Positions 1 through 43,269 of a DNA stretch of 43,269 bases are shown piece by piece. Every line of letters begins with the position of its first letter. Position 1 is the stretch's first letter. Source of the stretch: Nitrospira japonica (GTDB taxonomy: Bacteria > Nitrospirota > Thermodesulfovibrionia > Thermodesulfovibrionales > SM23-35); contig DYFC01000051.1 in NCBI GenBank assembly GCA_020725385.1, positions 1-43,269 of the forward strand, in the 5' to 3' direction. The translations under genes were made by a program, and so were the position numbers. Below the pieces are notes generated by a model, which saw only the letters and a program-made list of their open reading frames with translations, made no database searches and had not been told where the DNA came from.

Positions 1-87
1 GGTATCGAAAAATAAATTTTCTCGCAACATCTGCATTACATTAATTGCATTTTTTGGATTAACCCGAATCTCAGGCAGTGACTTCAC
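1..87 (-). CDS. Possible 5' fragment of a gene running off the left edge (MKSLPEIRVNPKNAINVMQMLRENLFFDT...), function unknown
   Basis: GTG at 87-85 just downstream of the methionine synthase stop; frame stays open to the window edge (29 codons). Too short to identify. Confidence 0.4.
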   Translation of the reverse strand, partial: MKSLPEIRVNPKNAINVMQMLRENLFFDT

Positions 88-95
88 ATTTAGGT

Positions 96-1112
96 TTAAG
101 TATAGTTCTCCAAAAGCACTTCTTTTAATTCACCGAGTGTTTTAAATACTTTTTCTGCTTCTTCGATGCTGAGTGATCCTGTTCCGCAAGAAGGAGTTAG
201 CATGATTTGTGAAAGAAGTAAGTCCGAAGGCATTGTTTTTGTCAAAATCTCAAGTCCTTTGTCAAATCTTTGCTTTAAAGATTCTGAATTTTCATTATTG
301 ATTGCATCGGTTGTCGGTACAATGCCCCAAGCAAGATAGCCGCCTTCTTTTAAGAATTTTGTAAACTCTTCAGAATAAACAGGCAATGATTCGATGTAAT
401 CGTACGCATCAAAACTGATGATACCCGCTCCGCTGTTTATTACAAGTGACCAGTCTGCTTTGCTGCAGCAATGTATTCCGGATATGGCACCTGCATTTTT
501 TATGGCATCGGAAGTTTCTTTGAGAAGCCTTAAAGCTTCATCAGTATTTACACCAAGATATGAAGATGTGCCGAGTGCTGAAAGAACAGGTTCATCAATA
601 AATATAATTACATATTGTGCTAACGACTTAAGTTGCTGAACCTGCCATCTGATTTTTGCTTTAAGAGCAAGAAGGACAATTTCCCTAATTTCTTCATCGA
701 AATAAGCAGGTTTACCATTGTTGTCTTTTAATCCGAGAGTAAAAGTTAGAGGGCCGGTAATATGTCCTTTTAAAACAGCAAAATAAATTCCATTCATTAC
801 TCTCAAAAAAGTATAAAGACCTTTGGCAAAATCCTCTGAAACAGGAAGCATAAGGTCATCTGTATAAGACTCAAGAAATTTTGTGGCAGATTCGTAGTTA
901 TCCTTATCAATCCAGATTGATTTATTTTCGCTATCAATCTTAACAAGTGGTATCCCCTCTGAAAACTGAGGAATCATCAATTCTCTAAAAGACAAACGAG
1001 GGAATTGAGGCCAAAAAGGGACATCAAAAGAGTTGAGTATGATATTACATGCTGCTACAGCATCCGTGTGCGGCAGACTTCCAATTCCTGTAGTAACAAA
1101 TGGTATAAACAT
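96..1112 (-). CDS. Short 'core' methionine synthase (MetE C-terminal catalytic-domain-only, MesB-like)
   Basis: 338 aa; TGIGSLP, WPQFP, KGHITGP, IDEP, GIHCC, SFDAY, GIVPT and TPSCG motifs give the His/Cys/Asp/Cys zinc site; no N-terminal folate-binding half. Confidence 0.8.
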   Translation of the reverse strand: MFIPFVTTGIGSLPHTDAVAACNIILNSFDVPFWPQFPRLSFRELMIPQFSEGIPLVKIDSENKSIWIDKDNYESATKFLESYTDDLMLPVSEDFAKGLYTFLRVMNGIYFAVLKGHITGPLTFTLGLKDNNGKPAYFDEEIREIVLLALKAKIRWQVQQLKSLAQYVIIFIDEPVLSALGTSSYLGVNTDEALRLLKETSDAIKNAGAISGIHCCSKADWSLVINSGAGIISFDAYDYIESLPVYSEEFTKFLKEGGYLAWGIVPTTDAINNENSESLKQRFDKGLEILTKTMPSDLLLSQIMLTPSCGTGSLSIEEAEKVFKTLGELKEVLLENYT

Positions 1113-1159
1113 ATTAAATCCTTGATTGATTAATCTGGCTAAGATTCTAAGATTATTTT

Positions 1160-1193
1160 CTGGCAGGACAGGAGAATAATTATGTCCTGCCAG
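1160..1193. terminator. Stem-loop between the bS22-like gene and the methionine synthase
   Basis: Perfect 11-bp inverted repeat CTGGCAGGACA (1160-1170) / TGTCCTGCCAG (1183-1193), 12-nt loop; no clear U-tract on the minus strand, so terminator role is uncertain. Confidence 0.45.
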
Positions 1194-1273
1194 TATCCCG
1201 GGTTATTTTAAAAGTAGATAATTCAAATTTTTTCTTGTAAACATAATTTAGGTATATTTTCAACTTCAATATC

Positions 1274-1372
1274 CTATTTACTCTTTCTTCTCTGGAATTT
1301 GGTCTTTTTCCTGAGTTTCGCATGTTTATGTTTGCTCATTTTTTTCTTGCGCCACTTTTTAACGTTTCCCAC
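1274..1372 (-). CDS. Small basic ribosomal protein bS22 / mS38 (AURKAIP1/COX24 domain) family, 32 aa
   Basis: Not in the ORF track. Translated by hand: MGNVKKWRKKKMSKHKHAKLRKKTKFQRRKSK*; GTG start with AGGAGG 8 nt upstream; pattern resembles mycobacterial bS22 as I recall it ([21 protein letters not shown]...). Confidence 0.88.
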   Translation of the reverse strand: MGNVKKWRKKKMSKHKHAKLRKKTKFQRRKSK

Positions 1373-1426
1373 TCATCAACCCTCCTTTTGCATTTGAATA
1401 AGCGAAACAGGTCAGAAAAACATGGA

Positions 1427-4400
1427 TCATTTACTTTTCTTTCTATGTATATCTTTTGCCTGTTCCATAAAAGCTTCGATTTGTATCTCTGTAGTTACTG
1501 ATTCGGTACCATCATATGGAATACTTATAAACGGTATTCCGTAATCCCTGCTTACTCCGCGTAAAAGAGCAGTAACAATTGTGCCTGGCATACAGCCAAA
1601 AGGCATGGCATTTATTATACCCGAAGCACCTTTTTCTATCAGGTCAATGCTTTTACCTATGCTAAGTATAGCTTCACCTTCAAAAGAACTGTCAAGATAA
1701 GGTTTGGCCTTTTTAAGTATGTCTTTTGTTTCAGGTTCGCTAATTGTCCTTAAAAAGTCCCTAAAGTATTTTGAGAATTCATGCTCTATTTTTTGCTGAA
1801 AATATTTTTTCAGCAAAAAATTAATAATAACAGACTTTTGTCTTTTTAACAATGCTTTTCTTAAGCTTATGTAATTTACATAATATATCCATTCTTCAAC
1901 CGGAGCAAGCCAGACAATGCCGCCGAGTGATTCAATTTTTCTTACAAGGTCTTCATTCGAGAAACGGTGTGACCTAACGAATATTTCTCCGATTATTCCT
2001 ATTAGCGGTTTTTGTAAGTCTTTCTTCGGCACATGCATAAAATCGGTTTTTATCTCCATAAGTATGGTTCTCATATCACCGTTGTTTTGTCTGAGAGAAT
2101 TATAGAGTCTTTCAAGATGCTTATTGTATAAATTGTCAGAAGTTCCTAACTCAGCTTCAAAAGGTCTTGTCTCATGTAAACATTTTTTTAATAATTCAAT
2201 AGCTATAATTCCTTCCCATGCATATTTAGAAAAATCTTTTCCAACAATTCCAAGGTCAGAGTAAAATGTAGTATCCTGATTCGGAGCATATATCGGAACA
2301 TTTTTATATCCTAGATTGTCAAGAACAAGCCTGTGGAAAATATTATACTGCCCGAATCTGCATGGACCGGTACCTGAAGGCATGAAAAAAGCACTATTTT
2401 CAGGATGAAAATCCGGGGATAATACTTTTTTAACCATATCACCTGTTGTTACAGCGCAGGGATAGCATTCCTTACCAGATACAAATTTTTTACCGATGTC
2501 GATTGTCTGTCTGTCTGATTCAGGTAGAACCTCGGCATTAACTCCGCATCGTTCAAAAGCTGCAGCAAGTGCAAATGCATGGTCTGACATTCGCGGTATA
2601 TATATCTTCCACGAAGGCTTCCTATCAATAATATTTACTGGTGGAAAACTATCTTTAATGCGAGTTTTAGAATGTGGCATCAAATCTCTATTGGCTATAC
2701 TATCAAGAAAAGCTTCACATCTTGTTATTGCGCCGGCGTCAGCGCTGTGTTCATCTATTTCAATGTGTAAAAAAGGTTTATCACCCATTTCTTCTTTAAA
2801 ATATTTCAATATGAAAGAATCCGGACCACATAAAAAGTTACCTATGAATATTGGATAAAGATTCTTTGTTTCTTTTATAAATCTTGCAGCTTTAAGGATT
2901 CTCTGTCCAGAACGCCAGTACATATTAGGCCATTTGTCATGAATTTGATATTTTTCAAGTGGTAGGAAGTCGAAAGGAATTGAAAGCACATCCAGATTTG
3001 CAAGCTTTTTGTGAAGTTGTAAGTTTACACCGCTGTCGAATGAATTATAAGCTCTGCCTACTATCACAATTGTAGGATTTTCTATATTTGAAAGTATCTC
3101 TTTACCTTTTTCCATTATTGAGTGAGTGAATTCCTTTTGTGCAATCTCAGCTTTTTTCAAAGCTCTTATGATTTTGAGCTTGTTTACTCCGAATATTTTA
3201 AAAGACTTATAAATCTGACTTATTAAATGTTTTTTGCCAAGCCGTAAATTTATAATAGGCGATATAACTTTAATGTTCTCGAATGCTATGTTTGACATAT
3301 AAGGTATTGCCTGTGAATAAGGGCAACCAACTCCTTTATCCATAGGTTCTTCAGGTGAATTCAGGTTGACAAAACTCGGAATTAAAATAGCATCAACTTT
3401 CTGGTCAATAAGATACTGGATATGACCATGAGCAACCTTAACAGGGAAACAAGATTCGGCAAGTACTTTTTCGAGTCCGAGATTAACTATCTGACGATTT
3501 GTTTTGGGAGATACAACAACTTCAAACCCGAGTTCCCATAATAAAGTGCTCCAGAATGGCAGAAAATCATGGAAAAAGAAAATATATGGAATACCTATTT
3601 TTTTAGGAGATTTCCATTTGCCTTTAAGTAATTTTGTTATTTTATTTTTATTAGCGTTTAATTCTAAAGCATTCTGTCTTTTCAGGTGTTCTTTCAAGAG
3701 CATTTCTTCCCTGAATGAGAAAAGGTCAACCGGGGTTGGTTTATCCGTTTTTCTCACATCGTATTTTTCACATCTACCTCCATAAAATAGAAAACCCTGT
3801 TCCCCGGATATTTTAACCCTGTTTATTTCACAAACATTCGGGCAACCTTTACATTGGAATGAACTAATTTCATAAGGCTTTTTTGATAAATCAAACCCTT
3901 TAAAAGTTGAATATTTAAATGAATTTTCTTTCATATGTTTTTTTGCAATCAAAGCCATCCCGATAGCGCCTGTGACGTCATGGTGGGGAGGAATCGTAAT
4001 TTTTTTACCAAGATATTTTTCGAATGCTGCAGCAACTGATTTATTGAATGCTACCCCGCCTTGAAAGAAAATCTTATTACCTATTTTCTTTCCGGCAACA
4101 ACACGATTTATATAGTTCTGTACAATAGAATATGCAAGCCCTGCGAGAAGGTCATTTTTGTCGGCACCTTTTTGAAGATTTGCTATTAATGAATTTTCCA
4201 TAAAAACCGTGCATCTTTCGCCTAGTCTGCATGGATGTTTTGCAGATAACGCCCTATCCTGAAATTCATTTTTGATAGAAATCGAAAGTTTTTCTGCTTG
4301 CTCTTCAAGAAAAGAACCGGTGCCTGCAGCGCAGGCTTTGTTCATCTCAAAATCCACAATTATACCATTCTGAAGGGATATATATTTTGAGTCCTGTCCT

Positions 4401-5689
4401 CCTATTTCAAAAATTGTATCGACACTTCTATCAATATAAATGGCAGCAGTTGCCTGTGCTGTGATCTCATTTTTGACTATATCGGCACCTACAAAATCCG
4501 CAATCATATATCTACCGGAACCGGTTGTTCCAACACCACAAATATTAAAACTTCCTGCTACTTCATGTTCAATTTCCATGAGTCCCTGTCTTACTGCCTC
4601 GATAGGCCTACCGGCGGTCATCAGGTAACGTTTTGCAATAAGTTCCCCCTGCTCGTTAATAACGGCAAGATTTGTACTTATTGAACCTACATCTATCCCC
4701 ATATACGCTTTTTTTCTTTGTTCGGCCGGGCAGCGATTTATAATTGAAACAATGTCAGAATATGGCGATTCTGAATAAAATCTTATGTTCCCGAAATTGA
4801 GAGTCTCACCGGGATTTTTTAAAGGCGGGTGACTTCCGGAAAGAGGTTTATAAGAATTTAGATATTTTTCGAGCAGTGAAAGGTCGAAATAATTTACTTT
4901 TCTGTCCTTAATATCTTTCATAACAGCGCCGTATGCACCCATTAAAGCAAAGTCTTCAGGAACAATCAGTTCATCAAGGTCAAATATTTCTTTGAACGCA
5001 CGAATCATGCCTTTATTTGCAGCAACTCCTCCCTGAAAAGACACAGGAAGTAGCAATTTTCTTCCTCTTAAAATCGAGCCTTTGAAATTTCTTGCTACAG
5101 CAAAGCAAAGTCCTGCTACGATGTCTTCTACAGGGGTTGCTATTTGTTGCAAGTGTATCATATCTGATTTAGCAAATACGCTGCATCTTCCTGCAATTCT
5201 GGATGGTTTTTCAGATTTAAGCGCAAGTTCGCTGAATTCCTCTATTGTTAATTTAAGTCTTTCAGCCTGCTGGTCAAGAAAAGAACCTGTTCCAGCAGCG
5301 CATACCGAGTTCATAGAAAAGTCTGTTACAGTTTTAGTAAGTGGATCAATTAATATAAGTTTTGAATCTTCTCCTCCCATTTCAATAATAGTTCTTATTG
5401 AAGGGCAAACAAGGCTGGTAGCATTTGCTTGTGCAACAATTTCATTTACAGGTTCTATTTTTAAAATTGAAGCAAGCAATCTGCCCGCAGAACCTGTTAT
5501 GGATAGTGAGAAATTCTTTTCTGTATTTCCAGTACCTAATGATTCGTTAATTTCTCTTAGTAGTTTAAGAGCAACAGGCAAAGGGTGTCCTTTGTGCCTC
5601 TCATAATAACTTTTAATTTTTTTCCCCTGTTCATCAACGACAACATATTTTGCGCTGACCGAACCTATATCAAAACCGATAAATAGCAT
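1427..5689 (-). CDS. Four-domain CoA-substrate-specific enzyme activase/reductase (2x BadF/BadG/BcrA/BcrD ATPase + DUF2229 + 2-hydroxyacyl-CoA dehydratase-like); PlsA/Ger family candidate
   Basis: 1420 aa; two ASKHA repeats (GFDIGSVSAK..EMGGEDSK..CAAGTGSFLDQQA..RCSVF and GIDVGSISTN..EIGGQDSK..CAAGTGSFLEEQA..RCTVF), CKGCPNVC..GGRC linker, then SCFPVK, CGPDSF, ECYPC, GPCRFGQY, PFGCMPG. Confidence 0.85.
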   Translation of the reverse strand: MLFIGFDIGSVSAKYVVVDEQGKKIKSYYERHKGHPLPVALKLLREINESLGTGNTEKNFSLSITGSAGRLLASILKIEPVNEIVAQANATSLVCPSIRTIIEMGGEDSKLILIDPLTKTVTDFSMNSVCAAGTGSFLDQQAERLKLTIEEFSELALKSEKPSRIAGRCSVFAKSDMIHLQQIATPVEDIVAGLCFAVARNFKGSILRGRKLLLPVSFQGGVAANKGMIRAFKEIFDLDELIVPEDFALMGAYGAVMKDIKDRKVNYFDLSLLEKYLNSYKPLSGSHPPLKNPGETLNFGNIRFYSESPYSDIVSIINRCPAEQRKKAYMGIDVGSISTNLAVINEQGELIAKRYLMTAGRPIEAVRQGLMEIEHEVAGSFNICGVGTTGSGRYMIADFVGADIVKNEITAQATAAIYIDRSVDTIFEIGGQDSKYISLQNGIIVDFEMNKACAAGTGSFLEEQAEKLSISIKNEFQDRALSAKHPCRLGERCTVFMENSLIANLQKGADKNDLLAGLAYSIVQNYINRVVAGKKIGNKIFFQGGVAFNKSVAAAFEKYLGKKITIPPHHDVTGAIGMALIAKKHMKENSFKYSTFKGFDLSKKPYEISSFQCKGCPNVCEINRVKISGEQGFLFYGGRCEKYDVRKTDKPTPVDLFSFREEMLLKEHLKRQNALELNANKNKITKLLKGKWKSPKKIGIPYIFFFHDFLPFWSTLLWELGFEVVVSPKTNRQIVNLGLEKVLAESCFPVKVAHGHIQYLIDQKVDAILIPSFVNLNSPEEPMDKGVGCPYSQAIPYMSNIAFENIKVISPIINLRLGKKHLISQIYKSFKIFGVNKLKIIRALKKAEIAQKEFTHSIMEKGKEILSNIENPTIVIVGRAYNSFDSGVNLQLHKKLANLDVLSIPFDFLPLEKYQIHDKWPNMYWRSGQRILKAARFIKETKNLYPIFIGNFLCGPDSFILKYFKEEMGDKPFLHIEIDEHSADAGAITRCEAFLDSIANRDLMPHSKTRIKDSFPPVNIIDRKPSWKIYIPRMSDHAFALAAAFERCGVNAEVLPESDRQTIDIGKKFVSGKECYPCAVTTGDMVKKVLSPDFHPENSAFFMPSGTGPCRFGQYNIFHRLVLDNLGYKNVPIYAPNQDTTFYSDLGIVGKDFSKYAWEGIIAIELLKKCLHETRPFEAELGTSDNLYNKHLERLYNSLRQNNGDMRTILMEIKTDFMHVPKKDLQKPLIGIIGEIFVRSHRFSNEDLVRKIESLGGIVWLAPVEEWIYYVNYISLRKALLKRQKSVIINFLLKKYFQQKIEHEFSKYFRDFLRTISEPETKDILKKAKPYLDSSFEGEAILSIGKSIDLIEKGASGIINAMPFGCMPGTIVTALLRGVSRDYGIPFISIPYDGTESVTTEIQIEAFMEQAKDIHRKKSK

Positions 5690-5729
5690 AGTTGCTCCAA
5701 TTTTTTGAATTATACCACAAAGAATATTG

Positions 5730-6311
5730 TTATGGATTAAATACCCGCGGAATAAAACGGGCCGGTACTTTTTTATAGTATTCTATATAAGCTTTACCAA
5801 ATCGTTTAAGCATTTCTTTTTCTTCTAAAGGAATAATTATTAAATTTACTGCAAAAAAGTCTAATAAAGCAACCAGTCCTACAGATAAAAAACCTGTAAA
5901 TAGGAAAATACCCGAAAACATTAAAGTATGAGCCAGATAAGTCGGGTGTCTTACAATAGAAAAAGGACCTTTATCAATAATTTTATTCTTTATCTTAGGG
6001 AAAACCTCGGGCAGTCCTATGATAGTACCGGGTCCAAGAAGTTTTATTGTCCAGATTTGTAATATTATGCCTAATATTAATAAAAAGAGTCCCGCGATAT
6101 TTACATAAACTGGAAATTTAATAGCGAATTTCAAGAGAAATTCTCTGTAAATCCAAATAAGGTAAGCAACCGGAATCCATGTAAATCCGGGAATAATATA
6201 TGTAAAAAAACCGAGTCTTCTGAATAAACCTATACTAGAATGTAAAGGTATCCAGAAGAGTGGTATCACAGGCCAGAACATTAATGTTGCTATTGCCAGA
6301 AATTTATTCAT
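5730..6311 (-). CDS. Isoprenylcysteine carboxyl methyltransferase / phospholipid methyltransferase (ICMT/PEMT) family membrane protein
   Basis: 193 aa, several TM helices; GPFSIVRHPTY and EEKEMLKRFGKAYIEY..VPARFIP signature. Confidence 0.82.
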   Translation of the reverse strand: MNKFLAIATLMFWPVIPLFWIPLHSSIGLFRRLGFFTYIIPGFTWIPVAYLIWIYREFLLKFAIKFPVYVNIAGLFLLILGIILQIWTIKLLGPGTIIGLPEVFPKIKNKIIDKGPFSIVRHPTYLAHTLMFSGIFLFTGFLSVGLVALLDFFAVNLIIIPLEEKEMLKRFGKAYIEYYKKVPARFIPRVFNP

Positions 6312-7057
6312 ACAGTATTCAGAAAAGCGATAATATCTTCAATTTCCTCTTTTTTCAGGTATGAAAATGATGGCATGTCTTTATATGGTTGAATCAACTG
6401 TCCGGCAATTGTTTCAGGAGTTGCCTTTTTTCTACTTGTAGGCAGGAATTCATTTTTTAATATTCCTTTAAGTCCGGGCCCAACCAATATTTTTTCAGTG
6501 CTATAGTCATGACAAAAAATACATTTTGTTTCAAAAATCAATCTGCCTTTTTTAATACTTTTAGCATCACATTTCAAGGTTATATTCTTAGATAATTTAA
6601 TATCTTCTCTATTTTCCAACGGGGATGTAATCGAAGTTTTATTTAAGCCTATTTGTTTTAATAAAAAATAACCTCCAGAGGTTGCGAAACTTAGAAATGT
6701 AAAAATAACTATTAACAACCCTAATATCTTTACCTGACTGTAGAACTGTCTATAGATTTTTAGATAAGATATTTTAAGTAAAAAAAGCATAAGTATCGAG
6801 AAAGCAAATACAGTATGGAAAGTTGACCGTGGATTTAGTTCTGACTTTGTATCAACAATAAAATTAATACAAAGGTAAGAAATAATTATGTAAAGAAGAA
6901 AATATAATTTACCATTTATTCTATGTATTTTTTTTAATTCTTCAATGTTATATTTTCCTTCGGGTCTGCCTAATATCTCAAACATAGTAAAAAGAGCAAT
7001 TATTGATAGAAAAATTAAGAGAATTGAAAGAATAGATTTAACCATAAAAATTGACAT
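6308..7057 (-). CDS. Membrane protein (4 TM, DUF6529-like) fused to a C-terminal monoheme cytochrome c
   Basis: Four hydrophobic segments with two His (IHRING, FHTVF), then CIFCH..VGPGLKG..MPSF class I cytochrome c pattern; 4-bp overlap with the next gene. Confidence 0.78.
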   Translation of the reverse strand: MSIFMVKSILSILLIFLSIIALFTMFEILGRPEGKYNIEELKKIHRINGKLYFLLYIIISYLCINFIVDTKSELNPRSTFHTVFAFSILMLFLLKISYLKIYRQFYSQVKILGLLIVIFTFLSFATSGGYFLLKQIGLNKTSITSPLENREDIKLSKNITLKCDAKSIKKGRLIFETKCIFCHDYSTEKILVGPGLKGILKNEFLPTSRKKATPETIAGQLIQPYKDMPSFSYLKKEEIEDIIAFLNTV

Positions 7058-7102
7058 ATTAATCCTTTTTTAGAAAGAATATTTTTTAAAAAATTTTGGT
7101 GA

Positions 7103-7131
7103 GGGGATTTGTTCAGATTCTGCAAATCCCC
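7103..7131. terminator. Stem-loop downstream of the small cytochrome c gene
   Basis: GGGGATTTG (7103-7111) / CAAATCCCC (7123-7131) inverted repeat in the intergenic gap. Confidence 0.5.
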
Positions 7132-7156
7132 GGACAAAAAACTGTTTTTCAATAGA

Positions 7157-7501
7157 TTACTTCGTTTTTAGAGATTTAATATAGGATACAATATCAGCCA
7201 TCTCTGCTGATTTAACATCAATAGCTTTTCCTTTATTTGCCATTTCTATGCAAATATTGACTGCTTCTTCAAGAGATTTTTGAGTTTTTCCAAAAATGTT
7301 GAATTCTTTTTTATCAGCAGATTTTTCAAGTCCTCTGCCTTCGGGATGGCATGAATTACATGATTTTCCCGCAGTCCCTCCTGCAAACTTAATATCATTA
7401 AAGAGAGCTTTCCCTTTTACAATGTCTCCTGCTGCAAATGCGTAAGATATAACAAAACTGAAGACAATTAAAGATAATAAAGCGATTTTCAAAGTCTTCA
7501 T
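7157..7501 (-). CDS. Periplasmic monoheme cytochrome c (TsdA/SoxA-domain-like)
   Basis: 114 aa; Sec signal ending AFA; CNSCH heme motif; extra Cys in LEEAVNICIEM; GGAGG RBS upstream. Confidence 0.82.
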   Translation of the reverse strand: MKTLKIALLSLIVFSFVISYAFAAGDIVKGKALFNDIKFAGGTAGKSCNSCHPEGRGLEKSADKKEFNIFGKTQKSLEEAVNICIEMANKGKAIDVKSAEMADIVSYIKSLKTK

Positions 7502-7639
7502 CTTTATTCACCTCCCTTCTATATAAATGAGAAGATTACCTCATTTTCTGATACTTATTGATTTTAATTAGATCACTTAAATTTTAGGCTACTATCTCTA
7601 CCGATTTATAATTTAAAGAATATAATGGTATATCAATAT

Positions 7640-7655
7640 TGTCAAGGGTTTGACA
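7640..7655. promoter_or_regulatory. Palindromic TGTCAA-N4-TTGACA element in a divergent intergenic region (back-to-back -35 boxes or operator)
   Basis: Perfect inverted repeat; the minus-strand TTGACA is followed after 17 nt by TATTCT (7622-7617). Confidence 0.45.
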
Positions 7656-7739
7656 TAAAAAAGCATTATCAATAAATATCTTTGCAAACATTTATTTTCT
7701 GTGATAATCTGTATTTAATTTATTCAATGGAGGGTTAAA

Positions 7740-9188
7740 ATGAAAAAAGCGGCACTTTTCTTGTTTACAGGATTATTTTTTACTATTTTTATTTCATATG
7801 AATACGTCTTTGCTAAAGATTTGAAGACAACTACTTTTTCGACCGGTATTGAAGATCAGACAGGTGTTGCCATAACTATTTATAATGTAAATCTCGGGCT
7901 TGTAAAAGATCAAAGGGATATAAAGCTTCCCGAAGGCATGAATGAACTAAGATTTATGGATGTTGCATCAAAGATTATTCCAACAAGTGTATATATTAAA
8001 TCACTTGTAAATCCTCAAAGCCTTCATATACTTGAACAAAATTATGAATATGATCTGCTTAATCCACAAAAACTTCTTGATAAGTACGTAGGCCGAGAAA
8101 TAAAACTATTTTCAAAGAATCCCTATACTGAAAGAGAAGAAATAGTTAATGCAAAGCTTCTTTCTAATAACGGACAACCAATTTTTCAGATAGGAGATGA
8201 AATAACTTTCGGGCATCCCGGAAGAATTATATTCCCTGAAGTTCCGGAAAACCTCATTTCCAAGCCTACACTAATTTGGCTTCTCGAAAACACTCTCGGA
8301 TCCGGGCAAAAGGTTGAAGCAACATATCTAACAGATGGAATCAACTGGAGAGCCGATTATGTTGTTACTTTAAATGATAAAGATAATGAAGCAGATCTTT
8401 CTGGTTGGGTAACAATTGACAACAAAAGTGGTACTTCTTATAAAAATGCGAAGTTAAAGCTTGTTGCCGGTGATGTTAATAGAGTAACGGAAGAACCGGA
8501 ATATAGGGATAGAATGCTTAAATATGCTATGAAGGAAGCTGTACCTTCAGCACCTCAATTTAAGGAAGAAGAATTTTTTGAATATCATATTTATACATTG
8601 CAGAGGGAAACAACTCTAAAGGACAATCAGACTAAGCAGATAAATCTTGTTACAGCAGGCGGGATTCCTGTAAAGAAAGAACTCGTTTTTCATGGAAGTA
8701 AATATTATTACTACAGCCAATATACTGAATCAATGTCCAAGCAAAAAGTCGGAGTCTATATTGAGATTGAAAATAAAAAAGAAAATAATCTCGGTATTCC
8801 TCTGCCAAAAGGCATAGTTAGAGTTTATAAACATGATACCGAAGGTAGTCTTCAATTTGTTGGTGAAGATAGAATAGACCATACACCAAAAGACGAAAAG
8901 GTAAGGATTAAACTTGGCGATGCTTTTGATGTTGTCGCAACAAGGAAGCAGACAGACTGGAAAAAAATAGCTTATGATACCTATGAAGCAGCATTTGAGA
9001 TTTCGATCAGGAATCATAAAAAAGAAGATATTACTGTAAGAGTTTCTGAACCGATACCCGGTGATTGGACAATGTTGAATAGTTCGCATAATTATAGAAA
9101 GACTGAAGCATTTACTGCAGAATTTATTTTGCAGATACCAAAAGATAAAGAAACAAAGCTTACATACAGAGTTAGAATGAGATATTAA
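7740..9188 (+). CDS. DUF4139 (+DUF4140) domain exported protein
   Basis: 482 aa with signal peptide; VAITIYNVNLGLVKD, EQNYEYDL, YLTDGINWRADY, GIPLPKGIVRVY, FVGEDRIDHTP motifs; GGAGG RBS. Confidence 0.82.
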   Translation: MKKAALFLFTGLFFTIFISYEYVFAKDLKTTTFSTGIEDQTGVAITIYNVNLGLVKDQRDIKLPEGMNELRFMDVASKIIPTSVYIKSLVNPQSLHILEQNYEYDLLNPQKLLDKYVGREIKLFSKNPYTEREEIVNAKLLSNNGQPIFQIGDEITFGHPGRIIFPEVPENLISKPTLIWLLENTLGSGQKVEATYLTDGINWRADYVVTLNDKDNEADLSGWVTIDNKSGTSYKNAKLKLVAGDVNRVTEEPEYRDRMLKYAMKEAVPSAPQFKEEEFFEYHIYTLQRETTLKDNQTKQINLVTAGGIPVKKELVFHGSKYYYYSQYTESMSKQKVGVYIEIENKKENNLGIPLPKGIVRVYKHDTEGSLQFVGEDRIDHTPKDEKVRIKLGDAFDVVATRKQTDWKKIAYDTYEAAFEISIRNHKKEDITVRVSEPIPGDWTMLNSSHNYRKTEAFTAEFILQIPKDKETKLTYRVRMRY

Positions 9189-9214
9189 CACGGAAAATGT
9201 ATTTTTCAGTTTAA

Positions 9215-10090
9215 TTATTTATCCTGAGTTAAAAGAGGGTATCCGAGTTCTTCTCTTTGTTTATAATAAGCTTTTGCACATAATCTGGCAAGGTTTCTTA
9301 CGCGTGCAATATATCCTGTTCTTTCAGTAACAGAAATAGCACCCCTTGCATCAAGTAAATTAAAAGTGTGGGAGCACTTTAGACAAAACTCATACGAGGG
9401 AAGAACCAGACCTATTTTGTTTAATCTTATGGATTCTTTTTCATATGCTTCGAATTGTTTCATTAATAGTTCTGTATCAGCATAATCAAAATTGAACTTG
9501 GAAAACTCAACTTCTGCCATATGATGGATTTCATGATATTTTATTCCTTTACACCAAAGAAGATTGAAAACATTGTCAACTTCCTGTAGATACATCGCAA
9601 TTCTCTCAAGCCCGTAAGTTAATTCAAGTGAAACAGGCTTAAGATCAATTCCCCCAACCTGCTGGAAGTATGTAAACTGTGTAATCTCCATTCCATCAAG
9701 CCAGACTTCCCAGCCTAATCCCCACGCTCCGAGAGTAGGAGATTCCCAGTCATCTTCAACAAAACGAATATCATGTTTAAGGGGATCAATACCAAGATAC
9801 GAAAGGCTTTCTATATAAAGTTCCTGGCTGTTTACGGGCGATGGTTTAAGAATTACCTGATATTGATAATAGTGTTGAAGTCTGTTAGGATTTTCGCCAT
9901 ATCTCCCGTCAGTCGGCCTTCTTGAAGGCTCCACATAAGCTACCTTCCATGGTTCCGGTCCTATAACTCTAAAGAAAGTTGCAGGATGAAATGTCCCTGC
10001 GCCTACTTCAATGTCATAGGGTTGAAGAAGAATACATCCTTTTTCAGCCCAGAATTGCTGGAGTTTTAATATCAGGTCCTGAAAATACAC
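9215..10090 (-). CDS. glyQ: Glycine--tRNA ligase alpha subunit
   Basis: [69 protein letters not shown]; GTG start with AGGAGG RBS. Confidence 0.98.
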
Positions 10091-10282
10091 AATTCCTCCT
10101 TAATTTCAATTAATCAACTTTATTGCTGAAAGTGAAATCATAAAAAATACCGTCTGTCTTTGTCAATCTTACCATAAGCACACCCGCTAATCATCATAGA
10201 AATTATTTGAAGTTCATATAACCTCAATTTTAAGGTAAAATAAAATTACCTCGTTTACTTAAACTGTAAGGAGTGGCTTTTT

Positions 10283-11170
10283 ATGAAAACAAAAGTCGCA
10301 TTTGTAAAAACTTCAGACAGACAATATGGTATTAGAAAATCAATTGAATTGCTCGGGATAAATCCTGTAAAGGGACAGGATGTTTTACTAAAGCCTAATT
10401 TTAATACAGCGGATCCATTTCCCGGTTCAACTCACAATGATACTCTTATTAATTTGATACTAAATATAAAGAATATGGGCTCAAAAAGTGTAACAGTTGC
10501 TGACAGAAGCGGTCCTGTTGACACAAAAGAGGTACTGAAAAAGAAGGGAATATATGATATATGCAAAAGATTTGAAGCCGGTTTGATTAATTTCGAGGAA
10601 CTTCCCGAGAAACATTGGATAAGGATTAAACCTTCCAAAAGTCATTGGAATTATGGGTTTGATGTTGCCAAACCTGTACTTGATTCAAAGTGTATTGTTT
10701 GTACATGTTGCTTGAAAACACACGGATATGGTGGCGTATTTACAATGTCTCTTAAATTATCCGTTGGAATAACCCATAAAAAAAATATGTCGGAACTACA
10801 TTCATCTTTTATAAGCATGAGAAAAATGATAGCGGAAATAAATCAGTCTTACAACCCTTCATTGATTGTAATGGATGCGTTAGAGGCCTTTGTCGATGGC
10901 GGACCAATGACAGGGAGCAAGAAGAGAGCGGATGTAATTCTTGCCGGTACAGACAGGATTGCTATAGATGTTACTGGATTGGCAATATTAAAATATCTTG
11001 GAAGTAACAGTAGCATTATGAATAAAAAAATATTTCATCAGGAACAAATTGCAAGAGCGGTTGAACTCGGTCTCGGCATAACAAAGCCTGAAGAAATAGA
11101 ATTTCTAACAGACAGCAACGAAAGTGGCTCTTATTGTAGAGAGATAAGTAAAATATTACTTAAAGGATAA
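10283..11170 (+). CDS. DUF362 domain protein
   Basis: VLLKPNFN, LKTH..FTMSLKLSVG, MDALEAFVDGGP, DRIAID motifs typical of DUF362. Confidence 0.82.
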   Translation: MKTKVAFVKTSDRQYGIRKSIELLGINPVKGQDVLLKPNFNTADPFPGSTHNDTLINLILNIKNMGSKSVTVADRSGPVDTKEVLKKKGIYDICKRFEAGLINFEELPEKHWIRIKPSKSHWNYGFDVAKPVLDSKCIVCTCCLKTHGYGGVFTMSLKLSVGITHKKNMSELHSSFISMRKMIAEINQSYNPSLIVMDALEAFVDGGPMTGSKKRADVILAGTDRIAIDVTGLAILKYLGSNSSIMNKKIFHQEQIARAVELGLGITKPEEIEFLTDSNESGSYCREISKILLKG

Positions 11171-11220
11171 AGAAAGCCTGAAAGGTTGAATAGCTTTTCG
11201 GTTATAAGCAATAATATCAG

Positions 11221-14200
11221 ATGAAATTCTTCAGAAGCATTATACTTTGTTGTATATTTTCTATTACGCTCATCCCTGGTTTGTCCAATTCTGAGGAGAA
11301 TATTCCTTTCAACAGAGTTGTAATTCATAATCTCAAGATAACATTTTATCCTGAAGAAAGAAGATTTTCTGCCGAAGACACAATTATTGTTCCAGAACAC
11401 TTGCTTCCAGAGTTTCAATTTTTCCTTCATAAAGGTCTTAATCCTTACTCGCCTTCATCAGAAATTGTCATCTTAAATAATCAATCAAAGCAGGACATCC
11501 CGCATGAATCATATTCTGTTAAACTTCCGACAGGAGTTAACACATTTGTATTAAGATATGGAGGCACTATACATAATCCTTCCTTATCAGGCAAAAAAAA
11601 GCTATTTAATCTAATTCAAGCCCAGGGCATCATTTCTGAAGCAGGAATATATCTTGCCGGTAGTTCTTTCTGGTACCCAGTTTTTAACGGAGAATTTGTC
11701 AAATTCAACCTTCTTGTTGAACTACCTTCTGAATGGGATGCAATAAGTCAGGGTGAGAGAACATTGCATAAGAAGGATACCAATTCTACTTATGTACGCT
11801 GGGAATCTAACAATCCGCAGGAGGAAATTTTTCTTATCGGTGCACGTTTTATTGAATATTCTCAATCTATCGGAAAAGTTATAGCTATGGTATTTCTACG
11901 GACGCCGGATAAAGGACTGGCGGATCAGTATCTTGATGCAATTGCCCGTTATATTAATATGTATGAATCACTTATCGGTGAATATCCATACAAAAAATTT
12001 GCTATCGTTGAAAATGTCTGGGAATTTGGTTATGGTATGCCTTCCTTTACAGTGCTTGGACCTAAATTTATTAGATTGCCTTTTTCTCTTACTTCTTTTT
12101 CCCTTCACGAGGTGCTCCACACGTGGTGGGGCAATAGCGTATTCCCGGATTATGAACGGGGCAACTGGTCGGAAGGATTAACCGGTTACCTATCAGACCA
12201 CCTTTTAAAGGAACAACAGAATGAAGATTCTGCTTTTAGACTCCGGCTTTTACAGAGATACTCGGAGTATTTGTTGACAGCCAAAGATTCGCCGGTAAGC
12301 GCATTTCAATTAAGAACAGGTTCATTTGCAGAGCCAATAGGATATGGAAAATCTCTAATGTTTTTTCATATGTTACGTCTTCAATTGGGAGATAGAATTT
12401 TTACAGAGGCTATACGGGATTTCTATCAGAAAAATAAGTTCAAGCGTGCCACATTTGCTGACATAATGAAAAGTTTTGAAAACGTATCAAGAAAGAACCT
12501 TAAAAAGGAATTTGAACAATGGATAGTAAGGCCGGGTGCACCGATTTTAAAGTTAGGTGAAGTAAAAATTAGCAGAGAGAGAGAAGGATATATATTATCT
12601 GCTATTATCGAACAGAAACAACATGGAAAATTCAATCTTAATGTGCCGGTGGCTATTACCATGAAAGACAAAGACAAAGCGTATCAAACAACTGTCAGGG
12701 TTGATAAAAAAAAGATGGAGTTTAAAGTATATCTTCCATCCCGCCCGGTACGTCTGGATATTGACCCTGAATTTGATATTTTCAGAAGGCTTGAGAGGGA
12801 TGAAATACCGCCTGTTATATCACAAGTTATTGGGGCAGAGAAAATTGTAGCCATACTTCCTTCTTCATCCGATAAAAATTTATTGAAGGCATACCGCAAA
12901 TTCGCTTCAGATTTAGCTTTATCCGGCTCAAGCGAAATAGATATAAGACTCGATACAGAAATGGATTCATTGCCTCAAGACTGTTCCGTTATTTTATTAG
13001 GGCTCGAGAATAAATTTGTATCAAAGGTATTCAATTCGTTGTCAAAATATAAAGTCGTTTTGAACCATAGACTGGTAAAAATAGGCAGAACCGAAATTAT
13101 GCTCGAAAATAACTCGATTGTTCTTACCTCAAGAAATCCGGACAATGAAGCCTTTAATATTCTGTTTGTATTTTCTAATGCGCCTGAGAATCTTCTTGAA
13201 CTTGGTAGAAATTTGTCACGTTTTTCCGGTTTCAGTTATGCAGGGTTCGACGGCAAGAATTCAATCAATATTATTAAAGGAAGATGGAATCTTATAAATT
13301 CGCCTTTGACCGTATTTATTCCAGATGAAAAAGGGGACATTATAAGTGCAGAGATTGGAGAACTCTTACCAAGAAAGCCGCTTATAACGCCACAGAATAT
13401 TTTCTCAGAAGAAGCAATGATGCAATCGATACGATTTTTATCTTCAGAAGAACTTAAAGGCCGGGGGTTAGGGACAGAGGAACTTGATAAAGCTGCTCAA
13501 TATATTGCAGAAAAATTCCGGGAAGCAGGGTTAAAACCCGGGGGAGATAAAGGGAAAAGTTACTTTCAAACATTCGAAGACTGGTTCCGCGGTGAAAAGA
13601 CATCCGAACTTATTCTGAAAAATGTAGTTGGAATTATCCCCGGGAAAAAACCAGAATGGTCGGAGCAAAGTATTGTAATTGGCGCTCATTATGACCACCT
13701 GGGTACTGAATGTGTTGAATCTTATGAAGATGGGGACAACGCTTATTGCCCCGGTGCAAATGACAATGCAAGCGGAGTAGCTGTCCTGATTGAACTTGCA
13801 AGGGTACTGAATAAAAGCCTTAATCCGGATCGGACAATAATTTTTGTTGCTTTTACAAATGAGGAAAAAGGCAAGAGTGGTTCCCGTTACTTTGTCAATA
13901 ACATGAAAGAATATCCGGCAGATAAATGTATAGGTATGATAAATATTGATACTGTTGGACAAATTAAGAAGAATAGAATTTTTATTTTAAATTCTGTTTC
14001 AGCAAAAGAATGGCAATATATATTCAGAAGTTCAAGCTCGAATACGGGACTCGATATAGATTTTGTGACAGAAGAATTAGATGTGAGCGATCAGATTGCT
14101 TTCCATAGTGTAGGAATTCCTGCTGTTCAACTTTTTTCAGGTCCGCACCCTGATTATCATCAGCCTACAGATACCGCAGACAAAATAAATTCATCCGGAC

Positions 14201-14295
14201 TTGTCAAAACTGCACTTTTACTTAAGCTTGCTATTGAAAAACTTTCAAATCAGGAAGAACTGTTAAGCCCTGCAATTCGATTTGAAAATAAATAA
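11221..14295 (+). CDS. Exported double metallopeptidase: M1 aminopeptidase-like domain fused to M28 peptidase domain
   Basis: Signal peptide; GYGMPS and HEVLH-x-WWGN..WSEG (M1 zinc motif); C-terminal GAHYDHLG, GANDNASG, NEEKG, NIDTVG, SDQ, DYHQPTD (M28). Confidence 0.85.
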   Translation: MKFFRSIILCCIFSITLIPGLSNSEENIPFNRVVIHNLKITFYPEERRFSAEDTIIVPEHLLPEFQFFLHKGLNPYSPSSEIVILNNQSKQDIPHESYSVKLPTGVNTFVLRYGGTIHNPSLSGKKKLFNLIQAQGIISEAGIYLAGSSFWYPVFNGEFVKFNLLVELPSEWDAISQGERTLHKKDTNSTYVRWESNNPQEEIFLIGARFIEYSQSIGKVIAMVFLRTPDKGLADQYLDAIARYINMYESLIGEYPYKKFAIVENVWEFGYGMPSFTVLGPKFIRLPFSLTSFSLHEVLHTWWGNSVFPDYERGNWSEGLTGYLSDHLLKEQQNEDSAFRLRLLQRYSEYLLTAKDSPVSAFQLRTGSFAEPIGYGKSLMFFHMLRLQLGDRIFTEAIRDFYQKNKFKRATFADIMKSFENVSRKNLKKEFEQWIVRPGAPILKLGEVKISREREGYILSAIIEQKQHGKFNLNVPVAITMKDKDKAYQTTVRVDKKKMEFKVYLPSRPVRLDIDPEFDIFRRLERDEIPPVISQVIGAEKIVAILPSSSDKNLLKAYRKFASDLALSGSSEIDIRLDTEMDSLPQDCSVILLGLENKFVSKVFNSLSKYKVVLNHRLVKIGRTEIMLENNSIVLTSRNPDNEAFNILFVFSNAPENLLELGRNLSRFSGFSYAGFDGKNSINIIKGRWNLINSPLTVFIPDEKGDIISAEIGELLPRKPLITPQNIFSEEAMMQSIRFLSSEELKGRGLGTEELDKAAQYIAEKFREAGLKPGGDKGKSYFQTFEDWFRGEKTSELILKNVVGIIPGKKPEWSEQSIVIGAHYDHLGTECVESYEDGDNAYCPGANDNASGVAVLIELARVLNKSLNPDRTIIFVAFTNEEKGKSGSRYFVNNMKEYPADKCIGMINIDTVGQIKKNRIFILNSVSAKEWQYIFRSSSSNTGLDIDFVTEELDVSDQIAFHSVGIPAVQLFSGPHPDYHQPTDTADKINSSGLVKTALLLKLAIEKLSNQEELLSPAIRFENK

Positions 14296-14315
14296 TTATG
14301 TTGTAAAATATCTAT

Positions 14316-14861
14316 ATGAAAACACTTTTCAAAAGCAGCTTTTTAATTTTAATATTTTTCCTGCTGGCATCCTGTGCCCCGGTTTTAAGACAGGAAATTA
14401 TGGACTCCGCGCTTAAAAATATCCCGCCTTCCGAAATCAAACAAAATCCTGAATTATACTCAGGGAAGCTGATTGTTATAGGTGGAATAATTGCAGATAC
14501 AAAAATGACACCCGATGGCTCTCTAATAGAAGCAATGTATATTCCTGTCGATAATAGAGGTTATTTAGTAGGAATAGATACGCCTCATCAAAGGTATCTT
14601 GCACTTTTCCCGAAAGAAAGCGGAATTCTCGATCCTTTAATTTTTAAACGCGGGAGGGAAATCACTTTTGCCGGCGAGTTTATCAAACTAAAAGAAGGAA
14701 AGATAGATGATTTAGAATACACCTATCCTTATTTTAAGATTATCGAACTTTATCTCTGGCCGGAACAAAGAGATTATATAATTTACTACGAACCTTACCC
14801 TTACTGGTGGGATTACCCTCGCTGGTGGTATAGACCCTATTATTTTCCCCGTCGCCGCTAA
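14316..14861 (+). CDS. Slp family outer-membrane lipoprotein
   Basis: Lipobox LLASC; GGII, LDP..FKRGREITFAG, YTYP..LYLWP and Tyr/Trp/Pro-rich tail. Confidence 0.85.
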   Translation: MKTLFKSSFLILIFFLLASCAPVLRQEIMDSALKNIPPSEIKQNPELYSGKLIVIGGIIADTKMTPDGSLIEAMYIPVDNRGYLVGIDTPHQRYLALFPKESGILDPLIFKRGREITFAGEFIKLKEGKIDDLEYTYPYFKIIELYLWPEQRDYIIYYEPYPYWWDYPRWWYRPYYFPRRR

Positions 14862-14938
14862 TAACCTTTTAAATATATCTGAATGAAGAAAATAAAAAAT
14901 AAATTCTCTGTATTTTTACAAGCATATTTGTGTTTTTA

Positions 14939-15541
14939 TCAAAAATTTACTGGCTCTTTTTTTCTTAAGAATCTATTTAATTCTTCTTTGAATTCTTTTG
15001 GCCTGTCAAGATAGCATGCATGACCTGCATCTTTAATAATGTATATTTCTGATTGTTTAACTTTCTCAGAAATTATCTTTGCATTATCTGGAGATGAAAT
15101 ATTATCTTTATCACCCCATATTGCCAATAAAGGAACATTAATCTTTTCCAATAAGGGTATCAGATTTTTTATATTCGCAGGTCCGGCAACAATGGCTGCT
15201 TTTGCAGGATAACCCTTTGCAATGTATCTCAATGTAACCTCGCCACTTATCGATGCCCCGATTATATAAGGAGTATCTATTTCTAACTTTTGAAGTAGTT
15301 TCATAAGAAACTCCGCGTATTCATCCCTATTGGCAGCATCAAACTTATCCGATATGCTCTTCATTCCATAAGGCATATCAAAAGAATAAACACTGTAATT
15401 ACTCGCAAGTTCATCAAATAGACCGATCTCTACCCATGTCTCTGCATGAAAGCTGAAACCATGAAGCAAAACAAAAGGAAATCCTTCACCTTTGTGAAGG
15501 TATCTAATTTTAAGCCTGTCTATCTCGGTCCAATGTTCCAT
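14939..15541 (-). CDS. Cap-less alpha/beta hydrolase (ABHD14B-like)
   Basis: 200 aa; LLHGFSF..TW, GASISG nucleophile elbow, [15 protein letters not shown] (Ser-Asp-His triad). Confidence 0.85.
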
Positions 15542-15573
15542 GATTGAAGTGATTAAATTTTAAAATATCTGAA

Positions 15574-15651
<78 letters not shown>

Positions 15652-15670
15652 AAAAATGAATTTTAACATA

Positions 15671-16510
15671 TCAATAAATCAAAATGTAATCTACATCCCC
15701 GGATTTGATTGCGTCCGGGTCAATATATTTTTCTATATAAGGTAAAATTACCCTGTAGTTTATTTTATCGTTAAAATGTTTCAATTGTGCTGGAATACCT
15801 CTTTTCCAGGCATGTCCGTTGCCGGCAAGAACAACCATTTTTTTGTCAGGATATTTTTTTAAAAACTCAATGATATTATATGCCATTGATTGATCCCATA
15901 AAAGCTGGGCTTCGCAGAAAAATTGAAAATTTTTTCCTCCGTGTCCGTGCATTGCATATGCTCTTCTGATGAATTGCATATATTCTTCATTCACAATACA
16001 TGCGATCTCAGGAGGAAGTCTTTTCAATTCTTCTTTTGTAAGCGAAGCAAAACCGGTTGTTGCGACTTTCTTGGTTATATCGGCAGGGACATTGAGACCT
16101 ATGGCAGGCAATCTTTTGTCCCTTATAAAAATAAAAATATCATCGTAAATATTCCATGGAAAATTCCAGTTTTTATAATATACAGGAATGAACTGGTCAG
16201 TATTTATACTTCCTGAACTCCACAAATCGAGCTCTTGCTGGCTTTCGTAATTAAACATCTCAAGACCGATAGCTACCGGTAATTTTTCAGCAACGAGGGC
16301 TTTGATAATGTTAAGCTGCATTTTATGGTGATGTTCTTTATCATGTACCTCTCCAACAAAAACAACATCTACTTTTTTTAAGTCTTCAAGCATTTCCTTG
16401 AAAGTAATATATTTGCTATCAGCTGTGCGGAAGACCTGACCTTGTTCTGCACGTGCAAATGAGTAAAAATTTATCAGACATATTATTGTGAAAAAGAGTA
16501 TTTTTTTCAT
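15671..16510 (-). CDS. ChaN/EreA-like (haem-binding uptake, TIKI superfamily) exported protein
   Basis: [35 protein letters not shown] motifs; Sec signal ending ARA. Confidence 0.82.
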
Positions 16511-17103
16511 TGTTTTTCTATAATCCTTATTTTCATCTCAATTCTTTCATCAGGATTATCTCTTCTATCTCTTGGCTGATTTACTATTTTTTCGGCTACT
16601 TCCATGCCAGATACTACTTCTCCAAATACAGTATATTTTCTGTCAAGAGATGGCGCATCTGCAACACATATGAAGAATTGCGAACCTGCTGAATCTGGAT
16701 GCTGTGCTCTTGCCATTGATAAAGTTCCCTTTTTATGGGGTTTATCATTAAATTCTGCTTTTATAGTATAGCCAGGCCCACCTATTCCATGTGTTGATTT
16801 ATCAGGGTTTTTAGAGTTTGGATCGCCTCCCTGTATCATAAACCCGGGAATTACTCTATGAAAAGTTGTGCCATCATAAAATCCTTTTTTTGCGAGTTCA
16901 ATAAAATTGTTGACATGGTTTGGGGCGACTTCGGGAAAGAATTTAAGTTCGATATTGCCAAACTTGGTCTCGATTACTGCGGTTGTTTGACCCATTTTTC
17001 TTATCTCCTCTTCTGTAAATTTTTTGAATTTTAATTCCGCAAACACATTTGAACTTATTAAAATTGAAAAAAACATAATAGATAATATAAGTTTAAATTT
17101 CAT
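16507..17103 (-). CDS. Cyclophilin-type peptidyl-prolyl cis-trans isomerase, exported
   Basis: FYDGTTFHRVIPGFMIQGGDP, LSMAR..SAGSQFFI, YTVFGEV; signal peptide; GAGGAGG RBS. Confidence 0.95.
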   Translation of the reverse strand: MKFKLILSIMFFSILISSNVFAELKFKKFTEEEIRKMGQTTAVIETKFGNIELKFFPEVAPNHVNNFIELAKKGFYDGTTFHRVIPGFMIQGGDPNSKNPDKSTHGIGGPGYTIKAEFNDKPHKKGTLSMARAQHPDSAGSQFFICVADAPSLDRKYTVFGEVVSGMEVAEKIVNQPRDRRDNPDERIEMKIRIIEKQ

Positions 17104-17319
17104 AAAACCTCCTCAAAAGTCTCTTTTTAATATTTTAAACTAAACGACACAGACATTGCTTAAAAAGTATTATCCCGTGATTTTGTTTCACAAGCCGGCA
17201 TAGCTTATATTATCGTGAAATATTCCGCAACATCTGTATTATCTATGAACTCTTTTTTGGATAAAGTAAAATATATTTATAAAAATATGTTATATTAAAC
17301 ATTAAAAGGATATATATAA

Positions 17320-18027
17320 ATGGGAATTGATTTTAACGTTGCAGTAACAGAGCTTGGAAAGCTATTCCTTGCTGCTATTCTTGGTGGAGCTATCGGGTTT
17401 GAGAGAGAATCTCACGGACAGGCTGCCGGAATACGTACCAATATCCTTGTAGCCTTAGGCGCATGTCTGATGATGTTGCTTTCACTCAACATGGAAACAT
17501 TATTTAAACATCTGAACACTGATTCAGTTGTTCGTCTTGACCCGGGAAGAATTGCTTCATACGCAATAGCAAGTATGGGTTTTCTTGGTGCAGGCGCTAT
17601 AATTAAAGGAAGGGGAACTGTAAGGGGACTAACCACCGCTGCAGGTCTCTGGCTTGTAACAGGTATCGGTCTGGCAATTGGTGCTGGTTATATTTTCCCT
17701 GCTATTGCAGGGACATTTTTAAGCCTTGTTATTCTATATAACATTCGTCATTTAAAACCTTTTATTGCAAGAGATACATATACAATCTTGATTTTACGTT
17801 TTGAGGGAAGCAATTGTCTTATAGATAGAATAAGAGATATTCTTTCGGAATTTTCTGATGTTTCTATTATGAATATAAGTCTTAGACAATCCTTCTCTCC
17901 TGCAACAATAAGTTATCACATAAGGCTTGTGGGAAAAGAGATTAATTATTGTAGTGAAATGATTGATAGGCTTTCAAAAATTCCAGGAATTATAGAACTA
18001 AGCTGGGAAGAAGGGAATGTTCCCTAA
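17320..18027 (+). CDS. MgtC/SapB family membrane protein
   Basis: IGFERE..AGIRT, DPGRIA..MGFLGAGAI, VRGLTTAAGLW; soluble C-terminal ACT-like domain. Confidence 0.92.
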   Translation: MGIDFNVAVTELGKLFLAAILGGAIGFERESHGQAAGIRTNILVALGACLMMLLSLNMETLFKHLNTDSVVRLDPGRIASYAIASMGFLGAGAIIKGRGTVRGLTTAAGLWLVTGIGLAIGAGYIFPAIAGTFLSLVILYNIRHLKPFIARDTYTILILRFEGSNCLIDRIRDILSEFSDVSIMNISLRQSFSPATISYHIRLVGKEINYCSEMIDRLSKIPGIIELSWEEGNVP

Positions 18028-18032
18028 GGTAT

Positions 18033-18896
18033 TCAAGTTCTATAATTTTTAATATATTCTTTTACTTTTTGCCTGTAGAATTTGCGTAGATTTTTTGATA
18101 TTTCTCCTGCAGGATATTTGTTACCATCAAGTTCTGAAACAGGCATGACTTCCATTGTCGTATTTGTTACAAAGATCTCGTTTGCTGAATAAATATCGGT
18201 TTTAGTGAATTTGCCTTCTTTTACTCTTATACCCTGTTTTTTTGCAATATCAATTACTATTCCTCTTGTAATTCCATCGAGTATCCCGCAATCAACAGAT
18301 GGAGTAAAAAGGACATTGTCCTTATAAAAAAAGACATTGCATATAGTCCCTTCTGTTAATTTTCCATAAACATTTAACATAATAGCTTCATTGGCATTTT
18401 TTTCTTTAGCTTCCAATTTTGCAAGAATATTATTTAGAAAATTGAGAGACTTAATCCGGGGATTTATTGCTTCTTTAAAGTTTCTTCTTGTCTTTGCGAT
18501 TATAACTTTTAATCCCTTTTGATATAACGATTTTGGATAATCTTTTTGCTCTTTGGCGATTATAACAATCGAAGGCTTCTGACAAAAATCAGGATCAAGC
18601 CCTAAAGAACCACATCCCCTTGAGATTGTAAGACGTATGTAAGCATTTTCAAGATTATTGGCCTGAATAGTTTTGTATATAGAAGATTTTAGCTTCTCTG
18701 AATTGTAAGGTATTTTTAATCCTATCAAAGATGCCGAACGAAAAAGTCTTTTAATGTGCTCATCAATCATAAATACAATTCCATTATAAGCCCGCATTGT
18801 CTCATAAATTCCGTCACCATATAAAAATCCATGATCGAACACAGATACAACAGCATCTTCTGCCGGAACTATTCTGTCATTTAAATAAACGTACAT
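18033..18896 (-). CDS. Aminotransferase class IV (IlvE/PabC/Dat family)
   Basis: DHGFLYGDGIYET, HIKRL, IKSLNF (PLP Lys), EGTICNVF, ILDGITR; specificity not resolvable by eye. Confidence 0.9.
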   Translation of the reverse strand: MYVYLNDRIVPAEDAVVSVFDHGFLYGDGIYETMRAYNGIVFMIDEHIKRLFRSASLIGLKIPYNSEKLKSSIYKTIQANNLENAYIRLTISRGCGSLGLDPDFCQKPSIVIIAKEQKDYPKSLYQKGLKVIIAKTRRNFKEAINPRIKSLNFLNNILAKLEAKEKNANEAIMLNVYGKLTEGTICNVFFYKDNVLFTPSVDCGILDGITRGIVIDIAKKQGIRVKEGKFTKTDIYSANEIFVTNTTMEVMPVSELDGNKYPAGEISKNLRKFYRQKVKEYIKNYRT

Positions 18897-18931
18897 AATT
18901 TTAATTATATACTAATATTTCTGTATAATGT

Positions 18932-19735
18932 CTATCTTTTGAATGTCCATTTTTCAGAAAGATATTTATGATTCTCAATTTCGATGGCGAAAGATATTTC
19001 TTCCTGAGTTGGTTGAGAATCGATAAATTTTATGTTGAATGTTTGTTCAAAAGATAATCTGATTATTTTTTTGAATTCTTCAATCTTAAATTCAGGCATT
19101 ATATATTTAAGAGCGATATAATTAAAATCATTTTGGTGCTCATTTAATTTGAAAATCTTTTGTGTTAGCATATTATCAATAGATAAGGGTATCGAACCCT
19201 GCTGTAATAGAGAGTCTATCCATCTTTTTTGTGCAGAACCAATAATTTTTTTATTATTTACAGAAAGTTCTGCATATGAGAGGGATTCAAAGCATAAAGG
19301 GCTTTTCTTTTCTTTCCGGGTACTTAGATTTTCCTTATCATTTAATGACTTCATTTCTATGTTTAGACCGAATTTTTCAAAAGCTTTTTTAAAGGCATAA
19401 CTTATTTTCTTGTAACTGTCCATTAATCCTGTTTTAAAAATACCAGAGGAAGTTATTGAAGAAAAACTGTACGTTATTTCATCAAAATGCAGGAGTGCGC
19501 GTCCTCCTGTAGGTCTTCTAACCAAAGGAATTCCACGTTCAGCACAAAATATAAAATCAATATCTCCTGCCTTCTGAAAGCATCCGATACTTACCGAAGG
19601 CATATCCCATGAGTAGATTCTTAATACAGGTGGTGATTTCCCCTCTTTTACACTAAGTGCAAGAGATTCATCCAGTGCCATGTTGTAGGATGCTCTGCAT
19701 TGACCTGAATCAATAAAACGCCATGTAGTATTCAT
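18932..19735 (-). CDS. Lipoate-protein ligase A family / LipM-like octanoyltransferase
   Basis: NMALDE, VRRPTGGRALLH, SPLCF, KKIIGSAQ, LQQGSI; no LplA C-terminal domain. Confidence 0.88.
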   Translation of the reverse strand: MNTTWRFIDSGQCRASYNMALDESLALSVKEGKSPPVLRIYSWDMPSVSIGCFQKAGDIDFIFCAERGIPLVRRPTGGRALLHFDEITYSFSSITSSGIFKTGLMDSYKKISYAFKKAFEKFGLNIEMKSLNDKENLSTRKEKKSPLCFESLSYAELSVNNKKIIGSAQKRWIDSLLQQGSIPLSIDNMLTQKIFKLNEHQNDFNYIALKYIMPEFKIEEFKKIIRLSFEQTFNIKFIDSQPTQEEISFAIEIENHKYLSEKWTFKR

Positions 19736-19941
19736 AGAATATTCTACAATAAATACAATTTGTCAGTATGGTTTATATTAAAATTGAGAATGCTTTTCAT
19801 TCAATTCTCTAACCCTGTTATTTTTATATATTTACCATGTGTTATAATTATTTTATGCTTATTTGATACTTTAAGATTGATCAAAAAATGCAAATGAAAT
19901 AACGCAATATAATTAATGTAGTGAAATTTACGGAGGAATAA

Positions 19942-21135
19942 TTGGCCATATTTTCATATAGAGCGACAACAATGGAAGGCGCTATTATCGAAGGTGTTAT
20001 TGATGCAACCGATGAAAAAAGTGCAATAGAAAGGCTTAAGAATTCCGGGTATATACCATTGAATGTTTCGGCTCCACGTGAAGATATTAAGAGGAGACTC
20101 GCATTTCGTTCCTCAAAAAGTCATGTGCTAACTTTTACAACAGAACTTTCAGCGCTTCTTGGAGCAGGTCTTCCTCTGGATAGAAGTCTTAACATTCTTG
20201 CAGAAATTTCAGAAAGCAGTGAATTGAAAGGAGTAATACAGTCTGTTCTTAGGTCCATAAGAGAAGGAAGTTCATTTTCTGATGCTCTTTCTAAACATCC
20301 AAAAATATTCCCGAAATTATATGTCAATATGATACGAGCAGGTGAAACCGGTGGAGTGCTTGATGTTGTTCTCGAAAAATTAAATGAGTTTTTAGAATCT
20401 TCAAGGGCACTTAAAGAGCATGTGGTTTCTGTAATGCTCTATCCTGTTATTCTTATAATTACCGGCGGGGTATCTATTATTGTACTTCTTACCTTTGTTC
20501 TCCCGAAATTCTCACTCATATTTGCAGAACTTGGCGGCTCTTTACCTTTACCAACAAAACTTCTCCTTTCTTTCAGCAATTTACTGCGCGCCTATTGGTG
20601 GATTGTTCTTTCCGCATTGGTAGCTATGTGGCTTCTTTTTAAAAATTATGTAAAATCACCTGCCGGAAGGTATCAATGGGACTCGTTTAAGTTGAAACTT
20701 CTCGGTGATATTATAAAGAAGCTTGAGACCGCAAGATTTTGTAGAACTCTCGGCACATTACTTAAAAGTGGAGTGCCTGTGCTACAGGCTCTCAACAATG
20801 CGAAGGATGTTATTAGTAACCATGTTATTGCTTCTGCAATAGACAAGGTTTCTGCTGGTGCAAAGGAAGGAAAAGGAATTGCAGCACCGCTGGCAGCTAC
20901 AAATGTATTCCCTCAACTTGCTCTTTCAATGATAAAAGTTGGTGAAGAAACAGGACAGCTTGATACAATGCTAATAAAGGTTGCAACAACTTATGAAAAA
21001 AGTTTGAATGTCGCAATTAAAAGATTTGTTTCTTTACTCGAACCTGTAATGATTCTTGCAATGGGATTAATAATAGGGTTTATTGTTATATCAATGTTAA
21101 TCTCGATCTTCAGCATTGTAGAACTTCCATTTTAG
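19942..21135 (+). CDS. gspF: Type II secretion system inner-membrane platform protein F
   Basis: Duplicated T2SSF domains (AGLPLDRSL..AGETGG; SGVPVLQAL..VGEETGQL..LLEP); TTG start with GGAGG RBS. Confidence 0.92.
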   Translation: MAIFSYRATTMEGAIIEGVIDATDEKSAIERLKNSGYIPLNVSAPREDIKRRLAFRSSKSHVLTFTTELSALLGAGLPLDRSLNILAEISESSELKGVIQSVLRSIREGSSFSDALSKHPKIFPKLYVNMIRAGETGGVLDVVLEKLNEFLESSRALKEHVVSVMLYPVILIITGGVSIIVLLTFVLPKFSLIFAELGGSLPLPTKLLLSFSNLLRAYWWIVLSALVAMWLLFKNYVKSPAGRYQWDSFKLKLLGDIIKKLETARFCRTLGTLLKSGVPVLQALNNAKDVISNHVIASAIDKVSAGAKEGKGIAAPLAATNVFPQLALSMIKVGEETGQLDTMLIKVATTYEKSLNVAIKRFVSLLEPVMILAMGLIIGFIVISMLISIFSIVELPF

Positions 21136-21184
21136 AAGGATAAGTAAAAAAGTTAAATTTTTTATTTCGAAATCAATTTACACT

Positions 21185-21640
21185 ATGAATCACAGAAAAA
21201 AAAGAGGGTTTATACTCATTGAATTAATTGTTGTACTATTATTGATAACTATTATTATGGGCATTGTAGCAATTTCATTTGCAAATTTTCTTCCCTCGAG
21301 CAAATTTGATGCAACGGTGAGAACAGTTATTTCGACAATTAAACATGCACGTGCGCTCTCAAGTATAAACAATGAAACAAAAACTATTACTATTGATATT
21401 GATTCCAAAAAATTCGGGATTGAAGGAATAGGCAGCAAAGATATTCCTCAAGATATAGGAATTAAGATTATTGACCCGTATTTTGGGGAAATCGTTCATG
21501 GTAAATACCGTTTTGTTGTATATAATACAGGGAACATTGATGCAGGGGACATAATACTCTGGAATTCTTCGAAAAGCAGTATTATCCGTATAGACCCTAT
21601 AATTGGAGCGGTTATTATAAAGCAAAATGAAAAGCGCTGA
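21185..21640 (+). CDS. gspH: T2SS minor pseudopilin H
   Basis: Class III signal KRG|FILIELIVV; GspH/FimT-like body (..IKHARALS..); position before gspI/J/K. Confidence 0.75.
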   Translation: MNHRKKRGFILIELIVVLLLITIIMGIVAISFANFLPSSKFDATVRTVISTIKHARALSSINNETKTITIDIDSKKFGIEGIGSKDIPQDIGIKIIDPYFGEIVHGKYRFVVYNTGNIDAGDIILWNSSKSSIIRIDPIIGAVIIKQNEKR

Positions 21641-22016
21641 TAATAACAAAGGGTTTACTTTACTTGAAATTCTTGTAGCAACCGCACTGCTCGGGATTGC
21701 AATAACAGTGGTGCTTCAACTCTTCTCTGCGAATATAAAAGCAATAGGTGATTCAAGCGACTATGTAAAAGCAGCAACATGGACTGAAATGAAAATGAGA
21801 GAATTACTTGCTTCAGGCAACATGGAAGAGAAATCTTACAGGGAAACAACAAACAATGGTTATACAATAGATATTTCAATTACCGAAACCCTGAAGGAAA
21901 GGACAGAAAATCTTGATGTCAGGCTTTTTGAGATAGTTCTTACAACACACTGGTTGAAAGGCATAAAAGAAAAGTCTTTTACTTTAAGAACTTTGAAAAC
22001 AGTACGGAAAGAATGA
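21627..22016 (+). CDS. gspI: T2SS minor pseudopilin I
   Basis: KG|FTLLEILVA; 129 aa; overlaps both neighbours. Confidence 0.8.
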   Translation: MKSADNNKGFTLLEILVATALLGIAITVVLQLFSANIKAIGDSSDYVKAATWTEMKMRELLASGNMEEKSYRETTNNGYTIDISITETLKERTENLDVRLFEIVLTTHWLKGIKEKSFTLRTLKTVRKE

Positions 22017-22699
22017 ACTACTTCCCTAAAATATTCAGGACAAGTCACAACAAATTTAAGAATAGTTTTATCAATTCTCAAAATGGTTTCACTTTGCTTG
22101 AATTGACAATTTCTATAACAATGCTTGCATTAATAGTTCTTGTTATCGCCGGAGCCTTAAGACTTGGATACAGATCAATTGAATCCGCGGATAGAAAAAT
22201 AGAATCTACCGAAAGAATGAGAATATCTTTCCATATAATTGATTCCCAGATACAATCGTATATTCCTTTAACTTATATCGATAACGGGGAAAGAAAATAT
22301 TATTTCAAAGGGAACAAAACTTCCATGCAGTTTTCAACAAACTATTCTGTCTGGGGTGGTGAAAGAGGATATGTTGTAACTACTTATGATGTTGTTGCAT
22401 CGGATAATAATAAACATGCGCTTTTAGTCACGGAAAATACAGTTGGAATAGAATTTGCAAGACAGACCAAACTTCTGGACAATTATAATGCTATTTTCTT
22501 TAAATATTACTATAAAGACCCTACTGAAGAACAAGGCAAATGGATAGAAGAATGGACGGATGAAACAACAGTGCCACAGAAGATAAGAATTTATTTTTCC
22601 GACGACACAGGAGATAGTGTAATAACAGTTCCTTTGAGAATCAGGACATCTCTTAATGAAGAAGATGACATAGATTTAAATGTTAATAATAACGAATGA
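22013..22699 (+). CDS. gspJ: T2SS minor pseudopilin J
   Basis: NG|FTLLELTIS; C-terminal W.EEW....VP.KIRI typical of GspJ. Confidence 0.82.
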   Translation: MNYFPKIFRTSHNKFKNSFINSQNGFTLLELTISITMLALIVLVIAGALRLGYRSIESADRKIESTERMRISFHIIDSQIQSYIPLTYIDNGERKYYFKGNKTSMQFSTNYSVWGGERGYVVTTYDVVASDNNKHALLVTENTVGIEFARQTKLLDNYNAIFFKYYYKDPTEEQGKWIEEWTDETTVPQKIRIYFSDDTGDSVITVPLRIRTSLNEEDDIDLNVNNNE

Positions 22700-23673
22700 G
22701 GATGAAAATTAAAGACCATTATTTAAGAAATCTCGGAACAACTGAAAATGGTATAGCTCTAATTATAGTATTATGGATACTTACTATACTTATGGTTCTT
22801 GCTCTATCATTTTCTTATGCTGCGAGAACCGAGATATATTCAACAATAGCCTTCAGGGAGAGTATGGAAGAAAAATTTCTTGCCGAAGCAGGAATTGAAC
22901 GCGCAATTACAGAATTGTTTTATTATCAGATGTATAAAGACCAGACTATTGAACTTGAAGGGCTTGATGTATGGAAAGTAGATAATACTCCTTATGATAT
23001 TCAAACAGGCACGGGAACCTGTAATATCAGAATTATTGATGAAATGGGGAAGGTGGACATAAACGCAGGTTCTGAGGTAGTATTAAAAAATCTTTTAATA
23101 AATTCAGGGGTACAACCCGAACAGGCCGATATTATTGTTGATTCAATGATGGACTGGAAAGACCCAGATGATTTGCACAGGCTTAATGGCGCCGAAAGTG
23201 ATTATTACATGTCTTTGCCTGTACCATATAAAGCAAAAGATGCAAATTTTGACACATTGGAGGAATTGCTTCTTGTCAAAGGTATGACTCCTGAAATATT
23301 ATATGGTAATAACGAAAAAGAAGGTATTATTGATTTTCTAACTGTGAATTCAAGGCAGAGAAGAATAAATATAAATGCAGCGCCGAGAGAAGTGCTTATG
23401 GCAGTGCCGGGGATAACACCGGAGCTTGCCGATACTATAATTAATATAAGGCAAACCGGTAAAATTGACTCTCCTCAAATGATTGCTCTGCCGCCCGATT
23501 CTTTGAATTATATAATTACAGGAGAATCAACATCAGCAACATTTACTGTAACATCAACCGGTAGAAGCAAGAATAAGAAGGGAGGATATACGGTGCGGGC
23601 TGTCGTAAATATATCCGGACAGGATAATTACAGGATATTGAGTTATAAAAGCCCTGCTACGACAAAACAATGA
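22696..23673 (+). CDS. gspK: T2SS minor pseudopilin K
   Basis: NG|IALIIVLW (no Glu5), DEMGKVDIN, DWKDPDD..GAESDYY, EELLLVKG, ININAAP..L.AVPG. Confidence 0.92.
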   Translation: MRMKIKDHYLRNLGTTENGIALIIVLWILTILMVLALSFSYAARTEIYSTIAFRESMEEKFLAEAGIERAITELFYYQMYKDQTIELEGLDVWKVDNTPYDIQTGTGTCNIRIIDEMGKVDINAGSEVVLKNLLINSGVQPEQADIIVDSMMDWKDPDDLHRLNGAESDYYMSLPVPYKAKDANFDTLEELLLVKGMTPEILYGNNEKEGIIDFLTVNSRQRRININAAPREVLMAVPGITPELADTIINIRQTGKIDSPQMIALPPDSLNYIITGESTSATFTVTSTGRSKNKKGGYTVRAVVNISGQDNYRILSYKSPATTKQ

Positions 23674-25217
23674 ATGGTACATTTGTTTTAAATAAAATTT
23701 CATCTTTAGCAACTTCTTCTGCATCAACTTTTATTGATGCAATTAATCCTTTATGGCGTTTTCTTACTTTCAGCATTGCTGATGATAGAATTTATCCGGA
23801 GAAAGCATTATGTGTTTCTATCGAAAAAGGTCTTATTTCAGTAGCATTTGGTTCAAGATTATTCTCGGTTATCAAAATAAAACATGTTAAAGAATATCCT
23901 GTTGAAGAAGGAAAAATTCCACAGCCTGATATATTTGCTTCGTCGCTTTCTTTTGCAGTTAATGAGTTCGGTACATACACTAAGAATATAATTTTAAGCA
24001 TTCCAAAATCATGGGCTATAGTAAAAGTTGTTGACTTCCCTTCAACTGCCCTTGAGAATCTCTCTAATGTTGTTGCCTATGAGCTTGATCGCATAACCCC
24101 TTTTAATTCCGAAGACGCATATTATGATTATAAAATTATTGGTGAAAAAGAAGGTAAGATTAGCTTATTGGTTGTTGCTGCCAGAGCAGACTTAATAAAT
24201 CCATATCTTGAAGTAGCTAACGAAAAAGGTATTTCTATTTCGAAAATAACGGTTAATTTATCTGTAATAGAAACACTGTTACGCTATAACAATAACAAAA
24301 CTGAAGAAGCGTTCCTTGAGATTAATAAGAATGGTTATGAAGGAGCGCTTTTTATAAACGGAACAATTTTAAATACATTTTCAGGGAACTTTAAGACCGA
24401 AGACCACCAATCAAAAATAAATACAATAAAAGAGCAAATAGAACCACTAATGCAGGCCTTGAAAATAAAAGAAAAACCCCAAAAACTAACAGTGCTTATG
24501 ACTGAACAAGATCCTTCATTTAAAGAAATTATGAAAATAGGCCTCCCGTATTCAATAAAATTTCTTGATGAATCGCTTGTGAAGATTAAAATGCAGAATT
24601 CTAAGACTTATTCTTCGATTGGAGGGGTTATTGAGTATTTATGGCCGAAATCTGGAGGCCTGAATCTTCTCTGCAAGGGAAATCACCCGAAAACTAAACC
24701 TCCACTTATACTTACTTTTATATTAATCTTTGTAATTCTTATTATGTGGGTTTTATATATAATTGCTCCTCTTAGAGTAGAAAAACAAAGGCTTAATGAA
24801 ATTGATAAACAGATTGAAATGCGGAAAGAAGAAGTAAAGAAAATTGAAGCCTTAAAAAAAGATATTTCAGCAGTTATTGATGAAATCAATTTAATAAATA
24901 ATTTTAAACAGGATAAACATATGGATATTGATTTACTTAAAAATCTAACATCCATTTTGCCTAAAAGCGCATGGCTTTCGAGGGTTAGAATAACCCAAAC
25001 CCATGTTGAACTTGAAGGATATACGACTGAATCGGCGACTGCTATACTTTCCAAACTCGAAGCATCTCCATATTTCAAAAAGGTAGAATTTTCTTCGCCA
25101 ACATTTAGAGATACAAGATTAAAGTCCGAACGTTTTAATATAAAAATGGAAATAGAAGGACTTAAAAAAGAACCTTCTCTTGTGCCTAAAAGGAGTACCG
25201 AAGATGAAGAAGAATAA
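23670..25217 (+). CDS. gspL: T2SS protein L (PilM-like cytoplasmic domain + TM + PilN-like periplasmic domain)
   Basis: 515 aa; actin-like N-terminal region (YELDRITPF..YYDY), LNLL, single TM, coiled coil, LTSILPKSAWL..LEG..LEASPYF. Confidence 0.78.
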   Translation: MNGTFVLNKISSLATSSASTFIDAINPLWRFLTFSIADDRIYPEKALCVSIEKGLISVAFGSRLFSVIKIKHVKEYPVEEGKIPQPDIFASSLSFAVNEFGTYTKNIILSIPKSWAIVKVVDFPSTALENLSNVVAYELDRITPFNSEDAYYDYKIIGEKEGKISLLVVAARADLINPYLEVANEKGISISKITVNLSVIETLLRYNNNKTEEAFLEINKNGYEGALFINGTILNTFSGNFKTEDHQSKINTIKEQIEPLMQALKIKEKPQKLTVLMTEQDPSFKEIMKIGLPYSIKFLDESLVKIKMQNSKTYSSIGGVIEYLWPKSGGLNLLCKGNHPKTKPPLILTFILIFVILIMWVLYIIAPLRVEKQRLNEIDKQIEMRKEEVKKIEALKKDISAVIDEINLINNFKQDKHMDIDLLKNLTSILPKSAWLSRVRITQTHVELEGYTTESATAILSKLEASPYFKKVEFSSPTFRDTRLKSERFNIKMEIEGLKKEPSLVPKRSTEDEEE

Positions 25218-25755
25218 AACACTTATCTTTACAATCCCGGCTATGATAATTCTCGGCGTTTTTTTGCTCTATCAATATGTATATCTTGGCATACAAGGAG
25301 AATTATCTACAGTTAAAGAAATTCAGGAAATAAAAACTAAAACCTTGCAAAAGTATATGACCCTTATAGCCCAGAAACCCGAACTTGAAAAACAACTTGC
25401 TTCTCTTAAGGAAACGAGAAAAGCAGAAGATTCAAAGCTGATTGAAGGGCAGACAATATCTCTTGCAGCTGCTTCTTTACAGGATATAGTTAAGGAAACA
25501 GTTACAAGAAATGGTGCAACGATAACAAGTGAACGTGTCGGAAAAACAGAAGACCTCGGAAAATTTAAAGTAGTAAGTGTTAGTGTTGACGCCAATGTGC
25601 CTGACACTAGAATTCTAAGAGATATTCTATATTCTCTTGAAACACGTACACCTTATTTAATTATAAAGGACCTTGATATAAGAGTAAGAAACTTCAGGGA
25701 TCCAAGAGATCAGATGGTGAAATTTGATGTTGCAGCCCTTACAGCAAGTAAATAA
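25204..25755 (+). CDS. gspM: T2SS protein M (GspM/PilO-like)
   Basis: N-terminal TM, coiled coil, AAASLQDIVK, LYSLE...PYLII..L.I; start moved to ATG 25204 (MKKNK) behind AGGAG, rather than the GTG at 25180. Confidence 0.78.
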   Translation: MKKNKTLIFTIPAMIILGVFLLYQYVYLGIQGELSTVKEIQEIKTKTLQKYMTLIAQKPELEKQLASLKETRKAEDSKLIEGQTISLAAASLQDIVKETVTRNGATITSERVGKTEDLGKFKVVSVSVDANVPDTRILRDILYSLETRTPYLIIKDLDIRVRNFRDPRDQMVKFDVAALTASK

Positions 25756-25802
25756 AATAACACAGAGCAAAAGATTAAAAATTACTTGTAAGGAGGAATG
25801 AT

Positions 25803-27017
25803 ATGCAATCTATTAAAAGAATTGGGGTTATCACAAGCGGTGGTGATTGCGGCGGGCTTAATGCTGTTATTAAAGGTGTCGCAAGAGAGGCATACTATCT
25901 CGGGATTGAATCTGTCGTTATCCCTCACGGGTATGCAGGGCTTTATAATCTTTTAAATATGGATGATGTTGTGCGACTTAATGCTGAAAGAGTAAGTAAA
26001 ATTGAAGCATCTCTTGCAGGTTCGGAAGCAGGTCACTCCCGTGTTAAAATAAGCAAAATCTCAGACCCTGAAAAATATGAAAAGATTAAAAAAGGATTAA
26101 GCAAGTTTGGAATAGATGCCCTTGTTATCAGCGGTGGCGATGATACCGGCAGTGTTGTTGTTGACCTCTCTTCACAGGGAATCCCCTGCATTCATGTTCC
26201 AAAAACAATGGACTTAGATTTGCAGTCATACAGTGTTGGTGGAGATTCGGCAATAAACAGGATAGCTGTTTTTGCAAGAGAACTTAAGACAACAGGAATG
26301 AGCCATAACCGGATTCTTGTAATTGAAGTATTTGGAAGATATGTGGGACATACAGCACTTCGTGGCGGGATAGGTGCAGAAGCTGACGCTATTCTCATAC
26401 CCGAGATACCTGTTGATTTTGATGTGCTATACGAACATATGAAAACAACATTTTTTGCAAGAATAGAAAGAAGCGATGTTAAGGCCGGAACATATATTAT
26501 AGTTGTTGCCGAAGGCATAAAAAATGCCAACGGTGAGATGCTCTATGATGAATCGATCCCGCCTGATGCTTTTGGACATAAAAAACTTGCCGGGGCAGGG
26601 AAATATGTAAGGCAGCAACTTGAAAAAAGACTGAAATCAGACCCTGCTGTTAAAGAATTTATGCAAAAAACCGGAATGTTTGCTCCGGGTGTATATGAGG
26701 CGCCTGAAGTCAGGGAAGTTACGCCGGGACATCTTGTTCGCGCAGGACATTCATCTGCACGTGATGTTAACTTTGGATATAAAGCAGGTGCTGCAGCAGT
26801 GTATCTTTTAATTGAAGGCAAAACAGGCAATACAGTAGTTAATGTCGAGGGTAATAAAATATATTATCAACCAACATCTGAAGTAATAAAACGCAGAGAA
26901 GTGAATTTAAGTGAAATTGCAATATTTGAAAGCCTCGGAACATGTTTCGGGAGAAAACCCGAAAAATTTGTTTATGAGATAATCGAACAAAAAGGTCATA
27001 TTGAGAGACACCTGTAA
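25803..27017 (+). CDS. Phosphofructokinase, probably pyrophosphate-dependent
   Basis: TSGGDCGGLNAVI, GGDD (D114), PKTMD (K134), EVFGR, VVAEG, DAFGH; AGGAGG RBS. Confidence 0.9.
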   Translation: MQSIKRIGVITSGGDCGGLNAVIKGVAREAYYLGIESVVIPHGYAGLYNLLNMDDVVRLNAERVSKIEASLAGSEAGHSRVKISKISDPEKYEKIKKGLSKFGIDALVISGGDDTGSVVVDLSSQGIPCIHVPKTMDLDLQSYSVGGDSAINRIAVFARELKTTGMSHNRILVIEVFGRYVGHTALRGGIGAEADAILIPEIPVDFDVLYEHMKTTFFARIERSDVKAGTYIIVVAEGIKNANGEMLYDESIPPDAFGHKKLAGAGKYVRQQLEKRLKSDPAVKEFMQKTGMFAPGVYEAPEVREVTPGHLVRAGHSSARDVNFGYKAGAAAVYLLIEGKTGNTVVNVEGNKIYYQPTSEVIKRREVNLSEIAIFESLGTCFGRKPEKFVYEIIEQKGHIERHL

Positions 27018-27043
27018 CCAGGAAGTTTATTTATTGTTTTTTG

Positions 27044-27066
27044 GGGCGGGCTATTATAACCCGCCC
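27044..27066. terminator. GC-rich hairpin between convergent pfk and aldolase genes
   Basis: GGGCGGG / CCCGCCC stem with 9-nt loop; U-tracts are weak. Confidence 0.55.
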
Positions 27067-27073
27067 GTGTATT

Positions 27074-28423
27074 CTAAAGCAAACCTGTTAATTCAGCATT
27101 AAAGTCTTTTCTTACTATTATTGGTTTTACAGTATTATTTACAATCTCGGTTGTATTGGTCACTTTTAGTTTATTAAACAATAATTCAAATTTATCAGAA
27201 AGCTCCTTCATTATTGGTTCTTTTACATCATGGGGAAGATCCCACCATTTTTTCTTTAATGGTCCGAAACCTTTTTTCCTTGTGCTGTAAATAAATTGTT
27301 CTTCTGTCTGTCCTTCTTTTTTGTCTTTTGCATATTCGGTTTTTATGAAATTATAAACTTCTTCTCTGAATTCTTTTGGAAGCGCTGTGCTGTCATACAT
27401 AATATTCTGAAACCCTGTTGCAAGATGAACTTCTGATGTCCCGGTTTCAGGGAACATATGAAAAGCATCTTCGGGCAATGTTGATGCTCCATGCTGTACA
27501 CAACCTGAGAGGCCATATTCTCTCCTTGCAAGGTCGGATAATATTCTTAAAGTCTCAAAATCAATCTTAACCTGTGCTAAAGAACCATCAGGAAGAACAA
27601 CTCCTCCATGACTTGTTCCTGTCTGAACACTCAATTTGCTTAATCCTTTTCCTCCTTTAAAAGTTTCTTTGAATCCGTCAAGATAAGCTCTTAGTTCATC
27701 AGGATTACTATTTTTTTTGCCAATTTCGCCGATTTCACCGCCAATTGAAATATCTATTCCAGCAGGTTGTATCCCTCTTATATATTCGGCCATCTCGGCA
27801 GTTCTCTCAAAATTAGGTCTCTGTTGTTCTTTAATAGTTGGTTTATCAAGATCAACTATTGTTGATGTATCAATGTCAATATTATAAAACTCCGCTTCAA
27901 TCGCTTCTTTTATAAGCCCTTTCACATATTCAATTTCAGGCCTGGAGTCAGCAAGATAATTTTTCCTTACAAGCTGGAAATGGTCTCCCTGAATGAAAAC
28001 AGGACCTTTATAACCTTCTCTTACAGCCGCTGCAAGCACAACAGTTGAATACTCAAGAGGCCTCTGTTTTGTATATCCAATTTCAGATCTTGCAATCTCA
28101 AAAATAAAAGCGCCTACTTTCATTTCCAATGCCTTTTTAAATATTACCCTTGCTGTATCATATGTGAGTCCTCTTATATTCATAGCAGGAACAGTAAATC
28201 CCGGATAGTTTTTACCCATCTCTTCGTACAGTGTTTGAATAGATGCAGGGATCGCTCCGGCAGCTTTAGCAATTTCTTTGATTAAAATTAGGAGGTTATT
28301 TTTCTTTTCACCCTCTGAAAATACAGCTTCATAGATAAGGGTATCCATAATATTTTTAATAGCATTTAAGTCTTTGATTTCAATTCCCTTACTACTTATA
28401 GATATTAACTCTTTTAAATTCAT
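27074..28423 (-). CDS. Class II (metal-dependent) fructose-bisphosphate aldolase family protein
   Basis: FTVPAMN, QGDH, DIDTS, GGEIGEIG, GTSHGG, VQHGAS motifs. Confidence 0.87.
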   Translation of the reverse strand: MNLKELISISSKGIEIKDLNAIKNIMDTLIYEAVFSEGEKKNNLLILIKEIAKAAGAIPASIQTLYEEMGKNYPGFTVPAMNIRGLTYDTARVIFKKALEMKVGAFIFEIARSEIGYTKQRPLEYSTVVLAAAVREGYKGPVFIQGDHFQLVRKNYLADSRPEIEYVKGLIKEAIEAEFYNIDIDTSTIVDLDKPTIKEQQRPNFERTAEMAEYIRGIQPAGIDISIGGEIGEIGKKNSNPDELRAYLDGFKETFKGGKGLSKLSVQTGTSHGGVVLPDGSLAQVKIDFETLRILSDLARREYGLSGCVQHGASTLPEDAFHMFPETGTSEVHLATGFQNIMYDSTALPKEFREEVYNFIKTEYAKDKKEGQTEEQFIYSTRKKGFGPLKKKWWDLPHDVKEPIMKELSDKFELLFNKLKVTNTTEIVNNTVKPIIVRKDFNAELTGLL

Positions 28424-28499
28424 AGTACCTCCTTATTTTTAAAAGTATTTAATTCTTCAAAACATTTTATCAATATTTTTCTAAAGATTCTATTAAAAA

Positions 28500-29441
28500 T
28501 TACAGCTTTGGATTTTTTACCCTTAGAATGGCACGGGCTGTCTCTATATCTTCACGAATCTGTTTTTCGAGAGCAGCAACATTCGGGAATGTTCTTTCAT
28601 TCCTTATTCTATCTATGAAATATACCCTTAAATATTCACCGAGTAAATCACCTGAAAAGCCGAATAAATGCACTTCATAGCTAACAGCTTTTTCTTTAAA
28701 TGTAGGATTTTTCCCTATATTAGCAACACCATCATAAATGCTTCCCTTATATCCAACCCTTACTGCATATACTCCCTCTTTAGGGGCAATTTCAACAGGT
28801 GTTGTAATGTTTGCAGTTGGTATATTAAGTATGCTTTTTCCTCTTCCTTTACCTTTTATAACAGTTCCTAAAATTGAATATGCTCTTCCAAGATAGGTTG
28901 AAACTTCCTGCATCTGACCTTTGAGAATAAGATTGCGGATACTGCTACTACTTACAATATTCCCGTGTACTAAAACATCAGGCACTGCTGTGGCATGAAA
29001 TCCGAATTCTTTTCCCCGTTTCTTTAAGAGTTCAATGTTACCTTTTTTACCCTTTCCAAAAGCATAATTTACACCAACGATAACCTCTTTTACATGCAGT
29101 TTATTTACAAGTATATCTTTTATAAAATCATCGGGTAGTATCTGTGCAAATTCTTTATTAAAAGTCACAAAAAGCAGAATATCAATCCCCATCTTTGCAA
29201 TAAGTCTTGCTTTTTCTTCAGGAGTTGTCAGAAGTTTAACATCTCTTTCAGGTGCAAGCACCTTAACAGGATGCGGCTCGAAAGTCATAACTACAGAGGT
29301 GCCGTTGATTTCTTCAGCTTTTTTCCTGACCATTGAAAGTATTTTTTGGTGTCCGAGATGTACCCCGTCGTAATTACCTATCGTTAGGACAGTGTTCGGA
29401 TAGATTTTCTCAAGAGCTTCAAATCCTTTAATTATTTCCAT
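28500..29441 (-). CDS. ribF: Bifunctional riboflavin kinase / FAD synthetase
   Basis: IGNYDGVHLGH, TFEPHP, VSSSSIR, PTAN, GVYAV, NIGKNPTF, YEVH. Confidence 0.96.
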   Translation of the reverse strand: MEIIKGFEALEKIYPNTVLTIGNYDGVHLGHQKILSMVRKKAEEINGTSVVMTFEPHPVKVLAPERDVKLLTTPEEKARLIAKMGIDILLFVTFNKEFAQILPDDFIKDILVNKLHVKEVIVGVNYAFGKGKKGNIELLKKRGKEFGFHATAVPDVLVHGNIVSSSSIRNLILKGQMQEVSTYLGRAYSILGTVIKGKGRGKSILNIPTANITTPVEIAPKEGVYAVRVGYKGSIYDGVANIGKNPTFKEKAVSYEVHLFGFSGDLLGEYLRVYFIDRIRNERTFPNVAALEKQIREDIETARAILRVKNPKL

Positions 29442-30033
29442 ATGTAGCCTCTTTCAAAAGTTTTTTATATATTTTTTCTACAGCTTTCATTGTTAATTCA
29501 GGTGTTCTACTATTATTGATTGTAAAATCGGATTTTTTAATTTTCTCTTTAACGGGCAATTGTGTTTTTAATCTTATAATCGCATCTTTTTTATTTATGC
29601 CTTTTTTCTCGAGTCGTTTAATAGCTTCTTTTTTAGTAGTGAAAACAGTAATTGTTTTGTCAAAAATATTTGAATAATTTCTCTCAAAAAGCAGAGGCAC
29701 CTCAATAATAGCTAACCTATACTTTTTCTTAACCGTTTTAATTATAGAAAATATCTTTTTAAAAACCAGAGGGTGAAGTATATTTTCAAGCCCGGTTCTT
29801 AAGGTATTGTCAGAAAATATTGCATCCGCAATTTTTTTCTTATTAATTCTGCCATCGGCGCAAAAAAAATCATTTCCGAAAATCTGTTTTATTTTTTTTT
29901 TAACATAGGATTTTTTTAGAAGTTCTCTGACAATTTCATCAGCATCAAGAGTATAGGCTCCAAATTTTTTAAACATGGAAAGAACAGAACTTTTGCCCAT
30001 GCCATAATTACCAGTGAGTCCGATTAGTAGCAT
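29428..30033 (-). CDS. coaE: Dephospho-CoA kinase
   Basis: IGLTGNYGMGKS P-loop, DADEI, LENILHP, EVPLLFE. Confidence 0.95.
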   Translation of the reverse strand: MLLIGLTGNYGMGKSSVLSMFKKFGAYTLDADEIVRELLKKSYVKKKIKQIFGNDFFCADGRINKKKIADAIFSDNTLRTGLENILHPLVFKKIFSIIKTVKKKYRLAIIEVPLLFERNYSNIFDKTITVFTTKKEAIKRLEKKGINKKDAIIRLKTQLPVKEKIKKSDFTINNSRTPELTMKAVEKIYKKLLKEATYGNN

Positions 30034-30148
30034 AGGATTTATTATACAACATAAATACGGGCAATCCTACAAAATATCAATGTTTTTATGGTTGAAGGTT
30101 TTGTACTTCAATAACAAAGTGAAGCATAATATATGCTAAAATTATATC

Positions 30149-30892
30149 ATGTCCTTAAATGAACCCGATATTTATCCATTTTCTGTAACTGACATATCGA
30201 ATAAAGATGCTCTTATTATTTCACCCCATCCTGATGACGAATCTCTTGGTTGTGGAGGTTCGATAATCAAACATATACAAGCAGGCCGCAAAGTAAAGGT
30301 TATATTCCTCACAAACGGGGATAAAGGAGACTTTACAGGCAGATTTGGCAATGACTATGTAAATATTCGCAAAAAGTCTGCTGTTAAAGCAATGGAAATA
30401 CTTGGCGTAAGTGATTTTGAATTCTGGGGTTTTCCGGATAGAGAATTAAAGTTTTCTTTTGAGCAAGTTTTTTACAAACTAAAAAAACTTATTGAAATAT
30501 TTTATCCGTCTGTTATTTATGTGCCTTCACCTTTTGAGGCCCATCCTGACCATAAAACTGCTTTTAATATTGTCTGGGCTCTTAAAGATATTTTCAAAGG
30601 ACAAATACTGATTTATGAAATACTTATGGCTCTTTACCCGAATATTCTTGTAGATATAACAAATCAATTCAAGAGGAAACAAAAGGCAATCAAACAATAC
30701 AAAACAGAAATATATTACAACGACTACCTCAAAAAAATAGCGGGATTAAATCGTTTTAGGACAGCTACACTTCCTGAAAATATTGAATATGCCGAAGCTT
30801 TTTTTGTTATTGACACACCTTTAATTAATGTTGATAAACAATTTCTTCATTTGTATAACTCTTTAACCGAAAAAATGCATTTCTCGACTTAG
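30149..30892 (+). CDS. PIG-L / LmbE family N-acetyl deacetylase
   Basis: SPHPDDESLGCGG, LTNGD, HPDH, YAEAF. Confidence 0.9.
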   Translation: MSLNEPDIYPFSVTDISNKDALIISPHPDDESLGCGGSIIKHIQAGRKVKVIFLTNGDKGDFTGRFGNDYVNIRKKSAVKAMEILGVSDFEFWGFPDRELKFSFEQVFYKLKKLIEIFYPSVIYVPSPFEAHPDHKTAFNIVWALKDIFKGQILIYEILMALYPNILVDITNQFKRKQKAIKQYKTEIYYNDYLKKIAGLNRFRTATLPENIEYAEAFFVIDTPLINVDKQFLHLYNSLTEKMHFST

Positions 30893-30900
30893 AAAGCTAT

Positions 30901-31506
30901 TTATCTTGGTGGTCTTTGAGTCTCTCTCTGCCGTGGCGGGGCAGCTTTCGATGGCTGGTGTTCCTGTGTTTGAGGGGTTGTCTGGACGCTCCTGCTTTTT
31001 TTACTTTCTGTAACTTTTAATGTAAGAGTTTCATCTTCTCTTGCCAAAATAATATGGTCGGGTTCAATTTCTTTTATAGTAAAACCGCTGATAGTGTCGC
31101 CTTTTTTCATAACTGCCTGCCTCTTACCTCTTCCGGGAGTATTTCTTGGTGCTTTAACATCTTCAAGATAGGCGAGCCTTAATTCATCTGTTATAAGTGT
31201 ACCGTATAAAACGAATTCAGGTTTTGGAAGCTGTTTTTCAGCTATTTTTTCAGGAGAAGCAGGTATTTTTCTTTCAGGGTGAAAAAGATTTTCCTCGGAA
31301 ATCTTTATATAATCAGCAGGTGAAGGAGGAAGTTTTGAAAAAGTTTCTTCCATTAATTCTGGTTCCTGCTTTGAAATTGGAGGTAATGTTAAAACTGTTT
31401 TTATATTAAGAGTCGGTATAAAAATATATAGGGCAAACGATAATGTTAAAAAAAACAATAATATATTCAAAAGATTGACGTTTCTTGCTAAATTTTTCAA
31501 AAGCAT
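30901..31506 (-). CDS. GspC/GspN-like T2SS accessory protein
   Basis: N-terminal TM, Pro-rich linker, NLFHPER, FVLYGTLI..AYL, KKGDTISGF.I.EI.PDHIIL (GspC HR-like domain), low-complexity tail. Confidence 0.65.
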   Translation of the reverse strand: MLLKNLARNVNLLNILLFFLTLSFALYIFIPTLNIKTVLTLPPISKQEPELMEETFSKLPPSPADYIKISEENLFHPERKIPASPEKIAEKQLPKPEFVLYGTLITDELRLAYLEDVKAPRNTPGRGKRQAVMKKGDTISGFTIKEIEPDHIILAREDETLTLKVTESKKSRSVQTTPQTQEHQPSKAAPPRQRETQRPPR

Positions 31507-31645
31507 TTTTTACCCTTTTTTAATTCTACCACAAAGCTGTCATTTCGAACAAACCGGGGAATCTTTAACTAATTATCCTATTGGAAGATTTCTCATAGCT
31601 TTACTTCTCGAAATAATATATTTGTTGAAAATTGAAATTAATATA

Positions 31646-31675
31646 TTGCATTTAGAAAAATATTTTTGTTATACT
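31646..31675 (+). promoter_or_regulatory. Sigma70-type promoter for the acetate cluster
   Basis: TTGCAT (31646-51), 18-nt spacer, extended -10 TG-T-TATACT (31667-75). Confidence 0.55.
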
Positions 31676-31687
31676 TACATTCACCCA

Positions 31688-31732
31688 AGCCTCTGGTGTC
31701 GGCAGAATTTCCGATACAGAGGCTATTTTATA
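31688..31732 (+). promoter_or_regulatory. Long leader hairpin followed by a U-rich run (attenuator-like or 5' stabiliser)
   Basis: AGCCTCT-G-GTGTCGG / CCGATAC-AGAGGCT: 14-bp stem with one bulge and one G-U pair, 8-nt loop, then ATTTTATA. Confidence 0.55.
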
Positions 31733-31836
31733 CTGAAATATTAAGTATTGTATGCAAGTAAAAAACTTACTGCAAATATCCGACCTTTTAAACCTCAAAA
31801 AAAATAAGACAAAATTGCGTATTAAGGGGGGGCTCC

Positions 31837-33735
31837 ATGTTAACGGAAGAAGTAATAGAGTTTTTACATAAAATTCCGCCATTTCAATTTCTTGATAATG
31901 CAACTCTCAAACAACTCGTTAGCGGTGTTACTATGGAATTCTTTCCAAAAGGTACTGCTATACAATATCAGGGAGGACCTGCTCCCGAGTATATTTATGT
32001 AATAAAAAAAGGTGAGGTTAAAGTCTCCATTAAGAATGAATCCGAAGAGGTATTTGTTGATTATAGAGGAGAAGGAGACCTTATAGGCTATATGCTAATA
32101 TTCGGGGGGAATAGGGCAAGAGCTACTGTTATAGCTGTAAATGATACTATATGTTATCTTATCAAAAGAGAACCCATACAAAATCTTCTATATACGAATC
32201 CTGCTGTAAGAGAATTTTTCCACACTTCTTTTTTAAGTAAATACTTAGACAAGACATTCAAAGAAATCCAGAACAGGAATCTTGTTTACAGCGGAGGAGA
32301 TAAAATTCTTTTTACAATGCCTGTTGGTGAGCTGGCATCAAAGGATGTAATTAAAGCATCAGAAAATATTACTATTCAGGAAGCTGCCGAGATAATGTCT
32401 AATTACAGCATCAGTTCCCTTATCCTTATTGATGCAGACGGAAATCCATCCGGAATTATTACTGATAGGGATCTTAGAGATAAGGTTGTTTCAAAAGGTA
32501 GGGATTGCAAAGAACCTGTAAAAAATATTATGAGTGTTCCACATGTGAGAGCCGATGTGAAGGAGTATTGTTTCGAGGCTATTCTTAAAATGGTTAAGCA
32601 TAATGTTCACCATCTTCTCATTATGAAGGACGGCAAACTTAAAGGCATTTTAACAAATCATGACTTAATGCTTATACAGGGCACTTCACCGCTTTCAATT
32701 GTAAAAGACATAGAAGGGCAGACGACAATAGATGCGCTTGTTCCTGTATCAAAAAGAATAAATAATATCATTGGTCTGTTGTTAAATGAAGGAGCAAAAG
32801 CAAGCAGTATTACAAGAATTATAACTGAAATTAATGACAGGCTTGTAAGAAAAATCCTTGAAATAGCAGAGGAGCGTTTCGGAGAACCTCCTATTCCATA
32901 TTGCTGGATTGTCTTTGGCAGTGAAGGAAGAAAAGAGCAAACATTTAAAACAGACCAGGATAATGCTCTAATTTACGCTGACCCGGCATCTGAAGAAGAA
33001 GAGTCACTTGCACGGGAATATTTCAGAAGCTTTTCTCTTTTTGTGAGAGAAGGCTTGCTTAAGTGCGGTTTTCCACCCTGTCCCGCGGATTTTATGGCGA
33101 CAAACCCTATGTGGAGGCAGCCTTTGCATGTCTGGAAGAAATATTTTACGAACTGGATTTCAACCCCCACATCCGAAGCCATATTGAACTCTGTCACATT
33201 TTTCGATTTCAGAGCAGTATATGGCGAAACAAAGCTTCTTGAATGGTTAAAAGACTTCGTTATGAATATGGTAAAAGACAATAAAGTATTTCTTGGATAT
33301 ATAGCGAATATGGCTATAAAGAATATGCCACCAATAGGATTTCTCAAGACTTTTGTTGTAGAAAAGAGCGGGGAGCATAAAGATAAGCTTAACCTAAAAG
33401 TCAAGGGTCTTGCTCCTCTGGTTGATATAGTCAGACTTTTTGCACTTGAAAAAGGCATTCACGAGACATCAACTATAGAGAGAATCTTAACCTTGAAGGA
33501 TAAGCATACTATTATAAAAGAATATGCAGATGAACTACTTCACGCTTTTGAATTTATCTTGCTTCTTAGAATACAGAACCAGTTCGAACAGTTGAAAAAA
33601 GGTGAGGATATCAATAATTTTATAAATCCAAATGCTTTGAGTAATCTCGAAAAAAGAATTGCAAAGGAAACTTTTCATCTTATATCAAAAGTTCAGGACT
33701 TAATTATCGAACGTTATAAAGCTATGATCTGGTAG
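31837..33735 (+). CDS. Cyclic-nucleotide-binding + 2xCBS + DUF294 nucleotidyltransferase (GlnD/GlnE-like fold) signalling protein
   Basis: 632 aa; IPPFQFL..YVIKKGEV (cNMP), GIITDRDLR..HHL (CBS pair), FGSEGRKEQTFKTDQDNAL (GS..DxD), MATNPMW, FFDFR, LNLK..GLAPLVDIVR. Confidence 0.92.
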   Translation: MLTEEVIEFLHKIPPFQFLDNATLKQLVSGVTMEFFPKGTAIQYQGGPAPEYIYVIKKGEVKVSIKNESEEVFVDYRGEGDLIGYMLIFGGNRARATVIAVNDTICYLIKREPIQNLLYTNPAVREFFHTSFLSKYLDKTFKEIQNRNLVYSGGDKILFTMPVGELASKDVIKASENITIQEAAEIMSNYSISSLILIDADGNPSGIITDRDLRDKVVSKGRDCKEPVKNIMSVPHVRADVKEYCFEAILKMVKHNVHHLLIMKDGKLKGILTNHDLMLIQGTSPLSIVKDIEGQTTIDALVPVSKRINNIIGLLLNEGAKASSITRIITEINDRLVRKILEIAEERFGEPPIPYCWIVFGSEGRKEQTFKTDQDNALIYADPASEEEESLAREYFRSFSLFVREGLLKCGFPPCPADFMATNPMWRQPLHVWKKYFTNWISTPTSEAILNSVTFFDFRAVYGETKLLEWLKDFVMNMVKDNKVFLGYIANMAIKNMPPIGFLKTFVVEKSGEHKDKLNLKVKGLAPLVDIVRLFALEKGIHETSTIERILTLKDKHTIIKEYADELLHAFEFILLLRIQNQFEQLKKGEDINNFINPNALSNLEKRIAKETFHLISKVQDLIIERYKAMIW

Positions 33736-33740
33736 AGAGT

Positions 33741-34445
33741 ATGTATAGTTTTTTCAAACTTAAAAAGCAGGAATTTGTATCCCCGGATTTAGATAAATCT
33801 ATTTCCGAGGCGAATTATACTGTAATAGACACAGAACTTACCGGACTGAACGAACGTAAAGACTCAATAATTTCAATTGGCGCTGTTAAGATGGTAGGTT
33901 CAAAAATTGATTTAAGCAGAGATTTCCATAGATTTACAAAACCCGGGACAAAGTTTAAATCCGAAAGTGTAGTGGTACATGGAATTACTCCTTCCGATGT
34001 TTCCGAAGAACCTGCAATAGATTCTATTTTATCCGAATTCTCAGATTTTTGCGGTGATGATACTCTTATAGGTCATTGTGTTTCAATTGATATGGCGTTT
34101 ATTAACAGGGAAATGAAAAGAGTTTTGGGAAATCCAATGTCTAATCCTGTTATTGATACATTTTTTATATACGAATGGATTAGAAACCAGAGTCCTTCAA
34201 AGCCATGTTTTTCATACGCTTCAAAAGATTCAGGGCTTTATGAAATAGCAAAATGTTTCGAAATTCCGGTTCGCGGGGCCCACGACGCATTAACAGATGC
34301 ATTCATAACCGCTCAAATTTTTCAAAGGTTTATACCTGTTCTTATAAATCTTGGGGTAAAGAATCTCGGGATGCTTCTTAAGATAGGACATCCTGAAGAA
34401 GGAGGTGATAAAAGTAGCAAATCGGGTTTAATAAGTAACTTCTAA
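33741..34445 (+). CDS. Stand-alone DEDDh 3'-5' exonuclease (DnaQ/PolC-like)
   Basis: ExoI VIDTELTG, ExoII GHCVSID, ExoIII HDALTDA all intact; starts 5 bp after the DUF294 gene. Confidence 0.9.
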   Translation: MYSFFKLKKQEFVSPDLDKSISEANYTVIDTELTGLNERKDSIISIGAVKMVGSKIDLSRDFHRFTKPGTKFKSESVVVHGITPSDVSEEPAIDSILSEFSDFCGDDTLIGHCVSIDMAFINREMKRVLGNPMSNPVIDTFFIYEWIRNQSPSKPCFSYASKDSGLYEIAKCFEIPVRGAHDALTDAFITAQIFQRFIPVLINLGVKNLGMLLKIGHPEEGGDKSSKSGLISNF

Positions 34446-34475
34446 AAATTAAAAATTAAAGAAGGGGGGCTTAGG

Positions 34476-34784
34476 ATGAGTAAATTGAAAAGTACACAGG
34501 AAATCCTTCAGGATGAGGATTTTAAATCATTATCAAGTCAGAAAAATGCAATATCAATTATTCTGACAATCCTTGAATTAGTATTATATTTCGGGTTTAT
34601 TGCCCTTATTGCCTTCAACAAACCTTTTCTTTCACAAAAACTCTCCGGCGCAATAACAATAGGAATTCCCATAGCAGTTGGTACGATTATACTTTCATGG
34701 ATATTCACCGGCATATATATCCGCTGGGCTAATAGTAAATATGATGTGCTTGTTAAAAAAGTTAAAGAAAAGATAGGAGGGTAA
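34476..34784 (+). CDS. DUF485 (YjcH-like) small membrane partner of ActP
   Basis: 102 aa, two TM; [33 protein letters not shown]. Confidence 0.92.
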
Positions 34785-34786
34785 AA

Positions 34787-36514
34787 ATGCCACAGGCACC
34801 ACAAACTATTATAGGGCAATTTAATCCAGTAGCTGTAATGTTTTTTGTTTTATTTGTAATATCAACACTTGCAATTACTTACTGGGCTGCAAAGAGAACC
34901 CGTACCACAAAAGATTTCTATGCTGCTGGAAGAAGTGTTACAGGTTTCCAGAATGGATTAGCGCTTGCAGGTGATTACATGAGTGCAGCTTCATTTCTTG
35001 GAATAGCAGGACTTGTCTCGACAAAAGGTTATGATGGGTTGATCTACTCTGTAGGTTGGCTTGTTGGCTGGCCAATTATTATGTTTCTGATTTCCGAACC
35101 ATTGAGAAATCTTGGCAAATATACTTTTGCCGATGTTGTGGCATACCGTTTGAGTCAGAGACCTATAAGAGCAGCAGCGGCAGCGGGTTCACTGGTTACA
35201 GTCCTTTTCTATCTAATAGCTCAAATGGTTGGTGCAGGTACTTTAATTAAATTAATGTTCGGTCTGCCTTATGAAATTGCTATAATTGTTGTTGGTATCC
35301 TTATGATATCGTATGTTCTTTTCGGTGGAATGATTGCTACAACATGGGTTCAGATAATAAAAGCTGTCCTTTTACTCGGTGGAGCAACGCTGCTTGTCCT
35401 ACTTACAATGGCACAATTTGGATTTAGCTACGGAGACCTTTTTGCGCAGGCTGAGGCAAAATATACTGCAAAATTTCTTGAACCGGGTGGTCTTGTGACA
35501 AATCCTGTTGATGCATTTTCACTCGGACTGGCTCTAATGTTTGGTACAGCAGGTCTTCCCCACATTTTAATGAGATTCTATACAGTTCCGGATGCTCGTG
35601 AAGCAAGAAAATCTGTTTTCTATGCAACAGGATTTATCGGATATTTTTATATACTTACAGTTACTATTGGTTTTGGCGCAGCTGTCCTTGTAGGTCAGGA
35701 CCTTATTACAAGTATAGACAAAGGCGGTAATATGGCCGGACCATTACTTGCCGAAACACTCGGTGGCAATTTGTTTCTTGGATTTCTCGCAGCAGTTGCT
35801 TTTGCAACAATTCTTGCTGTTGTCTCTGGACTTACACTTGCAGGTGCATCCGCATTCTCTCATGATCTTTTCGTAGGCGTTATAAGAAGGGGTGTTGCTG
35901 CAGAGAAAGAAGAAGTAAAGGTCGCAAAAATTGCAACAGTCGGACTTGGTGCAACTGCAATACTCCTCGGCATTCTTTTTAAAGGCCAGAATGTAGCCTT
36001 TCTTGTCGGACTGACATTTGCTATAGCAGCAAGTGCGAATTTCCCCGCGCTTTTAATGTCTATTACATGGAAGAAATTTACAACTAAAGGTGCTGTAGCA
36101 AGTATCTACACGGGTCTTTTCACAGCTACTATACTTATTATTTTGAGTCCAACTGTATGGGTTGATATTGTTCATAAGACAGAAAAAGCTGCTGTTGAAA
36201 AAGAGATAAAGTCAATTGAGACAGCTTCTAAAGAAAAAATAAATGCTCTTGAACAACAAAAAGCGACCAGTAAAGATATTGCTGCTATAGATTCTTTAAT
36301 TTCTGCTGAAAAACAACAGGCAGACTTGCAGATTAAAGAAGCAAAAGCAAAAATGCCAAAACCTATTTTCCCTTTAAAGAATCCAGGTATTTATTCAATG
36401 GGAGCAGCTTTCTTAATCGGCATATTGTTCTCTTTATTCGGGCGTGAAAAAGAGGCTGAAGCAAAATATGAAGAAGAAAAATTAAGAACGTATATAGGAA
36501 TAGGAGCGGAGTAA
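34787..36514 (+). CDS. actP: Cation/acetate symporter ActP (SSS family)
   Basis: [70 protein letters not shown]; adjacent to DUF485 and acs. Confidence 0.92.
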
Positions 36515-36565
36515 AATACTTACTTAATAAATACTCAATTTTGTTAAAAGGAGGTTACATATAGA

Positions 36566-38536
36566 ATGTCGAAGGAAAGTATTGATGTATTAATGGCTGA
36601 GAAAAGAACTTTTCCACCTTCTAAAGAATTCAGCGAAAAAGCGCATATAAAAAGTTTTGCTGAATATGAAAAACTTTATAAATATTCAATCGAAGACCCG
36701 GATGGATTCTGGGCAGAAATGGCAGAGAAAAATCTCACATGGTTTAAAAAATGGGACAAAGTTTCTGAATGGGATTTTGACAAACCTTATATAAAATGGT
36801 TTATAGGCGGCAAATTAAACGCCTGTTATAACTGTCTTGATAGGTTTATAAATACTCCGACAAGAAACAAAGCAGCCATAATCTGGGAAGCTGATGATGG
36901 TACATATAAAACTTATACTTATCAACAGCTTTATAGAGAAGTTAACAGGTTTGCCAATGTCTTGAAAAAACACGGTGTAAAAAGAGGTGACAGGGTTACT
37001 ATTTATCTTCCGATGATCCCGGAGCTTCCAATCTCTATGCTTGCATGCGCACGTATTGGTGCCACACACAGTGTTGTATTTGGAGGGTTCAGTGCAAATG
37101 CCTTAAAAGACAGAATCCAGGATTGCAAATCAAGCATTCTCATTACAGCTGATAAAGGTGTAAGAGGCGGTAGAACAGTTCCTTTAAAAGCAAATGCAGA
37201 TCAGGCACTTCAGGAATGCCCGACAATAGAAAAAGTCATTGTAGTAAAAAGAACCGGTCCCGCAGATATGGAGCCACAGAGAGATTTCTGGTGGCATGAT
37301 GAGATGGAAGACCCTGATATAAAGGATTATTGTGAGCCCGAACAAATGGATGCCGAAGATCCATTGTTTATTCTTTACACTTCTGGTTCTACAGGGAAGC
37401 CAAAAGGAGTTTTACATACAACAGGCGGATATATGCTTTACACAAACCTAACTTTCAGATGGATATTTGATTATCATGATGAAGATATACATTTTTGCAC
37501 CGCTGACATCGGATGGGTTACAGGACACAGCTATATACTTTATGGGCCATTAAGCAATGGAGCGACAAGTCTGATGTTTGAAGGAATCCCAACCTATCCT
37601 GACCCGAGTAGATTCTGGAAGATTGTTGATAAATTTGGTGTAAATATTTTCTACACTGCACCTACCGCTATCAGAGCTTTAATGAGAGAAGGCCCTGATT
37701 GGGTTAATAAACAAAATCTTTCATCACTCAGGGTTCTTGGCACAGTTGGAGAACCAATAAACCCTGAAGCATGGATGTGGTATCATACACATGTCGGAAA
37801 ATCAAAACTTCCTATAGTTGACACATGGTGGCAGACAGAAACAGGTGGAATTCTCATCACACCTCTACCTGGTGCAATGTCAACCAAGCCAGGCTCGGCA
37901 AGCAGACCATTTCCCGGTGTAGTCCCGAAAGTTTTAAAAGAAGATGGTTCTCCTGCCGGAGCTAATGAAGGAGGTTATCTTGTTATAGAAAAACCATGGC
38001 CCGGCATATTACGCGGAACATATGGCGACCCTGAAAATAAACGCATAAAAGAAGTCTATTTTAGTAGATTTCCGGGTAAATATTTCACAGGTGATGGAGC
38101 AAGGGTTGATGAAGACGGTGATTACTGGCTGATGGGAAGAATAGATGATGTTATCAATGTTTCAGGTCACAGAATAGGAACTGCTGAGATTGAATCAGCT
38201 CTGGTAAGCCACGAGGCTGTTGCTGAAGCTGCAACAGTTGGTTATCCACATGAAATTAAGGGTGAAGGTATTTATGTATATGTAACACTTAAAGAAGGCT
38301 TTGAACCAACCCCTGAATTAAAGAAAATACTTATTGGACATGTAAGACAGGTGATCGGTCCTATTGCTACACCGGATAAAATACAGTTTGCGCCCGGACT
38401 GCCAAAAACGCGTAGCGGAAAGATCATGAGAAGAATCCTGAGGAAAATAGCAAGAGGAGATACAGAAGATTTAGGAGATACCTCAACTCTTGCTGACCCT
38501 TCGGTTGTCGGGGAAATCCTGAAAGGCAAGCAATAA
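36566..38536 (+). CDS. acs: AMP-forming acetyl-CoA synthetase
   Basis: [68 protein letters not shown]. Confidence 0.97.
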
Positions 38537-38546
38537 GTTTTAAATA

Positions 38547-38577
38547 AACAGGGGTTCATAATAATCGAACCCCTGTT
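38547..38577 (+). terminator. Hairpin after acs
   Basis: AACAGGGGTTC / GAACCCCTGTT 11-bp inverted repeat 10 nt after the acs stop. Confidence 0.7.
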
Positions 38578-38623
38578 ATAATAATTAACTGACTAAAGAT
38601 AATATTAATAAAACGGAGTTTTT

Positions 38624-41320
38624 GTGTCGGTTAAAAACCTTAATTTCTTTTTTAATCCGCGCAGGATAGCAGTTATTGGAGCAAGTGAAGACCCTGCTTC
38701 AATGGGATTCGTTGTTTTCAAAAATCTTCTTGGTAAAGGGTTTAAAGGCTCTGTTTATCCTGTTAATCCCAAGTTCGAATCTGTTCAGGGAGTAGAAGCA
38801 TATCCAAAAATAACAGATATTCAAAAAGAAATTGATCTTGCAATAATTGCTATTTGTCCTGAAGATCTAAATGTAATGTTGCCGGTTATACTCGAAGAAT
38901 GCGGAATAAAAGGAGTTAAAGGTGTTATTTTAATGTGTTTCGATTTTAAGACACGTATCGAGAATGCTTCGACACTATCTGAAAAAATAAGCCAGATTTC
39001 AACAAAGTATGATATAAGAGTGCTCGGACCTGATTCACTTGGATTCATAAAACCCGGATTGAATCTCAATGCAAGCCTTTTCCCGCATATTCCTGCAAAA
39101 GGCAACATTGCTCTGATAGCACAAAGCGCTACTTTATCATATGCATTGCTCGATTGGGCTGTTAGTAAAAATGTGGGATTCAGTTATTTTATATCTGTTG
39201 GAACTAAAATAGATATTAGGTTTGCAGACCTTATCGATTTTCTCGGGGTTGACCCTGACACAAGAGCTATTGTCCTTTATGTTGAATCAATTAAAAATGG
39301 TAGAAAATTTATGACTGCTGTAAGAAGCTTTGCTTCAAGTAAACCTATTATGGTAATTAAATCAGGTAAATACGAAGCTTCAGCACATGTATCCTTAACT
39401 CATTCAGGTTTTATGGCAGGGGAAGACAAAGTATATGATGCAGCATTTAAGAGGGCAGGGGCTATAAGACTTGATGAGACTCTCGACCTTTTTTATCTTT
39501 CGGAATCTTTATCAAAACTTCGCAGACCAAAAGGGAATCGTCTCGCAATAATAAGTAATTCCGGCGCTCCTACAGTAATTGCAATTGATACTTTAATAAG
39601 ACTTGATGGTGAACTTGCATCACTAAGCCCGGATACTGTAGAAACACTTCAGGGTAAATTTAAATTCGCAAAGTTCATCTCAAACCCTGTTGACCTACTT
39701 ATTGAGGCAACTCCTGAAGATTATGATATAGCCCTTAGAAGTTGTTTAAAGGATAAAGAAGTTGACGGAGTTCTGGTTATACATACACCAGCTTATGCTA
39801 CAAATACAAAAGATATTGCAAAAGCGGTTGTCTTGGCTGCTAAATCTTATCCATATAAACCTGTATTCACAACATGGATGGGTGAGGAACAGGTTCTTGA
39901 AGCAAGAGAATTTCTTACAAATAATGGTATTCCGACATATGTATCAACAGAACAGGCTATTCGTAGTTTTATTTACATGTATCGATATGACTACAACTTA
40001 AGAATGTTACTTGAAACCCCTGAAGTTATATTAAAAGATTTTGAGCCTGATGAGTACAAAGCTGAAGAAGTCATAAGAAAAGCTGCCGAGGATAAAAGAC
40101 TTATTTTGAACTTCCACGAAGTAAATGAGATTTTCAAACATTACGGTATTCCTGTCATAGAAACATTGGCAGCCTCAAGTGAAGAAGATGCTGTTCATCT
40201 TGCAGAGACAATCGGGTATCCAGTTGTTATGAAAATCGATTCTCAAAAGTTATTTCATAAACTTGAGCAGGGCGGGGTTATACTTAATTTGAGGGATCAA
40301 ATATCTGTCAGAAAAGCGTTCAGACAGCTTGATCATCTTGCGATTTTGCTAAAAGATCCTCATGCAAGAGTAATAATCCAGCCTATGGTACTGAAACGCG
40401 GGTATGAACTGGTTCTTGGTTCAAAAAAAGATCCAACATTCGGTTCTGTTATTATTTTCGGAACAGGAGGGGAATTAATTGAAGCCCTTGAAGATTATTC
40501 TGTTGGATTACCCCCATTGAATCAATCCCTTGCAAGAAGAATGATGGCCGAGACAAAAATTTTCAAATACCTGCAGAAAAATAAAGCATACGAAAAAACT
40601 CTGCGTTATCTTGAAGAAATTCTTGTAAGATTTTCTCATCTCATTATTCATTTTCCACATATAAAAGAAATTGACATAAATCCATTTTTTGTTACCGAGC
40701 AGGATGGTTTCGTTCTTGATGCAAGCATTCTTCTTGAAGCAGATGTTCTTGACGGGTTTGTTCCTGTTAAAGGAGAATTCTGTCCGCCCCATCTTTCAAT
40801 CTGTCCCTACCCGGATCAGTATATTGATATTTTCAAATTAAGAGAAGGCCCTGCTGTAATTATAAGACCTATCAGACCTGAAGATGAGCCTTTGTTTGAC
40901 GAACTTTTAAGAAACTCTTCTGAAAATACCCTGACAATGAGATTCTTCAGAAAAATATCCGATATATCACACGAGGAATTAACCCGTTATTGTCATGTTG
41001 ATTATGACAGGGAGATGTCTTTTGTTGCAGTTATTAGAGAAGGAGATTCGGAAAAAATGATCGGTGAAGTTAGAATGAGCAGGCTTCCGGATCTTGAAAA
41101 TGCTGAAATGGCGATAGTTGTTGGAGATCAATGGCAGGGTCAGGGTGTTGGAAAAGCTCTGAGTCTCCATTGCATAAAAATCGCAAAAGAACTCGGCATA
41201 AAAAAGATGTGGATGGATATTCTGAAAATTAACTCAAGAATGCTTTATAGGGCAGAAAAAATGGGATTCAAGAAAGTGTCTTCGGATGATGATTCTATAA
41301 AGGTAATGCTTGAGTTATGA
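38624..41320 (+). CDS. Protein lysine acetyltransferase Pat/Pka type (NDP-forming acyl-CoA ligase-like domains + C-terminal GNAT)
   Basis: 898 aa; IAVIGAS..YPVNP (CoA-binding), QSA, SNSG, NPVDL, ATP-grasp GYPVVMKI..EIDINP, then IRPIRPED..RFF..VDYDREM..WQGQGVG (GNAT motif A); GTG start. Confidence 0.9.
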   Translation: MSVKNLNFFFNPRRIAVIGASEDPASMGFVVFKNLLGKGFKGSVYPVNPKFESVQGVEAYPKITDIQKEIDLAIIAICPEDLNVMLPVILEECGIKGVKGVILMCFDFKTRIENASTLSEKISQISTKYDIRVLGPDSLGFIKPGLNLNASLFPHIPAKGNIALIAQSATLSYALLDWAVSKNVGFSYFISVGTKIDIRFADLIDFLGVDPDTRAIVLYVESIKNGRKFMTAVRSFASSKPIMVIKSGKYEASAHVSLTHSGFMAGEDKVYDAAFKRAGAIRLDETLDLFYLSESLSKLRRPKGNRLAIISNSGAPTVIAIDTLIRLDGELASLSPDTVETLQGKFKFAKFISNPVDLLIEATPEDYDIALRSCLKDKEVDGVLVIHTPAYATNTKDIAKAVVLAAKSYPYKPVFTTWMGEEQVLEAREFLTNNGIPTYVSTEQAIRSFIYMYRYDYNLRMLLETPEVILKDFEPDEYKAEEVIRKAAEDKRLILNFHEVNEIFKHYGIPVIETLAASSEEDAVHLAETIGYPVVMKIDSQKLFHKLEQGGVILNLRDQISVRKAFRQLDHLAILLKDPHARVIIQPMVLKRGYELVLGSKKDPTFGSVIIFGTGGELIEALEDYSVGLPPLNQSLARRMMAETKIFKYLQKNKAYEKTLRYLEEILVRFSHLIIHFPHIKEIDINPFFVTEQDGFVLDASILLEADVLDGFVPVKGEFCPPHLSICPYPDQYIDIFKLREGPAVIIRPIRPEDEPLFDELLRNSSENTLTMRFFRKISDISHEELTRYCHVDYDREMSFVAVIREGDSEKMIGEVRMSRLPDLENAEMAIVVGDQWQGQGVGKALSLHCIKIAKELGIKKMWMDILKINSRMLYRAEKMGFKKVSSDDDSIKVMLEL

Positions 41321-41363
41321 AAACATTGCTTTTTTTAAAAAGTAAAGGTAAACTTTTTATCAA

Positions 41364-41382
41364 ACCTCTCCATTTAGGGGAG
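41364..41382 (+). promoter_or_regulatory. Short hairpin in the porin 5' region
   Basis: CCTCTCC-ATTTA-GGGGAGG upstream of the AGGAGG RBS. Confidence 0.3.
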
Positions 41383-41408
41383 GAATCTTTCAAACCAAGG
41401 AGGGAGTC

Positions 41409-42665
41409 ATGAAAGGTATTTTCAAATGGTTCTTTGTGGCAACCCTGATAGTTCTTTTTACAGGCAATGTCTATGCCGAACCAACTGTAAAAGACTTACA
41501 GGGACAACTGGAAAAACTAATGAAACAGGTTGAAGATCAGAAAAAACAGATTGAAGCATTACAGGGGAAAATCAATGAGATGCAGTCAAAACAGGTGCAA
41601 CAGCCTGCTCCTGCTGCCCAGCCTGCTGAGGTAAAAGTAAACTCAAAATACAAAATCAATATTTACGGTAAATTAAAATTCGATGCAATTTATGATACCA
41701 ATAATATGGGAAGAGACGAATTTATCACTTATATCCCTAAAACAGCAGATGGCAAAGACCGCACTACTTTTAACGTTCGTGATACAAGACTTGGAATTGC
41801 GATTGATGGCCCATCACTTTATGGCTGGACTACAAAAGGACGTTTCGAAACCGATTTCTACGGCAATGCAGGGGACAATTCAAGCAATGGTGCTTTAAGA
41901 ATCCGTCTTGCATATGTTGATTTCGCAAAAGGAGATACTTCAATCAGAGTAGGTCAGGACTGGACACCTATTGCAAATCTTAATCCTACAACCCTCGACT
42001 TCGCGATTGCAGGATATAATGGTAATCTCTGGAACAGAACCCCGCAGATAACAGTTCAACAGAAACTCGGTGGAGGCTTTGAAGGTCTTCTCTCGCTTTA
42101 TCGTTATCGCTGGAGCGATGAGGAAGGTACAAATACCCAGATACATCTTCCATGGGTAGCAGCAAAAATTGGTTATAGCGGACTATTACTCGATCTCGAG
42201 AAAAAGGCATGGGTTTCACTCGGTGGTGCTGTCAGACACGGAGAGTCAAATGACAATAACATAACACCTTATCTTCTTGCACTTGAGATGGCAATCCCGT
42301 ACAATATGTTTGAACTTCGCGGTGAAGCTTACATGGGACAAGGACTTGGCAGTGAATACTTCCATAAAGGTGGTGCAATCAATGCAAGTGGCAATGCAAT
42401 TTTAACAAACGGTGGATGGGCACAGCTAAATGTAAAACCCCTTAAAGATCTTCAGGTAAATCTCGGGTATGGAATTGATGATCCAAAAGATGGCGATGTT
42501 GGCAGTGCATTTTACAGACAGAGCCAGTACGCATACGGTAACCTTATTTATGAAATCTTCAAAGATATTAGTGCCGGTATAGAAGCAACTTATGTTGATA
42601 CAGAATGGGATACCAAGAGCAATCACGGCTGGAGATATACAACTTCTTTAATCTATAACTGGTAA
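41409..42665 (+). CDS. DcaP-like outer-membrane porin with periplasmic N-terminal coiled coil
   Basis: Signal peptide, Gln/Lys coiled coil, IYGKLKFDAIYD, TRLG, FETDFYG, RIRLAYV, VGQDW, RTPQI, C-terminal aromatic YNW. Confidence 0.8.
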   Translation: MKGIFKWFFVATLIVLFTGNVYAEPTVKDLQGQLEKLMKQVEDQKKQIEALQGKINEMQSKQVQQPAPAAQPAEVKVNSKYKINIYGKLKFDAIYDTNNMGRDEFITYIPKTADGKDRTTFNVRDTRLGIAIDGPSLYGWTTKGRFETDFYGNAGDNSSNGALRIRLAYVDFAKGDTSIRVGQDWTPIANLNPTTLDFAIAGYNGNLWNRTPQITVQQKLGGGFEGLLSLYRYRWSDEEGTNTQIHLPWVAAKIGYSGLLLDLEKKAWVSLGGAVRHGESNDNNITPYLLALEMAIPYNMFELRGEAYMGQGLGSEYFHKGGAINASGNAILTNGGWAQLNVKPLKDLQVNLGYGIDDPKDGDVGSAFYRQSQYAYGNLIYEIFKDISAGIEATYVDTEWDTKSNHGWRYTTSLIYNW

Positions 42666-42674
42666 TTTTATTAA

Positions 42675-42699
42675 AAAGGGCGGGATTCCCCCGCCCTTT
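42675..42699. terminator. Bidirectional intrinsic terminator between porin and GGQ gene
   Basis: AAAGGGCGGG-ATTCC-CCCGCCCTTT with A-run before and T-run after. Confidence 0.8.
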
Positions 42700-43048
42700 A
42701 CTCATATTTTATTGCTGCTCTACTTTTTCTTTTTGCTTTTTGTTTCCTGATTTTTTTTATTTTTGAATCTTTACTTGATATTCCTGTGGCGATTTCGATC
42801 TTGTTAATAAGCTCTCTCCTTGCAAGAAAACGGTTTATTGATTGGCTTCTATCCTTCATGCATTTCACTTCAATACCGGTAGGGATATGTTTCAGATAAA
42901 CACATGTCGAGGTTTTGTTAACATTCTGTCCACCATGACCTGAAGAGCGAATGAATTTTTCCTCAATATCTTTTTCAAAAATATTGAGTTCTTCCATTCT
43001 TTTTTTAAGCCATTTATTTTTCTCTTCGCTTACTGCAAAAGTTGTCAT
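42698..43048 (-). CDS. Short peptide chain release factor-like peptidyl-tRNA hydrolase (GGQ domain + basic tail; ArfB/C12orf65 group)
   Basis: EEKFIRSSGHGGQNVNKTSTCVYLKHIPTG..RSQSINR..Lys/Arg-rich tail; ATG at 43048 (116 aa) preferred over the TTG at 43108. Confidence 0.88.
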   Translation of the reverse strand: MTTFAVSEEKNKWLKKRMEELNIFEKDIEEKFIRSSGHGGQNVNKTSTCVYLKHIPTGIEVKCMKDRSQSINRFLARRELINKIEIATGISSKDSKIKKIRKQKAKRKSRAAIKYE

Positions 43049-43141
43049 ATAAAATGTTCTTAAATTTTTAAACACGTCTGAAAGAAGTTTAAACTTTAAG
43101 ATAATCAAAAGGCAATACCTTGAAGGACTGTTAGGAATTTT

Positions 43142-43175
43142 TTAAAAGTGAACTGTTTACGAATTAAAAGTGAAC
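43142..43175. repeat. 12-bp direct repeat TTAAAAGTGAAC x2, 22-bp period
   Basis: Copies at 43142-43153 and 43164-43175 in the intergenic region. Confidence 0.6.
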
Positions 43176-43232
43176 ACCCATAATTGTTTTTTAAGAGGGG
43201 TGAAGTAACAGAACAAATATAAATAGACATAC

Positions 43233-43269
43233 ATGGAAAAAGCTGTTAAGAATCCCATAAGAGATGGAA
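43233..43269 (+). CDS. Possible start of a gene running off the right edge (MEKAVKNPIRDG...)
   Basis: ATG at 43233 with frame open to the edge; only 12 codons and no clear RBS. Confidence 0.25.
   Translation, partial: MEKAVKNPIRDG

Follow-up and report, generated by a model that had tools for sequence, protein, structure and literature searches.

A DUF294 nucleotidyltransferase and its DEDDh partner at the head of a Nitrospirota carboxylate-uptake operon: a putative sensor-gated writer/eraser pair for a nucleotide mark

Metabolite-sensing regulators that both write and remove a nucleoside monophosphate (NMP) on a metabolic protein are exemplified by GlnE and GlnD, in which removal is assigned to a second nucleotidyltransferase (NTase) domain and to an HD domain, respectively. 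The Legionella proteins DrrA (SidM) and SidD, an AMPylase and a de-AMPylase of Rab1, provide a precedent for a writer and an eraser that are separate proteins with unrelated folds, the fold of SidD being of the phosphatase type and not DEDDh. In the MntA-HepT (MNT-HEPN) system, an NTase antitoxin of the pol-beta type AMPylates the HEPN RNase encoded adjacent to it.

Closer still is a gene pair of Pseudomonas, PP_0354/PP_0353 in P. putida and PA3233/PA3232 in P. aeruginosa, in which, according to the published papers, a protein with a cNMP-binding domain, two CBS domains and a nucleotidyltransferase domain is followed in one operon by an RNase_T-type exonuclease. The same papers tie expression of the pair (cluster PA3232-PA3235 in P. 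aeruginosa) to acetate, propionate and pyruvate metabolism, and name PP_0354 and PP_0353 as direct MxtR/ErdR targets. The growth phenotypes given there for P. putida depend on the carbon source: on pyruvate, growth is impaired by deletion of pp_0353 (the nuclease) or actP-I and not by deletion of pp_0354; on 20 mM acetate, neither pp_0353 nor pp_0354 deletion affects growth; and on propionate, both reduce it. The authors of the P. putida study tested the nuclease only by growth on DNA, with a negative outcome, and suggested mRNA degradation as its role; protein modification has already been proposed, speculatively, for PP_0354 in a 2026 preprint. Price et al. describe an "RNase T domain" gene that shows cofitness with DUF4212-SSS in both Shewanella amazonensis and P. 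stutzeri, and offer the speculation that this gene is needed for symporter expression. No NMP adduct, substrate or removal activity is reported for any DUF294 family member in the literature searched.

The pair described here lies in a window of 43,269 nucleotides (the whole stretch of DNA analysed) and is not new, being the counterpart of the Pseudomonas genes. It has the domain architecture described for PP_0354/PP_0353 of P. putida (alloputida) KT2440, and identity to the P. aeruginosa homologue is only about 24%. The host, unlike Pseudomonas, is a Thermodesulfovibrionales-like member of the Nitrospirota from an anaerobic lineage, and the gene order differs as well: here the pair comes first, ahead of DUF485-actP-acs-pat-porin, whereas it follows actP in P. 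aeruginosa (the locus fetched reads DUF485, actP, cNMP/CBS protein, 3'-5' exonuclease) and forms a separate operon in P. putida. Seven genes run on the forward strand, encoding the transferase (31837-33735), the nuclease (33741-34445), DUF485, an ActP-like symporter, Acs, a Pat-like protein and a porin. The first two are separated by 5 bases (33736-33740), and the subsequent genes are preceded by gaps of 30, 2, 51, 87 and 88 bases, respectively. An earlier note on this DNA, made from the sequence alone, had placed the pair at 31837-34445 and had described DUF485, actP and acs as co-oriented and tightly spaced with them; the profile matches, which are far beyond chance, and the gaps of 30, 2 and 51 bases bear out this description.

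The transferase (632 aa) comprises four Pfam domains: a cNMP-binding domain (residues 35-118, 31939-32190; PF00027, E 9e-16, 58.1 bits), a CBS pair (residues 163-278, 32323-32670; PF00571, E 6e-21, 75 bits over two stretches), the DUF294 core of the pol-beta type (residues 307-446, 32755-33174; PF03445, E 2.6e-51, 173.6 bits against a cut-off of 21) and DUF294_C, a helical substrate-binding domain (residues 484-625, 33286-33711; PF10335, E 8.7e-41, 139.5 bits against a cut-off of 22.5). The first of these matches the cNMP-binding domains of PKG and CRP in sequence searches of the PDB, and a structural model of the full-length protein has a pLDDT of 88.2. The pol-beta signature consists of G-[GS], an interval of 9-13 residues, D-x-[DE] and a third acidic residue. 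The transferase carries G361-S362 followed by D373-x-D375, and the intact GSEGR..DQD motif read in the earlier note is present in the translation as G361-S-E-G-R365 (codons 32917-32931) and D373-Q-D375 (codons 32953-32961). In a set of 44 diverse sequences of the family, no substitution occurs at G361, R365 or D457, and conservation reaches at least 90% at each of S362, D373, Q374, D375 and N376; D457 is inferred to be the third carboxylate of the site. Conservation extends to the sensor portion, where G206, T209, D212, G270 and D276 of the CBS pair are invariant or at least 90% conserved in the same set. All 120 close homologues listed contain DUF294 and DUF294_C, and most have the full set of four domains, the shorter entries lacking the N-terminal ones. 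The family as a whole is large (4545 cluster representatives at E <= 1e-3), with the DUF294 output module joined to cNMP-CBS, PAS-CBS or sCache_2-PAS sensors. The host genome also codes for a class III nucleotide cyclase, a possible source of signal. PADLOC, a search for anti-phage defence systems, returned domain-level matches only (to a Pycsar/TIR effector cNMP-binding domain and to a generic CRISPR-associated DEDDh model) and no defence system.

Structural comparison places the transferase half, modelled with a pLDDT of 96.9, among enzymes that modify proteins. Foldseek yields only four PDB matches at E <= 1e-3, all of them enzymes that AMPylate or de-AMPylate proteins (DrrA 6yx5_B, the A and B chains of GlnE 3k7d, and GlnE 1v4a; E 1.6e-6 to 7.5e-6), of which the AMPylation domain of DrrA is the best (E 1.6e-6, TM 0.66). 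VIA-align gives a Z of 25.5 against 3k7d_B, 6yx5_B and 1v4a_A over approximately 300 residues (rmsd 2.9-3.7), an alignment that spans the pol-beta core and the helical DUF294_C together, followed by DrrA fragments at Z of about 12 and by HEPN domains and aminoglycoside NTases at Z no higher than 8.9. Sequence identity to the solved GlnE and DrrA structures is 12-13% in these alignments; none of the GlnE or GlnD models of Pfam and NCBIfam matches the transferase at E <= 1e-3, and the sequence search of the PDB returned no match covering the NTase half. The resemblance to the GlnD/GlnE nucleotidyltransferases asserted in the earlier note thus takes the form of a GlnE/DrrA fold, with nothing else at a comparable score. 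Together with the G-S ... D-x-D signature that DUF294 shares with GlnE and GlnD, the modelled fold, that of a protein adenylyltransferase, leads to a prediction of NMP transfer to a protein hydroxyl. The sensors are unlike those of GlnE and GlnD, being cNMP-binding and CBS domains, and removal would fall to a separate DEDDh protein. DrrA itself is an effector that is secreted and targets a GTPase of the host, whereas nothing at this locus points to secretion or to a host target.

The adjacent gene encodes a predicted phosphodiesterase of the DEDDh exonuclease fold (234 aa; RNase_T, PF00929, E 4.7e-29, 102.5 bits against a cut-off of 24). The three Exo motifs noted earlier are all in place: D30 and E32 in ExoI (codons 33828-33836), D117 in ExoII (34089-34091) and H181...D186 in ExoIII (34281-34298). 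These five residues are invariant in 33 of 33 members of the nuclease subfamily, and of 13 partner nucleases drawn from four phyla, 12 keep the DEDDh residues, the thirteenth being a truncated ORF piece. In its fold, its three motifs and the H-x4-D spacing the protein resembles DnaQ, PolC and RNase T, and these likenesses raise the question of whether it is a housekeeping exonuclease of the DnaQ type, engaged in proofreading or repair and lying beside the sensor protein incidentally. Its nearest solved relatives by sequence are indeed the exonuclease domains of PolC and DnaQ, it passes the NCBIfam "dnaq" subfamily-domain model (118 bits, cut-off 71.5), and it is the sole PF00929 match in the host genome. 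Such an assignment is nevertheless extremely improbable. The equivalog models for DnaQ (Pol III epsilon) score far below their cut-offs (TIGR01406, 79.2 versus 222.7 bits; NF004316, 80.5 versus 196), none of five complete genomes of the same order without DUF294 has a PF00929 match, which means that the lineage does not depend on the nuclease, and the adjacency of the two genes is conserved across four phyla. Moreover, the phyletic pattern of the nuclease tracks DUF294 and not, as for DnaQ, replication: among 151 Nitrospirota genomes the same 42 have a strong match to DUF294 and a strong match to the nuclease subfamily.

The identity of these two genome sets gives substance to the co-occurrence of DUF294 and DEDDh genes raised in the earlier note, and gene order tells the same story, as 64 of the 74 loci that could be assessed have the nuclease gene directly downstream of the transferase gene, five have it at another position in the locus and five lack it; since the counted genomes are related, the co-occurrence counts overstate the number of independent events. 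Coupling between two genes can scarcely be tighter than this. Direct contact between the proteins is supported by modelling of the complex: three runs gave ipSAE values of 0.66, 0.65 and 0.66 against 0.00 for the best control, shared at least 95% of their contacts and had a partner pLDDT of 77-78. Of 157 solved complexes, 116 reach the mark used for calibration, as do 2 of 215 mismatched pairs; these counts hold only roughly here since our own alignments were used, and the score expresses the confidence of the model and is not a measurement. The predicted docking site for the nuclease is on the cNMP-binding domain of the transferase, a surface comprising residues 1-6, 28-35, 37, 40 and 107-108, and the model thereby supplies interface residues that are open to mutation. 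A predicted association with a cNMP-binding domain also sets the protein apart from DnaQ, PolC and RNase T.

The modelled contact would fit equally well if the nuclease were itself the effector, acting on RNA such as transcripts for the transporter or for central metabolism, while the DUF294 protein binds the nuclease and controls its activity by nucleotidylylating or sequestering it. This arrangement, the main rival to a writer/eraser pair and in our judgement unlikely though seriously to be entertained, recalls MntA-HepT: DUF294_C belongs to the helical clan of HEPN and KNTase_C, HEPN-like helical domains are found among the fold matches of the transferase at Z 7-9, and structures of AMPylated HEPN toxins are among them at Z 8.5. 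Here, however, the partner is DEDDh and not HEPN, and the NTase is a large sensor protein with a fused helical domain of its own. The published genetics can be read in the same direction, in that only the nuclease deletion gives the P. putida pyruvate phenotype, as if the transferase merely restrained its partner, and both the mRNA degradation suggested by the P. putida authors and the role in symporter expression considered by Price et al. would suit an RNA-directed nuclease. Against these points stand the predicted interface, which lies on the cNMP-binding domain and not at the transferase active site, and the propionate phenotype, in which both deletions impair growth. Specific RNA processing also sits less well with two features of the partner proteins. 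Firstly, the long nucleases of α-proteobacteria have N-terminal hydrophobic segments by hydropathy, and on that basis are probably membrane-anchored. Secondly, in the one assessable sCache_2-PAS-DUF294 locus the operon contains a metallophosphoesterase gene and no DEDDh gene, a replacement that fits a general need for phosphodiester hydrolysis.

That replacement would also fit a small phosphodiester substrate, and a nucleotide messenger has to be weighed accordingly: the transferase would join nucleotides to one another, or a nucleotide to a small metabolite (a carboxylate or CoA derivative, for example), and the product, degraded by the DEDDh enzyme or in other lineages by a metallophosphoesterase, would control uptake. 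Both hydrolase classes have members, Orn and CpdA among them, that break down small nucleotide signals; the presence of many different sensors on one output module is reminiscent of a signalling enzyme; and the fold class ranking next behind GlnE/DrrA is that of the aminoglycoside NTases, whose substrates are small molecules. The match to protein AMPylases is far stronger, however (Z 25.5 versus 8.9 or less), no receptor is conserved in the operon, and we know of no messenger synthase with a GlnE/DrrA fold; we regard a messenger as improbable.

Sequences flanking the operon, read on the same forward strand, bear on a further alternative. A candidate sigma-70 promoter was read by eye at 31646-31675 (TTGCAT, an 18-base spacer and TG-n-TATACT with an extended -10); both hexamers are kept in the six closest loci, and it stays a candidate because the consensus scanner did not list it. 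Downstream of it, a leader hairpin of 13 predicted pairs with a variable loop precedes a T-rich run (31688-31724) and constitutes a candidate attenuator or RNA element. Of 61 upstream regions compared, 6 (those of the window and of five other loci) have the hairpin, approximately 146-167 nt 5' of the start codon; it shows compensatory changes in 2 of its 13 pairs and matched no family in Rfam. At the other end, a strong terminator-like hairpin of 10 pairs, 7 of them G-C, with a T-rich tail closes the operon (42675-42699). The conserved leader in the closest relatives could be taken to favor a system acting on RNA 3' ends, in which untemplated tails made by the transferase would be cut back by the exonuclease, and the stability of operon transcripts or of a small RNA adjusted in this way. 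The pol-beta superfamily does include poly(A) polymerases and CCA-adding enzymes, and trimming of RNA 3' ends is described for DEDDh enzymes such as RNase T. We nonetheless consider RNA tailing highly improbable, given that the structural neighbors of the transferase include no RNA-tailing enzymes and are instead GlnE and DrrA, with a helical acceptor domain, that the hairpin is limited to so few upstream regions, and that the partner nucleases of some lineages appear from their sequences to be membrane-anchored.

The genes that follow the pair contain the candidate protein targets. DUF485 (34476-34784, forward strand; YjcH-like, Pfam E 7e-28) is a small membrane subunit with two hydrophobic segments by hydropathy, and the sodium:solute symporter (34787-36514, forward; SSF, E 1e-108) scores 733.5 bits against the ActP subfamily model NF006903, narrowly short of the cut-off of 750, and 663 bits against the equivalog TIGR02711 (cut-off 1099). 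By its sequence the symporter is ActP-like, and its substrate could be acetate, pyruvate or propionate. The AMP-forming acetyl-CoA synthetase (36566-38536, forward) is identified by NF001208 (1036.4 bits, cut-off 657) and TIGR02188 (1003.3, cut-off 724.95), and has the C-terminal SGKIMRR stretch. It is followed by an ADP-forming acyl-CoA ligase-like protein with a GNAT domain (38624-41320, forward; CoA_binding_2, Succ_CoA_lig, ATP-grasp_5 and GNAT), which we call Pat-like from its domain architecture and for which no NCBIfam equivalog model scored above its cut-off, and by a DcaP-like outer-membrane protein, or porin (41409-42665, forward; PF19577, E 2.8e-8, 33.6 bits against a cut-off of 27). 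The earlier note held that such pairs often lie beside SSS transporters, and in Nitrospirota this is so: an SSS gene lies no more than 3 kb downstream of the pair in 56 of 64 loci, and DUF485 or DUF4212 is found in 41 of 42 pair-bearing genomes as compared to 7 of 109 others. Within the Nitrospirota there is a strong association with two-subunit SSS carboxylate transporters, and the pair lies directly upstream of them. The link is common without being universal: of 12 loci on plasmids or chromids in other phyla, 5 (in Hymenobacter, Cytobacillus, Vibrio tritonius, Vibrio sp. THAF191d and Halomonas) have the pair with no SSS or acs gene nearby. Gene context therefore does not point to a transporter target in every case, and these same five loci lend some support to the nuclease as an effector on RNA.

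Taken together, the fold, the conserved motifs, the tight coupling, the modelled contact, the link to SSS transporters in Nitrospirota and the P. putida genetics lend partial support to the earlier interpretation of the locus as a writer/eraser switch. The hydrophobic segments of the long partner nucleases, the metallophosphoesterase at the sCache_2-PAS-DUF294 locus and the nucleotide cyclase of the host are also in keeping with it. We propose tentatively, at somewhat less than even confidence, that the first two genes of the operon encode a sensor-gated writer and eraser of a nucleotide mark. The transferase, sensing levels of cyclic nucleotides and adenylates, would place an NMP on a hydroxyl of a protein of carboxylate uptake, for which the DUF485-ActP transporter is the leading candidate and Acs the next. 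Hydrolysis of the protein-O-P bond by the DEDDh enzyme would release the 5'-NMP, by the same chemistry as removal of the last nucleotide from a 3'-OH, although to our knowledge a DEDDh enzyme has no precedent as a protein de-NMPylase. It is possible, if rather doubtful, that in these systems the DEDDh fold has been recruited as a protein de-nucleotidylylase seated on the cNMP-binding domain of a GlnE/DrrA-like transferase, and that two-subunit SSS transporters or Acs undergo reversible NMPylation. The mark is probably inhibitory, because a P. putida strain lacking the nuclease behaves on pyruvate like one lacking ActP, whereas a strain lacking the transferase does not; these phenotypes fit an eraser on which continued function of the transporter depends. 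The unaffected growth of both deletion strains on 20 mM acetate weighs against the proposal, as does their reduced growth on propionate, which would not be expected from a purely inhibitory mark.

The locus presents no new architecture, yet it is a clean case, in that one compact operon holds all candidate targets (DUF485, ActP, Acs and Pat) and the host has no other gene of the RNase_T type. DUF294 proteins constitute a large family distributed over many phyla, with an enzyme of nuclease fold as their constant companion. If the proposed switch exists, it would form a third layer of control over the uptake of acetate, pyruvate and propionate, beside transcription and Pat/CobB acetylation. It would also add a new activity to the DEDDh fold, explain the fitness phenotypes observed in Pseudomonas and Shewanella, and extend regulation of the AMPylation type beyond nitrogen control and pathogen effectors to the everyday uptake of carbon.

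The reading frames that the earlier note had placed at 31837..34445 were found at exactly those coordinates, and the features it had described there were likewise recovered. The product of the transferase gene (31837-33735, plus strand) has 632 aa and matches four Pfam domains, namely a cNMP-binding domain (residues 35-118), a CBS pair (residues 163-278), DUF294 (residues 307-446; E 2.6e-51) and DUF294_C (residues 484-625; E 8.7e-41). The claimed catalytic motif is present in the translation as G361-S-E-G-R365 followed by D373-Q-D375, and an alignment of 44 diverse family members reveals that G361, R365 and D457 are invariant and that conservation reaches 90% or more at S362, D373, Q374, D375 and N376. 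The nuclease gene (33741-34445, plus strand) follows at the claimed spacing of 5 bases (33735 vs 33741) and encodes a 234-aa RNase_T/DnaQ-type protein (PF00929, E 4.7e-29) in which all three Exo motifs are seen: ExoI D30/E32, ExoII D117 and ExoIII H181...D186, each of these residues being invariant in 33 of 33 subfamily members. Tight, co-oriented linkage to DUF485, actP and acs was also confirmed, as five further same-strand genes succeed the nuclease gene at gaps of 30, 2, 51, 87 and 88 bases; these encode, respectively, DUF485, an ActP-like symporter (733.5 bits, the ActP subfamily cut-off being 750), an acetyl-CoA synthetase whose score passes the equivalog threshold, a ligase-GNAT fusion resembling Pat and an outer-membrane protein resembling DcaP. 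The last two genes (38624-42665) share the acs operon, which ends in a strong terminator-like hairpin (42675-42699).

Upstream, 330 bases separate the operon start from a divergent GspC-like gene. A conserved arrangement at 31646-31740 consists of a promoter-like TTGCAT, 18 bases and TG-n-TATACT, followed by a hairpin and a T-rich run; this leader element lies approximately 146-167 nt 5' of the transferase start and is shared by six of 61 upstream regions (the window and related loci L031-L035). The hairpin has 13 pairs, two of them with compensatory changes, and a loop varying from 21 to about 50 nt. A search of the leader region against Rfam returned no family, the sole match being to U4 at chance level (E 0.35), and the hairpin may represent an attenuator or leader RNA of the operon. 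Elsewhere in the window, a 1420-aa protein (1427-5689, minus strand) contains two BcrAD/BadFG-type activase ATPase stretches and DUF2229, together with a weak match to the 2-hydroxyglutaryl-CoA dehydratase D-component of which no stretch passes alone; it has the appearance of a large CoA-enzyme activase fusion.

A full-length model of the transferase was obtained (pLDDT 88.2), and since its Foldseek results were dominated by cNMP-binding and CBS matches, the catalytic half (residues 290-632) was also folded alone (pLDDT 96.9, pTM 0.92). Searched against the PDB, the catalytic half gave four Foldseek matches at E <= 1e-3, one to Legionella DrrA (6yx5_B), two to chains of 3k7d, the E. coli GlnE adenylylation domain, and one to 1v4a, the N-terminal deadenylylation domain of GlnE, with aminoglycoside nucleotidyltransferases forming the next class from E 8e-3 at a TM of about 0.3. 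Similarly, in an independent all-against-representatives alignment these three entries scored Z 25.5, with about 300 residues aligned (rmsd 2.9-3.7), followed by DrrA fragments at Z of about 12 and by HEPN domains and aminoglycoside enzymes at Z <= 8.9. The previously proposed likeness of DUF294 to GlnD and GlnE thus holds at the level of fold (GlnE, Z 25.5) and does not extend to sequence, as the transferase sequence falls outside the GlnE and GlnD families. Taken together, the models indicate that the transferase shares its scaffold with known protein adenylyl- and uridylyl-transferases, a fold suggestive of NMP transfer onto a protein hydroxyl.

In the reaction of DEDDh enzymes, a terminal 5'-nucleotide is released by cleavage between its phosphate and a 3'-oxygen. 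Removal of a nucleotide from a protein-O-P-5'-nucleoside bond would present the same leaving-group geometry, and the nuclease could thus reasonably, in chemical terms, act as a de-nucleotidylylase. The best model available is that of the earlier note, a writer/eraser NMP mark which the transferase adds and the nuclease removes, and it is adopted here tentatively, at somewhat short of an even chance. A rival reading, tailing of RNA by the transferase with trimming by the nuclease, is without structural support and is considered very unlikely.

The relationship between the two genes was examined across 78 related genome loci, drawn from the best 80 of 592 relatives found with a 12-sequence alignment; because nearly all are from Nitrospirota, these loci are not independent. 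Close transferase homologues come, according to their sources, from Thermodesulfovibrionales or Nitrospirota, the closest genome locus (97% identity) belonging to a 'Nitrospirae bacterium' MAG. Where at least 800 bases of downstream sequence were available, the nuclease gene lies directly 3' of the transferase gene in 64 of 74 loci, lies elsewhere in the locus in five and is absent from five. The co-occurrence count suggested by the earlier note bore out the association: strong DUF294 matches (E < 1e-20) are found in 42 of 151 Nitrospirota genomes sampled, and strong matches to the nuclease-subfamily profile (E <= 3e-33) in those same 42, only four other genomes having weak matches (75-81 bits). 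A second sample, again of Nitrospirota, contained DUF294 at E <= 1e-15 in 125 of 400 genomes. The host assembly (2.46 Mb in 71 contigs, 96.6% complete) has one DUF294 gene, and the nuclease is its only PF00929 match; in five complete genomes of the same order that lack DUF294 (G031, G055, G086, G118 and G134), no PF00929 match was obtained at E <= 1e-3. The presence and absence of the nuclease thus follow those of the transferase in the Nitrospirota sample, and it is therefore no housekeeping proofreader in this lineage. A DnaQ-type housekeeping role was rejected on this phyletic pattern, which also contradicts the notion of an incidental housekeeping nuclease that happens to sit beside the transferase and leaves that notion with almost no weight. 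As a separate observation, a DnaQ-type exonuclease seems to be missing from the whole lineage, the operon's nuclease aside, such that proofreading presumably proceeds by another route.

Among Nitrospirota, the association with carboxylate transport is similarly pronounced. An SSS gene occurs within 3 kb downstream in 56 of 64 loci with room (43 of ActP type with DUF485 and 13 of a distant SSS type), and acs within 6.5 kb downstream in 43 of 50. DUF485 is encoded in 33 of the 151 genomes, 32 of them bearing the transferase-nuclease pair, and DUF4212 in 24, of which 18 bear the pair and the other six come from one genus; one or other domain is present in 41 of 42 pair-bearing genomes vs seven of the remaining 109. 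Beyond this phylum, a tblastn sample of plasmid and chromid records yielded 63 records, including Paracoccus, Vibrio, Skermanella, Pseudomonas, Hymenobacter and Cytobacillus, and 12 of these loci were analysed by annotation, Pfam and phmmer. An exonuclease-domain gene clusters with the transferase gene in 11 of the 12, the Skermanella locus having only an unassigned 193-aa membrane protein in its place, vs six of 12 in which an SSS gene is adjacent to the pair, identifying the pair itself as the conserved core. The order DUF485-actP-DUF294-exonuclease is seen in P. aeruginosa and Methylocella, is preceded by acs in Microvirga, and is varied in Paracoccus denitrificans to acs-DUF4212-SSS-DUF294-hypothetical-receiver-long exonuclease. 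The pair is isolated in Cytobacillus and neighbours kdgR in Vibrio tritonius, and in Vibrio sp. THAF191d and Halomonas phmmer detected no SSS gene within 8 kb of it. On a Hymenobacter plasmid (L112, 7301-9911) the order is reversed, with the nuclease gene preceding that of the transferase, and the pair lies behind a LacI regulator amid glycoside hydrolase genes (GH43, cellulase) with no acetate genes nearby, which suggests that the module is able to serve other pathways. The statement that the pair often sits beside SSS carboxylate transporters stands: the context is frequent, very strong in Nitrospirota and not universal. Of 13 partner nucleases from different phyla that were compared, 12 retain the DEDDh residues; Vibrio-type partners have E at the position of the ExoII D, and the ORF piece from Halomonas is incomplete.

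The composition of the pair also varies. The output half of the transferase is joined elsewhere to three PAS domains and CBS, to two PAS domains and CBS, or to sCache_2 and PAS, combinations which identify it as a signalling output domain. A metagenome scan with the sCache_2-PAS-DUF294 protein recovered five loci (one, L124, incomplete upstream), of which one was assessable: at L121 (913-7211, one strand) genes for a metallophosphoesterase, DUF4212, SSS, a TPR protein and sCache_2-PAS-DUF294 are found, and in this single locus a calcineurin-like phosphoesterase occupies the usual position of the DEDDh nuclease. Such a swap would agree with a nucleotide messenger made by one enzyme and degraded by the other, a reading that is at odds with the transferase fold and is judged unlikely. 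Partner exonucleases of alpha-proteobacteria are longer, at 560-700 aa (L111 10676-12655, L116 10391-12079, L119 12572-14686), carry one or two N-terminal hydrophobic segments in a crude hydropathy scan, and are accompanied by a small membrane 'hypothetical' protein. Both Paracoccus loci (L111, L119) include a stand-alone receiver gene, and that of P. pantotrophus has, in addition, a PAS domain in its long exonuclease and an SSS-domain histidine kinase. Sensor-fused exonucleases are found in Paracoccus and Rhizobium, and also, as frames of about 700 aa, in three Nitrospirota genomes. A tandem or nearby second DUF294 paralogue without its own nuclease is common among related loci; the GSEGR...DQD and FD[FM]R motifs are intact in all 14 copies checked (L035, L047, L050, L055, L059, L063, L068, L092-L094, L097, L100, L104 and L106), and the cNMP phosphate-binding signature G-E-G...R is missing from three (L059, L063, L068). 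One of 120 listed long nuclease relatives carries DUF294, a 439-aa protein from one metagenome contig (P0125) in which DUF294/DUF294_C is joined to the nuclease domain; with its GS...DxD motif degenerate and both ends apparently cut, it is inadequate evidence for natural fusion, and may reflect either reading through the 5-base gap or a genuine fusion whose transferase is dead. An anti-phage defence reading of the pair was likewise rejected, since PADLOC gave shared-domain matches only.

Complex prediction, proposed earlier as a check, was performed with full-length transferase and nuclease, each represented by a 33-row alignment of the same loci in the same order. The models scored 0.66, 0.65 and 0.66 vs 0.00 for the best of three controls, with runs agreeing in at least 95% of contacts and a partner pLDDT of 77-78; the tool's mark was attained by 116 of 157 solved complexes and by two of 215 mismatched pairs, counts that apply only approximately here because our own alignments were used. 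By sequence search no solved complex of such a kind was found, and recall from a known structure thus seems unlikely. The predicted interface comprises transferase residues 1-6, 28-35, 37, 40 and 107-108, all of which fall within the cNMP-binding domain or at its margin, and the nuclease hairpin 49-63 and helix face 184-199. The complex model lends support to binding of the nuclease by the transferase and is not proof of it. Cyclic-nucleotide input is plausible given that the host genome encodes one class III adenylate/guanylate cyclase domain (G000:C29:99791-100318, minus strand, in a 666-aa frame), a possible source of the ligand. Strict co-occurrence, the predicted contact, the metallophosphoesterase swap at L121 and the hydrophobic N-termini would all fit a nuclease that serves as a membrane-proximal phosphodiesterase working with the transferase.

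The pair in the window represents, in canonical form, a module whose genetics have already been described in Pseudomonas. P. putida KT2440 is reported to carry PP_0354 (cNMP, 2xCBS, nucleotidyltransferase) and PP_0353 (RNase_T-type) in one operon that is a direct MxtR/ErdR target; deletion of either gene leaves growth on 20 mM acetate or succinate unaffected, and growth on pyruvate is impaired by deletion of the nuclease gene or actP-I and not by deletion of the transferase gene (PMC9927547). Growth on propionate is reduced by either deletion according to a 2026 preprint, whose authors propose a protein modification 'similar to' PII uridylylation (10.64898/2026.09.07.749794), and the P. aeruginosa PA3232-PA3235 cluster is described as about 16-fold up on propionate (PMC9765439). 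Price et al. noted that in Shewanella amazonensis and P. stutzeri an 'RNase T domain protein' near DUF4212-SSS shows cofitness with the transporter, and guessed that it is required for symporter expression; the gene meant is slightly ambiguous, as the text labels this protein COG2905 (10.1101/072470). In agreement with the earlier note, which knew of no demonstrated substrate, the literature searched reports no substrate or activity for the family.

Were the mark inhibitory and its eraser required, the pyruvate asymmetry in P. putida would be predicted: a nuclease mutant resembling the transporter mutant and a transferase mutant that is silent. The mark would most probably fall on DUF485-ActP (DUF4212-SSS elsewhere), with Acs as the next candidate. 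Both this asymmetry and the predicted contact would also fit a nuclease that is itself the effector, for example on RNA, with the transferase as its sensor or regulator in the manner of MNT-HEPN pairs; this explanation is possible, if doubtful. A simple inhibitory mark on ActP does not explain well the propionate phenotype of both mutants, nor does it explain well the loci without a transporter. The observation of the pair and its operon is confirmed, and the writer/eraser interpretation is partly supported.

The module is of a kind already known and biochemically uncharacterised, to which the window adds a further member. New here are the quantified assignment of the transferase fold, the strict phyletic coupling of the two genes in a lineage otherwise without RNase_T-type genes, and a controlled complex prediction that sets the nuclease on the cNMP-binding domain. 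Within the operon itself, a single transcript would span outer-membrane entry, inner-membrane uptake, activation and acetylation control.
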